Assembly: GCA_030700225.1 (NCBI GenBank)
Contig: JAUYJT010000044.1
Location: 18,516-82,515 of the forward strand
Source of the DNA: Candidatus Nanopelagicales bacterium
GTDB lineage: Bacteria; Actinomycetota; Actinomycetes; S36-B12; GCA-2699445
DNA length: 64,000 nt
Direction of reading: 5' to 3'
The notes under the pieces are model-generated. The model was not told where the DNA came from. It saw only the letters and a program-made list of their open reading frames with translations, and did no database searches. Numbering within the stretch: the stretch's first letter is position 1; each line of letters starts with the position of its first letter. A program made the position numbers and the translations under genes. This document shows, piece by piece, positions 1 through 64,000 of the stretch.

Positions 1-471
1 TTGATGAAGATGCTTGACCGCAGACTCGATCGCAGCTCCGACGGCCAATATCAGGACAACTCCATCGAAGCCTTCTACGCGGTGACATGCTTGGACAGAG
101 CCGCCGAAAGCGATCTGGCTGTACTAGCCAAGCGCGAGAAGGAATGGGCGAAGATCGCTCCGACCTTCGGGGCGAGCGTGGCGTGGTCAGACCTGGTTTG
201 TGGGCAGTGGCCAACACCACCCACAGGGAAACCGTTCAAGGTGGACGGCGCGGGAGCGGGACCCATCCTGGTGGTGTCACCAACCCGGGATCCGGCCACT
301 CCGTTGAAGTGGGCGCGACGGGTCGTGTCGCAACTGACCGATGGTCACCTGATCACGTGGAACGCTGACGGGCACACCGCCTACATGAACGGCTCGGCCT
401 GCGTTGACCGCGCGGTGAACGACTACCTCCTAACCGGCCGCGTGCCCAAAAACGACCCGAGGTGCGAGTAG
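1..471 (+). CDS. alpha/beta hydrolase, TAP-like (tripeptidyl aminopeptidase family), C-terminal fragment; 5' end outside window
   Basis: ORF is open from base 1 to TAG 469-471. The C-terminal ITWNADGHTAYMNGSACVDRAVNDYLLTG resembles the catalytic-His/TAP C-terminal region of secreted actinobacterial alpha/beta hydrolases (memory only). Confidence 0.5.
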   Translation: MMKMLDRRLDRSSDGQYQDNSIEAFYAVTCLDRAAESDLAVLAKREKEWAKIAPTFGASVAWSDLVCGQWPTPPTGKPFKVDGAGAGPILVVSPTRDPATPLKWARRVVSQLTDGHLITWNADGHTAYMNGSACVDRAVNDYLLTGRVPKNDPRCE

Positions 472-2154
472 ATGAGACGTCAGATGGGTCTAGGTCGAGT
501 CACGTGCGCCGTCATCGGCGTCTCGCTGCTGGTCGCCGCCAGCGCCTTGCTGGCGCCGCAGACCGTTGGGGGCGGGGCAGCGAGCGCCGACCCTGTGCGG
601 TCCGGGGTGCGAGTCGCATCTGCGTCTGAGCCGAACGAGGCAGTTCTGTCGTGGCTGCGCAGGTCGCTCTCCGGCGGCAAGCCGTGGAACGTAGTAGTAG
701 TGCTCACCGACGACCAACCCAAGTCCATGATGGAGGACATGACGGCGGTGCGCCGACAGGTAGCCGCACGCGGGATCACCTATCCAAACGCGCTCGTCCC
801 CGAGTCCATATGCTGTCCATCTCGCTCCGCCCTTCTGACCGGCCGCCTCTCAGATGAGACTGGCGTGTACGACAACACCCGGAGCGGACCACCCGGTGGA
901 TACTGGGCGTTCCGCTCCAACGGGAACGAGAAGCGCACCATCGCGGTCGCGCTCCGCAAGGCTGGATACAGAACGGGGCTCTTCGGCAAGTACTTCAACG
1001 AGTTCGGCAAGTACTTCACCGGCAAGTCACCGAAGGGATGGTCCCAGTTCCAGGCATTCACCACGACAAGCCGCAGCGGGCGCTACTTCTCATATCCGGC
1101 CAGCACACTGAAGACCAAGCGCCAGAAGCGCCGGGCGGCGTCTGGCAAGGCGGTAAGAAACTACTCAGTCCGAGTTCTGAAGAAGTACTCAACAAAGCAC
1201 TTCGGTCAGCAGACCGTACGCTTCATCAAGAGCACTCCGCGCCGCAAGCCTCTCTTCGCGCTGCTGACGCCATACGCTCCACACTCCCCATTCCGGGCGA
1301 AACAGCAGCATCGCTCGACCCTCACGGACACACGCTGGTGGGCTTCCGACCCGTCCATCATGGAACAGGACGTCTCAGACAAGCCCAAGTACGTCACCGA
1401 CCAGGACCCCGAGGAGGTCTTGGCCAATAACCCCTTGGGGAGCAAGTACGTCAGGCAGCGGGAAACGCTCCTATCCGTGGACAACCAAGTGCGCAAGATA
1501 GTTAAGGTCCTCAGGCGCACAGGACGCCTGCACCGCACTCTGCTTGTGTACACCAGCGACAACGGCTACCTGCATGGTCAGCACAGGCTGATGCGCAAGT
1601 TCGTCCCCTATCGGGCCGCGACCGAAGTGCCACTCATGATCAGATACGGGAACAGAACTCCGGTCGGCCTGTCTGACTCCAGGATCGCGGGCGCGAACAT
1701 CGACCTATCCGCCACGATCATGGCCGCTGCCCATGTGCCGTGGACTTCGGCGGGAATGTCGCTGATCGGGACGGCGAAGCGCACAGGTCTCCCCCTGAAG
1801 GCGGCCGCCTATTCGGCCAGTCCGTCAGTAAGGCGCCCACCGTACTGCGGCTGGCGAACTGACCAGGAAGCGTTCGTCCGCTACGGGTCGGGCGAGGAAG
1901 AATACTACGACTACGTTTCGGATCCGTTCGAGCTGACGAACCGCGCCGATGACCCAGAAGTGGCCGACCGAGTGGCGGTGCTGCGTTCCGCAGCGCGACT
2001 GGCGTGCGCCGACGTGCCACCGGACTTCGGCCCTTCTTTTGACGAGCCGAGCTGGGAGTACCCGCCTGACCCGACCCCGGAGCCGACCCCGGAGCCGACC
2101 CCGGAGCCAACCCCCAGCGAGAGCCCCAGCGAGTCGCCCAGCGCAACCCCCTAG
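472..2154 (+). CDS. Cys-type (formylglycine-dependent) sulfatase with Pro/Thr/Glu/Ser-rich C-terminal tail
   Basis: ATG abuts the upstream stop (TAGATG). It has an N-terminal signal-like hydrophobic segment, a VVVLTDDQ metal-site start and the sulfatase signature CCPSRSALLTGR (C-x-P-x-R). The tail reads PEPTPEPTPEPTPSESPSESP. Confidence 0.85.
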   Translation: MRRQMGLGRVTCAVIGVSLLVAASALLAPQTVGGGAASADPVRSGVRVASASEPNEAVLSWLRRSLSGGKPWNVVVVLTDDQPKSMMEDMTAVRRQVAARGITYPNALVPESICCPSRSALLTGRLSDETGVYDNTRSGPPGGYWAFRSNGNEKRTIAVALRKAGYRTGLFGKYFNEFGKYFTGKSPKGWSQFQAFTTTSRSGRYFSYPASTLKTKRQKRRAASGKAVRNYSVRVLKKYSTKHFGQQTVRFIKSTPRRKPLFALLTPYAPHSPFRAKQQHRSTLTDTRWWASDPSIMEQDVSDKPKYVTDQDPEEVLANNPLGSKYVRQRETLLSVDNQVRKIVKVLRRTGRLHRTLLVYTSDNGYLHGQHRLMRKFVPYRAATEVPLMIRYGNRTPVGLSDSRIAGANIDLSATIMAAAHVPWTSAGMSLIGTAKRTGLPLKAAAYSASPSVRRPPYCGWRTDQEAFVRYGSGEEEYYDYVSDPFELTNRADDPEVADRVAVLRSAARLACADVPPDFGPSFDEPSWEYPPDPTPEPTPEPTPEPTPSESPSESPSATP

Positions 2155-2246
2155 CGCCGGAACCGGCCACGGGGGGCGACACAACATAACGTTTCGGTAG
2201 CGCTCTGTGGAAAGCCCAAGGCGGGCCTAAAAGGCGCCGACATACA

Positions 2247-4139
2247 ATGTCGGTGATGTCTCGTCTCATCAGCGGTCTGTCCGCCATCGCATTGGGCCTG
2301 TCGGCGCTTCTGGCGCCCACGGGGGCTTCCGCGCTGAGTCCGGCCATCTCATCTGAAAAGTCTGACGACAAGGACAAGTCTGGTTCTTCGGAGCGCGACG
2401 AAGCCGCCGAGCGCGAAGCCCAAGAGGCAGCGGATAGGGCCGCCGCCGAAGCCGCGATGATCGCCGAAGCCACGAGCCGCCTGCAAGACGATCTATCCCG
2501 CACGCGGCAGGTCCGCGAGGCCGCGCGCGACCGCTACCTAGTAGCGAAGCGCCGTGCGGACAAGCTTGCCCGTGAGGTGGCGAAGGACAAGTCCGCTGTG
2601 GACCAGGCCCGCCGGATCGTCGGGCAGTACGCCAGGTCGATCTACATGGGCGGGCCGACCGACCTGACCCTCCTCGCCTCCGTGATCGACACCAACGAGC
2701 CCGGAGACCTGATCCGACGCGCGGACTCCGCCAGACGGGTGGGCGGAAGCAAGGATTACGAATTCCGTGAGGCCATGGAGGTGTTGCGGCGCACGGAGGA
2801 AACCAAGCTCGCATCGGATGCGGCACAAAGTGCCGCCGAGGTCAGCCTTGGTGCGGTGGACGATCAGCTCAACGGGCTTAGACGCCAACTGGCGGGTGTG
2901 GCTGGCCAGTGGGCGGACCATCTGGCCGTGACGACGTCGCTGCTGGATCCAGAGCAGGCCGAGCGAAACAGCAAGGCGGCGGCATCCTGGGCTGCGTACC
3001 TGACCAGACTCGCGGATCTGCGCGTACCAGTCGTCACGGCTAATCAAATCAAGACTTCAGACCTGCCCGACGGAGTCACGGCATCCCGATCCGTGCCCGG
3101 AACAGCGGTGTGGAAGAGCGGGAGCGACCGCGTCGTCGTACTTCCCGAGCGTGTGATCGCAGCTGTGACCTACGCCGTGTCAGCCCTGGGTACGCGGTAC
3201 CGCTGGCAAGCGAATGCGGCGGGAGAGCTGGATTGCTCGTCTCTGGTCGACCGTGCGTGGAACATGCCGACCGTCGGCCCTTCGGCCAAGGACAACAAGC
3301 GCGCTCTCGTGGCCGGAGGAGTTCCCGGGCTAGCCGAACGAACAGCACTGCTGCCCAGCGACAGCGGGATCATCGGCGACATCGCCTTCCTCAGCGACCG
3401 TCGGCACGGAGTCAACCACGCTGGCATCATCTTGAATGACTCGACAATGATCGCCGCGGACGCGTCCAGCGGGGGTGTCAACGCCATCCCCATCCCAAGT
3501 ACTCGCCTGTGGAAGGTGGGCCGACAAGTTCTGCCTGGTCCAAAGAGAGCAAACGCGCTACCCAAGACCACCGGCAAGCCGTGGCAATGCGGCGCGGATC
3601 CGTCAGCGCTGATGACGACGCCAGACGGCCAAGTGATCGGCAGTCCAGTGCAGTGCCCCGCGAAACCAGAGGTGTTCGGCGAGCTGAACATGGTTCCCGA
3701 AGCGATAGCCGTTGGCCGTTGCGTCGCCGCCATCTGGTCCCAGATCACCACGATCGGGGGATGGCGTCCAAGCGATCCGTATCCCGACCACCCGTCGGGA
3801 CATGCGGTCGACATCATGATGCCTGGGGGGTGCTCGACAGACCCGGCAAACGTGGCGATCGGGAACGCCATCTCGATGTTCTTCATGAAGCACGCCAAGC
3901 GATTCGGCATCAACTACATCATCTGGCACCAGAAGATCTGGACATCAAGCCAGCCCATAATGCAGCCAGCCCAATGGCGTGGCATGAGTGGCCGAGGCAA
4001 CTGCACCGCCAATCACATGGACCACGTCCACATCACGGTCGGGAATCCGCCTCCTGGAGCAGCCACTCCGCTCCCTTCACCCTCGGATGAGCCGAAGCGC
4101 AAGTCGAAGTCGCCCAAGAAGAAGTCGGGCAAGCGCTAG
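2247..4139 (+). CDS. secreted three-module peptidoglycan hydrolase: coiled-coil + NlpC/P60 + C-terminal HxH hydrolase-like domain
   Basis: Signal peptide MSVMSRLISGLSAIALGLSALLAPTGASA is followed by an Ala/Arg/Glu-rich helical region. The NlpC/P60 core is YRWQANAAGELDCSSLV...HAGIIL. The C-terminal GHAVDIMMP...INYIIWHQKIW...RGNCTANHMDHVHITV is paralogous to 13323..14465, and the tail is basic (KRKSKSPKKKSGKR). Confidence 0.8.
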   Translation: MSVMSRLISGLSAIALGLSALLAPTGASALSPAISSEKSDDKDKSGSSERDEAAEREAQEAADRAAAEAAMIAEATSRLQDDLSRTRQVREAARDRYLVAKRRADKLAREVAKDKSAVDQARRIVGQYARSIYMGGPTDLTLLASVIDTNEPGDLIRRADSARRVGGSKDYEFREAMEVLRRTEETKLASDAAQSAAEVSLGAVDDQLNGLRRQLAGVAGQWADHLAVTTSLLDPEQAERNSKAAASWAAYLTRLADLRVPVVTANQIKTSDLPDGVTASRSVPGTAVWKSGSDRVVVLPERVIAAVTYAVSALGTRYRWQANAAGELDCSSLVDRAWNMPTVGPSAKDNKRALVAGGVPGLAERTALLPSDSGIIGDIAFLSDRRHGVNHAGIILNDSTMIAADASSGGVNAIPIPSTRLWKVGRQVLPGPKRANALPKTTGKPWQCGADPSALMTTPDGQVIGSPVQCPAKPEVFGELNMVPEAIAVGRCVAAIWSQITTIGGWRPSDPYPDHPSGHAVDIMMPGGCSTDPANVAIGNAISMFFMKHAKRFGINYIIWHQKIWTSSQPIMQPAQWRGMSGRGNCTANHMDHVHITVGNPPPGAATPLPSPSDEPKRKSKSPKKKSGKR

Positions 4140-4221
4140 CCCAACTGAGTCTTTGGCCCACCGTCGCGGCGATAGGGGATCACTAGCCCGACTGCTACGA
4201 TCCCGGCGGGAGGAGGGGGCC

Positions 4222-5613
4222 GTGTCAAGTCTCGACCTGTCAAGAGTCCAATTCGCGACGACTTCCGTCTACCACTTCCTGTTCGTGCCGCTGACGATCG
4301 GCCTGTCGTTCTTCGTGGCGATCCTCCACACGAAGTGGCATCGATCAGGCGACCCGGATCACCGGCGGCTCGTCAAGTTCTTCGGAACGCTGCTTGTCAT
4401 CAATATCGCTGTCGGCGTGGTCACAGGGCTCGTCCAAGAGTTCGAGTTCGGCATGAACTGGTCCGCGTATTCTCGCTTCGTCGGTGACGTGTTCGGGGCT
4501 CCTCTGGCGATGGAAGGCCTGGCGGCCTTCTTCCTGGAATCGACTTTCCTGGGGCTGTGGCTGTTCGGATGGGACAGGCTGCCAAAGCGCGTGCACCTGG
4601 CATGCATTTGGCTCGTCGCGATCGGGACAGTCCTATCGGCGATGTTCATCATGGTCGCCAACTCGTGGATGCAGAACCCAGTCGGGTATGAGATCAACCA
4701 GTCAACCGGGCGCCCCGAACTCAACGACATCTCAGCCCTGTTCACCAACCCGGTCTTCGTGTGGGGGTTCGTCCACGTACTGCTCGCTTCGGCGGTGACG
4801 GGTGGGCTGTTCGTGCTTGGCGTTTCGGCGTGGCAGCTTCGGCGGGGCCGCGACGTGCGCATGTTCCACTACAGCGCCAAGATCGCCATCGTCGCACTGA
4901 TCCCGGCGATTCTGGGCGTCATGGGAGTCGGCAGTGAGCTCGGTGTGATCGGCGCGGAGTTCCAGCCGATGAAGGTCGCGGCCGCCGAGGCCCAGTGGGA
5001 AACCTGCCAGCCTTGCTCCTTCAGTGCGTTCCAGACCGGAGGGAACAGCAGCGCCGACAAAGCCAGCCACGTGATCGAGATCCCGAACCTCCTATCGGTT
5101 CTGGCTACCAATTCTCCCGACGGCGAGGTTCTCGGTCTGAATGAGCTGAACGCCCAGTACCAGCAGCAGTACGGGGCCGGAGACTACATACCCAACGTCT
5201 TCGTCCAGTACTGGTCAATGCGCGTCATGGCCTACCTGGCCAGCCTCGTGGCGCTCGTGGTGTTCATCGGCGCCTGGCTGCTGTTCCGGCGCAAGCTGGA
5301 TACCGCGCGATGGTTCCTGCCCGTCGCCATGATCGCCACTTTCACGCCGTACTTGATGAATGCCGCCGGCTGGATACTCACTGAGACCGGCCGGCAACCC
5401 TGGATCGTCCAAGGCCTCATGCTCACGGAGGACGGAGTTTCCCCGCCGATCTCCGCGCTCGACGTCTGGATCAGCATGTCGGTGTTCGTCCTTCTATACG
5501 TGATCCTGGCGATCGTGTGCGGCTCCCTGCTGTTGCGCTACGTCCGCAAGGGCCTGCCCGATCCAGAAGCTGACGGCGACGGTCACGATCTTCTACCCAC
5601 CTTGACTTACTAG
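4222..5613 (+). CDS. cydA: cytochrome bd ubiquinol oxidase subunit I
   Basis: GTG 4222 is preceded by GGAGGAGGGGG. The N-terminus VSSLDLSRVQFATTSVYHFLFVPLTIG is typical CydA, and the protein is polytopic. The track ORF from 3988 is an Arg/Ser-rich over-extension. Confidence 0.9.
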   Translation: MSSLDLSRVQFATTSVYHFLFVPLTIGLSFFVAILHTKWHRSGDPDHRRLVKFFGTLLVINIAVGVVTGLVQEFEFGMNWSAYSRFVGDVFGAPLAMEGLAAFFLESTFLGLWLFGWDRLPKRVHLACIWLVAIGTVLSAMFIMVANSWMQNPVGYEINQSTGRPELNDISALFTNPVFVWGFVHVLLASAVTGGLFVLGVSAWQLRRGRDVRMFHYSAKIAIVALIPAILGVMGVGSELGVIGAEFQPMKVAAAEAQWETCQPCSFSAFQTGGNSSADKASHVIEIPNLLSVLATNSPDGEVLGLNELNAQYQQQYGAGDYIPNVFVQYWSMRVMAYLASLVALVVFIGAWLLFRRKLDTARWFLPVAMIATFTPYLMNAAGWILTETGRQPWIVQGLMLTEDGVSPPISALDVWISMSVFVLLYVILAIVCGSLLLRYVRKGLPDPEADGDGHDLLPTLTY

Positions 5614-5615
5614 GA

Positions 5616-6620
5616 GTGCCCGTGGACTTGCAGGTGCTGTGGTTCATCGTCATAGCCGTACTGTGGACAGGATTCTTCATCCTGGAAGGCTTCGACTTCG
5701 GAGTCGGAGCTCTGCACGCGCTGATTGGGCGCTCCGAGATCGAGCGCCGCGTGGCCATCAACTCCGTCGGACCGTTCTGGGACGGCAACGAAGTCTGGCT
5801 AATCGTCGGAGGCGCGGCGATCTTCGCGGCCTTCCCGGCTTGGTACGCGACCATGTTCTCCGGTTTGTACTTGGCCCTGGTTTTGATACTCGCCGCGTTG
5901 ATGGTCCGCGGCACCGCCTTCGAGTACAGGGGTAAGGGCAAGACGCAGCGCTGGCGCTCCAACTGGAGTCGAGGGCTCGCGGTCGGCAGCGTTCTGGCGC
6001 CACTGCTCATAGGCGTGGGGCTCGGCGACCTGTTGGCGGGGCTCCCGATCGGCGCCGACCAGGAATACACGGGCACATTCTGGAACGTCTTGACTCCATA
6101 CGGGCTAGCCACAGGAGTGACTCTGCTTGTTCTGTGCCTGATGCACGGTTCCGCTTTCCTAGCGTTGAAGACAACCGATGAGGTAAGCCGGCGATCCGAG
6201 GCGCTGGCCCGCCCGCTGTCCCTGGCCGCGCTGACGCTGGTCGTGATCTGGGGCATCTGGACGGGCCTGGTCGGCGGATCGAACTCGCCTGTCGCGCTCG
6301 CGCTGCAGGCATTGATGGTCGTCGGAGCGATCCTCGCCGCCGTCCGGGTCAGGACAGGGAATCAAGGTCAAGCATTCGCGGCCAGCGCCATCACGATCGG
6401 TGCGGCCGTCGCTTCGTTGTTCGCCAGTCTCTACCCCAACGTCATGGTGTCTAGCACCAGCGCGGCGAACAACCTCACCGTCGCGGGCACCGCCTCAGGG
6501 GACTACGCCCTGAGAATCATGAGCATTGTCGCGGTTGTCCTGTTCCCGGTGGTCCTGATCTACCAGGGCTGGACCTACCACGTGTTTCGCAAGCGCGTCT
6601 CGGCGCCAGCTCAGTCCTGA
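5616..6620 (+). CDS. cydB: cytochrome bd ubiquinol oxidase subunit II
   Basis: GTG lies 2 nt after the cydA stop. The N-terminus VDLQVLWFIVIAVLWTGFFILEGFDFGVG is typical CydB. Confidence 0.9.
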   Translation: MPVDLQVLWFIVIAVLWTGFFILEGFDFGVGALHALIGRSEIERRVAINSVGPFWDGNEVWLIVGGAAIFAAFPAWYATMFSGLYLALVLILAALMVRGTAFEYRGKGKTQRWRSNWSRGLAVGSVLAPLLIGVGLGDLLAGLPIGADQEYTGTFWNVLTPYGLATGVTLLVLCLMHGSAFLALKTTDEVSRRSEALARPLSLAALTLVVIWGIWTGLVGGSNSPVALALQALMVVGAILAAVRVRTGNQGQAFAASAITIGAAVASLFASLYPNVMVSSTSAANNLTVAGTASGDYALRIMSIVAVVLFPVVLIYQGWTYHVFRKRVSAPAQS

Positions 6621-6641
6621 CCGTCAGTCCGCGGCAGGAAG

Positions 6642-7301
6642 CTACCCGAGCGCGGAATAGGCCAGAAGAGCGGCGAACAGGAACGCTATGGCGGCGTTGA
6701 TCTGCTTGGCGTGGCTCCTCGTGAAGCGGTTCATGGCGCTCAACCACCTGTCCGAACGCGAGCCCATCAACGTAACCGCCAGCGCGGGCAAGATGACCGG
6801 GGCCAGAGTGCAGAAGAACACCAGAGCCAGCATCAACCCTTGGGTCACCAAGCTCGTCGCTGAATTCATGATGTCGTGGGTGGCTGGCAGTATCAGGACC
6901 ACGCTCGAGAAGTTCGTGACCATGCCCGTCAAGCCGACCGCTACGAATGTCCCGAGGCCGGCGTTCTTCAGGCGCGCCGCGGTCTTGGCTGGTGGCTTGC
7001 CCTGATCCTTCCCCCTGCGTAGCGCCCGGACGCCCAGCAGTAGGAGCAGGGCAGCCGCCGCTAGCTTGATGAGTCGCTCGGTCTCGGACATATGAGTCGA
7101 CGAGAGCGTGACGGTCGCGGCGACCGTCGCCAGGACGAACATGTAGGCACCAGCCGCTATCGCCACACCCAGGGCGAATGACCATGCGCGCGCCACCGGG
7201 CGAATCGCTCCCGACAGGATCAGCAGCTGCAGCCCCAGAAGAGTTGGGCTCACCGCGGCCCCGAGAGCCAACGGAACGACTTCCGCCTCCAGCGATGTCA
7301 C
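6642..7301 (-). CDS. polytopic membrane protein (GAP/DUF2910-like, function unknown)
   Basis: The protein has hydrophobic helices separated by a central basic loop RRGKDQGKPPAKTAARLK. The start was moved to GTG 7301 because the track ORF (to 7478) overlaps the upstream permease gene. The family call is tentative. Confidence 0.5.
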   Translation of the reverse strand: MTSLEAEVVPLALGAAVSPTLLGLQLLILSGAIRPVARAWSFALGVAIAAGAYMFVLATVAATVTLSSTHMSETERLIKLAAAALLLLLGVRALRRGKDQGKPPAKTAARLKNAGLGTFVAVGLTGMVTNFSSVVLILPATHDIMNSATSLVTQGLMLALVFFCTLAPVILPALAVTLMGSRSDRWLSAMNRFTRSHAKQINAAIAFLFAALLAYSALG

Positions 7302-7333
7302 ACCAAGACGGTAGCGTCCTCTCGCACGAACAA

Positions 7334-8206
7334 TCAGCTGTGCGCTGGTACTGCCGGGGCCACAGTGCGACTTCGTCGAGTAATCAGCCATCCGGCCAGC
7401 CACGCCAGAGTCGCCACGGCGATCACGAAGAAGCTCGGCGGAAGGTTGAACATCGCCGAAAGCGTCAAGCCGAACCACACCGAAGCGATGCTGATCAGCG
7501 ACCCGATCGCGATGACCGCAGCCGGGCGTGCCGTGACCATGAACGCGGTCGCGGCGGGCGTCACGACCAGTCCGAACAGCAGCAGGGTGCCTACGACCTG
7601 CACCGCCATCGTGATAACCAATGCGAGTAGCAGCATGAACACAATGCTCAGGGTTCGCACCGGCAGCCCTTTCGCCTCAGCGACCAGCGGGTCCAGTGAA
7701 GCGAACCTGAGAGGCCGGAACACGACGGCGATCGCGGCCACCAGCGCGAACATCAGCCCCGCGAACAGGACCAGTTCACTGGTCTTGATGGCCAGAAGGT
7801 TCCCGAACAGCACACTGGTCACGGTGGCCGCGCCCTGCGTCGCGAGGCTGGCGAACAGGATCCCCAATCCCGAAGCGAAAGCCAGGACCGTCCCTGTGGC
7901 CACTTCTCGCTGGGACGCCCTGTCTCCAAGCACACCGATGACGAGGCCTCCAACGGCGCAGAACACGAGCAGGCCCAGTGAGATAGGAGCCCCGACGAGC
8001 AACGCTCCCGTAGCCCCGGGAAACCCTATGTGCGCTAGGGCGTGCGCCGCGAAAGCGCTGGATCGAATGATCACGAAGTAGCCGATCAGGCCCGAGGCGA
8101 GGGCAACGACGGTTCCGCCCAGGAATGCGTTCCGCATGAAGGTGGACGTAACTACGTCAATCCATTCCGGCTCGAACCCCGCCGCGATCTGATTGGTCAC
8201 GCTCAT
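7334..8206 (-). CDS. znuB: metal (zinc-type) ABC transporter permease, ABC-3 family
   Basis: The protein is polytopic, with FMRNAFLGGTVVALASGLIGYFVIIRSSAFAAHALAHIGFPGA typical of ZnuB/MntB-type permeases. It overlaps the ATPase gene by 4 nt, and a Zur gene and Zur box lie adjacent. Confidence 0.85.
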   Translation of the reverse strand: MSVTNQIAAGFEPEWIDVVTSTFMRNAFLGGTVVALASGLIGYFVIIRSSAFAAHALAHIGFPGATGALLVGAPISLGLLVFCAVGGLVIGVLGDRASQREVATGTVLAFASGLGILFASLATQGAATVTSVLFGNLLAIKTSELVLFAGLMFALVAAIAVVFRPLRFASLDPLVAEAKGLPVRTLSIVFMLLLALVITMAVQVVGTLLLFGLVVTPAATAFMVTARPAAVIAIGSLISIASVWFGLTLSAMFNLPPSFFVIAVATLAWLAGWLITRRSRTVAPAVPAHS

Positions 8207-8973
8207 CCGCTCCTCGTGAACAGGTCGCCCTGCGCTGTCCTGACGACACGGATCTTCGTCCCATACAAGTGAGTCAGAAGCTCCTCGCTTACCGCTTCGT
8301 CCAACGACGCGTAATGCGCGTGACCGTCGAACAGGTAGATGACGCTGTTGATGAGCGACAGCAGGGGGTTCAGGTCGTGAGTGACGATCAGGATCCCGAT
8401 ACCACGCTGATCATGCACGCGGCCGAGCACAGATACCAGCTCGTTCTGGTTCCTCAGGTCCAAGCTGGCGAACGGTTCGTCCAGCACGAGGAGCTCCGGG
8501 TCGCCGACGAGAGCGCGGGCAATCGCGACTCGCTGCTGCTGGCCACCTGACAGGTCAGCGACCCGCCGATCGCCAGATTCCGCCGCCCCAGCGTCCGCCA
8601 GAGCAGCATCTACGTCATCCAACTGTCTCTGAGTAGCCCGACGAAGCCCCCACTGGTACCCGGTCAAGCCCATCATCACCTGATCACGCGCCAGCAAGAA
8701 CTCCCCGCTGGCCGTGCCGTAATGCTGCGGCACGTAGCCGACTCGCCGATCACCCTTGCGGGGACGCGTTCCGAGCACTTCGACTGATCCGCTCGCGGGA
8801 GGCAGCAGTCCCAAAAGCAAGTGCAGCAGCGTGGTCTTGCCGGAACCGTTGGGGCCAATCACGGCCACGACGGAGCCCTGGGGCACGTCGAAGGAACCTT
8901 CCGACCAGATCAACGATCCATGCCGCGCCACGCTCACGTCGCGCAGACTGATCATGGGGGCGACGTCGCTCAT
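8203..8973 (-). CDS. znuC: metal ABC transporter ATP-binding protein
   Basis: Walker A GPNGSGKTT, ABC signature LSGGQQQRVAIARAL and Walker B LLVLDEP are present. It overlaps both neighbours by 4 nt. Confidence 0.9.
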   Translation of the reverse strand: MSDVAPMISLRDVSVARHGSLIWSEGSFDVPQGSVVAVIGPNGSGKTTLLHLLLGLLPPASGSVEVLGTRPRKGDRRVGYVPQHYGTASGEFLLARDQVMMGLTGYQWGLRRATQRQLDDVDAALADAGAAESGDRRVADLSGGQQQRVAIARALVGDPELLVLDEPFASLDLRNQNELVSVLGRVHDQRGIGILIVTHDLNPLLSLINSVIYLFDGHAHYASLDEAVSEELLTHLYGTKIRVVRTAQGDLFTRSG

Positions 8974-9893
8974 CCTCGCACCCCCAGTGCCCCAGCCAGA
9001 GCCCTGAGCTGACTGACTTGCCAGTCAGCGAACGATGAGGCACCGGGAACCACCGTCTCAGTCACCGCCACTACTGGAACGGAGGCTTCTCTAGCGTCCC
9101 GCTCGATCATCTCCGGCACAGCGCCCGATACCTGCGAGTTGAATATCAACACCGCCATTTGGTGACCTTCCAATGCCGCCTTGAAGTCCTTGAGGTCTCC
9201 CGGGGACGGCTCCCCTTCGTTCGCGGAGGACCGCCGGTATCCAGCTGGGGTCCGATTGACCAGGCCCAGTGCGTCGGCCATGTAGTCGAACAACGGTTCG
9301 GTGGCTCCGAAGGGCTTCCCGGCGGCTTGCTTCCTGATGCGCGCGATCTCGGCATAGTAGGGCCGCATGGACTCGGTCCAAGCGGCCTGCCGCGCTGCGA
9401 AGTACCCCGCCGCATCCGGCGACTGCGCAGACAGTTGCCGCGTTATCGCACGCGCCGTCTCGGCCACGTACTCGGGGCTGTACCACAGGTGGGGGTTGGC
9501 TCCGGCGGACACTCGATTCACTACTGCCGCGTCCACCACATCTGGCTGAGCGGGCAGAGCCTCCACGACACCAGAGGCCCACGCGTCATACCCCGCACCG
9601 TTGACGACTACTAGGTCGGCCTCATCAAATGCCGCCAGATCGGACGGCGTCGGCTCGAAGTCGTGGGGATCGATGGATGAGTTGGCCACGGCAGTTGTGA
9701 CCTGCGCGCATTCCCCACCGAGCTGCTGAGCGATGTCGCCCCACTGGTCGACGCTGGCGACCACTTCCACTACTCGCCCACCACACGAGGAGCCGACTAC
9801 GCCGCCATCTGGCGCGGTCTGCGAGCACGCGACAACCGTCAGCGTGGCTGCGGCCATCAGGGCCGCCAGGCGAGTCCCCATCCGGGCCCCCAT
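8970..9893 (-). CDS. znuA: metal ABC transporter substrate-binding lipoprotein (TroA/ZnuA family)
   Basis: The lipoprotein signal is LTVVACSQ. The size and position as first gene of the znuACB-like operon, divergent from zur, support the call. Confidence 0.8.
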   Translation of the reverse strand: MGARMGTRLAALMAAATLTVVACSQTAPDGGVVGSSCGGRVVEVVASVDQWGDIAQQLGGECAQVTTAVANSSIDPHDFEPTPSDLAAFDEADLVVVNGAGYDAWASGVVEALPAQPDVVDAAVVNRVSAGANPHLWYSPEYVAETARAITRQLSAQSPDAAGYFAARQAAWTESMRPYYAEIARIRKQAAGKPFGATEPLFDYMADALGLVNRTPAGYRRSSANEGEPSPGDLKDFKAALEGHQMAVLIFNSQVSGAVPEMIERDAREASVPVVAVTETVVPGASSFADWQVSQLRALAGALGVRG

Positions 9894-9902
9894 CCGGTAC
9901 AG

Positions 9903-9921
9903 TTGATAATGACATTCATAA
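9903..9921. promoter_or_regulatory. Zur box-like palindrome in the znuA/zur divergent promoter region
   Basis: TTGATAATGACATTCATAA is AT-rich and centred on the ATGACAT palindrome. It is close to the actinobacterial Zur operator pattern TTGAAAATGATTTTCAA and lies between znuA (start 9893) and zur (start 9996). Confidence 0.5.
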
Positions 9922-9995
9922 CCGTATCATCCCGCAACGGCCACACGCACGGATCAAGTGACACAATGCCGTGGAACAACTGGGAGGACTGCAGC

Positions 9996-10430
9996 ATGTC
10001 TGACGCGGAGGCTCCAGACAATGCGGGCGTGCGGCTCCCGGGCGCTCTCCGCGCGACCAGGCAGCGGCTGGCGGTGGCGGCGGCACTGGACGACGAGGCG
10101 GCCTTCCGGTCCGCCCAGAGTCTCCACGAGGCGATTCGGGGCCGTGGCGTGCGGGTGGGTCTGACTACCGTCTACCGGACTTTGCAGGCGCTGGCCGACG
10201 CAGGCGAAGTTGATGTAATTCAGCGGGCGGATGGCGAGTCTGTCTATCGACGGTGCGCGGTAGCCGAGCATCACCATCACCTGGTTTGCCGCATGTGCGG
10301 TACGACCGTGGACATAGAGGCCCCTGCGGTGGAACGGTGGGCCGGAAAGGTCGCCGAGCAGCACGAGTTCACCGAAGTCAGTCACTCGACGGAGATCTTC
10401 GGCGTCTGTCCTCGATGCGGCGCTCAGTAG
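9996..10430 (+). CDS. zur: Fur-family zinc uptake regulator
   Basis: ATG 9996 is preceded by GGGAGGA. It has the winged-helix segment LTTVYRTLQALADAGEV and Cys motifs CRMCG...CPRCG. It is divergent from the zinc ABC operon. Confidence 0.8.
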   Translation: MSDAEAPDNAGVRLPGALRATRQRLAVAAALDDEAAFRSAQSLHEAIRGRGVRVGLTTVYRTLQALADAGEVDVIQRADGESVYRRCAVAEHHHHLVCRMCGTTVDIEAPAVERWAGKVAEQHEFTEVSHSTEIFGVCPRCGAQ

Positions 10431-11524
10431 TCGGCGGCGGGAGCCGTCTCCCCTCCCCGCCAGAGCTTGGATTCCGGAACCGGCCGCCTGCGCGAGATCA
10501 GGTAGGCCGCCATCGCTGACAGGCCCGCGATGATCTGAGGCAGGAACCAGATAAGCCTCCACAGCAGATCTGCCGCGACTGCCACTGATCCCGGCGCCCC
10601 GAACGCGACGAGCAATCCGATCAGGGCAGCGTCCACTGTGCCGAGCCCGCCTGGCGTCACAGGTATCGAGACCAGCAGGAGCGCCACGGAGTAGGCAGCG
10701 AAGATCTCGATGATGCTCAGCTGTTCCCCGACGGCGTCCAGTCCCACCAGGGCGAAGAAGAGTACGAACAAGGGCATGATCTGGGCGGCCACGTTTGTAA
10801 CTGTGAGCTGCTTCCACTTCTGCGCCACCAAGCCGTGCGCGTTCTCGCGGAACTCAACCAGCGAGCCAACGAAGTCCGGGGTCTCGCGATGAAGTCGGTG
10901 GAACACAGGGCCGATGAGTCGCTCCGCGAGACGGCCGACCCTTCGAGCGCCGGACTCGCTGCGCAGAACAATCACGATGAGAATCACCGAGACCAGAACG
11001 ACAGCCAGGCCGATGATGGCGATCGTGGCCATACCAGCGGTCGACCGGCCTTCAACCACGAGCAGCGTCACTGCCACTGCCGGCATCCCAAGCGTGAGCA
11101 GATACGTCCACACAGCGTCAGCACTCACTGCCGCTGCGGACAAGGCCGACGGCACACCGTAGCGCGACAACATGGAGTACTGGGTACCTACAGCGATAGC
11201 GCCGCCTCCGGGGATCGCGTTGCTGACGAGAAATCCCGCCTGCCGCTCCGAGAACCCCCTCCAGTAGCCAAGGCGGGGGATGGCCACAAGGACAGTGAAT
11301 GGGTACACCGCGATGTTGGCGAGCCCCGCGACGACGACCGCGAGTATCCAAACCACGGGCATGTCCGCCAGCTCCTTGAGCGCCTCCTGATAGGAGGAGG
11401 CCTGAGGAAGCAGGAGCGCGAAGACAGCCACCACGACGATCACGCCAACCAGCGCGGTGATCACGAATCGTCTGCGACTATGCCGCGTCTTTACCCCGTC
11501 TGGCACGACGTTCTCGGGAGGCAC
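10424..11524 (-). CDS. polytopic membrane protein, UPF0104 / lysyl-phosphatidylglycerol-synthase-like (flippase-like) TM domain
   Basis: About 8 TM helices are preceded by a basic N-terminus KTRHSRRRF. The overall pattern resembles the TIGR00374/UPF0104 family (memory only). Confidence 0.55.
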   Translation of the reverse strand: MPPENVVPDGVKTRHSRRRFVITALVGVIVVVAVFALLLPQASSYQEALKELADMPVVWILAVVVAGLANIAVYPFTVLVAIPRLGYWRGFSERQAGFLVSNAIPGGGAIAVGTQYSMLSRYGVPSALSAAAVSADAVWTYLLTLGMPAVAVTLLVVEGRSTAGMATIAIIGLAVVLVSVILIVIVLRSESGARRVGRLAERLIGPVFHRLHRETPDFVGSLVEFRENAHGLVAQKWKQLTVTNVAAQIMPLFVLFFALVGLDAVGEQLSIIEIFAAYSVALLLVSIPVTPGGLGTVDAALIGLLVAFGAPGSVAVAADLLWRLIWFLPQIIAGLSAMAAYLISRRRPVPESKLWRGGETAPAADY

Positions 11525-11586
11525 GAGTTGATGTTATTGCCAATTCAGTCCACGCTGGCGCGATAGGGAGATCGGAGGGACGCGAC

Positions 11587-12378
11587 ATGGGAATCACCTT
11601 GGCCCACGTTGATGCCTTCAGCAGCGAACCATTCGCTGGCAATCCGGCGGCCGTGTGCTTGCTCCCGCAGCCCAAGGATCCCGCCTGGCTCCAATCCGTC
11701 GCCCTGGAGATGAACCTGTCCGAAACCGCGTTCGTAGTCCGGAGGGGCGGATCAGACTTCGACCTGCGATGGTTCACTCCGACGTGCGAGGTCGACTTGT
11801 GTGGGCACGCGACTCTGGCCAGCGCTCATGTGCTCTGGGAGATGGAAGTCTTGGCCGACTTCGAACCAGCGACGTTCCACACCGCCAGCGGCGTGTTGAC
11901 CGCCTCGAGCCGGGATGAGTGGATCGAACTTGACTTCCCGGCGATCACTGCTCGCCCGTGCCCGCCGCCCGAGGGTCTGCTCGCAGCGCTGGGAATCGAA
12001 GCCGACTATGTCGGGCGCAGCGCATCCGACTACCTAGTGGAGGTGAGCCAGGAGTCCACAGTGCGTCACATCCGGCCCGACTTCGAGCTGCTGAAGCAGC
12101 TTCCGGCCCAGGGAGTGATCGTTACCAGCGCTTCGAACGGGGGCTTCGACTTCGTCTCCAGGTACTTCGCTCCAGCCGCTGGCATCGATGAGGACCCGGT
12201 GACGGGATCAGCGCACTGCTGTCTGGCACCGTTCTGGAGTCGGAAGCTCGGCCGCAGCCGTCTGGTTGGCGAACAAGTTTCCCAACGCGGTGGAATCGTC
12301 CGCGTCACACTGGCCGGTGATCGAGTGAAACTCGCCGGTCAAGCCGTCACGGTTGCCGTCGGCGAGCTCATGATCTGA
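11587..12378 (+). CDS. PhzF-family isomerase
   Basis: The N-terminus MGITLAHVDAFSSEPFAGNPAAVCLL, together with CGHATLA and DPVTGSAHCCL, are hallmark PhzF-family segments. Confidence 0.8.
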   Translation: MGITLAHVDAFSSEPFAGNPAAVCLLPQPKDPAWLQSVALEMNLSETAFVVRRGGSDFDLRWFTPTCEVDLCGHATLASAHVLWEMEVLADFEPATFHTASGVLTASSRDEWIELDFPAITARPCPPPEGLLAALGIEADYVGRSASDYLVEVSQESTVRHIRPDFELLKQLPAQGVIVTSASNGGFDFVSRYFAPAAGIDEDPVTGSAHCCLAPFWSRKLGRSRLVGEQVSQRGGIVRVTLAGDRVKLAGQAVTVAVGELMI

Positions 12379-12393
12379 CCAGACGGCTCCGTG

Positions 12394-12843
12394 TCAGGCG
12401 CAGCCCCACGGACCCCAGCCTGAGCGCTTCCACAGCTTCCACGCCATGTGGTTCTGGGCGAACTTCGGGGCGTTGCTGGCGTAACGCGCGTACCGGCGCC
12501 CGCCTATGCCATTCCACGTCCCGGCTGCGAACTGCCAGGCGCCGTAGTACCCGTTGCCTGTGTTGATCTTGTATCTGCCGCCAGATTCACACCGAACGAC
12601 AGAGCGAGCCTTCGGGGTGCGCGCCCATTTCTTCGAAATCGCGATCCTGCGCAGTGCGGTGCGGCCCAGGTGGTAGCGCTTGATGTGCTTGACCTTGACG
12701 GGCGGTTTCGCCGCCTTCGCTTGGGTCCGCACGGCTGGACTCGCCGCGGGAACTGGTGCCGCCGATGCTGGCGCGGCGGCCAACGTCAGGGCTGATGCCG
12801 ACAATACGGCGGCAAGGGGCATGGCAAGGACGGGCTTTCGCAC
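12394..12843 (-). CDS. secreted Rpf-type transglycosylase-like protein
   Basis: The C-terminal CESGGRYKINTGNGYYGAWQFAAGTWNGIGG is the resuscitation-promoting-factor/transglycosylase-like core. The signal peptide is MPLAAVLSASALTLAAAPASA. GTG 12843 was chosen (AAAGGA upstream); the track ORF to 13050 is an over-extension. Confidence 0.75.
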   Translation of the reverse strand: MRKPVLAMPLAAVLSASALTLAAAPASAAPVPAASPAVRTQAKAAKPPVKVKHIKRYHLGRTALRRIAISKKWARTPKARSVVRCESGGRYKINTGNGYYGAWQFAAGTWNGIGGRRYARYASNAPKFAQNHMAWKLWKRSGWGPWGCA

Positions 12844-13134
12844 GATGATCCTTTGTCGACGGTCCCCTCGCGCGACGCTCGGCCTCTGGGCCGGCCACAC
12901 TAAACTAATCGGGGCTGACACGCGGGGTGTGATCCCGCCGATACGCCGCGGCACGATGCTCGGCCACTGGCGCACGTCCTTCGACCGTAGGCCATGTCGA
13001 GCATGTGGCTCAAGGGCGATCCGTGTGAGCCATCTCGCACCATCACCCACGTTTGAACTGTTGAGCTACCGCGACATCTGGTCCTGGCAGAGCTGGAACT
13101 GCCACTCGCGACAGATCGGAACTGCCCCCGGCGC

Positions 13135-13241
13135 AGAAGCGGCCGCTCCCGACAAACGCGCCCGTTACGCGAAGAAACGTGCGTTACAACGGGCGCGTCT
13201 GTACCCAAACAGTCGCGTTTGTTCGGAACGGCCGTAAAGTC
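13135..13241 (+). other. conserved 107-nt non-coding element, copy 1 (partner at 36212-36318)
   Basis: Ungapped alignment to 36212-36318 gives 81/107 identical bases by hand count, with a 19-nt identical core CAACGGGCGCGTCTGTACC and the block GGAACGGCCG. It contains direct and inverted copies of AACGGGCGCGT(C/T)TGT and lies 82 nt upstream of the 13323 start. Confidence 0.7.
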
Positions 13242-13322
13242 GGCCCGGAGGCGGGTGGAAGCAGGCGCCTTCGGCGGCAGCGGCCGCTTCGACGGACGAG
13301 TGATGGTTCGAAGGGTGGATTG

Positions 13323-14465
13323 ATGAAACAGCGAACGAGCATCCTGACCGCGCTGATCGGACTCCTGGCAGTCGCGACGATCGCTCCAGTCGGCCGAGGG
13401 ACTGGGAGCGCTGCGGCCCGGACTGAGGCGGCCGAACAGTCTCCAGCGACGAGTGCGGCAGTCCTCGAAGGGGAACTCAAGCCGCGCCACATCAGGAGGC
13501 GGACATCGGCCAGGTGGCTGTCTGGCCCTTCAGTCACCAACCAGTCCCGCGACGGCAAGATCGGGCTCATGGCGAGCTCATCATCGCTGATCGTCGCCGC
13601 GCGCAGAGCCATCAAGTCCAGCCCGCTCATCGATGGCCGTAATCCCCGAAAGGCCGAGTTTGGGGAGCCGTACGTTCCTCAGGAATCGTGCGTGCCCATC
13701 GAGCTTCCGGGTGTAGCGGCTTTCAGAGAGTTCCTGCTTGAGGCCTTCCCGCGCCCACCCGAGAGCCTGTGGATCTACAACATCCTTCGCGGATGCGACG
13801 TGCCAGGAGTCAGCGAGCACGAGGAGGGCCGGGCCCTCGACTTCGAAGCCGATCAACGCGATCCAGTGCAGCTCGCCCAGGCCACCAGGTTTCTCAAGTG
13901 GCTGACAGCGCACAAGGGGTACCAGGCCAAGAGATTCGGGATCATGTACGTGATCTACCGGCAGAAGATCTGGGCTTCCTACAAGCCTTACTGGCGGCAC
14001 ATGTCAAGTCGTGGAAACAGGACCGCGAACCATCGTGACCACATCCACTTCTCGTTTACCTGGAACGGGGCGCTGAAGCGGACGAGCTACTGGAAGGGCA
14101 AGACGTCGGCCATGAACTACGGTCCCTGCCCCGTGTGGTCGAATCAGTTCGCCCCGATATCGATCAAGTGGCGCGGGCGCCACCCGAGGACCAGTTCATG
14201 CCCTGGGCGTCCTCGCGTGCCGAGGAAGTGGCGTTCGGCGGCAGCGGCCTCGCTGATGCCATGGAAGTCCGGCGGACGGGTCATGCGTCTCCAGGAGTAC
14301 CTCGTCGAGCAGGGACTGCTCAAGGCCGAGCCAACGGGTACCTTCGGCGCTGCCACCTACAGGGCGATCCGCCGCTGGCAGAAGCAGAACTCGGTTCCAC
14401 GAACCGGGGTCTGGGATGTCCAGACGCAGCACCAGTCGGGCCTTACGTTCGTACGTAACAGCTAG
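13323..14465 (+). CDS. secreted LAS-type (VanY/M15-like) peptidoglycan peptidase with C-terminal PG-binding domain
   Basis: ATG 13323 gives the signal peptide MKQRTSILTALIGLLAVATIAPVG. The LAS zinc motifs are SEHEEGRALD (SxHxxGxAxD) and NHRDHIH (HxH). The C-terminal LQEYLVEQGLL...TGTFGAATYRAIRRWQ resembles PG_binding_1. Confidence 0.75.
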   Translation: MKQRTSILTALIGLLAVATIAPVGRGTGSAAARTEAAEQSPATSAAVLEGELKPRHIRRRTSARWLSGPSVTNQSRDGKIGLMASSSSLIVAARRAIKSSPLIDGRNPRKAEFGEPYVPQESCVPIELPGVAAFREFLLEAFPRPPESLWIYNILRGCDVPGVSEHEEGRALDFEADQRDPVQLAQATRFLKWLTAHKGYQAKRFGIMYVIYRQKIWASYKPYWRHMSSRGNRTANHRDHIHFSFTWNGALKRTSYWKGKTSAMNYGPCPVWSNQFAPISIKWRGRHPRTSSCPGRPRVPRKWRSAAAASLMPWKSGGRVMRLQEYLVEQGLLKAEPTGTFGAATYRAIRRWQKQNSVPRTGVWDVQTQHQSGLTFVRNS

Positions 14466-14741
14466 ACCTGAATCCATCGCCGTCACTCGCCTCCGCGGAG
14501 GCCCCGGTGATGCGAATCCCTGTTGATCAAGCTCGTCCGCGGTCTTCCCTTCCTGAGTGTTCGTCGACGTCCATGATCATCAGAGGATCTGCACCATCTA
14601 GCTGCCTTGGACCTGGAGTAGCGGAGCGACTTCCACCGGAGGGTTCGAAGGTTCGGCCCGACACCGAGTAGCGCTTCAGCGCGCAACCCGCCTTAGCGAT
14701 TGGCATCATCAAAGACAAGGGACCGATTTCAGGAGGCGATC

Positions 14742-15161
14742 ATGGGTTTCGGGCAAGCGATATCTACCTGTTTGCGCAAGTACGTGGTATTCGAAGGCCG
14801 CGCACGTCGGAGCGAGTTCTGGTTCTGGGTCTTGTTTGTGTTCATCGTCGTCGTAGTCGCGGCGATCGTTGACCAGGCGCTTGGCCTGAGGCTCTACCAA
14901 TTCGACACCGTCCAAGGATCTCAGTCATACTCCTTCGCCAGCTCGATCGGGATACTCTCCACGATCGCCTCGCTGGCGCTCTTGCTACCCGGCATCTCTG
15001 TGTCAGTCCGCCGTCTTCACGACTCGAACAACAGCGGTTGGTGGTGGTGGCTGAACCTCCTGAACTTCCTATGCGGACTCGGGGCGATAATCCTGATCTT
15101 CGCCTTCTACATCCGGCCTAGCGACGCCGGTGAGAACAAGTACGGCCCAGCGCCAAGCTGA
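14742..15161 (+). CDS. DUF805-family inner membrane protein
   Basis: ATG 14742 follows CAGGAGG. The GRARRSEFWFWVLF motif, hydrophobic helices and RRLHDSNNSGWWWW are typical of DUF805. Confidence 0.75.
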   Translation: MGFGQAISTCLRKYVVFEGRARRSEFWFWVLFVFIVVVVAAIVDQALGLRLYQFDTVQGSQSYSFASSIGILSTIASLALLLPGISVSVRRLHDSNNSGWWWWLNLLNFLCGLGAIILIFAFYIRPSDAGENKYGPAPS

Positions 15162-15250
15162 TAGTCGCCCCAACCTCGGCGAGCAGAGGCGATTCGGGCA
15201 GTGGCGTCTCGATCACGACGACGACGGAATCGGCGTCGAAGTCAGGCCAG

Positions 15251-15469
15251 CTACTTCTGACCGTCTTGGCGGATAGACCACAGAGCTACGGCGCGTTGTC
15301 TCCACGTCTGCTCAACCCAGATCTGCCTTGCCTTGCGCACCTCGCGCCGACGAATGTGCCTGAACTGCTGGAGCCGTCCCCGATCTGCCATCTCATCGTC
15401 GCCGATGAAGGACCCGGCCGCTTCCAGCATCACGCCTCGGGCGGCCCGAACGAGGTCTCGGTCGATCAT
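15251..15469 (-). CDS. hypothetical small helical protein (uncertain)
   Basis: The 72-aa ORF has only modest third-position GC (25/36 counted) and is barely better than the overlapping plus ORF. No motif was recognised. Confidence 0.3.
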   Translation of the reverse strand: MIDRDLVRAARGVMLEAAGSFIGDDEMADRGRLQQFRHIRRREVRKARQIWVEQTWRQRAVALWSIRQDGQK

Positions 15470-15539
15470 TCGCTCAAGCTAGTGGGACGCGCCACCCAGG
15501 CGCGACGGTGACACGCACGACTCCGAGGGCAACGCGGGC

Positions 15540-15725
15540 TCAACGCCGACGATCGCCTTCCTTGCGGCTGTACACGACAATGAGGTACGCCACCGCGGCG
15601 AACGAGCCCGAATAGCCCAACCACTCCATCCCGACCCGCATGCCGATAACCGTCCCAATGATGCCGAGACCGATGGCGAGCGCCAGCGCGATCACGATCT
15701 GCTTGCCGGTAATAGCGCTCGACAT
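15540..15725 (-). CDS. small two-helix membrane protein
   Basis: The 61-aa ORF has strongly GC-biased third positions (about 50/61 counted), two hydrophobic helices and a basic C-terminus. Confidence 0.6.
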   Translation of the reverse strand: MSSAITGKQIVIALALAIGLGIIGTVIGMRVGMEWLGYSGSFAAVAYLIVVYSRKEGDRRR

Positions 15726-15804
15726 CGCGCCGCCTCTCGCTCGATTGCTCCCGTCCCGAGGCTACCTTCGACACAGCGGAATCAGCGCCGCCACGGCCGA
15801 GCGA

Positions 15805-16818
15805 TCACACGAGAACTCGCGCCACGTAGCCAGCATGGTCGGACGCCCAGAGCGGCGCTGGCCCCGAGCGGAACTTGCGGGCCCCAACTCGTTTCGCTGA
15901 CAGGGTCTCAACGCTGCCATGGGTCAATATCAGGTCGATACGTGAACGCAGCGCCGACTCCGTGTTGGCCAAGTCAGGATCCTGGCAGCACGTCGAACCG
16001 CCACCGCGTTTCCCCGCAGCCACCCAGGTATCGGTGAAGAACTCCCGAGTCAGGAGTGCGTAGGTGTCGCTCATGCGACCGTCCGCGTCAGTATTCAGGT
16101 CGCCGGCAAGGACGACAGGTTGCTCGGGGCTGCCGCTGCCCGCGATCCGCAGTATCTCCTCAGCCTGCGCCCTCTGAATCTCGGAACCGCCGGACTGACC
16201 CAGTGGATTCGATGCGACTTCGAGATGCGTGGCGATGAACCGCAGCTCTGATCCCGCATAGGTCAGGTGAACCGAGGCCCAGCCGCGGTTGAAGTCCAGC
16301 ACGTGGCCGTCGGCGCGGAGGACTCGTTGCGCCTGGAAGTCTCCGTTTCCAGGTGTGTGAAACTCCAGGCCGTCAAGGTTCAGGTCGACGAGGATGACGT
16401 CGCGGTTGCGGAAACCCATCATCTCAACGCCCGGGGCCGTCGGGCCTCCCCGCGCGAACGGTATGCGCAGATCGGCGCCTCTCGTTTGACAAGCGACTCC
16501 GTACTCCATCCCCTCACGACTCAGCTCGTCCAGCAGGATGTCCAGGTAGTCCCCCTCCAGCGGCCCGGCGCCGTCCTGTGAGGCCCAGCTAGCCACCTCA
16601 TTCAGAGCGATCGCGGCCGGCCGCTCGCGGAGGATCGTCCGGGCAATCGCTGCTGCCCTTGAGGGGAAATCTGTGCCAGCGGCTTGCTGGTAAACCACAG
16701 CTGCGGCATCCAGCAACCGCTGTCCCCAGCGGCCCTCAGCGGCGTCCGTGATCACAGACACATCCGCGCCCAAATACAGGTTGTACGTCATCAAACCCAA
16801 GGGGCCACGGCGTTCCAT
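15805..16818 (-). CDS. endonuclease/exonuclease/phosphatase (EEP) family protein
   Basis: MTYNLYLGAD, NEVASW, IATHLEV, LAGDLNTD and SRIDLILTHG match the EEP fold motifs. The start was set at ATG 16818 because the track ORF (to 17151) overlaps the real divergent gene at 16928. Confidence 0.75.
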   Translation of the reverse strand: MERRGPLGLMTYNLYLGADVSVITDAAEGRWGQRLLDAAAVVYQQAAGTDFPSRAAAIARTILRERPAAIALNEVASWASQDGAGPLEGDYLDILLDELSREGMEYGVACQTRGADLRIPFARGGPTAPGVEMMGFRNRDVILVDLNLDGLEFHTPGNGDFQAQRVLRADGHVLDFNRGWASVHLTYAGSELRFIATHLEVASNPLGQSGGSEIQRAQAEEILRIAGSGSPEQPVVLAGDLNTDADGRMSDTYALLTREFFTDTWVAAGKRGGGSTCCQDPDLANTESALRSRIDLILTHGSVETLSAKRVGARKFRSGPAPLWASDHAGYVARVLV

Positions 16819-16927
16819 GGGCCCAATCTTGCTCGAATCGTTACTGCGATTGGTGGAGAAAGCGGGCGAAGCTGTTTGACAGGACGCCGCCTGACCGATC
16901 AAGGTAGATGAGAGGGAAGGGGTACGA

Positions 16928-17407
16928 ATGCTATCCAACAGAGCCGGAAGAGTCGCGATCGCGGCGTCACTCGCAGCGGGCCTGATGGTTCCGACTTGGG
17001 CCGCCACCGCAGCGAGCGGAGCGACCACAAGCGTTGCCGCGCACACGCCAGGGCATGGGGCCGGGACGCACTCCCAGAGCGAGAAGCGGGAATGCAAGGC
17101 AGCCGCTAGGGCCGCCCACAAGGCCGCGCTCAAGGCCGCGCACAAGACCAAGAAGGACGCCTATCGCACAGCGCGCCAGGAGTTCCGCACGGCCACTGAG
17201 GCAGAGCGCGCCGATCTCAAAGCCGCCCTCAAGGCAGCTACTAGCAACGAAGATCGCCAAGCAGCCCGCGAGGCCTTCCGGGACGCCACCGAGACCGAGC
17301 GAAAGGCCCGCAACGCGGCCAGGAAAGATGCCCGTACCGAAATGAGGGCAGCTGTGAAGAGCGCGCACAAGGACTTCCGCGCCGCCAAGAAAGAGTGCCG
17401 CGCCTGA
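16928..17407 (+). CDS. secreted Lys/Ala/Arg-rich helical repeat protein, unknown function
   Basis: RBS GAGGGAAGGGG precedes the start. The signal peptide is MLSNRAGRVAIAASLAAGLMVPTWAATAASG. The mature part is repetitive (KAALKAAHK, REAFRDATETERKARNAARKDAR) and bracketed by RECK and KKECRA. Confidence 0.65.
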   Translation: MLSNRAGRVAIAASLAAGLMVPTWAATAASGATTSVAAHTPGHGAGTHSQSEKRECKAAARAAHKAALKAAHKTKKDAYRTARQEFRTATEAERADLKAALKAATSNEDRQAAREAFRDATETERKARNAARKDARTEMRAAVKSAHKDFRAAKKECRA

Positions 17408-17420
17408 CCGAGTAGCAGAT

Positions 17421-17454
17421 CAACGCCAGCGCACACGCAAGACCACTGGCGTTG
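17421..17454. terminator. hairpin between convergent genes (candidate bidirectional terminator)
   Basis: CAACGCCAG (17421-17429) pairs perfectly with CTGGCGTTG (17446-17454) around a 16-nt loop, between the stops at 17407 and 17463. Confidence 0.4.
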
Positions 17455-17462
17455 AGAAACAC

Positions 17463-17939
17463 CTACTCGAAATGCGCCACAACAGACAATCCGGGGCAGC
17501 GTCTGCCTAATCTGTTCTCGCGAAGATCCATGCTGATTGGAGCGAGATGGCGGTCAACCGGCCAGCGATGCCGAGCGCGATCGCGCTCGGGGCTGAGCGC
17601 GATCACCCCGACGTTCTGGCTGTGTGTCGGTGGCTGCCTCAGCCGTATCCATCCGGCGCATTCACGGGGCGCCACGACCGAGTTCACGCCGCCGAGAGAC
17701 ATGGACTGACTGTCCTTTGGTGGGCAGACCGCACCGTGCATGTCGGTGATTACGTAGGGCCAGCTCGCGGAGGCCTGGCCCCAGGCGCGCGGCCCTCCTA
17801 TGACGTTGCCATGCCAGCAGGCGGCTACCTCCAGGTTCGATCTGGGATCCTGCGTGGCTGGCGTCCCGATCCCAGCGACTCGCTCGTTCTGCGAGCCGAC
17901 GGCGAGGCATTCGACGCCGCACAGTACGGCGGCGATCAT
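17463..17939 (-). CDS. hypothetical protein; 3' third has weak coding signal (possible frameshift or decay)
   Basis: Hand-counted third-position GC in this minus frame is 32/40 (17700-17819) and 31/39 (17821-17939), versus 23/40 for the overlapping plus ORF. The bias falls to 30/46 below about 17600. No family was recognised. Confidence 0.5.
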   Translation of the reverse strand: MIAAVLCGVECLAVGSQNERVAGIGTPATQDPRSNLEVAACWHGNVIGGPRAWGQASASWPYVITDMHGAVCPPKDSQSMSLGGVNSVVAPRECAGWIRLRQPPTHSQNVGVIALSPERDRARHRWPVDRHLAPISMDLRENRLGRRCPGLSVVAHFE

Positions 17940-18067
17940 CCGTACTTCCTGCGCCAGTACCTGACCATGACCAACGCGGACTGCGCGTCCGCCTTGGCCA
18001 GCGCTAGCGCCCGTCGGCCTTCAGCGGACAGTTCGGACCCACCCAACTCAGAAGCCAGCGACGTCAT
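17936..18067 (-). CDS. candidate 43-aa upstream partner ORF, translationally coupled (ATGA)
   Basis: Its stop overlaps the ATG of 17463..17939 (ATGA at 17936-17939). The GC-rich codon position shifts phase by one exactly at this junction (24/26 GC at the new third position up to about 18017). The peptide is MTSLASELGGSELSAEGRRALALAKADAQSALVMVRYWRRKYG. Confidence 0.3.
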   Translation of the reverse strand: MTSLASELGGSELSAEGRRALALAKADAQSALVMVRYWRRKYG

Positions 18068-18206
18068 CCGAGCCCTGCGTGGACGGATCGGCTGGTCGAG
18101 GCCACCTGTTGTATGCGGTTGCGATACGCCCGGAGGGGCAGACTCAGTCTGGTCCGGATCCAGGGCAACGAACACGCCAACTGCCCTGTTGAGGAATGGG
18201 GGGGCC

Positions 18207-18812
18207 ATGGCGGTCCTGGCTGGAATCGGCTCTGCCGACGACGCCGCAGACACAGTCTGGTCACTGACTGCCAGTCTCGCCGACCCCACCCAGGCCGGCA
18301 CGGTGCGGGCCGTCGAAACCGCCGCGAGGCGTTCCTGCGTGCCCATGTCGGGGTGGCCAGACGCTCCGCTCACCGAGGAGGCGGTTGCGCTGGTCGCGGC
18401 GCAGGCGGTTCGTTGGCATGGGCTCCCCGCTCTCAAGCGGCTACCGTTCTGGACCCTGGGATGGATCTTCCTCGCGCAACCTCTGCTGGATCGGCTCTTC
18501 GCTGATTTGTCGCCTGAGTCACGACCGGCCCTGCGGCAAACGCTGCTTGAGAACGCAGACGCCATCCGACTCCAGAGAACTCAACGGATGTGGTTGGCCA
18601 CCAACGACGCGACGCTCGCTCTCGCGGAGATGGCAAGGCTCGTATCGGGCGATGCCCCGCTTCGTCCCGTCGATCTGTTCCCAGTGATCAACCTGACTGA
18701 CTCCTCCGCACAGAGAATCCGCGCACACGTGCCTGAGCCCCGACAAGCCGACGACGCCCGTGCGTACGCAGCGGACGTGGCCACCGTCGCGGCTTCGCTG
18801 GCGTCCGGTTGA
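18207..18812 (+). CDS. hypothetical protein
   Basis: ATG 18207 follows GAGGAATGGGGGG. Third-position GC is about 56/72 from this point, whereas the upstream 660 nt of the 421-aa track ORF lack coding bias. Confidence 0.6.
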   Translation: MAVLAGIGSADDAADTVWSLTASLADPTQAGTVRAVETAARRSCVPMSGWPDAPLTEEAVALVAAQAVRWHGLPALKRLPFWTLGWIFLAQPLLDRLFADLSPESRPALRQTLLENADAIRLQRTQRMWLATNDATLALAEMARLVSGDAPLRPVDLFPVINLTDSSAQRIRAHVPEPRQADDARAYAADVATVAASLASG

Positions 18813-18831
18813 GCCGTCGAGCACCGTCACG

Positions 18832-20118
18832 ATGAGCAGTCCGCAACCCCATGCGTCAAACGAGCGCATAGACACTGATGTGCTCGTCGTCGGCGCGGGT
18901 CCAGCTGGGTCGGCTGCCGCAACTTGGGCTGCTCGTTCGGGTCTTGACGTTGTACTCATAGACGCGGCTCGTTTCCCCAGGGACAAGACGTGCGGAGACG
19001 GTCTGACTCCTCGTGCCATAGCCGAACTGAACCGCCTGGGCATGGCGGGTTGGCTGCGTGGGCGGACGCGGAACTGGGGGGTCGTAGCGAACGCCTTCGG
19101 GCAGTCATGGCACCTGCCGTGGCCAGCAAGCAGCTTCCCCCCGTATGGAAGCGCCACACCGCGCAGCGAACTGGATGAGGCTCTTCTGGCCGTCGCACTC
19201 GCCGCCGGAGTGCGGGTTCACCAGGAAACCAGAACCCTCGCGGTCGAGCGGTCAACTTCCGGCGCCGTGAGATCCGTGACTTGCTCCAGTGGAGCCGAGT
19301 CCGTGGTCGTGCGCTGCAGGCGCTTAATCGTCGCCGACGGCGCCCGCTCCAAGACCGGGAAGATGCTCGGGCGCATCTGGCACCGCGAAACGATCTACGG
19401 AGTTGCCGCGCGCTCATACGTCCCCAGCGCGCGGGCGGACGAACCTTGGATCACGTCCCACATGGATCTGAAGGACCCGTCTGGGTCAGCGCTGCCAGGC
19501 TACGGCTGGATCTTCCCTCTCGGGAACGGTGCGGTGAACCTGGGAGTCGGCACTCTTGCCACAGGTGATCGTCCGGCCAACATCAACCTGAGCAAGCTGC
19601 TGCACCAGTACTACCTGGCCCGCCGAGATGAGTGGGGGATGACCGGCGAACCGGACTCCGTGCGCTCAGCCCTCCTTCCAATGGGCGGATCAGTCAGCGG
19701 CATCGCCGGACCGAACTGGGTCCTCATCGGCGACGCCGCTGGCTGCGTCAACCCACTGAACGGTGAGGGCGTCGACCACGGTCTGGAAACCGGCCGCATG
19801 GCAGCGGACCTGCTGGCCTCAGGCGCCGGGCTCGCCAGGCCGGGTCAGGACTTGAGCCGCGCGTGGCCCCGCCTCCTGGGTGACCGATACGGCCACACCT
19901 ACTCAGCTTCGCGGCGTGTCGGACATCTGTTCTTGAATCCGAGGCTTCTGTCAACGGTGGGACCGTACGGGATGCGCTCGCGCGCGCTCATGAACACGAT
20001 CATGAGAATCGCTGGGAACTTCATCACGGATGAGGACACAGACCTCATCGCCCGTCTCTGGCGAGTGGCTGGCCGCTGGTCATGGGACAAGGACGAGCGT
20101 CCGCCTTTCTCGAACTGA
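18832..20118 (+). CDS. FAD-dependent geranylgeranyl reductase family oxidoreductase
   Basis: The N-terminal dinucleotide fold is DVLVVGAGPAGSAAA. CGDGLTP, GWIFPLGNG and LIGDAAG are typical of the geranylgeranyl reductase family. Confidence 0.8.
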   Translation: MSSPQPHASNERIDTDVLVVGAGPAGSAAATWAARSGLDVVLIDAARFPRDKTCGDGLTPRAIAELNRLGMAGWLRGRTRNWGVVANAFGQSWHLPWPASSFPPYGSATPRSELDEALLAVALAAGVRVHQETRTLAVERSTSGAVRSVTCSSGAESVVVRCRRLIVADGARSKTGKMLGRIWHRETIYGVAARSYVPSARADEPWITSHMDLKDPSGSALPGYGWIFPLGNGAVNLGVGTLATGDRPANINLSKLLHQYYLARRDEWGMTGEPDSVRSALLPMGGSVSGIAGPNWVLIGDAAGCVNPLNGEGVDHGLETGRMAADLLASGAGLARPGQDLSRAWPRLLGDRYGHTYSASRRVGHLFLNPRLLSTVGPYGMRSRALMNTIMRIAGNFITDEDTDLIARLWRVAGRWSWDKDERPPFSN

Positions 20119-20238
20119 GCCCCACCTGGCGGGGATCGGCACGCTCGCGATTGCAGAAAACAGCCATATCACCCATATGGCGTATCTCAGCTGGCTGGCT
20201 GGCCACCGATACAACACACAAGGAACGCTGGAGGAGTC

Positions 20239-22158
20239 ATGCACTCAGGCCGAGCGCGTAACTGGCGCACCCTTCTCGTCAGCGCGGCGGCGTTTGCCCT
20301 CGTGCTGCCTCTTGGCGTCGGCACTCCTGGTGCTGCTGCGGTAACCAGTGAGCACCTGTTGTCCGTGCCCGAGGGACAGATTGAGCACGTGACCGCAGCG
20401 GTTCAGGAATCGGGCGGGACGGTTCTTGAGTCGTTCGAAGTAGCGTCCGCTCTCCTTGTCCAACTGCCGAACGGGGCACGCATTCCCGAGGACGCGACCG
20501 TAGTGCCTGATGTCGCCATGCAGTTCCAGGCCGCGGACGCCGCCACGGAGACGCCCGCAGCCAATACATACCGCGACACGATTGGTGCCTCCAGCAGCCT
20601 GGACGGCTCCGGCGTGACAGTGGCGCTTGTTGACACCGGGGTCGCCGACACTGGCGAGACCCAAGTAACTCACGTCAACGTCAGCGACGGCCCGGACGGG
20701 GACGGGCTGGGCCACGGCACGTTCCTGTCAGGGATCATCGCCGGGGACGGGGCATCGTCGGGAGGTGCCTACTCTGGTGTCGCACCGGGAGCCAGGATCC
20801 TCGACGTTCAGGTCGCGATGCCCGATGGATCGACTTCGCTGTCCAAGGTCCTGTCCGGGCTCCAGGAAGTCGCCGATCGATCGGCTGGGGACCGTACCAT
20901 CAAGGTCGTCTCGCTCGCGCTGTCGAGCGGAAGTCCGCTACCGCCCAGCGCTGATCCTCTAACTAGTGCGCTGGACCGGCTCTGGTCACGTGGGCTCACG
21001 GTTCTGGTCGCGGCAGGCAACGGCGGACCGAAGTCTGTGACATCTCCGGCTTCGGATCCGACGCTTCTCGCAGTCGGAGCGGTAGCTGAAAACAGGACGG
21101 CGAGCCGGTCCGATGACACGGTGGCCGACTTCTCGGCCTACGGCAAGAAGTTCGGCCGTATGAGGCCGGACATCGCAGCTCCGGGTGTGTCCCTGGTCTC
21201 GCTGCGCGCGCCTGGGTCTGTCGCCGATACCGAGAACCCTGAGTCCCGCGTGTTGGACAAGTACTTCACGGGCACTGGAACTTCGATGTCTGAGGCAGTC
21301 GCGGCTGGAGCCGCAGCCGCCTTGCTCGGGGCACGGCCGGGGTTGACCCCGGATCAGGTCAAGCAGCTTCTGGTCGGAACAACCTACTCGGCCGATGGAC
21401 TCACCAAGGGCGCCGGATCGGGCGGACTGGACCTAGCAGCCGCAGCGGCAGCCAAGATCGCCCGCACTCGCCCACTGCCCGCAGCGACGCGTTCCACCCG
21501 ATTCGCTCCCGATGAAGCCGACGCGAGCACGTGGGCCGCCTTCGCCGCCGCCTGGGCAGACGGCGATCTGCAAGCCGTCATTGACGCGTGGAAGGCGCTG
21601 AGCCCCCAAACCCGCCGTTGGGCGGCTAGCGCGTGGTCGCTAGCGGTGTTGGAGCGCGCGCTGGCGACCAGCGAGGATGACTTCGAGCTGCGAGTCTGGG
21701 AAGGTCGCCGCTGGGCAACACAGAAGTGGCAAGGTCGCCGCTGGGCCGATGACGCATGGGTTGGTCGGCGTTGGGCGGGTCGCCGCTGGGCCGATGAGGA
21801 CTGGGCTGGTCGGCGTTGGGCGGGTCGCCGCTGGGCCGATGAGGACTGGGCTGGTCGGCGTTGGGCGGGTCGCCGCTGGGCCGATGAGGTCTGGGGAGGC
21901 CGTCGCTGGGCCGAGAACGACTGGCTAGCGGTCGCGTGGACTGGCCGACGTTGGGCCAGCACCGACTGGGCAGGTCGCCGCTGGGCAGACGAGGCCTGGG
22001 CAGGTCGCCGCTGGGCTGACTTCGACTGGAGCGGCCGACGCTGGGCTGATGAGGTCTGGGAAGGCCGCCGCTGGGCTGACGTGGCATGGGAGGGCCGACG
22101 CTGGGCTACCGAAGTTTGGAACGGACGGCGCTGGGCCGTGACAGGCTGGGGGCAGTAG
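20239..22158 (+). CDS. secreted S8 (subtilisin-family) serine peptidase with C-terminal Trp/Arg-rich repeat array
   Basis: The signal peptide ends in AAA. The catalytic triad contexts are VALVDTGV (Asp), GHGTFLSG (His) and GTGTSMSEAVAAG (Ser). The last ~155 aa contain 16 GRRW(A) units. Confidence 0.85.
   Translation: MHSGRARNWRTLLVSAAAFALVLPLGVGTPGAAAVTSEHLLSVPEGQIEHVTAAVQESGGTVLESFEVASALLVQLPNGARIPEDATVVPDVAMQFQAADAATETPAANTYRDTIGASSSLDGSGVTVALVDTGVADTGETQVTHVNVSDGPDGDGLGHGTFLSGIIAGDGASSGGAYSGVAPGARILDVQVAMPDGSTSLSKVLSGLQEVADRSAGDRTIKVVSLALSSGSPLPPSADPLTSALDRLWSRGLTVLVAAGNGGPKSVTSPASDPTLLAVGAVAENRTASRSDDTVADFSAYGKKFGRMRPDIAAPGVSLVSLRAPGSVADTENPESRVLDKYFTGTGTSMSEAVAAGAAAALLGARPGLTPDQVKQLLVGTTYSADGLTKGAGSGGLDLAAAAAAKIARTRPLPAATRSTRFAPDEADASTWAAFAAAWADGDLQAVIDAWKALSPQTRRWAASAWSLAVLERALATSEDDFELRVWEGRRWATQKWQGRRWADDAWVGRRWAGRRWADEDWAGRRWAGRRWADEDWAGRRWAGRRWADEVWGGRRWAENDWLAVAWTGRRWASTDWAGRRWADEAWAGRRWADFDWSGRRWADEVWEGRRWADVAWEGRRWATEVWNGRRWAVTGWGQ
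21691..22155 (+). repeat. coding tandem-repeat region (W-x-G-R-R-W-A units); 45-bp units at 21763-21807, 21808-21852 (identical) and 21853-21897 (near identical)
   Basis: Direct reading finds GGTCGGCGTTGGGCGGGTCGCCGCTGGGCCGATGAGGACTGGGCT repeated head to tail. Degenerate copies extend to the stop codon. Confidence 0.85.
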
Positions 22159-22176
22159 CACCTAGCCGGAGGCAGG

Positions 22177-24504
22177 ATGACGGAGATTCCAGGTCCCGGT
22201 CGCCTGCCGGTTCTCCCGGAGGCCGAGCACGAGAGGCGATCCCGGCACCTGTCGGCCGTGATCATCGCTGCTGTGTTCACCGCAGGGATGGCATCGGTGA
22301 TCCTGACCGCGTGGTGGTCGACTGACTGGCCTGTGCCATCCGCTCAGTACACGGCGGCGACCATCTGGCCCTACATCGCCTTCATCGCGGTAGCGACATT
22401 GGCCGAGATCATCTACGTACCGGTTCGACACGGCGATGGAGTCGAGGATCTGACGTTCTTCGAAATCCTGGTCGTGGGCGGAGTCCTGGTGTTCCTTCCT
22501 GTAGTTGCCCTCGTGTGCCCGCTGATCGGCTTCGCTGTAGCTGAACTCCTACTGGGGCGACCACTGCGGAAAGTACTGTTCAACACGGGTTCCTACGCTT
22601 TGGCAGCCTCAGCCCTCATCCTGATCTACGCAGGAGTGGCCGGGACAGGGTCCCGGTTCGGAGCGAGCTCCGTTGTCGCGCTGCTGCTCGGTGCGGCGGT
22701 CTTCGTAACCATCAACTTGGTCTTGCTCGCGTGGATCCTGAACGTGGCTCAGGGCGTTCCGTTCAAGGAACTGATCCGCGACCAGTGGGTGCTGTCGGTG
22801 AGCATGGCGGTCGGAAGCGTAGGTGTCGCGGCAACAGCCGTCGCGATGGTCAAGTTCGCTCCAGCCCTGGCTGTGTTCTCGCTCGTGCCAGCCGCGGCCC
22901 TCTGGTACGCCTACCGATCCTCGGCGGCCCACACACACGCACTCGAGCGCAACCGCTGGCTGGTACGCCTCAACTCCCTGGTCACAACTCTCACCGCGCC
23001 ACACATCCTGGTACCGGGCGCGGCCAACGCGATTCGCCATGTGTTCGGGGCCGACACCGTGCGGGTAGTTCTGCCAACCGTTGCCTACGGAACCATCGAC
23101 TCCCAGCCACAAGTGATCTTGCTCGACCCCAGCGCCGGCGACGATCTAGCGGTCACTGCCGCCTCGGAATCGGTCCAGCAGATCCCTGGCAGCGCCCTCC
23201 CTGACGGCTGGGTGTCGGGCTGCCTGGTGCGACTCGACACCGGCGATGACAGTCCCGGCGTTCTCATGCTGGGCGCGTCTAGACGGATTCCAGGGCTGCA
23301 AAGGCTCCTTCCCTGGGCGCAGGGGGAATGGCACCTGCGCGATGTCGACGCCCCCGTTCTCCAGGCTGTCGCGGCCTCGACTGCTGGCGCGATACGCGCC
23401 AGCCAGCACCTAACGGCCTTGGCGGAGGAGACGGCCAAACTCAACGCCGTCGTGGACCACGCCACCGACGGCATCGCGGTCATGGATGCCACGCGCGCGT
23501 TCGTGATGTGGAGTCCCGCTATGGCGCGCATCACCGGGGTATCCGCCCAAACCGCCCTTGCGAGTGTGCCGTCGCCAGGGACCGACGACCCAGTGGCGGT
23601 CCTGGCGCGCGTAGCCGAATCGGCCAGCTCCTCGGCGGACCAGGCCAGCTCGCTTCTTACGCGGATCACCAGGGACTCCGAGGACCGAGAACTGCGAGTC
23701 TGGGTTGTATGGATCGACCACTCCGCCGTCGATCTCGCCCAAGAACCGGAATCCCGCCGCCTGGCCATCCTCACCGCCCGAGACATCACGCAGGAACGTC
23801 GGGTCGAGCGCATGAAGGCTGACTTCATCGCGACGGTTTCGCACGAGCTGCGCACACCCATCACTCCGATCAAGGGATATGCCGGGCTTCTGGCCGACAA
23901 GTGGGACCGGCTGGCGCCCGAAAAGCGTGTCGATATCCTGAACACGATTGTCGACCGGGCCGATCACTTGACGCGCTTGGTGGACGACCTGCTGCTGGCG
24001 TCGCGGGCATCGGATACGTCGGCACGCCTCACCGTGGAGATGACAGATGAGGATCTGCTGGAAGTTGTTCACGAGGCGCTCAAGATGTTCCCGGGCGAAG
24101 CTGACCGCGTCCGCGTCACGGGATCGGGTGTCACAGTGTCGTGCGACAGAGTCAGAGCGATTCAATGCTTGGCGAATCTGATCGGGAACGCGCTGAAGTA
24201 CTCGCGGCCCGGATCGGCCGTTGGTGTGGAGATCCGGCGGGAGGAGGGAGGATCATGGGCAACGGTGTCGGTGATCGATCACGGACTTGGAATACGTCCT
24301 GATCAGCTGGAGAAGGTGTTCGAGCGCTTCTATCGTGTGGAGGATCCAATGACGATGACCACAGGGGGAAGCGGCGTCGGTCTGTTCGTCTCGCGTGAGC
24401 TCGCACGGGCGATGGGCGGCGACATCGACGTCATCTCACAGATCGGCGAGGGCAGCAGTTTCACGCTCCGCCTAAGACCAGCTGACTACGAGGCGGGTTT
24501 CTGA
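22177..24504 (+). CDS. multi-TM sensor histidine kinase (membrane domain + PAS-like + HisKA + HATPase_c)
   Basis: ATG lies 18 nt after the S8 stop (GGAGGCAGG upstream). About 7 hydrophobic helices fill the first 270 aa. The H-box is FIATVSHELRTPITPIKGY, and the ATPase boxes are NALKYS, DHGLGI and GGSGVGL. Confidence 0.85.
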   Translation: MTEIPGPGRLPVLPEAEHERRSRHLSAVIIAAVFTAGMASVILTAWWSTDWPVPSAQYTAATIWPYIAFIAVATLAEIIYVPVRHGDGVEDLTFFEILVVGGVLVFLPVVALVCPLIGFAVAELLLGRPLRKVLFNTGSYALAASALILIYAGVAGTGSRFGASSVVALLLGAAVFVTINLVLLAWILNVAQGVPFKELIRDQWVLSVSMAVGSVGVAATAVAMVKFAPALAVFSLVPAAALWYAYRSSAAHTHALERNRWLVRLNSLVTTLTAPHILVPGAANAIRHVFGADTVRVVLPTVAYGTIDSQPQVILLDPSAGDDLAVTAASESVQQIPGSALPDGWVSGCLVRLDTGDDSPGVLMLGASRRIPGLQRLLPWAQGEWHLRDVDAPVLQAVAASTAGAIRASQHLTALAEETAKLNAVVDHATDGIAVMDATRAFVMWSPAMARITGVSAQTALASVPSPGTDDPVAVLARVAESASSSADQASSLLTRITRDSEDRELRVWVVWIDHSAVDLAQEPESRRLAILTARDITQERRVERMKADFIATVSHELRTPITPIKGYAGLLADKWDRLAPEKRVDILNTIVDRADHLTRLVDDLLLASRASDTSARLTVEMTDEDLLEVVHEALKMFPGEADRVRVTGSGVTVSCDRVRAIQCLANLIGNALKYSRPGSAVGVEIRREEGGSWATVSVIDHGLGIRPDQLEKVFERFYRVEDPMTMTTGGSGVGLFVSRELARAMGGDIDVISQIGEGSSFTLRLRPADYEAGF

Positions 24505-24884
24505 TGGCAACGGTTCTAGTCGTCGATGATGAGCCCTCAGTGCGCTCGCTGCTACGCGACGTCCTCGAACTGGATGGGTATGACGTCATCGAAGCCGCCG
24601 ACGGGGAAGAGGCGCTACGAGAAATCGCGAGATCCCTGCCCGACTTCGTGATTCTCGACATCATGATGCCGGGCATGTCTGGGCTTGACGTCCTACGCCG
24701 ACTTCGAGTCGAGCACACCGTGACGGACCTGCCGATCATGCTGCTCACAGCGGCGACCGACGACGAGACGACATGGGCTGGCTGGACCGCTGGGGCGAGT
24801 GTCTTCATACCGAAACCGTTCGACCCAGGTCGCCTGCTCGACTGGATCGAGAAGCTACTAGCCAGCGATCAGCCCAAGAACTAA
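24504..24884 (+). CDS. stand-alone response-regulator receiver protein (CheY-like, no output domain)
   Basis: ATG overlaps the kinase stop (TGATG). Receiver residues are VVDDEPSV, ILDIMMPGMSG and FIPKPF, and the protein is only 126 aa. Confidence 0.85.
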   Translation: MATVLVVDDEPSVRSLLRDVLELDGYDVIEAADGEEALREIARSLPDFVILDIMMPGMSGLDVLRRLRVEHTVTDLPIMLLTAATDDETTWAGWTAGASVFIPKPFDPGRLLDWIEKLLASDQPKN

Positions 24885-24900
24885 GGACACGTAGACACGA

Positions 24901-26127
24901 ATGAAGAGAATCACGCTAGAGCAGCTGCCCACTGTGCTCAGCGGCTTGCCAGACAACCCTCGAGTCGTCGCGTCCGGGAACTTGGCCACACCGAGAGCCA
25001 TCCTCGGCGCGACCGACCAGGCGCTGGAGCGCTACGTCTTGAACGTGCTCAACGCTCAGTGTGAGCTACCGGACCGGGAGGGCGTGACCTACGAAACGGC
25101 ATTCGTCGGACCGCGCATGCGCAAGAGTCCGCGCCTGAAGTACGTACCCTGCCGGTTGAGTCTCGTCCCGGTTCTGTTCCAGAAGATCATGCGTCCGGAC
25201 GTCGTACTGATCCACACTTCAGCCCCGCACAACAACTCAGTCAGCCTCGGGATCGAAGTCACCGTGATGCCTGCCGCCATGGAGGCCTGCCGCGCGGGAT
25301 GTGGCATCGTGATCGCGCAGGCGAACTCGAACATGCCCTACACCTACGGCGATGGGGTCTTGCACGCGGACGAGATTGACTACCTGGTCGAGGTCGACGA
25401 AGAGGTCCCAACACACGCCAGTTCACCTCCTGACGATGTGTCCCGACAGATCGCCGACAGAATCGCCACGCTCGTGGATGACGGGTCCACGCTTCAAGCG
25501 GGGGTCGGCGCCGTTCCGGATGCCGTGATGTCGGGGCTGACGGAGCGCAAGGGGCTTCGCGTCTGGTCGGAGACGTTCAGTGACGGCGTTCTGGATCTCG
25601 AGCAGCGAGGCCGCACCGACGACAGCGTGCCCCTAACGGCATCGTTCGTGACCGGCAGCCGCGAACTGTACGGCTGGGTGCACCTCAACCGGAGAGCGAA
25701 GCTACTCAGGACCGAGATGACCAATGCCCCGGGCCGAATCGCCAGACAGCGGGCGATGACCAGCATCAACGGTGCATTGCAGGTGGACCTACTGGCCCAA
25801 GCGAACGCGTCCCGGATTGGTGAGCACGTGTTCTCGGGAATCGGCGGGTCTACGGATTTCATCGTCGGCGCCCTTCACTCCCCTGGCGGAGCCGCGTACA
25901 TCACACTGCCGTCTTGGCACGCGAAGGCGAACGTGTCCACGATTGTTCCGATCATTTCCCAGCCAGTGACGTCCTTCCAGCACTCCGCGATAGTCACGGA
26001 GCAGGGGCTCGCCCACGTGTTCGGCTGCTCCGAACACGAACAGACCAGGAACATCATCAGCCAGGCCGCTCACCCGGACACGCGTGACGAACTCTGGGCG
26101 GCCGCCCGAGACCTGTGGCGCGCGTAA
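24901..26127 (+). CDS. acetyl-CoA hydrolase/transferase family protein (4-hydroxybutyrate CoA-transferase-like)
   Basis: The segments LQAGVGAVPDAV, ETFSDGVLDL, SINGALQVDL and SGIGGSTDF are typical of this family. Confidence 0.75.
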   Translation: MKRITLEQLPTVLSGLPDNPRVVASGNLATPRAILGATDQALERYVLNVLNAQCELPDREGVTYETAFVGPRMRKSPRLKYVPCRLSLVPVLFQKIMRPDVVLIHTSAPHNNSVSLGIEVTVMPAAMEACRAGCGIVIAQANSNMPYTYGDGVLHADEIDYLVEVDEEVPTHASSPPDDVSRQIADRIATLVDDGSTLQAGVGAVPDAVMSGLTERKGLRVWSETFSDGVLDLEQRGRTDDSVPLTASFVTGSRELYGWVHLNRRAKLLRTEMTNAPGRIARQRAMTSINGALQVDLLAQANASRIGEHVFSGIGGSTDFIVGALHSPGGAAYITLPSWHAKANVSTIVPIISQPVTSFQHSAIVTEQGLAHVFGCSEHEQTRNIISQAAHPDTRDELWAAARDLWRA

Positions 26128-26163
26128 CGCCGGTTGCGGCAGACATGGTATGACAGTTGCCTG

Positions 26164-26805
26164 ATGGCAAGTCCCCGCTTTCGCGTCCTGACCATCTGCT
26201 CGGCCAACATCTGCCGGTCGCCCGCCGCGGAGACCCTGCTGCGCCGCGAGTTGAAGGCGTGGCCCGATTCGGTTGCCATCGCCTCGGCCGGGCTGTGGAC
26301 TCCGGGTGGGTTTCCCGCATGCGATCTATCGGCCGCTCTGGTTGGAACGCCCGACCCCGACCTGGCGCACATGTCACGTCAGCTGACGGCGGACATGGTG
26401 CGCGACGCCGACCTGATCCTCACCGCTGACCGGACTCACCGGGCGGAGATCGCCACTATCGATCCGCGCGCGCGGCACAGGGCATTCACCTTGCGGCAGG
26501 CCGCGCATCTGAGCTTGCCGATCGTCGAGTCGCTCAAGGCCTCAGAGCTACCGGAGGGCGCCCCAGCGCTTCCCACCGATCCCACGGCGAGGCTGCGTTG
26601 GTTCGCAGCGGAGCTCGACGCCGGTCGTGGACTGGCACCGGTGCCTGCCGTCCTTGAGCCTTGGGACCCAGAAGACGTCCCCGACCCACACGTTCTCGGC
26701 TACCAGCTCCACAGCTCCGCGATCGATCTGATCAAGGCGTCGGTTGCCGATCTGGTATCCGTGATGCGGGCGGTGTTGAAGTCGGATCCTCTGGGTACAA
26801 CGTAA
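26164..26805 (+). CDS. low-molecular-weight phosphotyrosine phosphatase / ArsC-like family protein with extended C-terminus
   Basis: The P-loop is CSANICRSP (C-X5-R-S) and the general-acid-like motif is EDVPDPH. ATG 26164 was chosen, and the gene sits directly upstream of cysD. Confidence 0.7.
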   Translation: MASPRFRVLTICSANICRSPAAETLLRRELKAWPDSVAIASAGLWTPGGFPACDLSAALVGTPDPDLAHMSRQLTADMVRDADLILTADRTHRAEIATIDPRARHRAFTLRQAAHLSLPIVESLKASELPEGAPALPTDPTARLRWFAAELDAGRGLAPVPAVLEPWDPEDVPDPHVLGYQLHSSAIDLIKASVADLVSVMRAVLKSDPLGTT

Positions 26806-26836
26806 GATCACCGTGAATGCGACCAGGAGGTTCTAG

Positions 26837-27757
26837 GTGTCCTCAGCCACCCTCGTCAGCGATGACGCGGTACTGGATGTCCTCGAAGCCGAGGCGATCC
26901 ACGTCTTCCGGGAAACCGCGGCAGCGTTCCGCAAGCCGGTCCTGCTGTACTCGATCGGAAAGGACTCCTCGGTCCTGCTTCACCTGGCTTTGAAGGCCTT
27001 CGCTCCCGCACCCCTTCCGTTTCCCGTGATGCACATCGACACCACGTGGAAGTTCCAGGAGATGATCCAGTTCCGCGACCGCAGGGCCGCAGAACTTGGA
27101 CTCGACCTGATCGTCGCGACGAACGAGGAAGCCCTGAACGAAGGCGTGTCGCCGTTCACCCACGGAACCCACGAATACACGCGGCTGATGAAGACTGTCG
27201 CGCTGCGCGAGGCTTTGGACGAGTACGGCTTCGATGCCGCGATCGGTGGCGCTCGTCGCGATGAGGAACGCAGCCGCGCCAAGGAGCGAATCTTCTCTCT
27301 GCGCGAACCTGGGCACCGCTGGGACGCGCGCAAGCAGCGACCCGAGTTCTGGCGCACCGCGAACACCCGGCTCGCCGAAGGCCAGACGATGCGATCCTTC
27401 CCGCTGTCCAACTGGACCGAGCTCGACGTGTGGCGCTACATCCGCCGCGAGCGGATCGACATCGTCGACCTGTACTTCGCCAAGCCGCGACCCGTCGTAG
27501 ACCGTGACGGCGTCCTGATCATGGTTGACGACGAGCGGCTTCCGCTCCGAGAGGATGAGGTTCCCCAGAATCGCACCGTGCGCTTCCGGACCCTGGGCTG
27601 CTATCCGTTGTCCGGCGCCGTGGAGTCCGACGCTGCCGACCTGGACACACTGATCCAGGAGATGAGTGACTCAAAGCTCTCCGAGCGCGCCGGGCGCCTG
27701 ATCGATGGAGAAGGCGGCAGTTCGATGGAGTCGAAGAAGGCGGAAGGGTACTTCTGA
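26837..27757 (+). CDS. cysD: sulfate adenylyltransferase subunit 2
   Basis: GTG follows [17 protein letters not shown], the PP-loop [13 protein letters not shown] and the C-terminal KKAEGYF are typical CysD. Confidence 0.9.
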
Positions 27758-29634
27758 TGCCGACAACTGACTTACCCGGCTCGCGCACGCCAGGACCCGC
27801 GCCGGTCCTGCGGCTGGTCGCCTGCGGTTCGGTGGATGACGGCAAGTCCACACTGATCGGCCGACTGCTGGCCGAGACCGACTCGGTCCCCATCGACCAG
27901 CTTGAGTACGCACGCAGAACCCGCCGGGGTGGATCGACGATTCCGGTCGGCGAGATCGACTACTCCTTGCTCACCGACGGTCTCGAAGCCGAGCGCGAGC
28001 AGGGGATCACGATTGATGTCGCCTACCGGCACATGTATCTGCCCAGCGGTCGACGTGTGATCATCGCTGACGCCCCCGGCCACGAGCAATACACGCGCAA
28101 CATGGCCGTCGCCGCCTCAACCGCCGACGTAGCTGTGCTGCTGGCCGATGCGGCCCGCGGGCTGCGGCCGCAGACATTCCGCCACCTGACTGTGTGCGCT
28201 CTCATGGGTGTTTCCAGCGTCATCATCGCCATCAACAAGATGGACCTAGTCGGCTTCGAGCACGCGACGTACGAGGAGCTGTCCGGCGGTGTGCGCGCGG
28301 CGGCTGCCCGGCTGGGCATAGATGAAGTGACGACCATCCCCGTCAGCGCGGTCACAGGAGCCAACGTCATCGAGCACGGCCCCGAGATGCCGTGGTACCA
28401 AGGCGGCTCAGTTCTGGACGCGCTGGCGGCTTGGGATCCCACCGTCGACTCGACCGAAGCCGCCTTTCGACTGCCAGTGCAGATCGTGCTTCGGGCTGCG
28501 GGCAACTTCCGCGGATACGCGGGCACAATCGCATCAGGGAAGGCCCATGTCGGCGACAAGATCGTGATCGCTGACTCAGGCGTGTCGGCCGCGATCGAGC
28601 GCATCGTAGCCGGCGGGCAGGACGTAACCGAAGCCTCTTCGGGGCAGGCGGTGGCGGTGACGCTAGACCGCGAAGTGGACGTAACTCGCGGGGACCTAAT
28701 CGCCGAAGAGGGCGCTTCCCAAGCACAGCCCGCTGACCGCTTCGCCGCTGATCTGGTCTGGATCGGCGAAGAGCCCCTAGCTCACGGCCGCTCGTATCTG
28801 CTCTACGCGGGTCCACGCGTCGTCCCCGCGACGGTAACGTCCGTGCGGCACAGGCTGGATGTCGTCACCGGACGCCATGACGCCGCGCGGCTGCTGAGCA
28901 TGAATGACATCGGACGCGTCGAACTCGCCACTGACTCCCCTATTCCCTTGGACCCGTACACGACCTGCCGCGAGAGCGGAGGGTTCCTGCTCGTCGACCG
29001 CGTCACGAGCGATACGGTCGCTGCCGGGCTGACCCGCTACGCCATGCGTCGCGCGTTCAACGTGACGCCGCATGACTACGCGGTCGACAGGGAATCCAGG
29101 ATTCGCCTCATGGGGCACCGGCCACGCGTCATCTGGCTGACCGGGCTGTCCGGGTCAGGCAAGTCCACGATCGCCGACGCCGCCGTTGCGATGCTCCACA
29201 GCCAGGGAGTGCATACCTACGTCCTGGACGGCGACAACGTCCGGACGGGACTCAACCGCGACCTCGGATTCACGCCGGAGGACCGGGCCGAGAACGTGCG
29301 CCGCGTCGCGGAGGTCGCCCAGCTCATGGCCGACGCTGGATTGGTCGTGCTTGTTGCTCTGGTCTCCCCGTACCGCTCGGACCGCCGGGCCGCCCGGAAC
29401 ATCTTCAAGACGGGCGAGTACGCGGAAGTCTTCGTGGACACGCCACTGTCAGTGGCGCAAGGAAGAGACCCCAAGGGGCTGTACCGGAAGGCCGCCGCGG
29501 GTCAGCTGCCGAACCTGACTGGCGTTGGTCAGGAGTATGAGCCTCCCGAGGACCCAGAGTTGCACCTCAACGGCGAGGATGAGGTGGCGGTCTCGGCCGA
29601 ACGCCTTGCCCGCCTCGTGCTCGGCGACGCCTAG
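27757..29634 (+). CDS. cysNC: bifunctional sulfate adenylyltransferase subunit 1 / adenylylsulfate (APS) kinase
   Basis: ATG overlaps the cysD stop. The GTPase motifs are GSVDDGKST, DAPGHEQY and NKMD. The C-terminal APS-kinase P-loop is WLTGLSGSGKST. Confidence 0.9.
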   Translation: MPTTDLPGSRTPGPAPVLRLVACGSVDDGKSTLIGRLLAETDSVPIDQLEYARRTRRGGSTIPVGEIDYSLLTDGLEAEREQGITIDVAYRHMYLPSGRRVIIADAPGHEQYTRNMAVAASTADVAVLLADAARGLRPQTFRHLTVCALMGVSSVIIAINKMDLVGFEHATYEELSGGVRAAAARLGIDEVTTIPVSAVTGANVIEHGPEMPWYQGGSVLDALAAWDPTVDSTEAAFRLPVQIVLRAAGNFRGYAGTIASGKAHVGDKIVIADSGVSAAIERIVAGGQDVTEASSGQAVAVTLDREVDVTRGDLIAEEGASQAQPADRFAADLVWIGEEPLAHGRSYLLYAGPRVVPATVTSVRHRLDVVTGRHDAARLLSMNDIGRVELATDSPIPLDPYTTCRESGGFLLVDRVTSDTVAAGLTRYAMRRAFNVTPHDYAVDRESRIRLMGHRPRVIWLTGLSGSGKSTIADAAVAMLHSQGVHTYVLDGDNVRTGLNRDLGFTPEDRAENVRRVAEVAQLMADAGLVVLVALVSPYRSDRRAARNIFKTGEYAEVFVDTPLSVAQGRDPKGLYRKAAAGQLPNLTGVGQEYEPPEDPELHLNGEDEVAVSAERLARLVLGDA

Positions 29635-29647
29635 TCGCACGCTCAAG

Positions 29648-29760
29648 CCGTGGTGCCCGTGGCCGATCCAGCGGCTTCAAGCCTCACGCTGGGGGTCCCC
29701 CCACGAAGTGGGGGACTGGATCCGACCCCGGGCACCACGGCTTCAGGCCTGACGCCGCTT
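29648..29760. repeat. intergenic hairpin-rich repeat element, copy A
   Basis: The outer inverted repeat is CCGTGGTGCCCG (29648-59) / CGGGCACCACGG (29729-40). The inner hairpin is GGGGGTCCCCCCACGAAGTGGGGGAC (29691-716). It shares the 19-mer GCGGCTTCAAGCCTCACGC with copy C and ACGAAGTGGGGGA with copy B. Confidence 0.7.
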
Positions 29761-29833
29761 GATCCGGGGCTCGCGGCCATGAGATTCCGCGAAGTTGGCA
29801 CCGATCCACGCGGCATTCTGCTATCCATAGCCG

Positions 29834-30607
29834 GTGACAGGCTCAGCATCTGCCTTTGAGTACCTGAAGGTAATCACCTTCCACGAGTTCATCGGCACGT
29901 CAATCATGATCGTCATCGGCTGCGGTGTGGGTGCGCTTCAGCGGTTGAGCAAGAGCTTGGGTCACGGTTCCGGCGGATGGGCCTTGACTGCGTTCGGCTG
30001 GGGCATGGCGGTCTTCGTCGGGGCCAGCGTCGCTTGGCATTCCGGTGCACAACTGAATCCGGCAGTCACCCTGGGACTGACTCTGATCGGACAGAACACT
30101 TGGGCCAAGGTCCCCTTCTACGTAGTCGGCCAAGTGCTGGGCGGAATGTTCGGGGCCTTGCTCGTCTATTTGCTCTACAAGAAGCAGTTCGACACAGACA
30201 CGCATCGACCCACTACCGGCACGATCTTCTACACCGCGCCCGGAGTCCGATCCCTGGGATGGAACACCGTCAGCGAGGCCATCGCCACGTTCGTCCTTGT
30301 CTACTGGATCGTCCAACAGTCTCCGTGGGTGCCTCAAGTGGGAAACGCTCATCCGAACTACGGAAACATCGCCCTGGGTTACGCCGGCGTCGCGTTCGCC
30401 GTAATAGGGGTTGGCGCCGGGCTCGGAGGTGCTACGGGCTACGCGATCAACCCGGCCCGCGACTTCGGGCCGCGCGCCGCCTACGCCTTGCTCCCGATCC
30501 GCGACAAGCAACGCATCGACTGGGGTTACGCCTGGGTACCCATCGTCGGACCGCTAATAGGAGCCGCTGTGGCCTCCGGACTGTATCTGCTGACCACGCC
30601 GTTTTGA
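29834..30607 (+). CDS. MIP-family channel (aquaporin / glycerol facilitator)
   Basis: Two NPA boxes are present: QLNPAVTLG and INPARDFGPR. The protein has six hydrophobic helices. The GTG start has a weak RBS. Confidence 0.85.
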   Translation: MTGSASAFEYLKVITFHEFIGTSIMIVIGCGVGALQRLSKSLGHGSGGWALTAFGWGMAVFVGASVAWHSGAQLNPAVTLGLTLIGQNTWAKVPFYVVGQVLGGMFGALLVYLLYKKQFDTDTHRPTTGTIFYTAPGVRSLGWNTVSEAIATFVLVYWIVQQSPWVPQVGNAHPNYGNIALGYAGVAFAVIGVGAGLGGATGYAINPARDFGPRAAYALLPIRDKQRIDWGYAWVPIVGPLIGAAVASGLYLLTTPF

Positions 30608-30691
30608 CCGCCACGACAAGACCGGCGAGTTGAGATTCGCGCGGTGAACCTGAAACTGATCGTGCGCGAACGAACTAGCTGAAGCCGAGGG

Positions 30692-32539
30692 TCAGAAGGC
30701 GCCCTCTGGAAGCTCCATGATGCCCAGGTCCGTACCCTGCGTCACTTCCCGCTCAGCGGCGAGAAGCGGCAGGCGGTTGCTACAGAACCACCTCGCCGCG
30801 GCGACCTTGCCCGTGTAGAAATCGCGATCGGACGGTGACGGATCCCCAGCAAGAGCTGCCTGAGCGACCTCGGCCTGACGCACTAGCAGCCACCCGATGA
30901 CGAGGTCTCCAGCCATCATCAGCAACCGCGTGGTGTTCAGCCCGACGAGGTTGATCTGCTGGATGTCTGTCTGCGAAGCCATGGCCCATTCGCCAAGCTT
31001 GCCTATGGTCAGCTGCACATCCTCCAAGGCGCTTCCAAGCAACTCCCGCTCGCGCGACAGCGAGTCCTGAGCGCCCCCGCCCTTGACCGTGTCGGTGATC
31101 TGGGACGCCAGGTGGAATACGGCCTTGAACTGGTCGCGGACCATCTTGCGGAAGAAGAAGTCCAGGCCTTGGATAGCCGTGGTTCCCTCATAGAGGGTGT
31201 CGATCTTCGCGTCACGGATGTACTGCTCGATCGGGTAGTCCTGCAAGTATCCGGATCCACCCAGAGTCTGCAGGGATACCGCCAGCAGCTCATAGGACCG
31301 CTCCGAACCCACGCCTTTGACGATCGGCAGTAGCAGGTCATTCATCCGCTCTGCCAGGTCCACGTCGATGTCGGCCTCGCCAAGTCGCGCGGCGCTGATC
31401 TGGTCCTGCCACGTCGCCGTGTACTGAACGAGCGCCCGCATGCCCTCGGCATAGGACTTCTGCAGCATCAAGGAACGCCGCACGTCCGGATGGTTGATGA
31501 TCGTCACGCGAGGTGCGGTCTTGTCCAGCATCTCCGCCAGCTTGGCTCCCTGGACCCTCTGCTCCGCGTACTCAAGACAGTTCAGGTAGCCGGTGCTAAG
31601 GGTCGCGATCGCCTTCGTGCCGACCATCATCCGCGCGTATTCGATGACCTGGAACATCTGGGCTATGCCCCGATGCACGTCACCAACGAGGTACCCGATA
31701 GCGGGCTCCTTGTCGCCAAACGTCAACTCGCACGTCGTCGATACCTTCAGGCCCATCTTCTTCTCGAGGTTGGTCGCGTAGACGCCGTTGCGCTCGCCCA
31801 ACTCACCGGTCTCGAGGTCAAACAGGAACTTGGGCACGACGAACAGGCTCAGCCCCTTCGTTCCGGGTCCGCCAGCACCTTCGACTCCCTCTGGCCTCGC
31901 CAGCACCAAGTGGATGATGTTCTCCGACAGGTCATGCTCGCCCGACGTGATGAAGCGCTTCACGCCTTCAATCCGGTAGGTCCCGTCGTCGTTCAGGAAG
32001 GCCTTCGCCCTGCCCGCACCGACATCGGACCCGGCATCCGGCTCAGTGAGCACCATCGTGGCGCCCCAGCCCAGGTCCACCATCAGTGATGCCATGTGCT
32101 TCTGCTGCTCGTTGCCGAGCGCGTGAAGGATCGCGGCGAATCCAGGCCCCGACATGAACATGAACGCGGGCGGGTTGCTGCCTAGGATCAGCTCAGCCAC
32201 AGCCCAGCGCAGGCTTGGGGGTGACGCGATACCTCCGAGCTCTTCGGGAAGCTCAAGGCGCCAGCCCTCGGCGTCCATCAATGCCCGGTAAGCCGCCTTG
32301 AACTCGTCGGGCATCGTGACCGAGCAATCCTTTGGGTCATAGACAGGCGGGTTGCGGTCACAGCTCGCGAAGCAATCGGACAGAGGGCCGCGGGCCAGCT
32401 CGTCGGCCTGATGCAGGAACTCTTTGGCGATGTCGACGTCAACGTCCTCGAAAACGCCCTTACCCAGACGGTCATCAACGCCGAAGACCTCGAAGAGGTT
32501 GAACTCGAGGTCGCGCAGGTTGCTCTTGTAATGACTCAT
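30692..32539 (-). CDS. long acyl-CoA dehydrogenase (FadE5-like)
   Basis: The N-terminus [20 protein letters not shown] is characteristic of mycobacterial FadE5-type ACADs. At 615 aa it is long, and [12 protein letters not shown] is the ACAD C-terminal region. Confidence 0.85.
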
Positions 32540-32607
32540 GCGCTATCTCCCCTTGATCCAAACATGTGCCCCCCAGGCACCAACTCGGGCAGCGGCCCGA
32601 TGCCGCA

Positions 32608-32625
32608 GGTTACCCACCAGTAACC
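32608..32625. promoter_or_regulatory. inverted repeat GGTTAC-N6-GTAACC in the fadE / MFS divergent region (candidate operator)
   Basis: A perfect 6-bp-arm palindrome was read directly. No cognate regulator gene is present in the window. Confidence 0.25.
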
Positions 32626-32747
32626 CAATGATGATACCCGCTGGCAGATGGCGCAAGGCCATGGCACGTGCTCTGCGTCGCAACTTCGTCACAGGGTTGC
32701 GCGGATTAGCACGGTATCTTCGGCGAGGCGGGGGGATGGGAGTGTCG

Positions 32748-34373
32748 ATGCGCGAGCACGTCACGTCGGCTGACCCGCGAAGTAGCACCCGGCGGCAGTG
32801 GATCGGGTTCGGGTTCCTCGCCCTGGCGCTGTTCATGATCGCTGTGGACTTGTCGGTCACCGCGGTCGCGGTGCCATCCATCGTTGCCGACCTGGGGATC
32901 TCCGCCGATGACGCCAGCCTCGTGATGACGGTCTACCTGGTCGTGGCGTCATCATTCATCGTCTTGATGGGCAAGGTGTCGGACTTGGTTGGGGCCAAGA
33001 AGGCCTTCCTCACGGGTGCGATCGTGTTCGCAGTTGGTTCGCTGGTCACGGGCGCGGCGCCGACATTCAGTGTCCTGATCCTGGGCCGCGTGATCCAGGG
33101 AGTGGTCGTGGCTGTGGCCATCCCGGCGTCACTTTCCCTGCTGAACCAAGAGTTCCCTAGCGGCAAGGCGCGGGTTCTGGCGTTCTCGATCTGGACTGCG
33201 GTCATCGGGTCAGCAACAGCCCTGGGGCCACTCATCGGCGGACTGCTGGCCACGTACGAGTCCTGGCGTTGGGCGTTCTTCATCAACATCCCGATCATGG
33301 TCGTGGCCGCGATCGGCGCGGGCATCGCGGTCAGACCGGTGGCGGTCACGCTCAAGGAGAAGGGATTCGATGCCGTCGGCGCGGTCCTGCTGGTCGCAGC
33401 GGTCGCCCTCATCACGTTCGGACTTCAGGAGGCAACCGATCTGGGCTGGTGGACGGCGAAGCGTGACACTTTGCTGGGCGCTTCCATCCCCTGGCCTTTC
33501 GACATCTCCGCCACGCCGATCATGCTCATACTCGGCGCCGGGCTGCTGGCCGTGTTCGTGATTCTGGAGAAGCACCGCGCCCGCAGGGCGTTGGGCGTAG
33601 TGCTGGAACTGAAGCTGTTCAAGGTCAAGAGCTTCACCTGGGGAACCTCGGCGGCAGCGTTCATGACAGCCGCCGTCTTCGGTCTGCTGCTGTTGATCCC
33701 GCTCTACTGCCAATTCATCCTTGAAGCCAACCCGCTCGGAGCTGGGGTCACACTCGCGCCGCTGGGCATCGGGATGGCGTTCGGCGGACCGATCGTTTCC
33801 AGGCTCAACTGGCCGCTGCGCAAGACGGTCCTGATCATGCTGATCATCCAGCCCATTACCACGCTGGGGCTGATACCTCTCATCCAGCCTGGCGGAGAAG
33901 GATGGTGGCTGGCGCCAGTTCTGGTCGTGGACGGATTCGCCTGGGGCGCCGCCTACTCCATCCTCGTGTCCATGCTCCTGGCGGACGTTCCGAAGTCCCT
34001 GTCGGGTGTCGCCGGTGGCACCCAGACAGCCGCCAGGCTCCTGGCGGGCGCGATCGGCAGCGCGATCCTGACCACAATCCTCCTGGGCTCTGTTGTGGCA
34101 CAAATGAGCAGTGTCTCTGGGTCTGGGCTCACGGCCAAGGAGAAAGCCGAGGTCACCCAGCTCTTCCAGTTCTCGTCTCAGCTGCATCAACCGACTACCG
34201 ACTCAGGGCACACAGTCCACACGCTGAGGACCGTGGCACCTTTCCATCAGGTGATCCAGGACACGAAGGACAACATGAGCGCCGGCGTCCGCTTCGCGCT
34301 GCTAGTGGCCGCCTTCCTGTCATTCCTGGGCTTCCTCTGCGGCCTGAAGCTCGACGCCGACGAAAAGGCCTGA
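32748..34373 (+). CDS. DHA2-type (EmrB/QacA-like, 14-TM) MFS efflux transporter, paralogue 1
   Basis: ATG 32748 was chosen. RRQWIGFGFLALALFMIAVDLSVTAVAVPSI and GKVSDLVGAKKAF are typical DHA2 N-terminal motifs. The protein has many TM helices. Confidence 0.8.
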   Translation: MREHVTSADPRSSTRRQWIGFGFLALALFMIAVDLSVTAVAVPSIVADLGISADDASLVMTVYLVVASSFIVLMGKVSDLVGAKKAFLTGAIVFAVGSLVTGAAPTFSVLILGRVIQGVVVAVAIPASLSLLNQEFPSGKARVLAFSIWTAVIGSATALGPLIGGLLATYESWRWAFFINIPIMVVAAIGAGIAVRPVAVTLKEKGFDAVGAVLLVAAVALITFGLQEATDLGWWTAKRDTLLGASIPWPFDISATPIMLILGAGLLAVFVILEKHRARRALGVVLELKLFKVKSFTWGTSAAAFMTAAVFGLLLLIPLYCQFILEANPLGAGVTLAPLGIGMAFGGPIVSRLNWPLRKTVLIMLIIQPITTLGLIPLIQPGGEGWWLAPVLVVDGFAWGAAYSILVSMLLADVPKSLSGVAGGTQTAARLLAGAIGSAILTTILLGSVVAQMSSVSGSGLTAKEKAEVTQLFQFSSQLHQPTTDSGHTVHTLRTVAPFHQVIQDTKDNMSAGVRFALLVAAFLSFLGFLCGLKLDADEKA

Positions 34374-34452
34374 CCCTGCCCACGACTCGACTCAGCAAGC
34401 CCGTACTAGATACGGTCTAAGTTCGCCGCGTCCGAAGGTAGTTGATGCCCGC

Positions 34453-36147
34453 GTGAAGAAAACGAAAGGGTCGGCCACCTCCCCAGGCGATTGCGCCGCG
34501 CGTCCTGACACGGACCAAGCCTGCGCCCCACCCAGCCGCGCATCGGCGGGTGAAGGTGCACCCAGGCGACAGTGGATCGGCTTCGGCTTCCTGCTCCTCG
34601 CGATGCTCATCACTGTCCTGGACGCCTCAGCCGCATCCATAGCCGTGCCATCAATCGCTGCCGATCTGAAGATCTCCGCCGGGCCCGCCAGCCTCCTGAT
34701 GACTGTGCAACTCGTCGTGGCCTCGTCTCTCATCATCCTCATGGGCAAGGTGTCGGATCTGATCGGGGCCAAGAAGGTCTTCCTCCTAGGCGCAGGATTG
34801 TTCACAGTGGGCTCGTTGATCACGAGCGTCGCGCCCAACTTCGGTGTCCTGATGCTGGGCCGCGTGGTCCAAGGACTGGTCGTAGCCCTCGTGACCCCGG
34901 CGATCCTGTCATTGATGAATCACGAGTTCCCCTGCGGTCGCCCGCGAGCACTCGCCTTCTCGATTCGGACCGCCGTGATCGGGTCGGGTCTCACTCTCGG
35001 GTTGCTGATCAGCGGCCTCTTGTCCACCTACGCGTCGTGGCGATGGATCTTCCTAATGAATATCCCGTTCATGGTTACCGCAGCGATCGGTGCCGGCGTT
35101 TCGGTCAGGCCGGTCACAGTGAAGCTGAAGGAAAAGGGTTTCGATATCGCCGGGTCGATCCTGCTCGTGCTGTCCGCCATTCTCATAACCTTCGGGCTGC
35201 AGGAGGCAACTGATCTGGGCTGGTGGACAGCGAAACCTGACGCGTTGGTCGGCGGCGTGGTTCCGTGGCCGTTCAGCGCCTCGGTGACACCATTCATGCT
35301 GATTCTGGGCGTTGTATTGCTACTCCTGTTCGTGTTGGTCGAGAAGGATCGCGCCCGCCGGGCGAAAAGCGCGGTGCTGGATTTCAAGCTCTTCGCGGTG
35401 AGGAGTTTCACCTGGGGGACCTCGGCCGCAGCGCTGATGGCCACCCCCGTTTTCGCCATCCCGCTTCTTATCGCCCTCTACGGCCAGTACATCCTCGGCC
35501 TCGACCCGCTGGGGACGGGTGCGATGGTCGTGCCGCTGGGCATCGGCGTCTCCGCCGGAGGGCCGATCCTGTCCAGGGTCAACTGGCCACCGCACACAAC
35601 ACTCCTGATCACGCTGATCATCCAGCCCATCGCCTTGCTGGGGTTGCTGCCGCTCGTGCAACCAGACGGACAGGCCTGGTGGCTGGCCCTAGTCCTCGCT
35701 GTGTACGGATTCGCCTGGGGCGCCGCCTACTCGATCCTCGTGTCGACGCTCCTGGCTGATGTTCCCCAGTCCCTCTCAGGTGTCGCCGCCGGCACTCAGT
35801 CGGCCTTCCGGAAGCTGGCGTCAGCGATCGCCGTCGCGGCCCTTACCACGATCCTGTTGGGCTCCGTGATGGAGGAAATGAGCGGCGTCTCGGAATCTGA
35901 GCTGACCGCCAAGGAGAAGTCTGAGATAACCCAGCTCTACGAATTCTCGCCCCAGGTGCATCCGCCGACCACCGATTCGGGGCAGACCGTCCACACGCTG
36001 AGGACTGCGGAGCCTTTCGATCGTGTGATCCAAGAGACTGAGGACAACATGAGCGCCGGCGTCCGCTTCGCGCTCCTGGGGGCCGCCTTCCTGTCATTCC
36101 TGGGCTTCCTCTGCGGCCTGAAGCTCGACTCCGACGAGAAGGCCTGA
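34453..36147 (+). CDS. DHA2-type MFS efflux transporter, paralogue 2 (tandem duplicate)
   Basis: It is collinear with paralogue 1 over the full length. The last 105 nt differ at only 5 positions from 34269-34373. Confidence 0.8.
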   Translation: MKKTKGSATSPGDCAARPDTDQACAPPSRASAGEGAPRRQWIGFGFLLLAMLITVLDASAASIAVPSIAADLKISAGPASLLMTVQLVVASSLIILMGKVSDLIGAKKVFLLGAGLFTVGSLITSVAPNFGVLMLGRVVQGLVVALVTPAILSLMNHEFPCGRPRALAFSIRTAVIGSGLTLGLLISGLLSTYASWRWIFLMNIPFMVTAAIGAGVSVRPVTVKLKEKGFDIAGSILLVLSAILITFGLQEATDLGWWTAKPDALVGGVVPWPFSASVTPFMLILGVVLLLLFVLVEKDRARRAKSAVLDFKLFAVRSFTWGTSAAALMATPVFAIPLLIALYGQYILGLDPLGTGAMVVPLGIGVSAGGPILSRVNWPPHTTLLITLIIQPIALLGLLPLVQPDGQAWWLALVLAVYGFAWGAAYSILVSTLLADVPQSLSGVAAGTQSAFRKLASAIAVAALTTILLGSVMEEMSGVSESELTAKEKSEITQLYEFSPQVHPPTTDSGQTVHTLRTAEPFDRVIQETEDNMSAGVRFALLGAAFLSFLGFLCGLKLDSDEKA

Positions 36148-36211
36148 CGCTGCCGCCGATCTGAGCTACCCCAGGTTCAGGTTTAGGCCCACCGCAGGCG
36201 GGCACACTCGT

Positions 36212-36318
36212 CGAAACGGCCGCTCCGGCCAAAGGCACCAGTTACGGATGGACGCACCCGTTGCAACGGGCGCGTCTGTACCTCAACGGGCGCGTTTGTC
36301 AGGAACGGCCGCTAACTC
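36212..36318 (+). other. conserved 107-nt non-coding element, copy 2 (partner at 13135-13241)
   Basis: It is 81/107 identical and ungapped versus copy 1. It contains tandem CAACGGGCGCGTCTGTACCT / CAACGGGCGCGTTTGTCAGG and the inverted arm GACGCACCCGTT. It ends 16 nt before GTG 36334. Confidence 0.7.
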
Positions 36319-36333
36319 CGAAGGGGGAAACTG

Positions 36334-37965
36334 GTGATTCCTGTCGATGGCCATTTCTCTGTCAAGCCTCGGCTGATGTGGCGCAAGGTCGTTGCGATAC
36401 CGACCTCCATGCTCACCGTCGCCTTTTTCGTCGTTAGCACCGTGGTCGCAGCCCCGGCAGCCCCGGCGGCGCAGGCTGCCCCGGCAGCCACCAAGGCCGC
36501 AGACTCCGGCAAGAAGTCCTGCACCATCGTGGGCACACCCGGCAACGACCGGATCCGTGGGACAAAGCACCGCGACGTGATCTGCGGCCTCGGCGGTCGA
36601 GACATCATCAAGGGCCTGGGCGGGAACGACGTGATCCGCGGCGGCGCCGGTAACGATGTCCTCAAGGGTGGTCGGGGCGCCGATTCGCTCGAGGGCGGCC
36701 GTGGAGCCGACCAGCTTAGCGGCGGCGACCGCGCGGACGATCTTGACGGCGGACCCGGCGACGACCTCCTCGACGGGGACGAGGGCGGCGACGACATCGA
36801 CGGGGGCTCCGGAGATGACGTCTGCTACATGGACCCAGCCGACACTCAAGCGTCATGTCGTTACGACGAGAAGGCGCCGGTATTCAACCTCGTGTCAGTC
36901 CCCGAGTCCGTATCCCCGAAGAGGGACCGTGGCCGGTTCGAGATCAGATTCAGAGTCTCGGACGACACACGCCTGTCGCGGTACGAGATACCGCAGGTCT
37001 CTCTGAATAGCAGAGCAACCAACTTCCCTCTCATGTCGGTGTCGCTCCAGTCCGGTGACCGACACTCGGGCGTCTGGAAAGCGACTGGCGTCGTGGAGCA
37101 GGACACAGCGGAGCTGCCCCTGAAGCTCGAGATTTCCGCGACGGACGAGATGGGCCGGCTCGGTCGCGCCGAATACCCAGACCTCATCCGAGTGGAGGAC
37201 GGCGCCGCTCTTGAGTACGAGCCACCCGAACTGGTCTCCGCGTCGGTCTCTGGTGACACCGACGGCGTTCTAGATGTCCGCAGCTCGTCGAAGACCCTGA
37301 CTATCGTCATGAGGGTCAAGGACGCCGGAGCCGGCGTCGATCCAATCGGGGTTCACCCGTCTGCCGAATGGGACGGAATGGGGCACCAGGGCGACTCGCG
37401 ACGCGTGTCCGGAGATTCGCACGACGGGGTATACCGACAGGATTTCGATATCCCCAAGGACTCCCGTTCAGGGACCCTCTACTTCAAGGTGTATCTGAAG
37501 GATCGCCATGGCAACCTCACTGTCGTAGAACTCCTCAATCGCAAGATCCGCCTACTCGGAGTTGAACCGGGAACACATGTCCCGGAGCTGGACAGTATTC
37601 GGATCTCGCCACAGCGAATCGCCACACTGAACAACAGCGCCTTGGTCGACGTTGAGTACACCGCCCACGACGCGGACGGCGAAGCGTTCACTCCCGGGGT
37701 CTACATGTCGACGTGGGACGGCGAGGCCTTCTGGAACCCGGAATCAATCGAGAGGATTTCCGGAACCGCCTCCAACGGAACCTGGCGTGTGCGGTTCCGC
37801 ATTCCGCGAGGAACACCGCCTGGGAAACTCGCGGTCACGTGGACCGTCCACCAGTCGGGCAAGTACGTGTACCTAGCTTCTCCCGGCTTCCCCGGGTACG
37901 CAGACTTCACGCCACAGCAACTCGGAGGACAGCCCGGGTACGTTGAAGTGATCGACGAACGGTAG
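36334..37965 (+). CDS. secreted protein with RTX-like (GGxGxD) calcium-binding repeats and an uncharacterised beta-rich C-terminal region
   Basis: RBS AAGGGGGAAA precedes GTG 36334 (alternative ATG 36376). The signal peptide ends AAPAAPAAQA. The repeat run is GLGGRDIIKGLGGNDVIRGGAGNDVLKGGRGADSLEGGRGADQLSGGDRADDLDGGPGDD. Confidence 0.75.
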   Translation: MIPVDGHFSVKPRLMWRKVVAIPTSMLTVAFFVVSTVVAAPAAPAAQAAPAATKAADSGKKSCTIVGTPGNDRIRGTKHRDVICGLGGRDIIKGLGGNDVIRGGAGNDVLKGGRGADSLEGGRGADQLSGGDRADDLDGGPGDDLLDGDEGGDDIDGGSGDDVCYMDPADTQASCRYDEKAPVFNLVSVPESVSPKRDRGRFEIRFRVSDDTRLSRYEIPQVSLNSRATNFPLMSVSLQSGDRHSGVWKATGVVEQDTAELPLKLEISATDEMGRLGRAEYPDLIRVEDGAALEYEPPELVSASVSGDTDGVLDVRSSSKTLTIVMRVKDAGAGVDPIGVHPSAEWDGMGHQGDSRRVSGDSHDGVYRQDFDIPKDSRSGTLYFKVYLKDRHGNLTVVELLNRKIRLLGVEPGTHVPELDSIRISPQRIATLNNSALVDVEYTAHDADGEAFTPGVYMSTWDGEAFWNPESIERISGTASNGTWRVRFRIPRGTPPGKLAVTWTVHQSGKYVYLASPGFPGYADFTPQQLGGQPGYVEVIDER

Positions 37966-38035
37966 CCGTCGGCTCCACGACACACCTCTGCCCCATAGGG
38001 CAAGATGGGGCCATGCCTTCGTCTCCCGGACCGTT

Positions 38036-38090
38036 GGGGGTCCCCTCCCCCCCTTCGCGGGGGGACCCCCAACGAAGTGGGGGAGGGACC
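38036..38090. repeat. intergenic G/C-run hairpin repeat, copy B
   Basis: GGGGGTCCCCTCCCCCCCTTCGCGGGGGGACCCCCAACGAAGTGGGGGAGGGACC forms nested stems TCCCCCC/GGGGGGA and GGTCCC.TCCCCC/GGGGGAGGGACC. It shares ACGAAGTGGGGGA with copy A. Confidence 0.6.
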
Positions 38091-38153
38091 GCGCCCGAAC
38101 CGGCCGAAGAGACCGCCTCGAACCTGAACTCCGTCACCCCGGTCTCGCCGCCC

Positions 38154-38630
38154 ATGTTCAGCATCCCGACGACTCGGACGGTCTTGAAGGCTGGCTGGGT
38201 AACCGGGGTCACGTCAACGATCGTGTGCCTGTGCATCCGCGCGCTCGCGTGGATCTTCCGCGTACCGTTTGAGGTCAAGCCGCTAGTGGGGTCCGGCCCG
38301 CTTCAGTCGGTGCCGTGGCTCCTGGTATTCGCGGTACCGCTCGCTGCCGGGATGATCGTCTCGCTAGTCGCGGCGATCTTCCTGGGGGTGCGTCGGGCCG
38401 CTGGCTGGGTGACGACACTGGGAACCCTGGCGTTCCTCGGACTCGTCTATCTGGCGCTGTCCCAACCGCCCGCCGTGCTTTGGTCAACCAGGATTTGGCT
38501 AGCGGTCATGATCGTTCTTACGTGGCTAATCGTTGTGCCGCAGGTGGCGCGAGTGGTCGGGGACGGCGATCCGAAGCTCGCCGCTGCCTATCGGACGTTG
38601 CCCTCGCCGGAAGTCACGCCGGGCGCCTGA
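38154..38630 (+). CDS. four-helix membrane protein, unknown function
   Basis: ATG 38154 was chosen because the upstream part of the track ORF is the repeat element. Four hydrophobic helices are present. Confidence 0.55.
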   Translation: MFSIPTTRTVLKAGWVTGVTSTIVCLCIRALAWIFRVPFEVKPLVGSGPLQSVPWLLVFAVPLAAGMIVSLVAAIFLGVRRAAGWVTTLGTLAFLGLVYLALSQPPAVLWSTRIWLAVMIVLTWLIVVPQVARVVGDGDPKLAAAYRTLPSPEVTPGA

Positions 38631-39622
38631 GACTCTCCCCACCCCAGCGTGGGGAACACTCGGCCGGTGTCCTCGCCAGTCTCGTACACCACCGAGGGCG
38701 AACCGACGATCTGGCTATCGGGAGCCCCGACGACGGAGTTGTCCTTCTCGGGATAGTCGATCTGGCTCAGAACCCAGCGCATGGCCTCCACCCGGCCACG
38801 CTTCTTGTCGTTGCTGCGCACAACGGTCCACGGTGCGTGCTCGGTGTTCGTGTACCAGAACATCGCCTCTTTGGCTTCCGTGAACGCCTCCCAGCGGTCC
38901 AGTGACGCTAGGTCCATGGGGCTGAGCTTCCACTGACGCACCGGGTCGATGCGCCGGATCGTGAACCGCGTGACCTGCTCCTTGCGGGACACCGAGAACC
39001 AGAACTTGATCAGTATGATTCCGGTCCTGACGAGCATCCGCTCGAACTCTGGCACCTGCCTCATGAACTCCTCATACTGCCCGTCCGTGCAGAAGCCCAT
39101 GACGCGCTCGACGCCAGCCCGGTTGTACCAGGAGCGGTCGAACAGAACGATCTCGCCGGCGCTGGGAAGGTGCTTCGAGTACCTCTGGAAATACCACTGT
39201 CCACGCTCACGCTCGCTTGGCTTGTCGAGCGCCACTACAGTGGCGCCGCGCGGATTCAGATGCTCCATGAAGCGCTTGATTGTGCCGCCCTTGCCGGCGG
39301 CGTCGCGGCCTTCGAACACCAGGCACAGGCGCTGCCCGCTCTCCTTGATCCACGACTGCATCTTCAGCAGTTCGATCTGCAGCAGCCGCTTGGAGTACTC
39401 ATACTCGCGCCGGGTCATCCGCTCCTCGTATGGGTAGCCCTCGCGCCAGGTATCGATGGGTGTCCCATCCGGCCCAATGAGGATGGGATCGTCCACCTCG
39501 TCCCAAGTCCCAGCGACGGAAAGGCCGCGCTCGGTGAACTCATCATCCTCAAGGTCCTGCAACGAAGCGATGATGTCGTGCAGATCCATCACGGCTTCGA
39601 TGTCGAGGTAATGATGCGGCAA
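38588..39622 (-). CDS. ppk2: polyphosphate kinase 2
   Basis: FEGRDAAGKGGTIKR (Walker A-like), WYFQRY, DRSWYNRAGVERVMGF and FWFSVSRKEQ are hallmark PPK2 segments. Confidence 0.9.
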   Translation of the reverse strand: MPHHYLDIEAVMDLHDIIASLQDLEDDEFTERGLSVAGTWDEVDDPILIGPDGTPIDTWREGYPYEERMTRREYEYSKRLLQIELLKMQSWIKESGQRLCLVFEGRDAAGKGGTIKRFMEHLNPRGATVVALDKPSERERGQWYFQRYSKHLPSAGEIVLFDRSWYNRAGVERVMGFCTDGQYEEFMRQVPEFERMLVRTGIILIKFWFSVSRKEQVTRFTIRRIDPVRQWKLSPMDLASLDRWEAFTEAKEAMFWYTNTEHAPWTVVRSNDKKRGRVEAMRWVLSQIDYPEKDNSVVGAPDSQIVGSPSVVYETGEDTGRVFPTLGWGESQAPGVTSGEGNVR

Positions 39623-39737
39623 GACGCCTCCCGCTGCCAGGCAAGTCGTATCTCATTGTCAATCCTCGCCGCCTTGCGGCCCGGATACCTGTTCTGCGCG
39701 AAACCGGTCCGCTTTGCACACTCTGATGCCCGCTGGA

Positions 39738-39756
39738 TAAGGCAAGGCTTACCTGT
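39738..39756. promoter_or_regulatory. IdeR/DtxR-type iron-box-like palindrome upstream of feoA
   Basis: TAAGGCAAGGCTTACCTGT matches 13/19 positions of TTAGGTTAGGCTAACCTAA and is itself palindromic (12/15 in the core). It ends 18 nt before the feoA ATG. Confidence 0.4.
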
Positions 39757-39773
39757 GGTGATAGCCTTCTCCT

Positions 39774-40025
39774 ATGCCACTGCCAGCTTCACTCGATCAA
39801 GTGCCGATCGGCCAAAGTTGCAGCATCCGCCCCAATCCACACATGCACGACCGCGTCGTTCGGCGCCTGGCCGTGATGGGTCTGCCTCCGGGAACCCTTG
39901 TCCAAGTCATCGCCCACGCCACGTCGGGAGCCCGGATTCTCGGCATCGGAGCCAGTCGGCTCGCGATCGACTCACAGGTGGCAAAACAGCTGGAGGTTGA
40001 TCTCGTCGGCGGAGGACCCGCGTGA
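39774..40025 (+). CDS. feoA: FeoA-family ferrous iron transport protein
   Basis: The 83-aa protein has the SH3-like FeoA pattern (L..V..G....I......RRLAVMGLPPGTLVQV) and is coupled to feoB by a GTGA overlap. Confidence 0.8.
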   Translation: MPLPASLDQVPIGQSCSIRPNPHMHDRVVRRLAVMGLPPGTLVQVIAHATSGARILGIGASRLAIDSQVAKQLEVDLVGGGPA

Positions 40026-41965
40026 AGTCCACGATGCTGAGCAAGTCCTGCGGTTGCGAATCCGCCAGCGACACGCTCGTCCTCGATGACACCGCGACCA
40101 TTGGGCTTCTTGGGAATCCGAACTCGGGCAAGTCAACGCTTTTCAACGCGATGACCGGGGCCCAGCGAAGCGTCGGCAACTGGCCAGGCACGACAGTTGA
40201 GATCGGTCGAGGTTCTGCCAAGCTGCCCGGAGGACACAAGGTCCGCGTTCTCGACCTGCCGGGCGCCTACAGCCTGGACGCGCACGCTCCCGACGAAGAG
40301 CTCACCCGGGACCTCATACTCACGTCGGAACGCCCTGAGCTTGTCGTCATTCTCGTCGACGCCACGAGTCTCGAACGCGGGCTGTTCCTGGTCTCGGAGC
40401 TTCGCGAGCACAGGTGCCGCCTGTTGGTCGTGGTGACCATGACCGACGTCGCGGCGAAGCGTGGCTTGACCATCGACACAGACGCGTTGGCAGTCAAGAT
40501 CGGTGTCCCGGTCGTCGCCATCGACCCGCGGCGTCGCGAGGAAGCCGGGCCGTTGATGGATGCCGCCGAAGCGGCTCTGCTCGCCACGCTCCCCGAGGAC
40601 CTGCCTGCTGGACCTGCCGACGAGGATCCGCTCGCGCGTGAAGAGCGGCGATTCGCGTGGATCCAAGACGCCGCCAGAGCCGCCATGGTGAGCCCTGAGA
40701 CCGCGCGGGTGACCTGGTCGGACCGCGTCGACCGCATTGTCACCGCTCCGGTACTCGGGATGTTCGTCTTCCTCGCCGTGATGTGGCTGATCTTCCAGGC
40801 GACCACGACACTCGCGGTCCCGCTGCAAGACGCGCTGGACTCCTATGTAGTCGTGCCGGCATCGGACTTGACCCAGCAGGGGTTTGACGCCGTCGGACTA
40901 GGCGCCAGCCCCGTCGCTGGGTTCCTCGTCAACGGACTCATCGCCGGTGTCGGGACCGTGCTGACGTTCGTACCCCTCATGGCGATCATGTTCGTGCTGC
41001 TAGCGCTGCTTGAGGACTCCGGATACCTGGCCCGCGCCGCCATGGTGACCGACAGGCTGATGAGGCGGATCGGGCTGCCCGGCAAGGCCTTCATCCCCCT
41101 CATCGTCGGATTCGGATGCAATGTCCCAGCTATCTCGGGTGTGCGTGTGCTGTCGGACGCCAAACACCGACTGCTCACGGCGTTGCTGATTCCGTTCACG
41201 TCATGCTCGGCCCGGCTGACTGTCTACGTGATGGTCGCCGCGGCCTTCTTCGGCTCCAACGCGGGAACCGTTGTGTTCCTCATGTACGTGATCTCTGTGG
41301 TTCTGATCGTCCTGGTGGGCTACGCCCTCCGCAAGACCCTGATTCGCGCCATGGGATCCGAGCCTTTGATCATCGATCTGCCCGCCTATCACCGCCCGAC
41401 GTTGCGGCTCGTCTGGTCCGTGACGTGGGTACGGCTGCGCGCGTTCCTGAAGACCGCCTCGGGCATCATCGTCACTACTGTCATCGTTGTCTGGGTCTTG
41501 TCGAGCGTTCCCGCCGTTGCCGGGTACTCGTTCGCCGACGTACCAGTACAGGACAGCGCCTACGCGAGGGCCGCGGACACTGTGGCGCCCGTGTTCGCGC
41601 CAGCGGGATTCGGGGAGTGGCACGCGGCAAGCGCCCTGATGACGGGATTCGTCGCCAAGGAAGCTGTGATCTCGTCGTGGGCGCAGACCTACTCAGTGAC
41701 CGAGCCGGAGGACCCCGCGGATCCGGGCACCCTGGGCGACCAGGTCCGCGCCAGTTTCGACGCCTCGTCCGGGGGTCACGGGAGTGCGGCGGCCCTAGCG
41801 TTCCTCGTCTTCCTGCTCGCCTACACGCCGTGCATGGCGACAGTGGGTACCCAGCGCCGAGAGATCGGCTGGCGCTGGACGCTCACGGGAATGGCGATTC
41901 AGCTCGCCGTCGCCTGGACATTGGCCGTCGCGGTCTTCCAGATCGCGCGCGCGATCGGATCATGA
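40022..41965 (+). CDS. feoB: ferrous iron transporter FeoB
   Basis: The G-domain motifs are GNPNSGKSTLFN, NWPGTTVE and DLPG, followed by a long polytopic C-terminal domain. Confidence 0.9.
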   Translation: MKSTMLSKSCGCESASDTLVLDDTATIGLLGNPNSGKSTLFNAMTGAQRSVGNWPGTTVEIGRGSAKLPGGHKVRVLDLPGAYSLDAHAPDEELTRDLILTSERPELVVILVDATSLERGLFLVSELREHRCRLLVVVTMTDVAAKRGLTIDTDALAVKIGVPVVAIDPRRREEAGPLMDAAEAALLATLPEDLPAGPADEDPLAREERRFAWIQDAARAAMVSPETARVTWSDRVDRIVTAPVLGMFVFLAVMWLIFQATTTLAVPLQDALDSYVVVPASDLTQQGFDAVGLGASPVAGFLVNGLIAGVGTVLTFVPLMAIMFVLLALLEDSGYLARAAMVTDRLMRRIGLPGKAFIPLIVGFGCNVPAISGVRVLSDAKHRLLTALLIPFTSCSARLTVYVMVAAAFFGSNAGTVVFLMYVISVVLIVLVGYALRKTLIRAMGSEPLIIDLPAYHRPTLRLVWSVTWVRLRAFLKTASGIIVTTVIVVWVLSSVPAVAGYSFADVPVQDSAYARAADTVAPVFAPAGFGEWHAASALMTGFVAKEAVISSWAQTYSVTEPEDPADPGTLGDQVRASFDASSGGHGSAAALAFLVFLLAYTPCMATVGTQRREIGWRWTLTGMAIQLAVAWTLAVAVFQIARAIGS

Positions 41966-42375
41966 TGGCCCCTGCCGCGACCCTGTCCGACGTGCTCGAT
42001 GCCGCAGCTGCCGGCAGCACGTCGGTGGGAGAGATCGCTCGGAGGACGGGTCTGTCGGCCTCGATGGTCCGAGTAGCGCTCGACCGGCTTTCCGCCCTGC
42101 GCATGCTCCAGTGCGATGAGCTTCCGACCGGCTGTCCAGCCTCGGGTTGCTCCGAGTGCCCAGCGGCGGGCATCAACGCGGGAGAGTGCCCCAGCGACCC
42201 CATCGGTCGGACCACTGCCTGCTTCAGCGTCGCCAGCGTCTTACCGACCATTTCGGGTCGATCGCGCGAGCGGGAATCGGTGCGCGAGGGGGGAGTTGAA
42301 CCCCCACGCCCTTGCGGGCACACGGACCTGAACCGTGCGCGTCTGCCTATTCCGCCACTCGCGCGCGACGCCTGA
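41962..42375 (+). CDS. FeoC-like winged-helix / Cys-rich protein; reading frame runs through the antisense tRNA-Leu before reaching a stop
   Basis: ATG overlaps the feoB stop (ATGATG). SVGEIARRTGLSASMVRVALDRL is HTH-like, and the Cys cluster is CDELPTGCPASGCSECPAAGINAGEC. Third-position bias fades after about 42240, so the C-terminal tail is doubtful. Confidence 0.55.
   Translation: MMAPAATLSDVLDAAAAGSTSVGEIARRTGLSASMVRVALDRLSALRMLQCDELPTGCPASGCSECPAAGINAGECPSDPIGRTTACFSVASVLPTISGRSRERESVREGGVEPPRPCGHTDLNRARLPIPPLARDA
42281..42364 (-). tRNA. tRNA-Leu (anticodon CAG), long variable arm
   Basis: The reverse complement reads GCGCGAGTGGCGGAATAGGCAGACGCGCACGGTTCAGGTCCGTGTGCCCGCAAGGGCGTGGGGGTTCAACTCCCCCCTCGCGCA. 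The acceptor GCGCGAG/CTCGCGC, the anticodon loop TTCAGGT and the T-arm GGGGG-TTCAACT-CCCCC fold as a cloverleaf. Confidence 0.9.
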
Positions 42376-42494
42376 ACGCCGCCAGAAGACTAGCATCGCC
42401 AAAGCTGTCCCGAAGATCCCCGCAGCGAGGGCATCCCCCGATAGCATCACGCCTAGCGACCGCCCAAACGCCGGATCTGGAAAGGGAGGTGCCG

Positions 42495-43190
42495 ATGGGG
42501 TTGCTGGAGAGCTTCGAGCAGCGCCTCGACCAGATGGTCAACGGGACTTTCGCCAAGGCATTCCCGGACGTAGTCGAACCAGTGGAGCTGGCTACGGGGA
42601 TCCAGAAGGAGATGGACACCAGAGCCGCGATCGTCGGTCGAGGTCGCACAGTCGTGCCCAACGTGTTCAACATCGATCTGGCCACAGAAGACCTGGCTCG
42701 CTTGGACGTTCTTACCGATGAGATGCGCGCCGAGTTGGCCCTCGTCGCCCGGCAATACGCGGCCGAGCAAAGATACACGTTCCTCGGAGCGGTGGATGTC
42801 CGGTTTCGCGAAGAGTCGAGTCTGACAAAGGGAGTCTTCAGGATTCACAGCCAAGCCGAAGCGGACGCGGGCGAGGCCCCCAAGCCACAGCCACCGATCA
42901 CCCCAAGGGACGCGACGGGGCATCCCAGGCTCGTCATAGGGACAGCCTCCTACCCACTCACGCGCAGCCACACCCGAATCGGGCGCGGCACTGGCGCGGA
43001 CATCCAGATCGACGACACCGGGGTTAGCCGGGCGCACGCTGAGATCATCCTGGGTCTGCCGGTGATCATCCGTGACCTCGGGTCGACGAACGGCACTCTG
43101 GTGGACGGAAGGAGCGTGGCCGAGTCGCCCCTCCACAACGGAGCCCACATTCAAGTGGGATCTACGGTGATCACCTATAGGGAAATGTGA
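42495..43190 (+). CDS. fhaA: FhaA-type protein (DUF3662 N-terminal domain + C-terminal FHA domain)
   Basis: ATG 42495 follows AAGGGAGG. The N-terminus MGLLESFEQRLDQMVNG is typical, and the FHA core is IGRGTGADIQIDDTGVSRAHAEI...DLGSTNGTLVDG. It heads the conserved fha-pstP-rodA-pbpA-pknB cluster. Confidence 0.85.
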   Translation: MGLLESFEQRLDQMVNGTFAKAFPDVVEPVELATGIQKEMDTRAAIVGRGRTVVPNVFNIDLATEDLARLDVLTDEMRAELALVARQYAAEQRYTFLGAVDVRFREESSLTKGVFRIHSQAEADAGEAPKPQPPITPRDATGHPRLVIGTASYPLTRSHTRIGRGTGADIQIDDTGVSRAHAEIILGLPVIIRDLGSTNGTLVDGRSVAESPLHNGAHIQVGSTVITYREM

Positions 43191-43666
43191 TGTCCGAACT
43201 GGCACTGACCCTGTTGCGACTCGGCTTCCTCGTCCTGCTGTGGGTAGGAGTGCTGACCACGCTCAGCGTTCTGAGGCGCGACCTGCGAGCCCCACGGGAG
43301 GCACGGCCCGCCGCGTTGGCCGGCGGGGGCGCGATCCCAGTCACTCCACAACCCGCCCGGCGCGCGAGGTCGGGCCGGGCATCACGGATCGTGGTCACCG
43401 AGGGCGCCCTGGCCGGGACGGTTGTCCCATTGGGCGGAGCCACTGTGACGATTGGGCGGGCGCAGGACTGCACCCTGGTCCTGGATGACGATTACGCGTC
43501 CAACAAGCACTGCCAGATCTACTCATCCAGTGGGGAATGGGTCGTGGAAGACCTCAACTCCACTAACGGAACGTGGCTTGAGAAGACCCGGATAACCCGT
43601 CCAACCGTCTTGCACATGGGCGTTCCCCTGCGCATAGGGCGCACGGTCATGCAGCTGCGGAAGTAG
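43187..43666 (+). CDS. fhaB: FhaB/FipA-type membrane-anchored FHA-domain protein
   Basis: GTGATG overlaps the fhaA stop (start 43187 or 43190). An N-terminal TM helix is followed by the FHA core IGRAQDCTLVLDDDYASNKHCQI...DLNSTNGTWL. Confidence 0.85.
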   Translation: MMSELALTLLRLGFLVLLWVGVLTTLSVLRRDLRAPREARPAALAGGGAIPVTPQPARRARSGRASRIVVTEGALAGTVVPLGGATVTIGRAQDCTLVLDDDYASNKHCQIYSSSGEWVVEDLNSTNGTWLEKTRITRPTVLHMGVPLRIGRTVMQLRK

Positions 43667-43668
43667 CC

Positions 43669-44949
43669 ATGGGGTATCGACTGCGTTACGCCGCCCGCTC
43701 TGACGTCGGCATGCGCCGCGCTGGAAATGAGGACAGCGGACTCGCGGCCTCGAACCTGCTCGTTGTCGCGGACGGCATGGGGGGGCACGCCGCAGGCGAG
43801 CTGGCCAGCGCGATGGCCGTAGCCACGTTCGCGGAGCTGGTCGGCGAGCCCATGCCAGACGACGAGGTACTGGAACACCTGGCTGCCGGCGTCGAGCTGC
43901 TGACCGAGAGAATTGGTGACGTCATCGCGGAGGACCCCAGCAATCAGGGGATGGGCACCACGGTCACCGGGCTCAGCTGGAAGGGCAACCGAGTCGCCAT
44001 AGTCCACGTCGGCGACTCACGCGCCTACCGGCTGCGAGACGGCCACCTGTCGCAGCTCACCAAGGACCACACCTACGTCCAGACTCTTGTAGACGTGGGG
44101 GACATCTCGCCGGCCGAGGCCACGACCCATCCGCGCCGGAACCTGCTGGTTCGCGCGGTCGACGGAATCCACCCTGTCGAGGGTGATCTGTCCATGCGTG
44201 AGACGCGACCCGGAGATCGATACCTGCTGTGCACCGATGGACTAACCGGGATGGTGTCGGACGAGACACTCGCCGCTGTTCTCAGGACGGACGCGGACCC
44301 GACCGGAGCGGTCACAAGGCTCGTGGACATGGCCCTGGAAGGCGGAGCCCCTGACAACGTCACGGTGGTTGTCGCCGACATCGCGGACGCTGATGACGAC
44401 GAGCAGCCCAACCTCGAACCCGTAGTCGTGGGAGCCGCCGGGGAACCAGCCAACCGAGCACGCCTGCCTGGACTCCCCTGGCCAGTTGACGAGCAACTGG
44501 ATCCTGACTACCCCAGCCCACGATCCGGAAGCGTGAACCCGCCGGTGCTCACCGAGGACGCACCGAGCCCGGCGTCGCGTCCCCGCACCAAGCCATGGAC
44601 GCGGGTCGCGCTGGCCGCGATCACCGGAGTAGTTGTGCTGCTGGCAATTGTCGGCGCCGGTCTGCTTTGGTGGGTGCGGGGGCAGTGGTACGTGTCCACA
44701 GCGGACGGTCTCGTCGCCGTTTACCACGGGGTGCCCGGGAGCCTGGGTCCGATCCCACTGCAACGCCTTGAGGAGGTGTCAGCTCTGCAGGTCTCCGAAC
44801 TGCCCTCTTACGACCAGAGCAGAGTGCTGGGCGGTATTCTCACGCACTCCTTCGATGAGACCACTTCGGTGTTGGATGAGCTGAACCAGCGCGCGGCCGA
44901 ATGCAGAACCGATCCGGCCACACCAGGATGTCCGGGGTCCGACCGGTGA
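43669..44949 (+). CDS. pstP: PP2C-family Ser/Thr phosphatase with C-terminal TM and extracellular segment
   Basis: The PP2C motifs RRAGNEDS, ADGMGGHAAGE and TDGLTGMV are present. A TM helix lies near AAITGVVVLLAIVGAGLLWW. Confidence 0.9.
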   Translation: MGYRLRYAARSDVGMRRAGNEDSGLAASNLLVVADGMGGHAAGELASAMAVATFAELVGEPMPDDEVLEHLAAGVELLTERIGDVIAEDPSNQGMGTTVTGLSWKGNRVAIVHVGDSRAYRLRDGHLSQLTKDHTYVQTLVDVGDISPAEATTHPRRNLLVRAVDGIHPVEGDLSMRETRPGDRYLLCTDGLTGMVSDETLAAVLRTDADPTGAVTRLVDMALEGGAPDNVTVVVADIADADDDEQPNLEPVVVGAAGEPANRARLPGLPWPVDEQLDPDYPSPRSGSVNPPVLTEDAPSPASRPRTKPWTRVALAAITGVVVLLAIVGAGLLWWVRGQWYVSTADGLVAVYHGVPGSLGPIPLQRLEEVSALQVSELPSYDQSRVLGGILTHSFDETTSVLDELNQRAAECRTDPATPGCPGSDR

Positions 44950-46370
44950 GCCTCGCGACAACCGCGCCTGAGTCAGAATCCGGCCGACAGTCCACCCGGC
45001 GCAACGCCGAGCTCGGACTCCTTGTTCTCGGATGGGCCATCGGGTCGATCGCCCTGGCCAATGTCGTCTGGGCCACCGGCGTGGGCATCACGCCGCGGTT
45101 CTGGCTGGCCATCACGGTACTCGCGGCCTTGGGGCTGTTCGCCAACATCGCCGTGAGGATCCTGGCGCCCTACGCCGAGCCGATCATGCTTCCAACCGCG
45201 TACTTACTCAATGCCCTCGGCCTAGTGATGATCTACCGGTTGGACATCGCGGAGTCGCAGCGGGCCGCGGACAACGGCAGCCCAGAACCCACTCCACAAG
45301 TGTTCGGGCAGCTGACCTGGACGATACTGGGCGTGGCGCTCCTGGTGGCCACTCTGCTGCTCGTCAAGGATCACCGACGACTACAGCGCTACACGTACAT
45401 CTCCATGGTCGTCGGCGTCGGGCTGCTGCTCCTTCCACTGCTGCCCTATATCGGTCGCACCGTCAACGGCGCGACGCTGTGGATAAACGCCACACCGTGG
45501 AACACCGTCAAACCGCTCACTTTCCAACCCGCCGAGCTGTCCAAGATCGCGCTGGCCATCTTCCTAGCCGGGTACCTTGTCACCCACCGGGATGCTCTGG
45601 CGATAGTCATGCACAAGTGGCTGGGAATGTCATTCCCGCGCGGCCGCGACCTGGGACCGATCATCGTGGCCTGGCTGATCGCCCTCGCGATCATGGGGTT
45701 CGAGACAGATCTGGGCACCGCGCTGATCTTCTTTGGACTGTTCATTGCCATGCTCTACGTCGCGACTCAGCGCCGAAGCTGGCTGTACATCGGCGCGGTG
45801 ATGGGGATCAGCGGCGCCGCCTTGGCCTACTTCGTGTTCCCTCACGTGCGCCTGCGCGTACAGATCTGGATCGATCCCTTCCCGTACGCGACGGAGCAGG
45901 GCTACCAAATCGTTCAGTCCCTATACGGCCTGGCCAACGGCGGCATCCTGGGTACGGGCCTGGGTCAGGGTGTTCCCCAGCTGGTCCCGTTCGCGAGCAA
46001 CGACTTTATCCTGTCGGCCTTCGGCGAGGAACTCGGACTGACCGGACTGATAGCGATCCTGCTTCTGTACGGGATCCTGGTACAGCGCGGTCTTAGAACC
46101 GCCGCGGCTTGCCGGGACGTCTTCGGCCGCCTCCTGACGGCGGGCTTGGCGGTAGTGCTGGCGCTGCAGGTATTCGTCGTGGCGGGCGGAGTCACCAAGC
46201 TCATCCCAATGACCGGTCTGACTACACCCTTCCTGTCGGCGGGCGGATCGGCTCTGATCGCCAACTGGATCATGATCGGACTGCTTCTGCGAGTTTCCGA
46301 TATCACCCGGCGCCCGGACCCAGAAGTGACCTCCCCCGATGAGTCGCTGACCCAGGTAGTGCGCCTGTGA
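44946..46370 (+). CDS. rodA: FtsW/RodA/SpoVE-family peptidoglycan glycosyltransferase
   Basis: GTG 44946 overlaps the pstP stop (GTGA). The protein is polytopic and sits in the conserved position between pstP and pbpA. Confidence 0.85.
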   Translation: MSLATTAPESESGRQSTRRNAELGLLVLGWAIGSIALANVVWATGVGITPRFWLAITVLAALGLFANIAVRILAPYAEPIMLPTAYLLNALGLVMIYRLDIAESQRAADNGSPEPTPQVFGQLTWTILGVALLVATLLLVKDHRRLQRYTYISMVVGVGLLLLPLLPYIGRTVNGATLWINATPWNTVKPLTFQPAELSKIALAIFLAGYLVTHRDALAIVMHKWLGMSFPRGRDLGPIIVAWLIALAIMGFETDLGTALIFFGLFIAMLYVATQRRSWLYIGAVMGISGAALAYFVFPHVRLRVQIWIDPFPYATEQGYQIVQSLYGLANGGILGTGLGQGVPQLVPFASNDFILSAFGEELGLTGLIAILLLYGILVQRGLRTAAACRDVFGRLLTAGLAVVLALQVFVVAGGVTKLIPMTGLTTPFLSAGGSALIANWIMIGLLLRVSDITRRPDPEVTSPDESLTQVVRL

Positions 46371-47803
46371 CTCGCAGCATCATCCGGCTCTCGGGCGTTT
46401 TGGCCGCGCTACTGATCGCGGTGATCGCGAACCTGACTTACATCCAGGCGTTCCAGGCCAACGAGTACAGGACCGCCGCGGGCAACGCCAGGGCGATCAT
46501 GGATGAGTACTCTCGCGAGCGCGGCCCGATCCTGGTCGGGCGCGAGGCCGTCGCCCGCAGCGTAAGGACGAAGGGGAAGCTCAAGTACCTGCGCGAGTAC
46601 CCACAAGGGGATCTCTACGCTCCGGCCACCGGCTTCTACTCCCAGGTGTACGGCGCCACTGGCATCGAGAAGTTCGAGAATCCCATCCTGTCGGGCCTCG
46701 ACGACAGATTGATATTCGACCGGCTCCAGCAACTGTTCGCGGGCAGAGATCCGCAGGGCGGCAGCGTGACCCTGACCCTGAATGCCGCCGCCCAGCAAGC
46801 GGCCTTCTCCGGCCTTGCCGGCCGCAACGGCGCGGTGGCAGCCATTAACCCTTCGACTGGGGAGCTACTGGCTCTCGTCCAGTCACCGTCGTTCGACCCC
46901 AACAAGCTGTCCTCACACAACTCCAAGTCGATCCAGGCCACCTACGAGGAGCTGATCAAGGATCCCAATGACCCCCTCCTGAACCGGCCCTTGGCGGCCG
47001 CCGACCCTCCGGGGTCTTCGTTCAAGGTCGTGGTTAGCGCCGCTGCCCTGGAGTCCGGCAGGTTCACCCCGGACACGGTCATTCCGGGACCGGCGGCGTT
47101 CACGCTGCCAGGTACGACGACGAAGGTCAGGAACGCCTCTCGCGCGGCGTGCGGGCCGAACGACAAGGTGACGCTGGCAGAGGCCCTGGTCGTGTCCTGC
47201 AACACCGCGTTCGCATGGCTGGCGACTCAGCTCGGCGACGATGCCATCCGGGCTCAGGCAGACAAGTTCGGGTTCGGCCACAGCTTCGACGTTCCGATGC
47301 CAGCGGTGGCTGGCAGATACCCGGAGAATCCGGACGTGGCTCAAACCGGGCTCACCGGGATCGGCCAGTTCGACGTGCGTGCAAGCGCCCTGAACATGGC
47401 ACAAGTGATGGCTGCGATCGCCAACCAGGGCCTGACAATGAACCCCTATCTGGTTCGGGAACTCGGAAGCCCCAGCCTGGCCGTTCTCGACAAGAGCGAA
47501 CCTCGCGCCTATCAGCAGGCCATGGATCCCGTCAACGCGACGACCCTGATGCAGATGATGGTCGCAGTCGTCGAGAAGGGGACCGGTAGCAGCGCCGCCA
47601 TACCCGGCATTCGAGTGGCGGGAAAGACCGGCACCGCGGAGAACGGACCCAACGAGCCTACGACAGCGTGGTTCATCGCGGCTGCTCCGGCCGACAGCCC
47701 CCAGGTCGCTGTGGCTGTCGTACTGCAGAAATCAGGTGGCAGCGGCAATTCGTCCGCTGGTCCGATAGCGCGCGCTGTCATGCAAGCTGTGCTGGGTCGC
47801 TAG
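46367..47803 (+). CDS. pbpA: class B penicillin-binding protein (transpeptidase)
   Basis: GTG overlaps the rodA stop. The transpeptidase motifs are SSFK (SxxK), SCN (SxN) and KTGTAE (KTG). Confidence 0.9.
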   Translation: MTRSIIRLSGVLAALLIAVIANLTYIQAFQANEYRTAAGNARAIMDEYSRERGPILVGREAVARSVRTKGKLKYLREYPQGDLYAPATGFYSQVYGATGIEKFENPILSGLDDRLIFDRLQQLFAGRDPQGGSVTLTLNAAAQQAAFSGLAGRNGAVAAINPSTGELLALVQSPSFDPNKLSSHNSKSIQATYEELIKDPNDPLLNRPLAAADPPGSSFKVVVSAAALESGRFTPDTVIPGPAAFTLPGTTTKVRNASRAACGPNDKVTLAEALVVSCNTAFAWLATQLGDDAIRAQADKFGFGHSFDVPMPAVAGRYPENPDVAQTGLTGIGQFDVRASALNMAQVMAAIANQGLTMNPYLVRELGSPSLAVLDKSEPRAYQQAMDPVNATTLMQMMVAVVEKGTGSSAAIPGIRVAGKTGTAENGPNEPTTAWFIAAAPADSPQVAVAVVLQKSGGSGNSSAGPIARAVMQAVLGR

Positions 47804-47863
47804 GTCCCCAGCCTCGACTCGTAGGTCAGAATGGGGCGGACGGCCCCCGGATCAGGAGGAACT

Positions 47864-49726
47864 ATGAGCGGAAGCGGACCCACGGGTGACGACCCCCGCC
47901 CTGAGGACAAGACTCCTTCCGACCTGCCCGCCAGCCCCATCGCGCCCACAGACGGCGGCAAGATCATGCTCGGGGACCGCTACGAGATCGGAGAAACCCT
48001 GGGCCGCGGCGGCATGGCCGAGGTGCACGAGGCGTACGACCTGAGGCTCGGCCGCCGGGTCGCCGTGAAGATCCTGCGCCCGGAACTGGCCCGTGACTCC
48101 TCGTTCCAGCAGAGGTTCCGCAGAGAAGCGCACAGCGCCGCAGCCCTGAACCACCCAAACATCGTCGCTGTTTATGACACCGGAGAGGACATTCTCGGCA
48201 GCGGTCCATCGGCCGTGACAGTGCCCTACATCGTCATGGAATACGTCGACGGGATGACGCTGAGGCAACTGTTGGCCAGTGGTCGGCGGCTGCTTCCCGA
48301 GCGCGCTTTGGAGATCACGTCCGGTGTCCTGGCGGCTCTCGACTATAGCCACCGCCACGGGATCGTCCACCGAGACATCAAGCCGGCGAACGTGATGCTG
48401 ACCAAGACGGGCGAAGTCAAGGTCATGGACTTCGGCATCGCCCGGGCACTGGCAGCCCACGGCCAAACGATGACCGCGACATCGCAGGTGATGGGCACCG
48501 CCCAGTATCTGTCTCCGGAGCAGGCACGAGGCGAGGTAGTCGATGCTAGATCTGACCTGTACTCGACTGGCTGCGTGCTATACGAACTGCTTACCGGGCG
48601 GCCGCCCTTCACGGGAGAATCGCCAGTATCTGTCGCCTACCAGCACGTCAGCGAGCAGCCGATTCCTCCGTCCCAGATCGACAGCCAGGTGCTGCCGCAG
48701 ACGGACACAGTGGTGCTTCGTGCCCTGGCCAAGAATCCCGATGACCGGTATCAGACGGCCGCTGATTTCAAGGCCGATGTCGACCGGGCGGTAGTAGGCG
48801 CTCCCGTCACAGCACCGGTGCCCGTGATCTCTGATCCGGAGCCGACCGCGGTGATGCCACCAGTTCTGCCGCCGCCCGGAGCGGTGACCGCACAGGGTCC
48901 GACCCGCCAGAAGAAGAGTCCATGGCTTTGGGTTGGCGTCGTGGTCGGCATCCTGCTGCTGGTTGCCGGGTCGGTCGCGCTGGCACAGTCGCTGTTCGGG
49001 AACGCCAAGCCCGAATCCGTGACTGTCCCCCGGGTCGTGGGAATGACGGTCCAGGAGGCGCAGAACGCACTGAACTCGGTGGGACTGCGCGTTGGAACCC
49101 AGACCGCCGAGAAATCCAACAAGGAACCCGGGAAGGTGCTGAGCCAGGACCCAGCCGAGGGCGAGTCCGTGGAGAAGGGGCAGGCGGTCAACCTGTCCGT
49201 GTCTGGGGGTCCGGGGCAAACCGTAGTACCGAATGTCGTGGGCATGACTAGCTCCGACGCGGCGCGTCAGGCCCTGGAGCTCAACGAGCTCAAGCTCGGC
49301 AACGTCGAGGAGAGGGACAGCGACCAGCCGAAGGGCTATGTGCTGAGCCAGTCACCGCCGCAGGGCACGCAGGTGCAGGTTGGCACCGAGGTCAACATCA
49401 CGGTGTCCAACGGCCTTGTCACCGTCCCAAAGGTCCTCGGGAACACCGAGTCGCAAGCGCGTACGGCCCTGGGAAATGTCGGCCTGGACGTCAACGTCAT
49501 CGAGGAGTCGAGTTCGTCGCCAGCGGGTACCGTCATCGCACAATCCCCGAATGCCGGCAACAAGGTCCAGCGGGGCTCAACCGTGACGATAACCATCGCG
49601 ACGGCGCCAACTGATGCCCCGAACGCCGAACAGGGCATCAACGACGGCAACCCCGACAGGCAAGGTCAGTCCGGGTCGCCGAAGGCAACGCCGCCTCCGG
49701 AAGCCGAGGGCGATACCCAAGACTGA
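47864..49726 (+). CDS. pknB: Ser/Thr protein kinase with TM segment and three PASTA domains
   Basis: ATG 47864 follows CAGGAGGA. The kinase motifs are GRGGMAEVH, VAVKIL, HRDIKPAN, DFG and SPEQ. The TM segment is WLWVGVVVGILLLVAGSVALA. Three PASTA units begin VTVPRVVGM, VVPNVVGM and VTVPKVLGN. Confidence 0.9.
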   Translation: MSGSGPTGDDPRPEDKTPSDLPASPIAPTDGGKIMLGDRYEIGETLGRGGMAEVHEAYDLRLGRRVAVKILRPELARDSSFQQRFRREAHSAAALNHPNIVAVYDTGEDILGSGPSAVTVPYIVMEYVDGMTLRQLLASGRRLLPERALEITSGVLAALDYSHRHGIVHRDIKPANVMLTKTGEVKVMDFGIARALAAHGQTMTATSQVMGTAQYLSPEQARGEVVDARSDLYSTGCVLYELLTGRPPFTGESPVSVAYQHVSEQPIPPSQIDSQVLPQTDTVVLRALAKNPDDRYQTAADFKADVDRAVVGAPVTAPVPVISDPEPTAVMPPVLPPPGAVTAQGPTRQKKSPWLWVGVVVGILLLVAGSVALAQSLFGNAKPESVTVPRVVGMTVQEAQNALNSVGLRVGTQTAEKSNKEPGKVLSQDPAEGESVEKGQAVNLSVSGGPGQTVVPNVVGMTSSDAARQALELNELKLGNVEERDSDQPKGYVLSQSPPQGTQVQVGTEVNITVSNGLVTVPKVLGNTESQARTALGNVGLDVNVIEESSSSPAGTVIAQSPNAGNKVQRGSTVTITIATAPTDAPNAEQGINDGNPDRQGQSGSPKATPPPEAEGDTQD

Positions 49727-49732
49727 GACGGT

Positions 49733-49760
49733 CGGCTGTCTGACTGGCCAGTGTCAGCCG
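49733..49760. terminator. palindromic hairpin between convergent pknB and trpG (candidate bidirectional terminator)
   Basis: In CGGCTGTCTGACTGGCCAGTGTCAGCCG the outer stem is CGGCTG/CAGCCG and the inner stem ACTGG/CCAGT. It overlaps the trpG stop codon. Confidence 0.35.
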
Positions 49761-50377
49761 TGGACGACAGGCGCCAGGCCCGCGGACCTCGCCACGGCGT
49801 CGGAATCGCCGCACGTGGTCAGCCAATTCGCGAGCATCCTGTGCCCGCCTTGGGTCAGGACCGACTCGGGGTGGAATTGCACTCCCTCGACTGGTAACTC
49901 AGCGTGCCGGATGCCCATGATCACGCCCGACTTCGTCGTGGCCGAGACGATGAGCTCAGCGGGAATGGTGTCGGGTAGCGCAGCCAGCGAGTGATAGCGG
50001 GTGGCGGTGAGCGGCGATGGCAGACCCTGGAACACGCCGAGCCCATCGTGGTGGACCTCTGACGTCTTGCCGTGCAGCAGCTCCGGCGCCCGGCCGACGA
50101 CCGCCCCATGAACGACAGCGATGGCTTGATGACCCAGACACACCCCGAGGATCGGAATCCGGTCACCATAGGCGCGGATCAGGTCGCAGCACACGCCGGC
50201 GCGCTCAGGAGTTCCCGGTCCAGGTGACAGCAGGATTCCGTCGTATGCGCTCGCGCGGTGGAGTGCCATCTCGTCGTTGCGGACAACGTCGACCTCAGCA
50301 TCAAGCTGCTGCAGATACTGGACAAGGTTGAACACGAACGAGTCGTAGTTGTCCACTACTAGGATCCGCGCGGCCAC
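49754..50377 (-). CDS. trpG: anthranilate / aminodeoxychorismate synthase component II (class I glutamine amidotransferase)
   Basis: GTG 50377 gives VAARILVVDNYDSFVFNLVQYL. The catalytic Cys is in GVCLGHQ and the His in VQFHPES. It occupies the conserved position next to pknB. Confidence 0.85.
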   Translation of the reverse strand: MAARILVVDNYDSFVFNLVQYLQQLDAEVDVVRNDEMALHRASAYDGILLSPGPGTPERAGVCCDLIRAYGDRIPILGVCLGHQAIAVVHGAVVGRAPELLHGKTSEVHHDGLGVFQGLPSPLTATRYHSLAALPDTIPAELIVSATTKSGVIMGIRHAELPVEGVQFHPESVLTQGGHRMLANWLTTCGDSDAVARSAGLAPVVHG

Positions 50378-50453
50378 AGTCCAAATGGTCGCACGGTCGG
50401 CCGCGCAGGAGCCAACAGGACTTGAGGCCGAGTCCGGGTTAGGCTGCCTCGTC

Positions 50454-53135
50454 GTGAGCACTAGGTGCTGGATCGTCGGGGCCGCCGTAATCGCTGTGGG
50501 AGCGGCGTCGCTGGCGGCCTGCTCGTCATCGCCACCGTCTGAGCCCCCCGAGGCCGGGGCCATGAGCTACTACGGCGTGGGTCGTAAGGACTGCGTTGGC
50601 ACGGCACGCAACGACACTTCCAAAGTGTGGTTCACGGTCGCTGGCGGCGCGTTGTCAGATGTCTATCAGCCGACCATCGACATCACGAACATGCAGAGCA
50701 TGCAGTTCATCGTGACCGATGGCGAGACATTCACGGACTTGCAGCTCCGCGACATGACCTACAAGGCTTCAACCGACTCCACTGGACTGGCTTGCACCGT
50801 TACTAGCACAGCCAAGTCCGGCAAGTACGAGCTCGTCACAACGTATGTGACCGATCCCCGGGCCAACACCGTGCTTGTGCGCACCCGACTCACCGCGCTT
50901 CAGGGCCCCGCGTCGGACCTGAAGCTGTACGTCCGCGTGGACCCCTCCATCAACGGCAACGGAGGCGGCGGTGACCCAGCGACAGGCGGCAATTCCGGCG
51001 CCGATTCCGCGACCATCGACGCCGACTCCGGATCGATGCTCAGCTGGGACCTGAACACCAAGACCGCCGCTGCGAACGCTACATACATCCAACCCACGTA
51101 CCTCGCCGTAAAGGCGAACAAGCCGTTCACCCAGGCTGGCAGCGGATTCGCCGGCACGGGCACCGACGGTCTGACTCAGCTCGACAAGGACCGGAAGCTC
51201 ACGACTGTTGCGCCCAACGCTGACAACGGCAACGTGACGCAGACGGCCGAGCTTGACACCAGCGGCGGCGAGGTGGTTCTGGCGCTTGGCTTCGGTCAGA
51301 CCGCGCAGGACGCCACTGGCGCCGCCAGCTCATCGCTCGGTCGCGGCTTCACCAAGGCCATGGGCGACTACCGCTTGGGGTGGAAGCGATACGACGCGTC
51401 CCTGAAGAAGCCCGCGGCCTCGCTGCGCGGAGTTCCAGCATCAGCGATGCCGTCCATCGCCGCTAGGTACTGGAAGGCCGCGAACGTGGTCAGGGCCAGT
51501 CAGGACAAGACGTTCTCCGGGGCTGTCTCCGCCGGTCTGGCAGCGCCGTGGGGCAACACGTATATGGCGGGTCAGGGCCAGCCGGAGAATCAGGGCATCA
51601 ACGTCGCGGGCTCCACTGGCGGCAGCCCCCCGTACTTCGGTTCGTACCGGGAGATGTTCTCGCGCGACATGGCCGAAGCCGCCGGTTCAATGCTCGTGGC
51701 CGGTGACGTCGACTTCGGGCGGGCGGTGGCGAGGTTCATCCTGGAGAAGCAGCAGCTGCCAACAGGTGAGATCCCCCGGAACAGCCTGCCGAACGGCGAG
51801 AAGGCGCCGGACACAAACGGAACTCAGCTCGACGAGAGCGCCTATCCAATCCTGTTGGCCTACCAGTCTGGATTGGGTACGGACGCCGTTTTGTACCGCG
51901 AGCACATTCGCAAGACGGCGGACTTCATAGTCTCCAGGGGGCCGTCGTTCGGGGTGGAGCGGTGGGAGGAGCAAACCGGTTACTCGCCCTCGACGATCGC
52001 CGCGCAGATCGCGGGCTTGGTGTCGGCTGCCAGGATCGCTGCCCTGAACGGCGATGGCGAGCGCAGTCAGCTTTACCTGGCAGTCGCGGACCACTTCCAG
52101 CGCTCGGTCAAGAAGTGGACAGTGACCACCAGCGGGCCTGACAAGCCGGGCCGGTATTTCATCCGAGTCTCCAAGGACGGCAACCCCAACAGCTCGATTT
52201 CCTACAGCCTCAACAACGGCTCAGGCACCTATGACCAGCGTGCGGTTATTGATCAAGGCTTCCTCGAACTCACCCGCCTGGGCGTCCTCCCTGCTGATGA
52301 CCCGGACATCGTCGCGTCTCTTGGTGTGGTTGACCGGTCAATCCTCAACAAGACCCCGAGCGGAGTCGGCTTCAACCGCTACGGCACGTCGGAGCCGGGA
52401 TCCGAGGACGGCTACGGCGACTGCTACATCCCGGGGCCGACCGATTGCCGGATTCTTGGCAAGCCGTTCCCCGGCGGGACCGGCGAGGAGATGAACACCG
52501 GTACCGGTCAGGTCTGGCCACTGCTTTCGGGTGAACGAGCTGAGCACGCTATCGCGCTGGGGAAGTCCGAGCAGGCGGGTGACCTGATCCGCGCGATGCA
52601 TGGCTTCGCGTCAGACGCCGGGCTTCTGCCCGAGCAGGCCTGGGTGTACGCACCGCTAGCGGCAAGCCCATACGGCAGTGACCCCAGCACTGCTTCCATC
52701 GGTTTCGTGCCGGGCAAACCCGGAGGCTCGGCCACTCCGCTGACTTGGGCCGAGGCGCAGTTCGTGAGATTGACTCTCGACCTGTCAGCGAACGAGGTGC
52801 TGGAGCAGCCGGACATCGTGCGCAACCGCTACGTGGCTAAGAAGCCGCCGCGCGCCGTGGAACTACGGCTCACCTCGCCCGCGAGCGGATCAGTACCGCC
52901 AGGCGCCGAAACGGCCGTCACCGGTCGCACAGTGCCGGGTGCCCAGGTCTCGGTAGCTACCACGAACCTGACTACCGGTGACACGAGCGTGGCATCCACG
53001 CGGGCGGACTCCAAGGGCGAGTTCCTGGTCAGGCTCGCCGTCACGTCAGGCTCGTCCCTCACCGCCGCGAGTACCAGCAGGCAGGGAACCGGGTACGCGC
53101 AGATACTGATCGGCCCGGTTCCGTCTGCGAGTTAA
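50454..53135 (+). CDS. GH15-family glucoamylase/glucodextranase-like lipoprotein
   Basis: GTG 50454 gives a lipoprotein signal ending ASLAACSS. The N-terminal glucodextranase-type region is VWFTVAGGALSDVYQPTIDITNMQSMQF. The catalytic-domain segments are QLDESAYPILLA, ERWEEQTGYSPSTIAAQIAGL and VWPLLSGERAEH. Confidence 0.8.
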   Translation: MSTRCWIVGAAVIAVGAASLAACSSSPPSEPPEAGAMSYYGVGRKDCVGTARNDTSKVWFTVAGGALSDVYQPTIDITNMQSMQFIVTDGETFTDLQLRDMTYKASTDSTGLACTVTSTAKSGKYELVTTYVTDPRANTVLVRTRLTALQGPASDLKLYVRVDPSINGNGGGGDPATGGNSGADSATIDADSGSMLSWDLNTKTAAANATYIQPTYLAVKANKPFTQAGSGFAGTGTDGLTQLDKDRKLTTVAPNADNGNVTQTAELDTSGGEVVLALGFGQTAQDATGAASSSLGRGFTKAMGDYRLGWKRYDASLKKPAASLRGVPASAMPSIAARYWKAANVVRASQDKTFSGAVSAGLAAPWGNTYMAGQGQPENQGINVAGSTGGSPPYFGSYREMFSRDMAEAAGSMLVAGDVDFGRAVARFILEKQQLPTGEIPRNSLPNGEKAPDTNGTQLDESAYPILLAYQSGLGTDAVLYREHIRKTADFIVSRGPSFGVERWEEQTGYSPSTIAAQIAGLVSAARIAALNGDGERSQLYLAVADHFQRSVKKWTVTTSGPDKPGRYFIRVSKDGNPNSSISYSLNNGSGTYDQRAVIDQGFLELTRLGVLPADDPDIVASLGVVDRSILNKTPSGVGFNRYGTSEPGSEDGYGDCYIPGPTDCRILGKPFPGGTGEEMNTGTGQVWPLLSGERAEHAIALGKSEQAGDLIRAMHGFASDAGLLPEQAWVYAPLAASPYGSDPSTASIGFVPGKPGGSATPLTWAEAQFVRLTLDLSANEVLEQPDIVRNRYVAKKPPRAVELRLTSPASGSVPPGAETAVTGRTVPGAQVSVATTNLTTGDTSVASTRADSKGEFLVRLAVTSGSSLTAASTSRQGTGYAQILIGPVPSAS

Positions 53136-53216
53136 GCCTGCGGCTCGGACACGCGCGCGGCTTGTCGGGTGGGTGATGGGGCATGATGGATCAACTTCGA
53201 CAAAGGGAGTATCTAA

Positions 53217-53474
53217 GTGCCGGAGTCGTCGCGCAGGAAGAAGGATGTCTACACCCCTCCCCCAGAGGCTCGCAGCAGCAAACCGGTCAGGGTGGACAAT
53301 CCCCGCTGGCTAGTGCCCACGATGGTGGCACTGTTCATCATCGGACTGGCGTGGATTGTCGTGTGGTACATAGCGCCTAACAATCCGCTGATGGGGCCGC
53401 TATACGGCTGGAACGTCGCCATCGGATTCACGTTCATCATCGGCGGGTTCTTCCTCTCCACGAAGTGGCAGTAG
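53217..53474 (+). CDS. crgA: cell division protein CrgA
   Basis: GTG follows AAGGGAG. The 85-aa two-TM protein has PRWLVPTMVALFIIGLAWIVVWY and WNVAIGFTFIIGGFFLSTKW, as in actinobacterial CrgA. Confidence 0.9.
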   Translation: MPESSRRKKDVYTPPPEARSSKPVRVDNPRWLVPTMVALFIIGLAWIVVWYIAPNNPLMGPLYGWNVAIGFTFIIGGFFLSTKWQ

Positions 53475-53519
53475 GGCTAGAGCGTTTCCTAACCCGTTGA
53501 CGGGCCTTCGCTGGACCCC

Positions 53520-53700
53520 GGGCATCGGGGCCGGTCCCGCGGCTTCAAGCCTCACGCCGCGGGTCCCGACCCCGGTGCCCGGCCCCCGTCAGCGATCGAC
53601 CCGTAAGGGGGGTCCCCCCTCCGGGGGAGTTGCCATAACCGCGAATTCCGGGCCGGTAGCAACTCCCCCTCCCCGGCGCTAGGCGCCGGGCGGGGGTACC
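53520..53700. repeat. intergenic hairpin-rich repeat element, copy C (several consecutive stem-loops after crgA)
   Basis: Stem GGGCATCGGGGCCGGTCCCGCGGC / GCCGCGGGTCCCGACCCCGGTGCCC encloses the loop TTCAAGCCTCAC. It is followed by GGGGGGTCCCCCC, GGGGAGTTGC...GCAACTCCCC and CCCCGGCGCTAGGCGCCGGG. It shares a 19-mer with copy A. Confidence 0.65.
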
Positions 53701-53780
53701 CCCAAGCGGGCAGATCCATAGCGCGCCGCGCCGCGAGGGTGGCTAGGATTCGCTAACACCCCAGCGAGGAGGGCGAGCTC

Positions 53781-54782
53781 ATGGGCCACTTCAGCTCCCG
53801 TAGCCGCAGCTCGTCCCGCAGCCTCTTGGTTGTGGGCGCGCTCGGGCTCATTCTGATAGCCACGGCGGCTTGCGGATCTCAGCCTTCACCCACTTCCTCA
53901 GCGGGCTCAACCCCGCCAGGGAGTGAAGTGCCCAACTCGACGCCGACCGGTGCCGCGTCCTTCATGGGTCCAGTCCGCATCGTGCAAGCCAACGGGATCG
54001 ACATCGGCTACAGGCAAGCGGGGTCGGGTAAGCCGCTCCTACTAATCATGGGGTTCAGCGGCACGATGAGCCTCTGGCAACACGAGTTCGTCAAGTCGCT
54101 CGTGGACGCCGACTTCCAGGTGACCATGTTCGACAACCGGGGTGTCGGGTACACGACCGATGACACATCCCGGCCACTCACCATGCAGTTGATGGCGCAG
54201 GACACCGCCAGCCTCATCGACGTCCTTGGGCTCGGCGAGCCAACCATCGCCGGATGGTCGATGGGTGGCGAGATCGCCCTCACACTTGCCGGCAGCCGCC
54301 CCGATCTGGTCGGCGCGCTCGTCACATCGGGGGGCGACGCTGGCTCCAAGCACTACATCCCACCCACGGCCAAGGCACAGCAGGTGCTTGAGCACCCGAC
54401 GGACGAAGCCCTGCTCGAACTGCTCTTCCCCCCGAGTCAGGCGGCTGCCGCCCAGGCGTTCGGCGAATCGGTTGCCCTCTTCCCTCAGGAGACGGTGTCC
54501 GCAGCGACACTTCAACGACAGCTGCAGGCCGAAGCCGCCTTCTCCAGATACGAGGGAACCTGGGCCAACCTGCCCAATATCACCTCCCCCACCGTGATTG
54601 AGAACGGGGCGCTTGACCAAATCACGCGACCGGAGAACGCGCGACTCATCGCAGCGCGGATCCGTGGCGCGGAACTCGTCCTTGAGCCTGACTCCGCGCA
54701 CGGATCGCTGTTCCAGAACTACGTCAAGTTCACTAGGCTCATCGTGAAAGTCGCATCCGCCTCGTCAGCACCGACACCGTGA
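53781..54782 (+). CDS. alpha/beta hydrolase lipoprotein
   Basis: The lipobox is IATAACGS. The nucleophile elbow is GWSMGG, and HG-type oxyanion context LLLIMGFSG and the C-terminal DSAHGS (His) are present. Confidence 0.75.
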   Translation: MGHFSSRSRSSSRSLLVVGALGLILIATAACGSQPSPTSSAGSTPPGSEVPNSTPTGAASFMGPVRIVQANGIDIGYRQAGSGKPLLLIMGFSGTMSLWQHEFVKSLVDADFQVTMFDNRGVGYTTDDTSRPLTMQLMAQDTASLIDVLGLGEPTIAGWSMGGEIALTLAGSRPDLVGALVTSGGDAGSKHYIPPTAKAQQVLEHPTDEALLELLFPPSQAAAAQAFGESVALFPQETVSAATLQRQLQAEAAFSRYEGTWANLPNITSPTVIENGALDQITRPENARLIAARIRGAELVLEPDSAHGSLFQNYVKFTRLIVKVASASSAPTP

Positions 54783-54863
54783 TCGCCACCCACGCGCACC
54801 GGGTTCCCGGCGAGCGAAACGCCACACGCGGTCGAACGCTAGCCAGACAGTGGATGGAGGGAA

Positions 54864-55790
54864 ATGCCCAAGCAGATCACCAACACCGTGGCCATGGTCC
54901 GTCCGGTGTCCTTCTACTTCAACACCGAGACCGCGGCGAACGACTTCTTCCAAAGAAACCTGGGCGAGAAGCGCGACATCGTCCAAGCGAAGGCGCTTGT
55001 CGAATTCGATGGGTTCGTCGACAAGCTGCGGAGCAAGGGCATAACAGTCCACGTCATCCAAGACGACAACTCCGTGTTCAGCACGCCGGACAGCATCTTC
55101 CCGAACAACTGGTTCGTGTCACTTGAGGAAGACAAGCTCGTGCTTTGTCCGATGTTCGCTCAGGACCGCCGGTATGAGCGCCTCAAGTTCTTGGGTAGCC
55201 TCGTGGCCGCTCTCGGTCGAGAGACGTTGCAGATCCACGACTACACCAAGTTCGAGCGGGAGAACCGGTTCCTGGAGGGAACCGGCGCGATGGTGCTGGA
55301 CCGCGCCAACAAGAAGGCGTTCTGCTGCCTTTCGGAGCGAGCTGACGAGGGTCTGTTCAGACAGTTCTGCTCGGACTTCGGCTTCAAGCCGATTCCCTTC
55401 CACGGCTTCCAGACCTACCGGGAGAAGCGCGTGCCCATCTACCACACGAACGTGATGATGGCGATGGGAGAGAAGTTCGCGGTGGTCTGCCTGTCCGCCA
55501 TCGACGACTCAGACGAGCGGAAGATGGTCGCCGACGAGCTCAACGACAGCGGCAAGCAGATCCTCGACGTCTCCGAACGCGAGATCGACAACTTCGCGGG
55601 CAACGAAATCGAACTCGAAGGGACCGGCGGCAAACGCTACACCGTAATGACCCATTCAACGTTCAAGGTGCTGACCGCACAGCAGAAGGCGGAGATCAAG
55701 AAGTCCAGCGAAATCCTGGTCGGCGACGTTGAGACCATCGAGGAGTACGGCGGCGGATCAGTACGGTGCATGATCTCGGAAGTGTTTTGA
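54864..55790 (+). CDS. guanidino-group-modifying enzyme superfamily protein (CtlX / amidinotransferase-like)
   Basis: RBS GGAGGGA precedes the start. The N-terminus is TNTVAMVRPVSFYFN and the C-terminal nucleophile motif GGGSVRCMISEVF. Third positions are visibly more A/T-rich than in neighbouring core genes. Confidence 0.65.
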   Translation: MPKQITNTVAMVRPVSFYFNTETAANDFFQRNLGEKRDIVQAKALVEFDGFVDKLRSKGITVHVIQDDNSVFSTPDSIFPNNWFVSLEEDKLVLCPMFAQDRRYERLKFLGSLVAALGRETLQIHDYTKFERENRFLEGTGAMVLDRANKKAFCCLSERADEGLFRQFCSDFGFKPIPFHGFQTYREKRVPIYHTNVMMAMGEKFAVVCLSAIDDSDERKMVADELNDSGKQILDVSEREIDNFAGNEIELEGTGGKRYTVMTHSTFKVLTAQQKAEIKKSSEILVGDVETIEEYGGGSVRCMISEVF

Positions 55791-55810
55791 GAACCGAGCG
55801 AACGGAAGCC

Positions 55811-56461
55811 ATGGACAACCAGCAGGAAGAAACTGCACGAAGCAGCTACAACCGAATGAGCAAGGTCTACGCCTTGATGTCGGACAGCAGCGAGAAGCGC
55901 TTCATCTCCGAAGCGATCGAGGATCTGTTGAAGCCGCAACCGGGCGAAGTTGTCCTTGAGCCCGGATTTGGCACCGGACAGGCACTGGCAGCCCTCGCTG
56001 AACTCGTCGGCGCGGAGGGCCGCGTCTACGGCATCGACATCTCCGACGGCATGGTGGAGCAGACTCGAAAGCGCCTCGAGAAGCACGCGCTGCTCGACCG
56101 GGCCGACATCAGCCGGGGTGACGCAACTTGCATGCCCTACGCGGACTCCATGTTCGACGCTGTCTTCATGAGTTTCACCCTTGAGCTGTTCAGCGATGAC
56201 CAAATCCCGGTTGTCCTCGCTGAGGCGCGCCGAGTCCTAAAGCCCGACGGTCGTCTGTGCGTCGCGTGCATGTCAAGCCAAGGCGGCCAGCCGACGATGG
56301 AGAAGCTCTACGAGTGGTCCCACCGGAAGTGGCCGACCTTCGTCGACTGCCGACCGATCGACGCCGCTCCCAGCCTCGCCGACGCGGGGTTCACCATCGA
56401 GCAGACGAGGAAGCTGTCGATGTGGGGGCTCGCCGTGGACATCTTGTTGGCCCGGGCGTGA
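55811..56461 (+). CDS. class I SAM-dependent methyltransferase
   Basis: Motif I is VLEPGFGTGQA, the post-I region is VYGIDIS, and LKPDGRL is also present. Confidence 0.8.
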   Translation: MDNQQEETARSSYNRMSKVYALMSDSSEKRFISEAIEDLLKPQPGEVVLEPGFGTGQALAALAELVGAEGRVYGIDISDGMVEQTRKRLEKHALLDRADISRGDATCMPYADSMFDAVFMSFTLELFSDDQIPVVLAEARRVLKPDGRLCVACMSSQGGQPTMEKLYEWSHRKWPTFVDCRPIDAAPSLADAGFTIEQTRKLSMWGLAVDILLARA

Positions 56462-56470
56462 CGGCGCCCG

Positions 56471-56506
56471 AAACTGACACCTAAACTGACAACTAAACTG
56501 ACACTG
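56471..56506 (+). repeat. three head-to-tail 12-bp repeats AAACTGACA(C/A)CT upstream of the Fic gene (candidate operator or iteron)
   Basis: The units are AAACTGACACCT, AAACTGACAACT and AAACTGACACTG, read directly. A TAGGCT -10-like hexamer at 56533-56538 ends 7 nt before the ATG, so a leaderless transcript is possible. Confidence 0.6.
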
Positions 56507-56544
56507 GCAGCGACAGGGCTGCTGAGTCAGAGTAGGCTCGCGGC

Positions 56545-57768
56545 ATGGCCAGGCAGTACGAATCCACCCATCCCTGGCTCACATTCAAGCTCCCCGAGCT
56601 GACAACGGAATGGCGAACCTGGCAACGCTTTGGTGAAGCCAGCAGCAAATCCGAGCACCTCGCGGGCGTCGCGATCAACCCCCGAGTCGCCCACAGCCTC
56701 GCAGCGATCTACCTCGCCAAAGGTGCACACGCCTCAACCGCCATCGAAGGCAACAGCCTCACCGAAAGCCAGGTACTGGCGCTTGTCGAGGGGGGGGCCG
56801 GAGTCGTACCACCATCTCTGGACTACCAGGAAGCCGAAGTGCGGAACCTGTTGAACGTCCTGCGCGAAATCGATGATGCGATTGTGAGGGGGCAGCGGCT
56901 CCCGCTGAACGCGCAGAGGATCTGCCAACTCAACCTGGCGATACTCGACGGTACCGACATCGGAAACGACGTCGTCCCCGGTGAGGTCCGTGCGCACAGC
57001 GTCACGGTTGGCGCCGGACGCTATCGCGGCGCCCCAGCCGAAGACTGCCAGTACCTGCTGGAAGCGCTCTGCCACTGGCTGAACGGCCCGGACTTCAACA
57101 GCGACGACCCGGAACTCAGATTCGCATTGATCCTGACCAAGGCAGTGATGGCACACGTCTACCTCGCCTGGATTCACCCATTCGGCGACGGCAACGGACG
57201 CACCGCCAGGGCCGTGGAGTCGCAGATCCTGTCGCAATCCGGACGCGTCCCCCAACCGGCAACCAACCTGCTTTCCGACCACTACAACAAGACCCGCGAC
57301 CGCTACTACCAGCACCTTGACTCCGCGAGCCGCAACAGCCCAAGCGACACGAGGCCGCTACTCGCCTACGCGGTCCAAGGCTTCGTCGACGGGCTCCGCG
57401 AACAGATAGCGATGATCGCACGCGAGCAGATCAAGGTCGCCTGGATCAACTACGTGTACTCCACTATGGACAGCGAACCCAACACGGCAACGGCTCACCG
57501 CCGACGCAAACTCGTGCTGGCACTCCGCCCGCACAAGCCGACTCCGACGTCAGCGGTTAGAGCCCTCTCCGGACCCATGGCAATCATGTTCGAGGGCAAG
57601 GGCGAACGCTCAGTGATCCGAGACCTACGAGCGCTCGAACGTCTCGGTCTCGTGACCCACCACGGACACAGTGGATGGACGTCCAACCAGAGCGCGATCG
57701 AAGCATTCAAACCGCCTGTGTTCAGCGACGGCGCCTCAGAGCCACGGCGAAGTGGCCGAGCCACCTGA
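56545..57768 (+). CDS. class II Fic-domain protein (AMPylase-type) with N-terminal inhibitory motif and C-terminal winged-helix-like domain
   Basis: The Fic motif is HPFGDGNGRTAR. The inhibitory helix motif STAIEGN ((S/T)xxxE(G/N)) lies upstream in the same polypeptide. Confidence 0.85.
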   Translation: MARQYESTHPWLTFKLPELTTEWRTWQRFGEASSKSEHLAGVAINPRVAHSLAAIYLAKGAHASTAIEGNSLTESQVLALVEGGAGVVPPSLDYQEAEVRNLLNVLREIDDAIVRGQRLPLNAQRICQLNLAILDGTDIGNDVVPGEVRAHSVTVGAGRYRGAPAEDCQYLLEALCHWLNGPDFNSDDPELRFALILTKAVMAHVYLAWIHPFGDGNGRTARAVESQILSQSGRVPQPATNLLSDHYNKTRDRYYQHLDSASRNSPSDTRPLLAYAVQGFVDGLREQIAMIAREQIKVAWINYVYSTMDSEPNTATAHRRRKLVLALRPHKPTPTSAVRALSGPMAIMFEGKGERSVIRDLRALERLGLVTHHGHSGWTSNQSAIEAFKPPVFSDGASEPRRSGRAT

Positions 57769-57791
57769 ACGCACGCGCTAGCCTTGGTGCC

Positions 57792-58286
57792 ATGAGTGCC
57801 AGCCAGACAGCAGCCGATCCGCGCCCATCGGCCTGGGTCATGTACGCGACCTACGCAGTCGGAGCCATCGGGATCTTCATCGGCTTCGCCACAGTGTTCG
57901 CCGACCCGCCGACGCTGACCTGGAGTTGCCTGCTAGCCGTCGGAGCCGCTGGCATCCTGTCCTTCGTCCGTCATTCCATCCTGCACAAGTCGGATGCCGC
58001 CCGCATGGGATGGGACTACGGCCGCCGGAACAACTTCCAGATCGAAGTCGGGCTCGCCAACCTGGCGTGGGGGAGCGTAGCCGTCCTCGCTGTGGTGCTG
58101 GACTGGGGTCTGATCACCGAGGCCGCCATGTTCCTCACGATGGGCCTGTACTTGCTCTTCGTGGCGATCATGCAGCTCGTGTGGCCCGGAGGGCAGCGTC
58201 GCAGTCCGGGACCGCTCGCGGGGATCCTGGCCTTCGCCCTCGCGCTCGTGGTCCTCGGCGGCGCGGGCATCATGCTGGCAGCCTGA
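57792..58286 (+). CDS. five-helix membrane protein, unknown function
   Basis: ATG 57792 was chosen. The protein is hydrophobic throughout, and no motif was recognised. Confidence 0.55.
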   Translation: MSASQTAADPRPSAWVMYATYAVGAIGIFIGFATVFADPPTLTWSCLLAVGAAGILSFVRHSILHKSDAARMGWDYGRRNNFQIEVGLANLAWGSVAVLAVVLDWGLITEAAMFLTMGLYLLFVAIMQLVWPGGQRRSPGPLAGILAFALALVVLGGAGIMLAA

Positions 58287-58309
58287 CGTCCCTCCGGGCT
58301 TCGTTCCGA

Positions 58310-59629
58310 CTAGCCTCCGAAGAGACGCGATAGGTTGGGCGCCGACCGACCGCCTGCGGTGCTGAACATGCCGACGACGACAATCTTGCCGCTGCGCTGA
58401 ACCGCCAGGGAATAGCCGCCGACGCTGTCACCTTCCGAACCATCGCCCGTGATACCACCGTTGTCGCGGATGTTCATGTTGAAGGACTTGTCACCCGCGC
58501 CGTGCGGCCCGAACCGCGCGATCCCGTTGGCCGCGATCCCGCCAGCCGTGGTGAAGTACCCCGCGACGACGATCTTGCCTGTTCGCTGAATCGCGACGGA
58601 GCGAACGTCGGCGACAAATACATCACTTTCGAGGCCGCCGTTGCGGCGGATGTGCTTGTTGAACGCCTTATCAGGCGCGCCGTGCGGCCCGAACCGCACG
58701 ATCCCGTTGACCGCCTTGCCGCCAGCCTTAGTGAACCAACCCGTGACGACAACCTTCCCGTCGCTGCCCGTAGCGACCGCGTCAACTTCGTCCAGGACTC
58801 CGCCATTGTGGCGGATGTGCTTGTTGAACGCCTTGTCAGGCGCCCCGCCTGCCTTGAACCGCGCCAGGCTGTTCACCCTCCTGCCACCAGCGCGGCCGAA
58901 GTCGCCGCCGACCACGATCTTGCCGTCCCGCTGAACAGCCACGGAATTCGCGCCGACATCCGTGCCACCGTTGCGTCGGATGTGCTTGTTGAACGCCTTG
59001 TCAGGCGCCCCGCCTGCCTTGAACCGCGCCAGGCCACTCGCCATCTTGCCGCAAGCCTTGGTGAAGCCGCCGGTGACCACGATCTTGCCGTCGGTCTGAA
59101 CAACAACCGACATTGCGCTCGCGTTCAGGCCACCGTTGCGTCGGATGCGCTTGTTGAACGCCTTGTCAGGCGCCCCGCTGGCCTTGAACCGCGCGATCCT
59201 ATTCACTTTCATTCCGCCAGCGTGGGTGAAATCACCAGCGGCGACGATCTTGCCGTCCCGCTGAACAGCCACGGATGACACGTAGTAGTCAAGGCCACCG
59301 TTGCGTCGGATGCGCTTGTTGAACGCCTTGTCAGGCGCCCCGCTGGCCTTGAACCGCGCGAGGTTGTTCGCCCCCTTACCGCCAGCCTCCGTGAAGCTGC
59401 CAGCGACCACGATCTTGCGGTTGCTCTGCACCTGCACTGCGTAGCCGACGGGCTGAGGACCGCCCAGACCACCTTTGCTGGCGAGCGTGGCGTTGAAGGA
59501 CCTATCGAACTGCCCGGGATCGGCGGCCTGAGCCCCGCCGATACTCGCCAGAATCAGCCCGGTAGCCGCAGCTCCCGCAAGAGTCACCCACACGCTCCGC
59601 CTCGCGTCCACCGCGCACTTTGAGCTCAC
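58310..59629 (-). CDS. secreted delta-60-repeat (beta-propeller-like) protein, about 7 repeats
   Basis: GTG 59629 follows GGAGGA. The signal peptide is WVTLAGAAATGLILASIGGAQA. Units of about 50 aa recur: G.PDKAFN..IR.NGG....a.SVAVQ.DGKIVV.G.FT.AGG...N.iARF. Confidence 0.75.
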   Translation of the reverse strand: MSSKCAVDARRSVWVTLAGAAATGLILASIGGAQAADPGQFDRSFNATLASKGGLGGPQPVGYAVQVQSNRKIVVAGSFTEAGGKGANNLARFKASGAPDKAFNKRIRRNGGLDYYVSSVAVQRDGKIVAAGDFTHAGGMKVNRIARFKASGAPDKAFNKRIRRNGGLNASAMSVVVQTDGKIVVTGGFTKACGKMASGLARFKAGGAPDKAFNKHIRRNGGTDVGANSVAVQRDGKIVVGGDFGRAGGRRVNSLARFKAGGAPDKAFNKHIRHNGGVLDEVDAVATGSDGKVVVTGWFTKAGGKAVNGIVRFGPHGAPDKAFNKHIRRNGGLESDVFVADVRSVAIQRTGKIVVAGYFTTAGGIAANGIARFGPHGAGDKSFNMNIRDNGGITGDGSEGDSVGGYSLAVQRSGKIVVVGMFSTAGGRSAPNLSRLFGG

Positions 59630-59720
59630 TGTCAATCCTCCAGGTCGGAGCGGCCCATCCGCTCGCGCTACATCGTCGCATGTTGGCTCAGTTGGCGTAC
59701 GCCTTTGGTTCCACGCCACG

Positions 59721-59919
59721 TCATCCACAAGATCACAAAGTTGTCCACAGGCTGAAGCCCGTCCCGAACGCTCATTGTCCAGAAGCGCTCACTCACGGTG
59801 GCGAGCACTCCAGATCGGGACATACCAGGACAGACCGAATTGCACTTCTAGTGATCTCCGGGCAGCAGCGAGCCACGCGGATGCGACCTGCGTCACTGCG
59901 ATATCCACAGTCATCCACA
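59721..59919 (+). promoter_or_regulatory. cluster of four DnaA-box-like 9-mers (same orientation)
   Basis: The boxes are TCATCCACA (59721-29), TTGTCCACA (59741-49, a perfect match to the actinobacterial consensus TTGTCCACA), ATATCCACA (59901-09) and TCATCCACA (59911-19). They lie in the 317-nt gap between the delta-60 gene start and the rhomboid stop. Confidence 0.45.
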
Positions 59920-59946
59920 GGAAGGGGATAAGTCACACCGTAGTGA

Positions 59947-60864
59947 TTACACCGGCGTAGTTTTACCCAGGTGGGGAGAACTTGTGGACTGTGGTGCTAG
60001 AGCATCGGCCAAGCCGTACCGCATCGTCGGAAGCTGCTGCTGTATCTGAGCTGTCCGTAGGGTCAGAACGGCTACCAGTACCCCCACCCACGCCAGAACC
60101 CCAAGAACTTGCCACAGCTCACGGCTGCGCTTCGGCGCGTAGGCCAGGACCGCCGCCACAACAGCCCCACTCACCGCCCCACCTAAGTGAGCTCTCCAGT
60201 CGATCCCAGGAACCACGAATCCGATCACGGCGTTGATGACCAGCAAGACGATTACTTGAGTCACGTCCCGGCGCAGATGATGCCCCGTCACGATCAATGC
60301 GGCCATCAGCCCAAAGATCGCCCCACTGGCGCCCACCGACACCGAGTTGAACGGACCGAACGTGTACGACGCCACGCCTCCCGCCAGAGCCGCCACCAAG
60401 TACAGGACCGCGAAACGCACATGCCCGAACAGGGACTCCAGCGTCGGACCCAGCACCCACAGGACGTACATGTTGAACAGGATGTGGAGCACGCTGCCGT
60501 GCAGGAAGGCCGAAGTCATCAGCCGCCACCACTCGCCCTGTAGCGATACCCCCGCCGGAGACATCCCCCACTCGTACACGAAGCTGCTGATGCCAGCTAC
60601 GAACTCGACCACGAAAAGCGCCGCGCAGATGCCGATGATGGCTTTCGTGACGTAGGCGTCCTTGATAACCGCGGTCCCCATCGGGCTGAGCGGACCAGAA
60701 GTCGTCGATTCGGCCTTGGCTACGCACTCCGCGCATTGGAATCCCACAGGGGCGGCGATCATGCAGTCCGGGCAGATGGGGCGGTGGCACCGGGCGCACT
60801 TGATATAGGTGACGCGGTCCGGGTGCGCGTAGCAAACCGGCGTCGTTGAGACCGGTCCGGTCAG
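59947..60864 (-). CDS. rhomboid-family intramembrane serine protease with N-terminal Cys4 zinc ribbon; proposed non-canonical CTG start
   Basis: The catalytic motifs are [12 protein letters not shown] (Ser) and AHLGGAVSG (His). The first canonical start (ATG 60762) would cut off the in-frame conserved [27 protein letters not shown] 60864-60862 overlaps the ppiA stop (CTGA). The conservative call is 59947..60762. Confidence 0.7.
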
Positions 60865-61385
60865 GAGTCGGCTCCCTCGATTGTCACCGACTGAATCACC
60901 ACGTCGGTCACCGGCTTGTCGTTCCGGCCCGTGGCAACGGCCCCGACCGCGTCCACGACCTCGCGGCTCGGCTGATCGGCGACCTCACCGAAGATCGTGT
61001 GCTTGAAGTTCAGCCAATTTGTCGGCACCAAGGTGATGAAGAACTGCGACCCGTTGGTGTCCTTGCCTGAGTTGGCCATGGCCAGCAGATACGGCCGGTC
61101 GAACGTCTTCTCCGGGTGGAACTCGTCCGCGAACCGGAACCCAGGGCCACCCGTACCGTTGCCCGCCGGATCTCCCCCCTGGATCATGAATCCGGGGATG
61201 ACGCGATGAAAGATCACGCCAGCGTAGAGCGGATCTGTGGACTTCCGGCGCGTTGCCGGATTCGTCCACTCAATGGACCCGCTGGCGAGACCGACGAAGT
61301 TCCGCACGGTCTTAGGCGTGTGGTCATCGAAAAGCTCAACCTTGATGTCGCCAAGATTAGTGTGCAAAGTGGCTGAAGTTGTCAC
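60861..61385 (-). CDS. ppiA: cyclophilin-type peptidyl-prolyl cis-trans isomerase
   Basis: GTG 61385 gives [34 protein letters not shown] and GSQFFIT are typical cyclophilin segments. The track ORF start (61475) lies inside tRNA-Ala. Confidence 0.9.
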
Positions 61386-61448
61386 CCGGCGATCATCCCA
61401 TGAACCCAACCTGGACCTTGCGCTCGGTCCGGCAAGCGCCACCCGAGG

Positions 61449-61521
61449 TGGAGGCGAAGGGACTTGAACCCTCAACCCCCGCCTTGCAAAGGCGGTGCTC
61501 TACCTGTTGAGCTACGCCCCC
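61449..61521 (-). tRNA. tRNA-Ala (anticodon TGC)
   Basis: The reverse complement reads GGGGGCGTAGCTCAACAGGTAGAGCACCGCCTTTGCAAGGCGGGGGTTGAGGGTTCAAGTCCCTTCGCCTCCA. The G3:U70 pair, anticodon loop TTTGCAA and T-loop GGTTCAAGTCC are present. Confidence 0.9.
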
Positions 61522-61534
61522 GGGGCCTTGACTG

Positions 61535-61705
61535 CTAGTGCGCCTCCGCGGGCGGCGTTGCGGCAGGCTCCTGCCCGTTTCCGCCCAGCTCACCGGACGA
61601 TGTCGCCTCGGTCCACAGGTCCTCTTCTGCCCGTGACGCCATCATCTTGCGGTACACAAGGTATGCACCCGCGGCGATCGCCGCGAGCAACAGCAATTTC
61701 TTCAT
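61535..61705 (-). CDS. DLW-39-family small membrane protein (56 aa, below the ORF-track cutoff)
   Basis: Hand translation gives MKKLLLLAAIAAGAYLVYRKMMASRAEEDLWTEATSSGELGGNGQEPAATPPAEAH. RBS GGAAGGGA lies upstream. An N-terminal TM helix, the EEDLW motif and the location between tRNA-Ile and tRNA-Ala match the actinobacterial DLW-39 family. Confidence 0.7.
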   Translation of the reverse strand: MKKLLLLAAIAAGAYLVYRKMMASRAEEDLWTEATSSGELGGNGQEPAATPPAEAH

Positions 61706-61758
61706 CTGCCATGTCCCTTCCGTGGACGTTCAGCCGCGCATCCGCGCGACACGTGGCG

Positions 61759-61833
61759 TGGGCCTGGATGGACTCGAACCATCGGCCTCTTCCTTATCAG
61801 GGAAGCGCTCTAACCAGGCTGAGCTACAGGCCC
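61759..61833 (-). tRNA. tRNA-Ile (anticodon GAT)
   Basis: The reverse complement reads GGGCCTGTAGCTCAGCCTGGTTAGAGCGCTTCCCTGATAAGGAAGAGGCCGATGGTTCGAGTCCATCCAGGCCCA. The acceptor is GGGCCTG/CAGGCCC and the anticodon loop is CTGATAA. Confidence 0.9.
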
Positions 61834-61923
61834 GCACGAAGGCTCAGGATACCGTCCGCTACGGATCAAGGCTCACCAGACTTCGGACACCGCCCCGCTG
61901 GCCGCTGCTACCAGGTCAGGAGT

Positions 61924-62325
61924 TCAGGAATCGTCAGTGAGCGTGACCTGCAAGCCACCGGTAATTCCGACCGCCAGGTTGTACAGGTACGCGAAGAGCG
62001 TCGTCAGAGCCGTCACCAAGACCACTTCGAGCCCGGCCAGCATGGCCGTGATCCCCACGATCCTGGAGAACGACAACAGGCCCTTCACGTCTACCGAGCT
62101 CGTTCCGCTGCCCAACAGGTCAGTCAACGTCTGGTTCACCGATTCCAGCGTGCCGCTGACGGAAAGCATCCACCAGATGATCGTCACCGCCACCATCATC
62201 ACGATGCCGATCGCGATGGCCATCATGAACGCGTTCTTCATCACCGACCACGCGTCCAGATGGGTCACGAACAGATGGGCGTGCCGAGCTCGCCGCTGCG
62301 GCGCTGGTGCATCGGTAGTAGTCAC
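61924..62325 (-). CDS. DUF3566-family membrane protein (conserved gyrA-downstream gene)
   Basis: HLDAWSVMKNAFMMAIAIGIVMMVAVTIIWWML and LFAYLYNLAVGITGGLQVTL are typical. It occupies the conserved position between gyrA and tRNA-Ile. Confidence 0.8.
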   Translation of the reverse strand: MTTTDAPAPQRRARHAHLFVTHLDAWSVMKNAFMMAIAIGIVMMVAVTIIWWMLSVSGTLESVNQTLTDLLGSGTSSVDVKGLLSFSRIVGITAMLAGLEVVLVTALTTLFAYLYNLAVGITGGLQVTLTDDS

Positions 62326-62334
62326 CGGTATCTC

Positions 62335-64000
62335 CTAGTCGTCAGCCGCAGATGACGGGTCGAGACTACCGTCAGGACCGTCTCCTGGGAACGATTCACC
62401 GGACTCTTCGGCCGCGTCGTCATCCTCGGGGGTCTCCTGCTCAGCTGAGCGCGCGACCGCCACGACGCTCTGCCCCTCCCCGAGCCCCATCAACGACACT
62501 CCCATCGTGGCGCGCCCCGTGGCGCGGATCTGACTAACGGGGGTCCTAATCACCACCCCGCTGTCGGCAATGGCCAGGATCTCGTCAGTCTCCTCGCACA
62601 CAAGCGCCCCAACGAGCGCTCCCCGCTCGCTGACCAGACGCATCGCACGCACGCCCTTGATGTTCCGGCCCTTGCGGTTCCATTCGGCTACCGGAGTGCG
62701 CTTGGCGAACCCGCCGTCGGTGACGGTCACGCAGTACGTGTCAGCACGGGCAACCTCCATGGACAGCAGCTCATCGCCCGGTGCCAGCCGAATCCCGCCG
62801 ACGCCACCGGTGGCTCGACCCATCGGGCGCAGCTGCGCGTCATCGGCCAGGAACCGGACCGACATCCCTTTCCGGGACACGAGCAGCAGATCGTCCTGAG
62901 CGGACAACAGTTCGGCGGAAATGACTTCGTCGTCGTCCACCAAGTTGATGGCGATGATCCCGCCAGTCCGGCTTGAGTCGAACTCCCGCAGGCGGGTCTT
63001 CTTGATCCTGCCGCGCTTGGTCGCCAGCACCAGGTGCTCGCAGTCCTCATAGCCGCGAAGCGCCAGCACTTGAGCGATCGTCTCATCCGGCTGGAAGGCC
63101 AGCAGGTTAGCGACGTGCTGGCCCTTGGCATCCCTGCCGGCCTCCGGGAGCTGGTAGGCCTTGGCGCGGTAGACGCGACCCTTGCTGGTAAAGAACAGGA
63201 TCCAGTTGTGCGTCGTAGTCACGAATAGGTGCTCGACAACATCGTCGGCCCGCAACTGGGCACCGCGCACACCACGGCCTCCCCTGCGCTGAGACCTGTA
63301 CAGCTCCAGCTGGGTGCGCTTGGCGTAGCCGGACCGGGTGATCGTAACGACCACGTCCGTCTCGGCGATGAAGTCCTCATCGGCCATGTCGCCCTCCCAG
63401 GGGGCGAACTGGGTGCGGCGCTCGTCACCGAACCGAGCCACAACGTCAGTCAGTTCCGATGCGACGATGTGGCGCTGACGCTCCGGGCTGGCCAGGATGT
63501 CATTGAAATCGGCGATCTTCGTCATCAGATCCGCATGCTCGTCGAGGATCTTCTGGTGCTCCAGAGCTGCCAGGCGCCGCAGCTGCATGTCCAGGATCGC
63601 GGTCGCCTGGATCTCGTCGATCTGAAGCAGGTCGATCAGGCCAGAGCGGGCGTCATCCACGGTTGGAGACCGCCGGATCAACGCGATCACAGCGTCGATC
63701 GCGTCCAGCGCCTTCAAGTACCCCAGCAGTATGTGAGCGCGCTCTTCGGCTTTGCGCAACCGATAGCGGGTCCTACGCTGAACCACCTCGATCTGATGCG
63801 CGACCCAGAATGTGACGAACTGATCCAGCGTCAGCGTTCGGGGAACTCCGTCCACTAGCGCCAGCATGTTGGCCCCGAAAGTGTCCTGCAGGGCTGTGTG
63901 CTTGTACAGGTTGTTCAGCACGACCTGCGCGACCGCGTCGCGTTTCAGCTCGATGATCAAGCGCATGCCGGTCCGCGATGATGAATCGTCTCGAACGTCA
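62335..64000 (-). CDS. gyrA: DNA gyrase subunit A, C-terminal two thirds (5' end beyond window)
   Basis: The frame stays open to base 64000 (...[35 protein letters not shown]). Beta-pinwheel repeats are followed by an acidic tail. The track ORF start at 63966 is an internal Met. Confidence 0.95.

Follow-up and report, generated by a model that had tools for sequence, protein, structure and literature searches.

Gene context of the intergenic repeats

The window, by which we mean the whole 64-kb stretch of DNA analysed here (G+C content 64%), contains two copies of a 107-bp sequence that lie 23 kb apart (Table 1). Both copies are intergenic and on the plus strand, in agreement with the placement given in the first-pass annotation. 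Copy 1 occupies a 479-nt divergent region between an rpf-like gene, which is read from the minus strand, and a peptidase gene on the plus strand, and it ends 82 nt before the ATG of the latter (13323). The peptidase had been described as a peptidoglycan peptidase with a signal peptide, and its PG_binding_1 domain, its VldE family match, a weak VanY match and a signal-peptide-like N-terminus agree with that description. This protein is identical to one from the MAG GCA_034523275.1, which is labelled 'Candidatus Nanopelagicales bacterium'. Copy 2 lies downstream of an MFS transporter gene, 65 nt past its stop codon, and is separated by 16 nt from the GTG at 36334, where the gene of an RTX/HemolysinCabind protein may begin, as had been recognised earlier. 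Two starts are conceivable for the RTX gene: the GTG, which a strong Shine-Dalgarno sequence (AAGGGGG) precedes by 7 nt, and the NCBI start, an ATG 14 codons later (36376) with no obvious Shine-Dalgarno sequence. These 14 codons hold four of the substitutions that distinguish strains.

Several other repeats were observed in the window. The MFS gene directly preceding copy 2 is the second of two tandem paralogues (32538-34373 and 34453-36147), which show 72-74% nucleotide identity over the compared 300-nt stretches (D5, D6). A second VldE-family protein, of 630 amino acids and with an NlpC/P60 domain, is encoded at 2247-4139, 10 kb upstream of the peptidase gene, with which it has a 65-nt stretch in common (74% identity, D9); no element was found upstream of this second gene. 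The open reading frame at 20239-22158 on the plus strand encodes a secreted protein of 639 amino acids with subtilase-like motifs recognised by eye, and the tandem DNA repeats of 15, 30 and 45 nt at 21688-22136 (D1, D2) correspond to about 20 C-terminal 'GRRWAD(E)xW' peptide repeats. In the gene at 58310-59728 on the minus strand, 165-nt tandem repeats at 58455-59429 (D3, D4) correspond to six DUF5122 beta-propeller repeats identified by Pfam.

Table 1. Positions in the window of the two repeat copies, their parts and the adjoining genes
Feature	Position	Strand	Basis or remark
rpf-like transglycosylase gene, signal peptide, divergent from copy 1	12394..12843	-	Pfam Transglycosylas E 8e-19; L001 gene call
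Copy 1 of the palindromic repeat	13135..13241	+	81/107 identity to copy 2; BLAST E 8e-18; fold z ~-4.6
Copy 1 outer stem, left arm CGGCCGCTCC	13140..13149	+	partner 13225-13234 in all folds predicted
Copy 1 inverted unit M'2, reverse complement AACGGGCGCGTTTGT	13152..13166	-	pattern match, 1 mismatch
Copy 1 degenerate inverted unit M'1	13171..13185	-	same columns of the ungapped alignment as M'1 of copy 2
Copy 1 direct unit M1, core of the invariant 19-mer	13188..13202	+	exact match
Copy 1 direct unit M2 AACAGTCGCGTTTGT, 20 nt after M1	13208..13222	+	pattern match, 3 mismatches
Copy 1 outer stem, right arm GGAACGGCCG	13225..13234	+	identical in all copies
Partial extra arm, inverted degenerate copy of the left end of the element GAAGCGGCCGCTgCCGcCgAAgGCGCC	13264..13294	-	22 nt downstream of copy 1
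Peptidase gene downstream of copy 1	13323..14465	+	PG_binding_1; VldE family; weak VanY match
MFS transporter gene upstream of copy 2	34453..36147	+	Pfam
Copy 2 of the palindromic repeat	36212..36318	+	alignment; repeat finder; fold
Copy 2 outer stem, left arm	36217..36226	+	folds; hairpin alignment
Copy 2 degenerate inverted unit M'2 CCAAAGGCACCAGTT	36229..36243	-	fold pairing with M2; alignment
Copy 2 inverted unit M'1	36248..36262	-	pattern match, 3 mismatches; apical hairpin with M1
Copy 2 direct unit M1	36265..36279	+	exact match
Copy 2 direct unit M2	36285..36299	+	pattern match, 1 mismatch; ...GTTCAT in the other allele
Copy 2 outer stem, right arm GGAACGGCCG	36302..36311	+	identical in all copies
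RTX-type calcium-binding protein gene (HemolysinCabind) downstream of copy 2	36334..37965	+	alternative start 36376

Extent and internal structure of the element

Copies 1 and 2 align without gaps at 81 of 107 positions, which reproduces the count made in the first-pass annotation, and they carry the identical 19-mer CAACGGGCGCGTCTGTACC and the identical block GGAACGGCCG that it had pointed out. With copy 1 as the BLASTN query and the window as the target, copy 2 was recovered at E 7.8e-18, and a repeat finder independently grouped both copies as a two-copy family (D7, 13136-13241 and 36213-36318, 76%). To define the extent of the repeat, identity between the copies was counted in 10-nt blocks: it reaches 8 to 10 of 10 in the best parts and is 1 to 4 of 10 directly to the left of offset 0 and to the right of offset ~105. 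This sharp drop at both borders indicates a discrete element and excludes a larger segmental duplication, of which the copies might otherwise have been remnants. The element is an imperfect palindrome of about 100 bp within 107 bp; it is non-coding, and the open frames that run across it are incidental. In being intergenic, well below 300 bp and without coding capacity, it resembles a MITE. A weaker, gapped resemblance had also been proposed at 16860-16896, and this candidate third site was rejected, as nhmmer gave no match there with the two-copy profile (E<=100) or with a four-sequence profile (E<=5).

The whole element forms one long imperfect palindrome, a property absent from the earlier description, and it matches its own reverse complement in nhmmer searches at E 1e-13 to 1e-17. 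From the outside inwards the layout comprises a 10-bp outer stem, the inverted units M'2 and M'1, a 2-nt centre, and the direct units M1 and M2. In the outer stem, which is GC-rich, CGGCCG(C/T)TCC (CGGCCGCTCC in copy 1) pairs with GGAACGGCCG over 10 bp, and these sequences together with the inverted units constitute terminal inverted repeats such as those of MITEs. Apart from one C.A mismatch, the outer-stem pairs do not vary among the copies; the mismatch is common to copies 1 and 2 and is replaced by a T-A pair in the third copy described below. The outer stems begin with AACGG and resemble truncated units. The unit itself (AACGGGCGCGTYTGT) is about 20 nt long and is present twice in inverted and twice in direct orientation in each element.

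A scan of both strands of the 64 kb with the 15-mer AACGGGCGCGTCTGT, allowing up to three mismatches, revealed three matches in copy 1 (13188 and 13208 on the plus strand, 13152 on the minus strand) and three in copy 2 (36265 and 36285 on the plus strand, 36248 on the minus strand). The tandem units at a 20-nt period and their inverted copies, as first described, are therefore real. Beyond the two copies the scan returned a single match in the 64 kb, at 42332 and with three mismatches, which is the chance level, and we conclude that there is no standalone unit elsewhere in the window beyond chance at this threshold. The 14-bp palindrome that had been assigned to each unit stands in part: the repeated unit is confirmed, and the palindrome is weak, with only 5 of 7 complementary pairs, a degree of pairing that by our estimate is not unusual for one unit taken alone. 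Additionally, a partial extra arm was detected close to copy 1 (Table 1). Its similarity to the element is weak, both in BLAST against the left ends of copies 1 and 2 (27-31 nt, 84-85%, E 0.001-0.004) and in nhmmer (E 0.08 in one run and 1.4 in a later one).

A third copy on another contig

The third copy was found by an indirect route, in which the frame that is open across both copies was translated, the two peptides were aligned, and 1.84 billion protein representatives were searched. The single match, P0187 (E 7.5e-5), proved to be a spurious open reading frame that reads into a full element at L021:1825-1931 (nhmmer E 1e-28 to 1e-31). A translated search of this type detects a copy only where a gene caller has called an open reading frame over it in that frame, and that one match was obtained despite this restriction suggests that there are further copies. 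The L021 contig comes from sample SRR13727534, which also yielded contigs with proteins identical to those of the window, and from this shared origin we infer that it represents the same or a very close genome.

Directly upstream of copy 3, between it and a lipoprotein-like gene, lies the remnant of an IS5-family transposase gene of about 230 nt (L021:1585-1810), truncated at both ends. In tblastn this remnant has 45-51% identity to annotated IS5/ISRer2 transposases (E 2e-4), and it weakly matches the middle of the NCBIfam IS5 model (positions 143-193 of 258). It shows that the intergenic region of copy 3 received mobile DNA before. Downstream, 61-67 nt away, is a gene for a GAF-GGDEF diguanylate cyclase, a cytoplasmic protein with an acidic N-terminus and no signal peptide. 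The tie to secreted-protein genes, which had been drawn from the two window copies, does not hold, since copy 3 precedes a gene whose product is not secreted. A dispersed repeat without such an association had been named beforehand as the outcome that would speak against a shared regulatory element, and this is largely what we found; it still leaves room for a role as operator or leader.

Orthologous sites and strain alleles

The closest other ortholog of the peptidase, from a related species (L005), has 66% amino acid identity. Its intergenic region contains no element, no unit with up to two mismatches, and no significant fold up to the peptidase start. We considered L005 as an exact empty site and rejected it: the element is absent, but the flanks are too diverged to reveal insertion borders. 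For copy 2, the more distant MFS homologues were rejected as empty sites, as they are not syntenic. About 100 nt beside the start of the rpf-like gene (12843, minus strand) are almost unchanged between the window (12844-12950) and L005:20-115, and the remainder of the region between the rpf-like and peptidase genes has diverged. The conserved stretch is probably the promoter or 5' UTR of the rpf-like gene; it has no Rfam match, ydaO included, and its fold is no better than that of shuffled sequences (z 0.78).

Three further assemblies of the species (L001-L003) carry copy 1 without any change. In the same intergenic region, a 5-nt indel (ACTAA, ~12900-12904) and about 10 SNPs within 12890-13075 separate the window from the MAG and Logan assemblies; from ~13076 to the peptidase start, copy 1 included, all of these sequences are identical. 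For copy 2, L008 and L014 have a second allele. It differs by five substitutions, none of them compensated: one breaks a C-G pair in M'1 and two alter M2, and M1 is untouched. All five are located where a block of divergence begins that continues into the RTX gene, a position that indicates neither special conservation nor special decay. The allele was accordingly rejected as evidence for fast decay of copy 2.

The RTX gene itself is hypervariable between strains, with 52-70% nucleotide identity across ~36850-37750 when the window is compared with L008 and L014, in a setting where the end of the upstream MFS gene is 100% identical and the 3' flank about 98% identical. In the aligned strains this pattern points to a surface-protein gene that has been subject to allelic replacement or diversifying recombination.

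Searches for further copies and for a mobilising enzyme

A DNA pattern of two units was searched in 185,579 species-representative genomes and returned one chance match only, in a Saprospiraceae MAG. The same scan missed even copy 1, which is unchanged in its source MAG, and the species is therefore outside that collection; what the scan does tell is limited to the absence of the pattern from the other species represented there. The two-unit pattern also gave one chance match in JGI metagenome contigs, inside a coding region. Viral contigs contained no true copy, only two bare 18-mer matches without extended similarity; blastn against plasmids and phages gave no match, and a further 10 kb to the left and 3 kb to the right of the window held no further copy. 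Three loci are known, two of them within ~80 kb of this organism's DNA and one on L021.

No transposase gene is present in the window, and neither a RAYT nor a partner transposase gene was found in the DNA examined. Target-site duplications are not apparent: no direct repeat of at least 3 nt recurs in a consistent position beside the three copies, and single copies have only suggestive imperfect repeats. IS5-family elements were considered as parents and rejected, as the ends of relatives on Rhodococcus and Streptomyces plasmids have no similarity to the element.

Folding and conservation of the hairpin

The predicted RNA folds of the element are very stable. The folding energies for the plus and minus strands are -61.3 and -67.6 kcal/mol for copy 1 (z ~-4.6) and -55.7 and -69.3 kcal/mol for copy 2 (z -3.2 and -6.3), and across the three copies both strands fold well below shuffled sequence (z -2.8 to -7.4). 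Copy 3 forms the most stable hairpin of the three, with z ~-7, an uninterrupted stem of 24 bp and a perfect outer stem. The pairing of the units with their inverted copies, which had been anticipated, is borne out by this hairpin, and two inverted units that form a hairpin outside genes are what characterises a REPIN. On an alignment of four sequences 83% of the hairpin cells are paired, versus 30-42% when the partners are slid. The better-folding strand is the minus strand for copies 1 and 2 and the plus strand for copy 3. An argument for the transcribed strand from G-U versus A-C mismatches was rejected as uninformative, the G-U counts being 2-5 on either strand.

The compensatory changes that had been proposed as a check are not in excess: changes on both sides affect 2 of 42 pairs of the long hairpin, a number reached by 301 of 500 shuffles. 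RNAalifold favours an alternative hairpin between M1 and M2, which is enabled by G-U pairs; the alignment is too small for this to count as evidence of a switch. The pairwise identities among the three copies (81, 86 and 86 of 107) are star-like. Their majority consensus has 35 Watson-Crick pairs, 2 G-U pairs and 3 mismatches among 40 resolved pairs, and the individual copies, with 4-9 mismatches, are poorer palindromes than the consensus. Such a pattern in three sequences would be expected from the independent decay of a more perfect palindrome.

Origin and possible function of the element

The analysis describes a discrete palindromic element that is found at no fewer than three dispersed loci, is absent from an orthologous site and matches no known RNA family. 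We interpret it, with moderate confidence, as a lineage-restricted, non-coding, palindromic intergenic repeat of the MITE, REP-REPIN or ERIC kind in an uncultured freshwater actinobacterium; strict membership among MITEs or REPINs is more than we can claim, given that neither a target-site duplication nor a partner transposase was found. This interpretation is supported by the sharp borders and full-length palindromy of the element, the position of copy 3 beside IS debris, the absence of the element from L005, the star-like relationship of the copies and the better palindromy of their consensus. The lack of an Rfam match, of a predicted sigma-70-like promoter or intrinsic terminator and of standalone units in the 64 kb, together with the uncompensated substitutions in the copy 2 allele, also speaks for it. 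Against it stand the small number of loci, the missing target-site duplication and partner transposase, the divergence of the copies, their common orientation, and the unequal conservation of the two arms.

We propose that a more perfectly palindromic master sequence dispersed into intergenic DNA and gave rise to the copies. Whether as RNA or as single-stranded DNA, the whole element would form a single long hairpin, and a transposase acting in trans may have mobilised it by recognition of the repeated units or of this hairpin. The copies would then have decayed independently, and the two sites next to secreted-protein genes would be places where copies happened to survive and would not reflect a purpose. 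Where a copy forms part of a 5' UTR, its hairpin would probably have incidental consequences for the gene that follows, by altering mRNA stability, read-through or the accessibility of the ribosome-binding site. At 76-80% identity, the copies are older and have diverged further than those of a typical recent MITE burst, and nevertheless they retain the hairpin.

A possible but rather doubtful alternative is that the element is a cis-regulatory DNA module, in which the ~20-nt units, above all M1 (CAACGGGYGCGTCTGTACC), are operators for one DNA-binding regulator. The peptidase, RTX and diguanylate cyclase genes, and possibly the rpf-like gene, would then be under common control, and such a module may have spread by transposition and been co-opted afterwards. 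Each of the three copies points in the same direction as the gene that follows and stops 16-82 nt short of its start, which agrees with an operator; a common orientation of three copies has, however, a chance probability of 0.25, and the distance to the start codon varies five-fold. The two arms also differ in conservation. The gene-proximal (right) arm is invariant at 40 of 48 positions versus 28 of 47 in the distal (left) arm (Fisher p 0.013), and M1 is invariant at 18 of 19 positions across the three loci versus 10 of 20 in its partner M'1, the least conserved segment of the element (p 0.003, for a pair chosen post hoc). Constraint on a hairpin conserves both arms equally and neutral decay erodes them equally, and this asymmetry, which was noticed post hoc, is explained by neither. 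The sequence may thus have a function on one side only, for instance as a binding site for a protein or as a regulatory signal that faces outward. In addition, the 20-nt period amounts to two helical turns and would set the units on one face of the helix, and M1 is the unit left intact in the divergent allele of copy 2, although M2 differs between strains. The operator reading is weakened by the lack of a standalone unit elsewhere in the 64 kb and of any unit at the L005 ortholog, by the poor internal palindrome of the unit, and by the fact that no regulator gene adjoins any copy. An ECF-like GGAAC seen by eye in the right outer stem was rejected as a promoter element, as it has no consistent -10 partner.

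The palindromic repeat and the operator may also be combined. A REPIN-like element that carries the operator of one regulator in its M1 arm would act as a mobile cis-regulatory cassette and wire unrelated genes into an envelope or c-di-GMP-linked regulon; we consider this unlikely.

A structured RNA is less probable still, and we regard it as quite unlikely. The element would in this case be a shared 5' leader of the riboswitch or attenuator type, or a small RNA, in which alternative pairings (M' with M, or M1 with M2) control translation or termination downstream. The very stable folds on either strand are compatible with such an RNA, as are the G-U-rich M1:M2 hairpin that competes with the long hairpin in RNAalifold and the end of copy 2 immediately before a Shine-Dalgarno sequence. 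There is, however, no consistent strand asymmetry in G-U content or fold energy across the copies. The covariation is no better than that of shuffles, and the strain substitutions are uncompensated. At the gathering score, Rfam recognised two tRNAs only in the whole window, which is the scan that covered copy 2, and at E<=10 the regions 12950-13450 and 12380-13140 gave only a chance snoRNA-like match outside the element, with ydaO among the families that did not match. No upstream promoter is predicted: a search for sigma-70-type promoters (-35/-10 boxes with a 16-18-nt spacer), which does not cover ECF or other promoter types, found zero sites in or beside the window copies in both regions. 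Moreover, the L005 ortholog lacks the element, and the downstream genes are functionally unrelated. The first-pass annotation had proposed either a multi-site operator or a structured leader or small RNA; of this proposal the anatomy survives, with its units and stable hairpin, and the link to secreted-protein genes does not; neither Rfam nor covariation lends it support.

A factor-independent terminator or insulator hairpin between transcription units would suit the long GC-rich hairpin and the position of copy 2, 65 nt past the MFS stop codon, and actinobacterial terminators often lack U-tracts, but it is very improbable, as no intrinsic terminator is predicted in or beside the window copies, no T-run follows any of the three copies, copy 1 lies between divergent genes where there is nothing to terminate, and copy 3 follows a pseudogene fragment.

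If the element belongs to a plain repeat family, it documents such a family in an uncultured actinobacterial lineage that has been little studied, and it cautions against taking shared upstream hairpins for regulons; it would be useful mainly as a marker for strain typing or assembly breakpoints. If the gene-proximal arm proves to be a protein-binding site, it would be a case of regulatory rewiring by a mobile hairpin element, of interest for the evolution of bacterial regulation.

Comparison with known systems

The tandem units invite comparison with multi-site operators and iteron arrays, in which protein-binding repeats of about 20 bp are arranged in tandem and in helical phase. The element resembles them in its 20-nt period, in its direct and inverted units and in the strong conservation of one unit, and differs in that the units are confined to the element and the whole array moves as one palindromic block. 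The ydaO or c-di-AMP riboswitch is the leader of actinobacterial rpf and cell-wall hydrolase genes. Copy 1 is likewise structured, non-coding and located beside rpf-like and peptidoglycan hydrolase genes; in contrast to ydaO, the regions around copy 1 give no covariance-model match even at E<=10, and the other copies precede unrelated genes.

REPs are repetitive extragenic palindromes, and their inverted doublets, the REPINs, are mobilised by RAYT transposases and have been described in Pseudomonas and enterobacteria (Bertels & Rainey 2011, PMC3116915; PMC3337134). The element studied here agrees with REPINs in being short (~100 bp), non-coding and extragenic, in its imperfectly palindromic inverted units and long hairpin, in its restriction to one lineage, in showing no obvious target-site duplication and in having partial or solo arms beside full copies (here 13264-13294). 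It differs from them in having two or three tandem units per arm, where REPINs have one, in its actinobacterial host and in that no RAYT gene was seen in the DNA examined. REP sequences have a conserved GTAG head, which is absent from the element.

The Correia elements of Neisseria and the ERIC/IRU sequences of enterobacteria are intergenic imperfect palindromes of 100-150 bp with terminal inverted repeats. They are often co-transcribed with their neighbours and variably present at orthologous sites, and some of them carry outward regulatory signals. Correia elements have a TA target-site duplication. Unlike Correia and ERIC MITEs, the present element has no target-site duplication and no parent IS with the same ends that we could find, its copies have 76-80% identity, and three loci are known. 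Like the Correia and ERIC/IRU elements, it is an imperfect palindrome with terminal inverted repeats that is scattered over intergenic regions, and outward signals such as those of some of these elements would fit the conservation of its gene-proximal arm.
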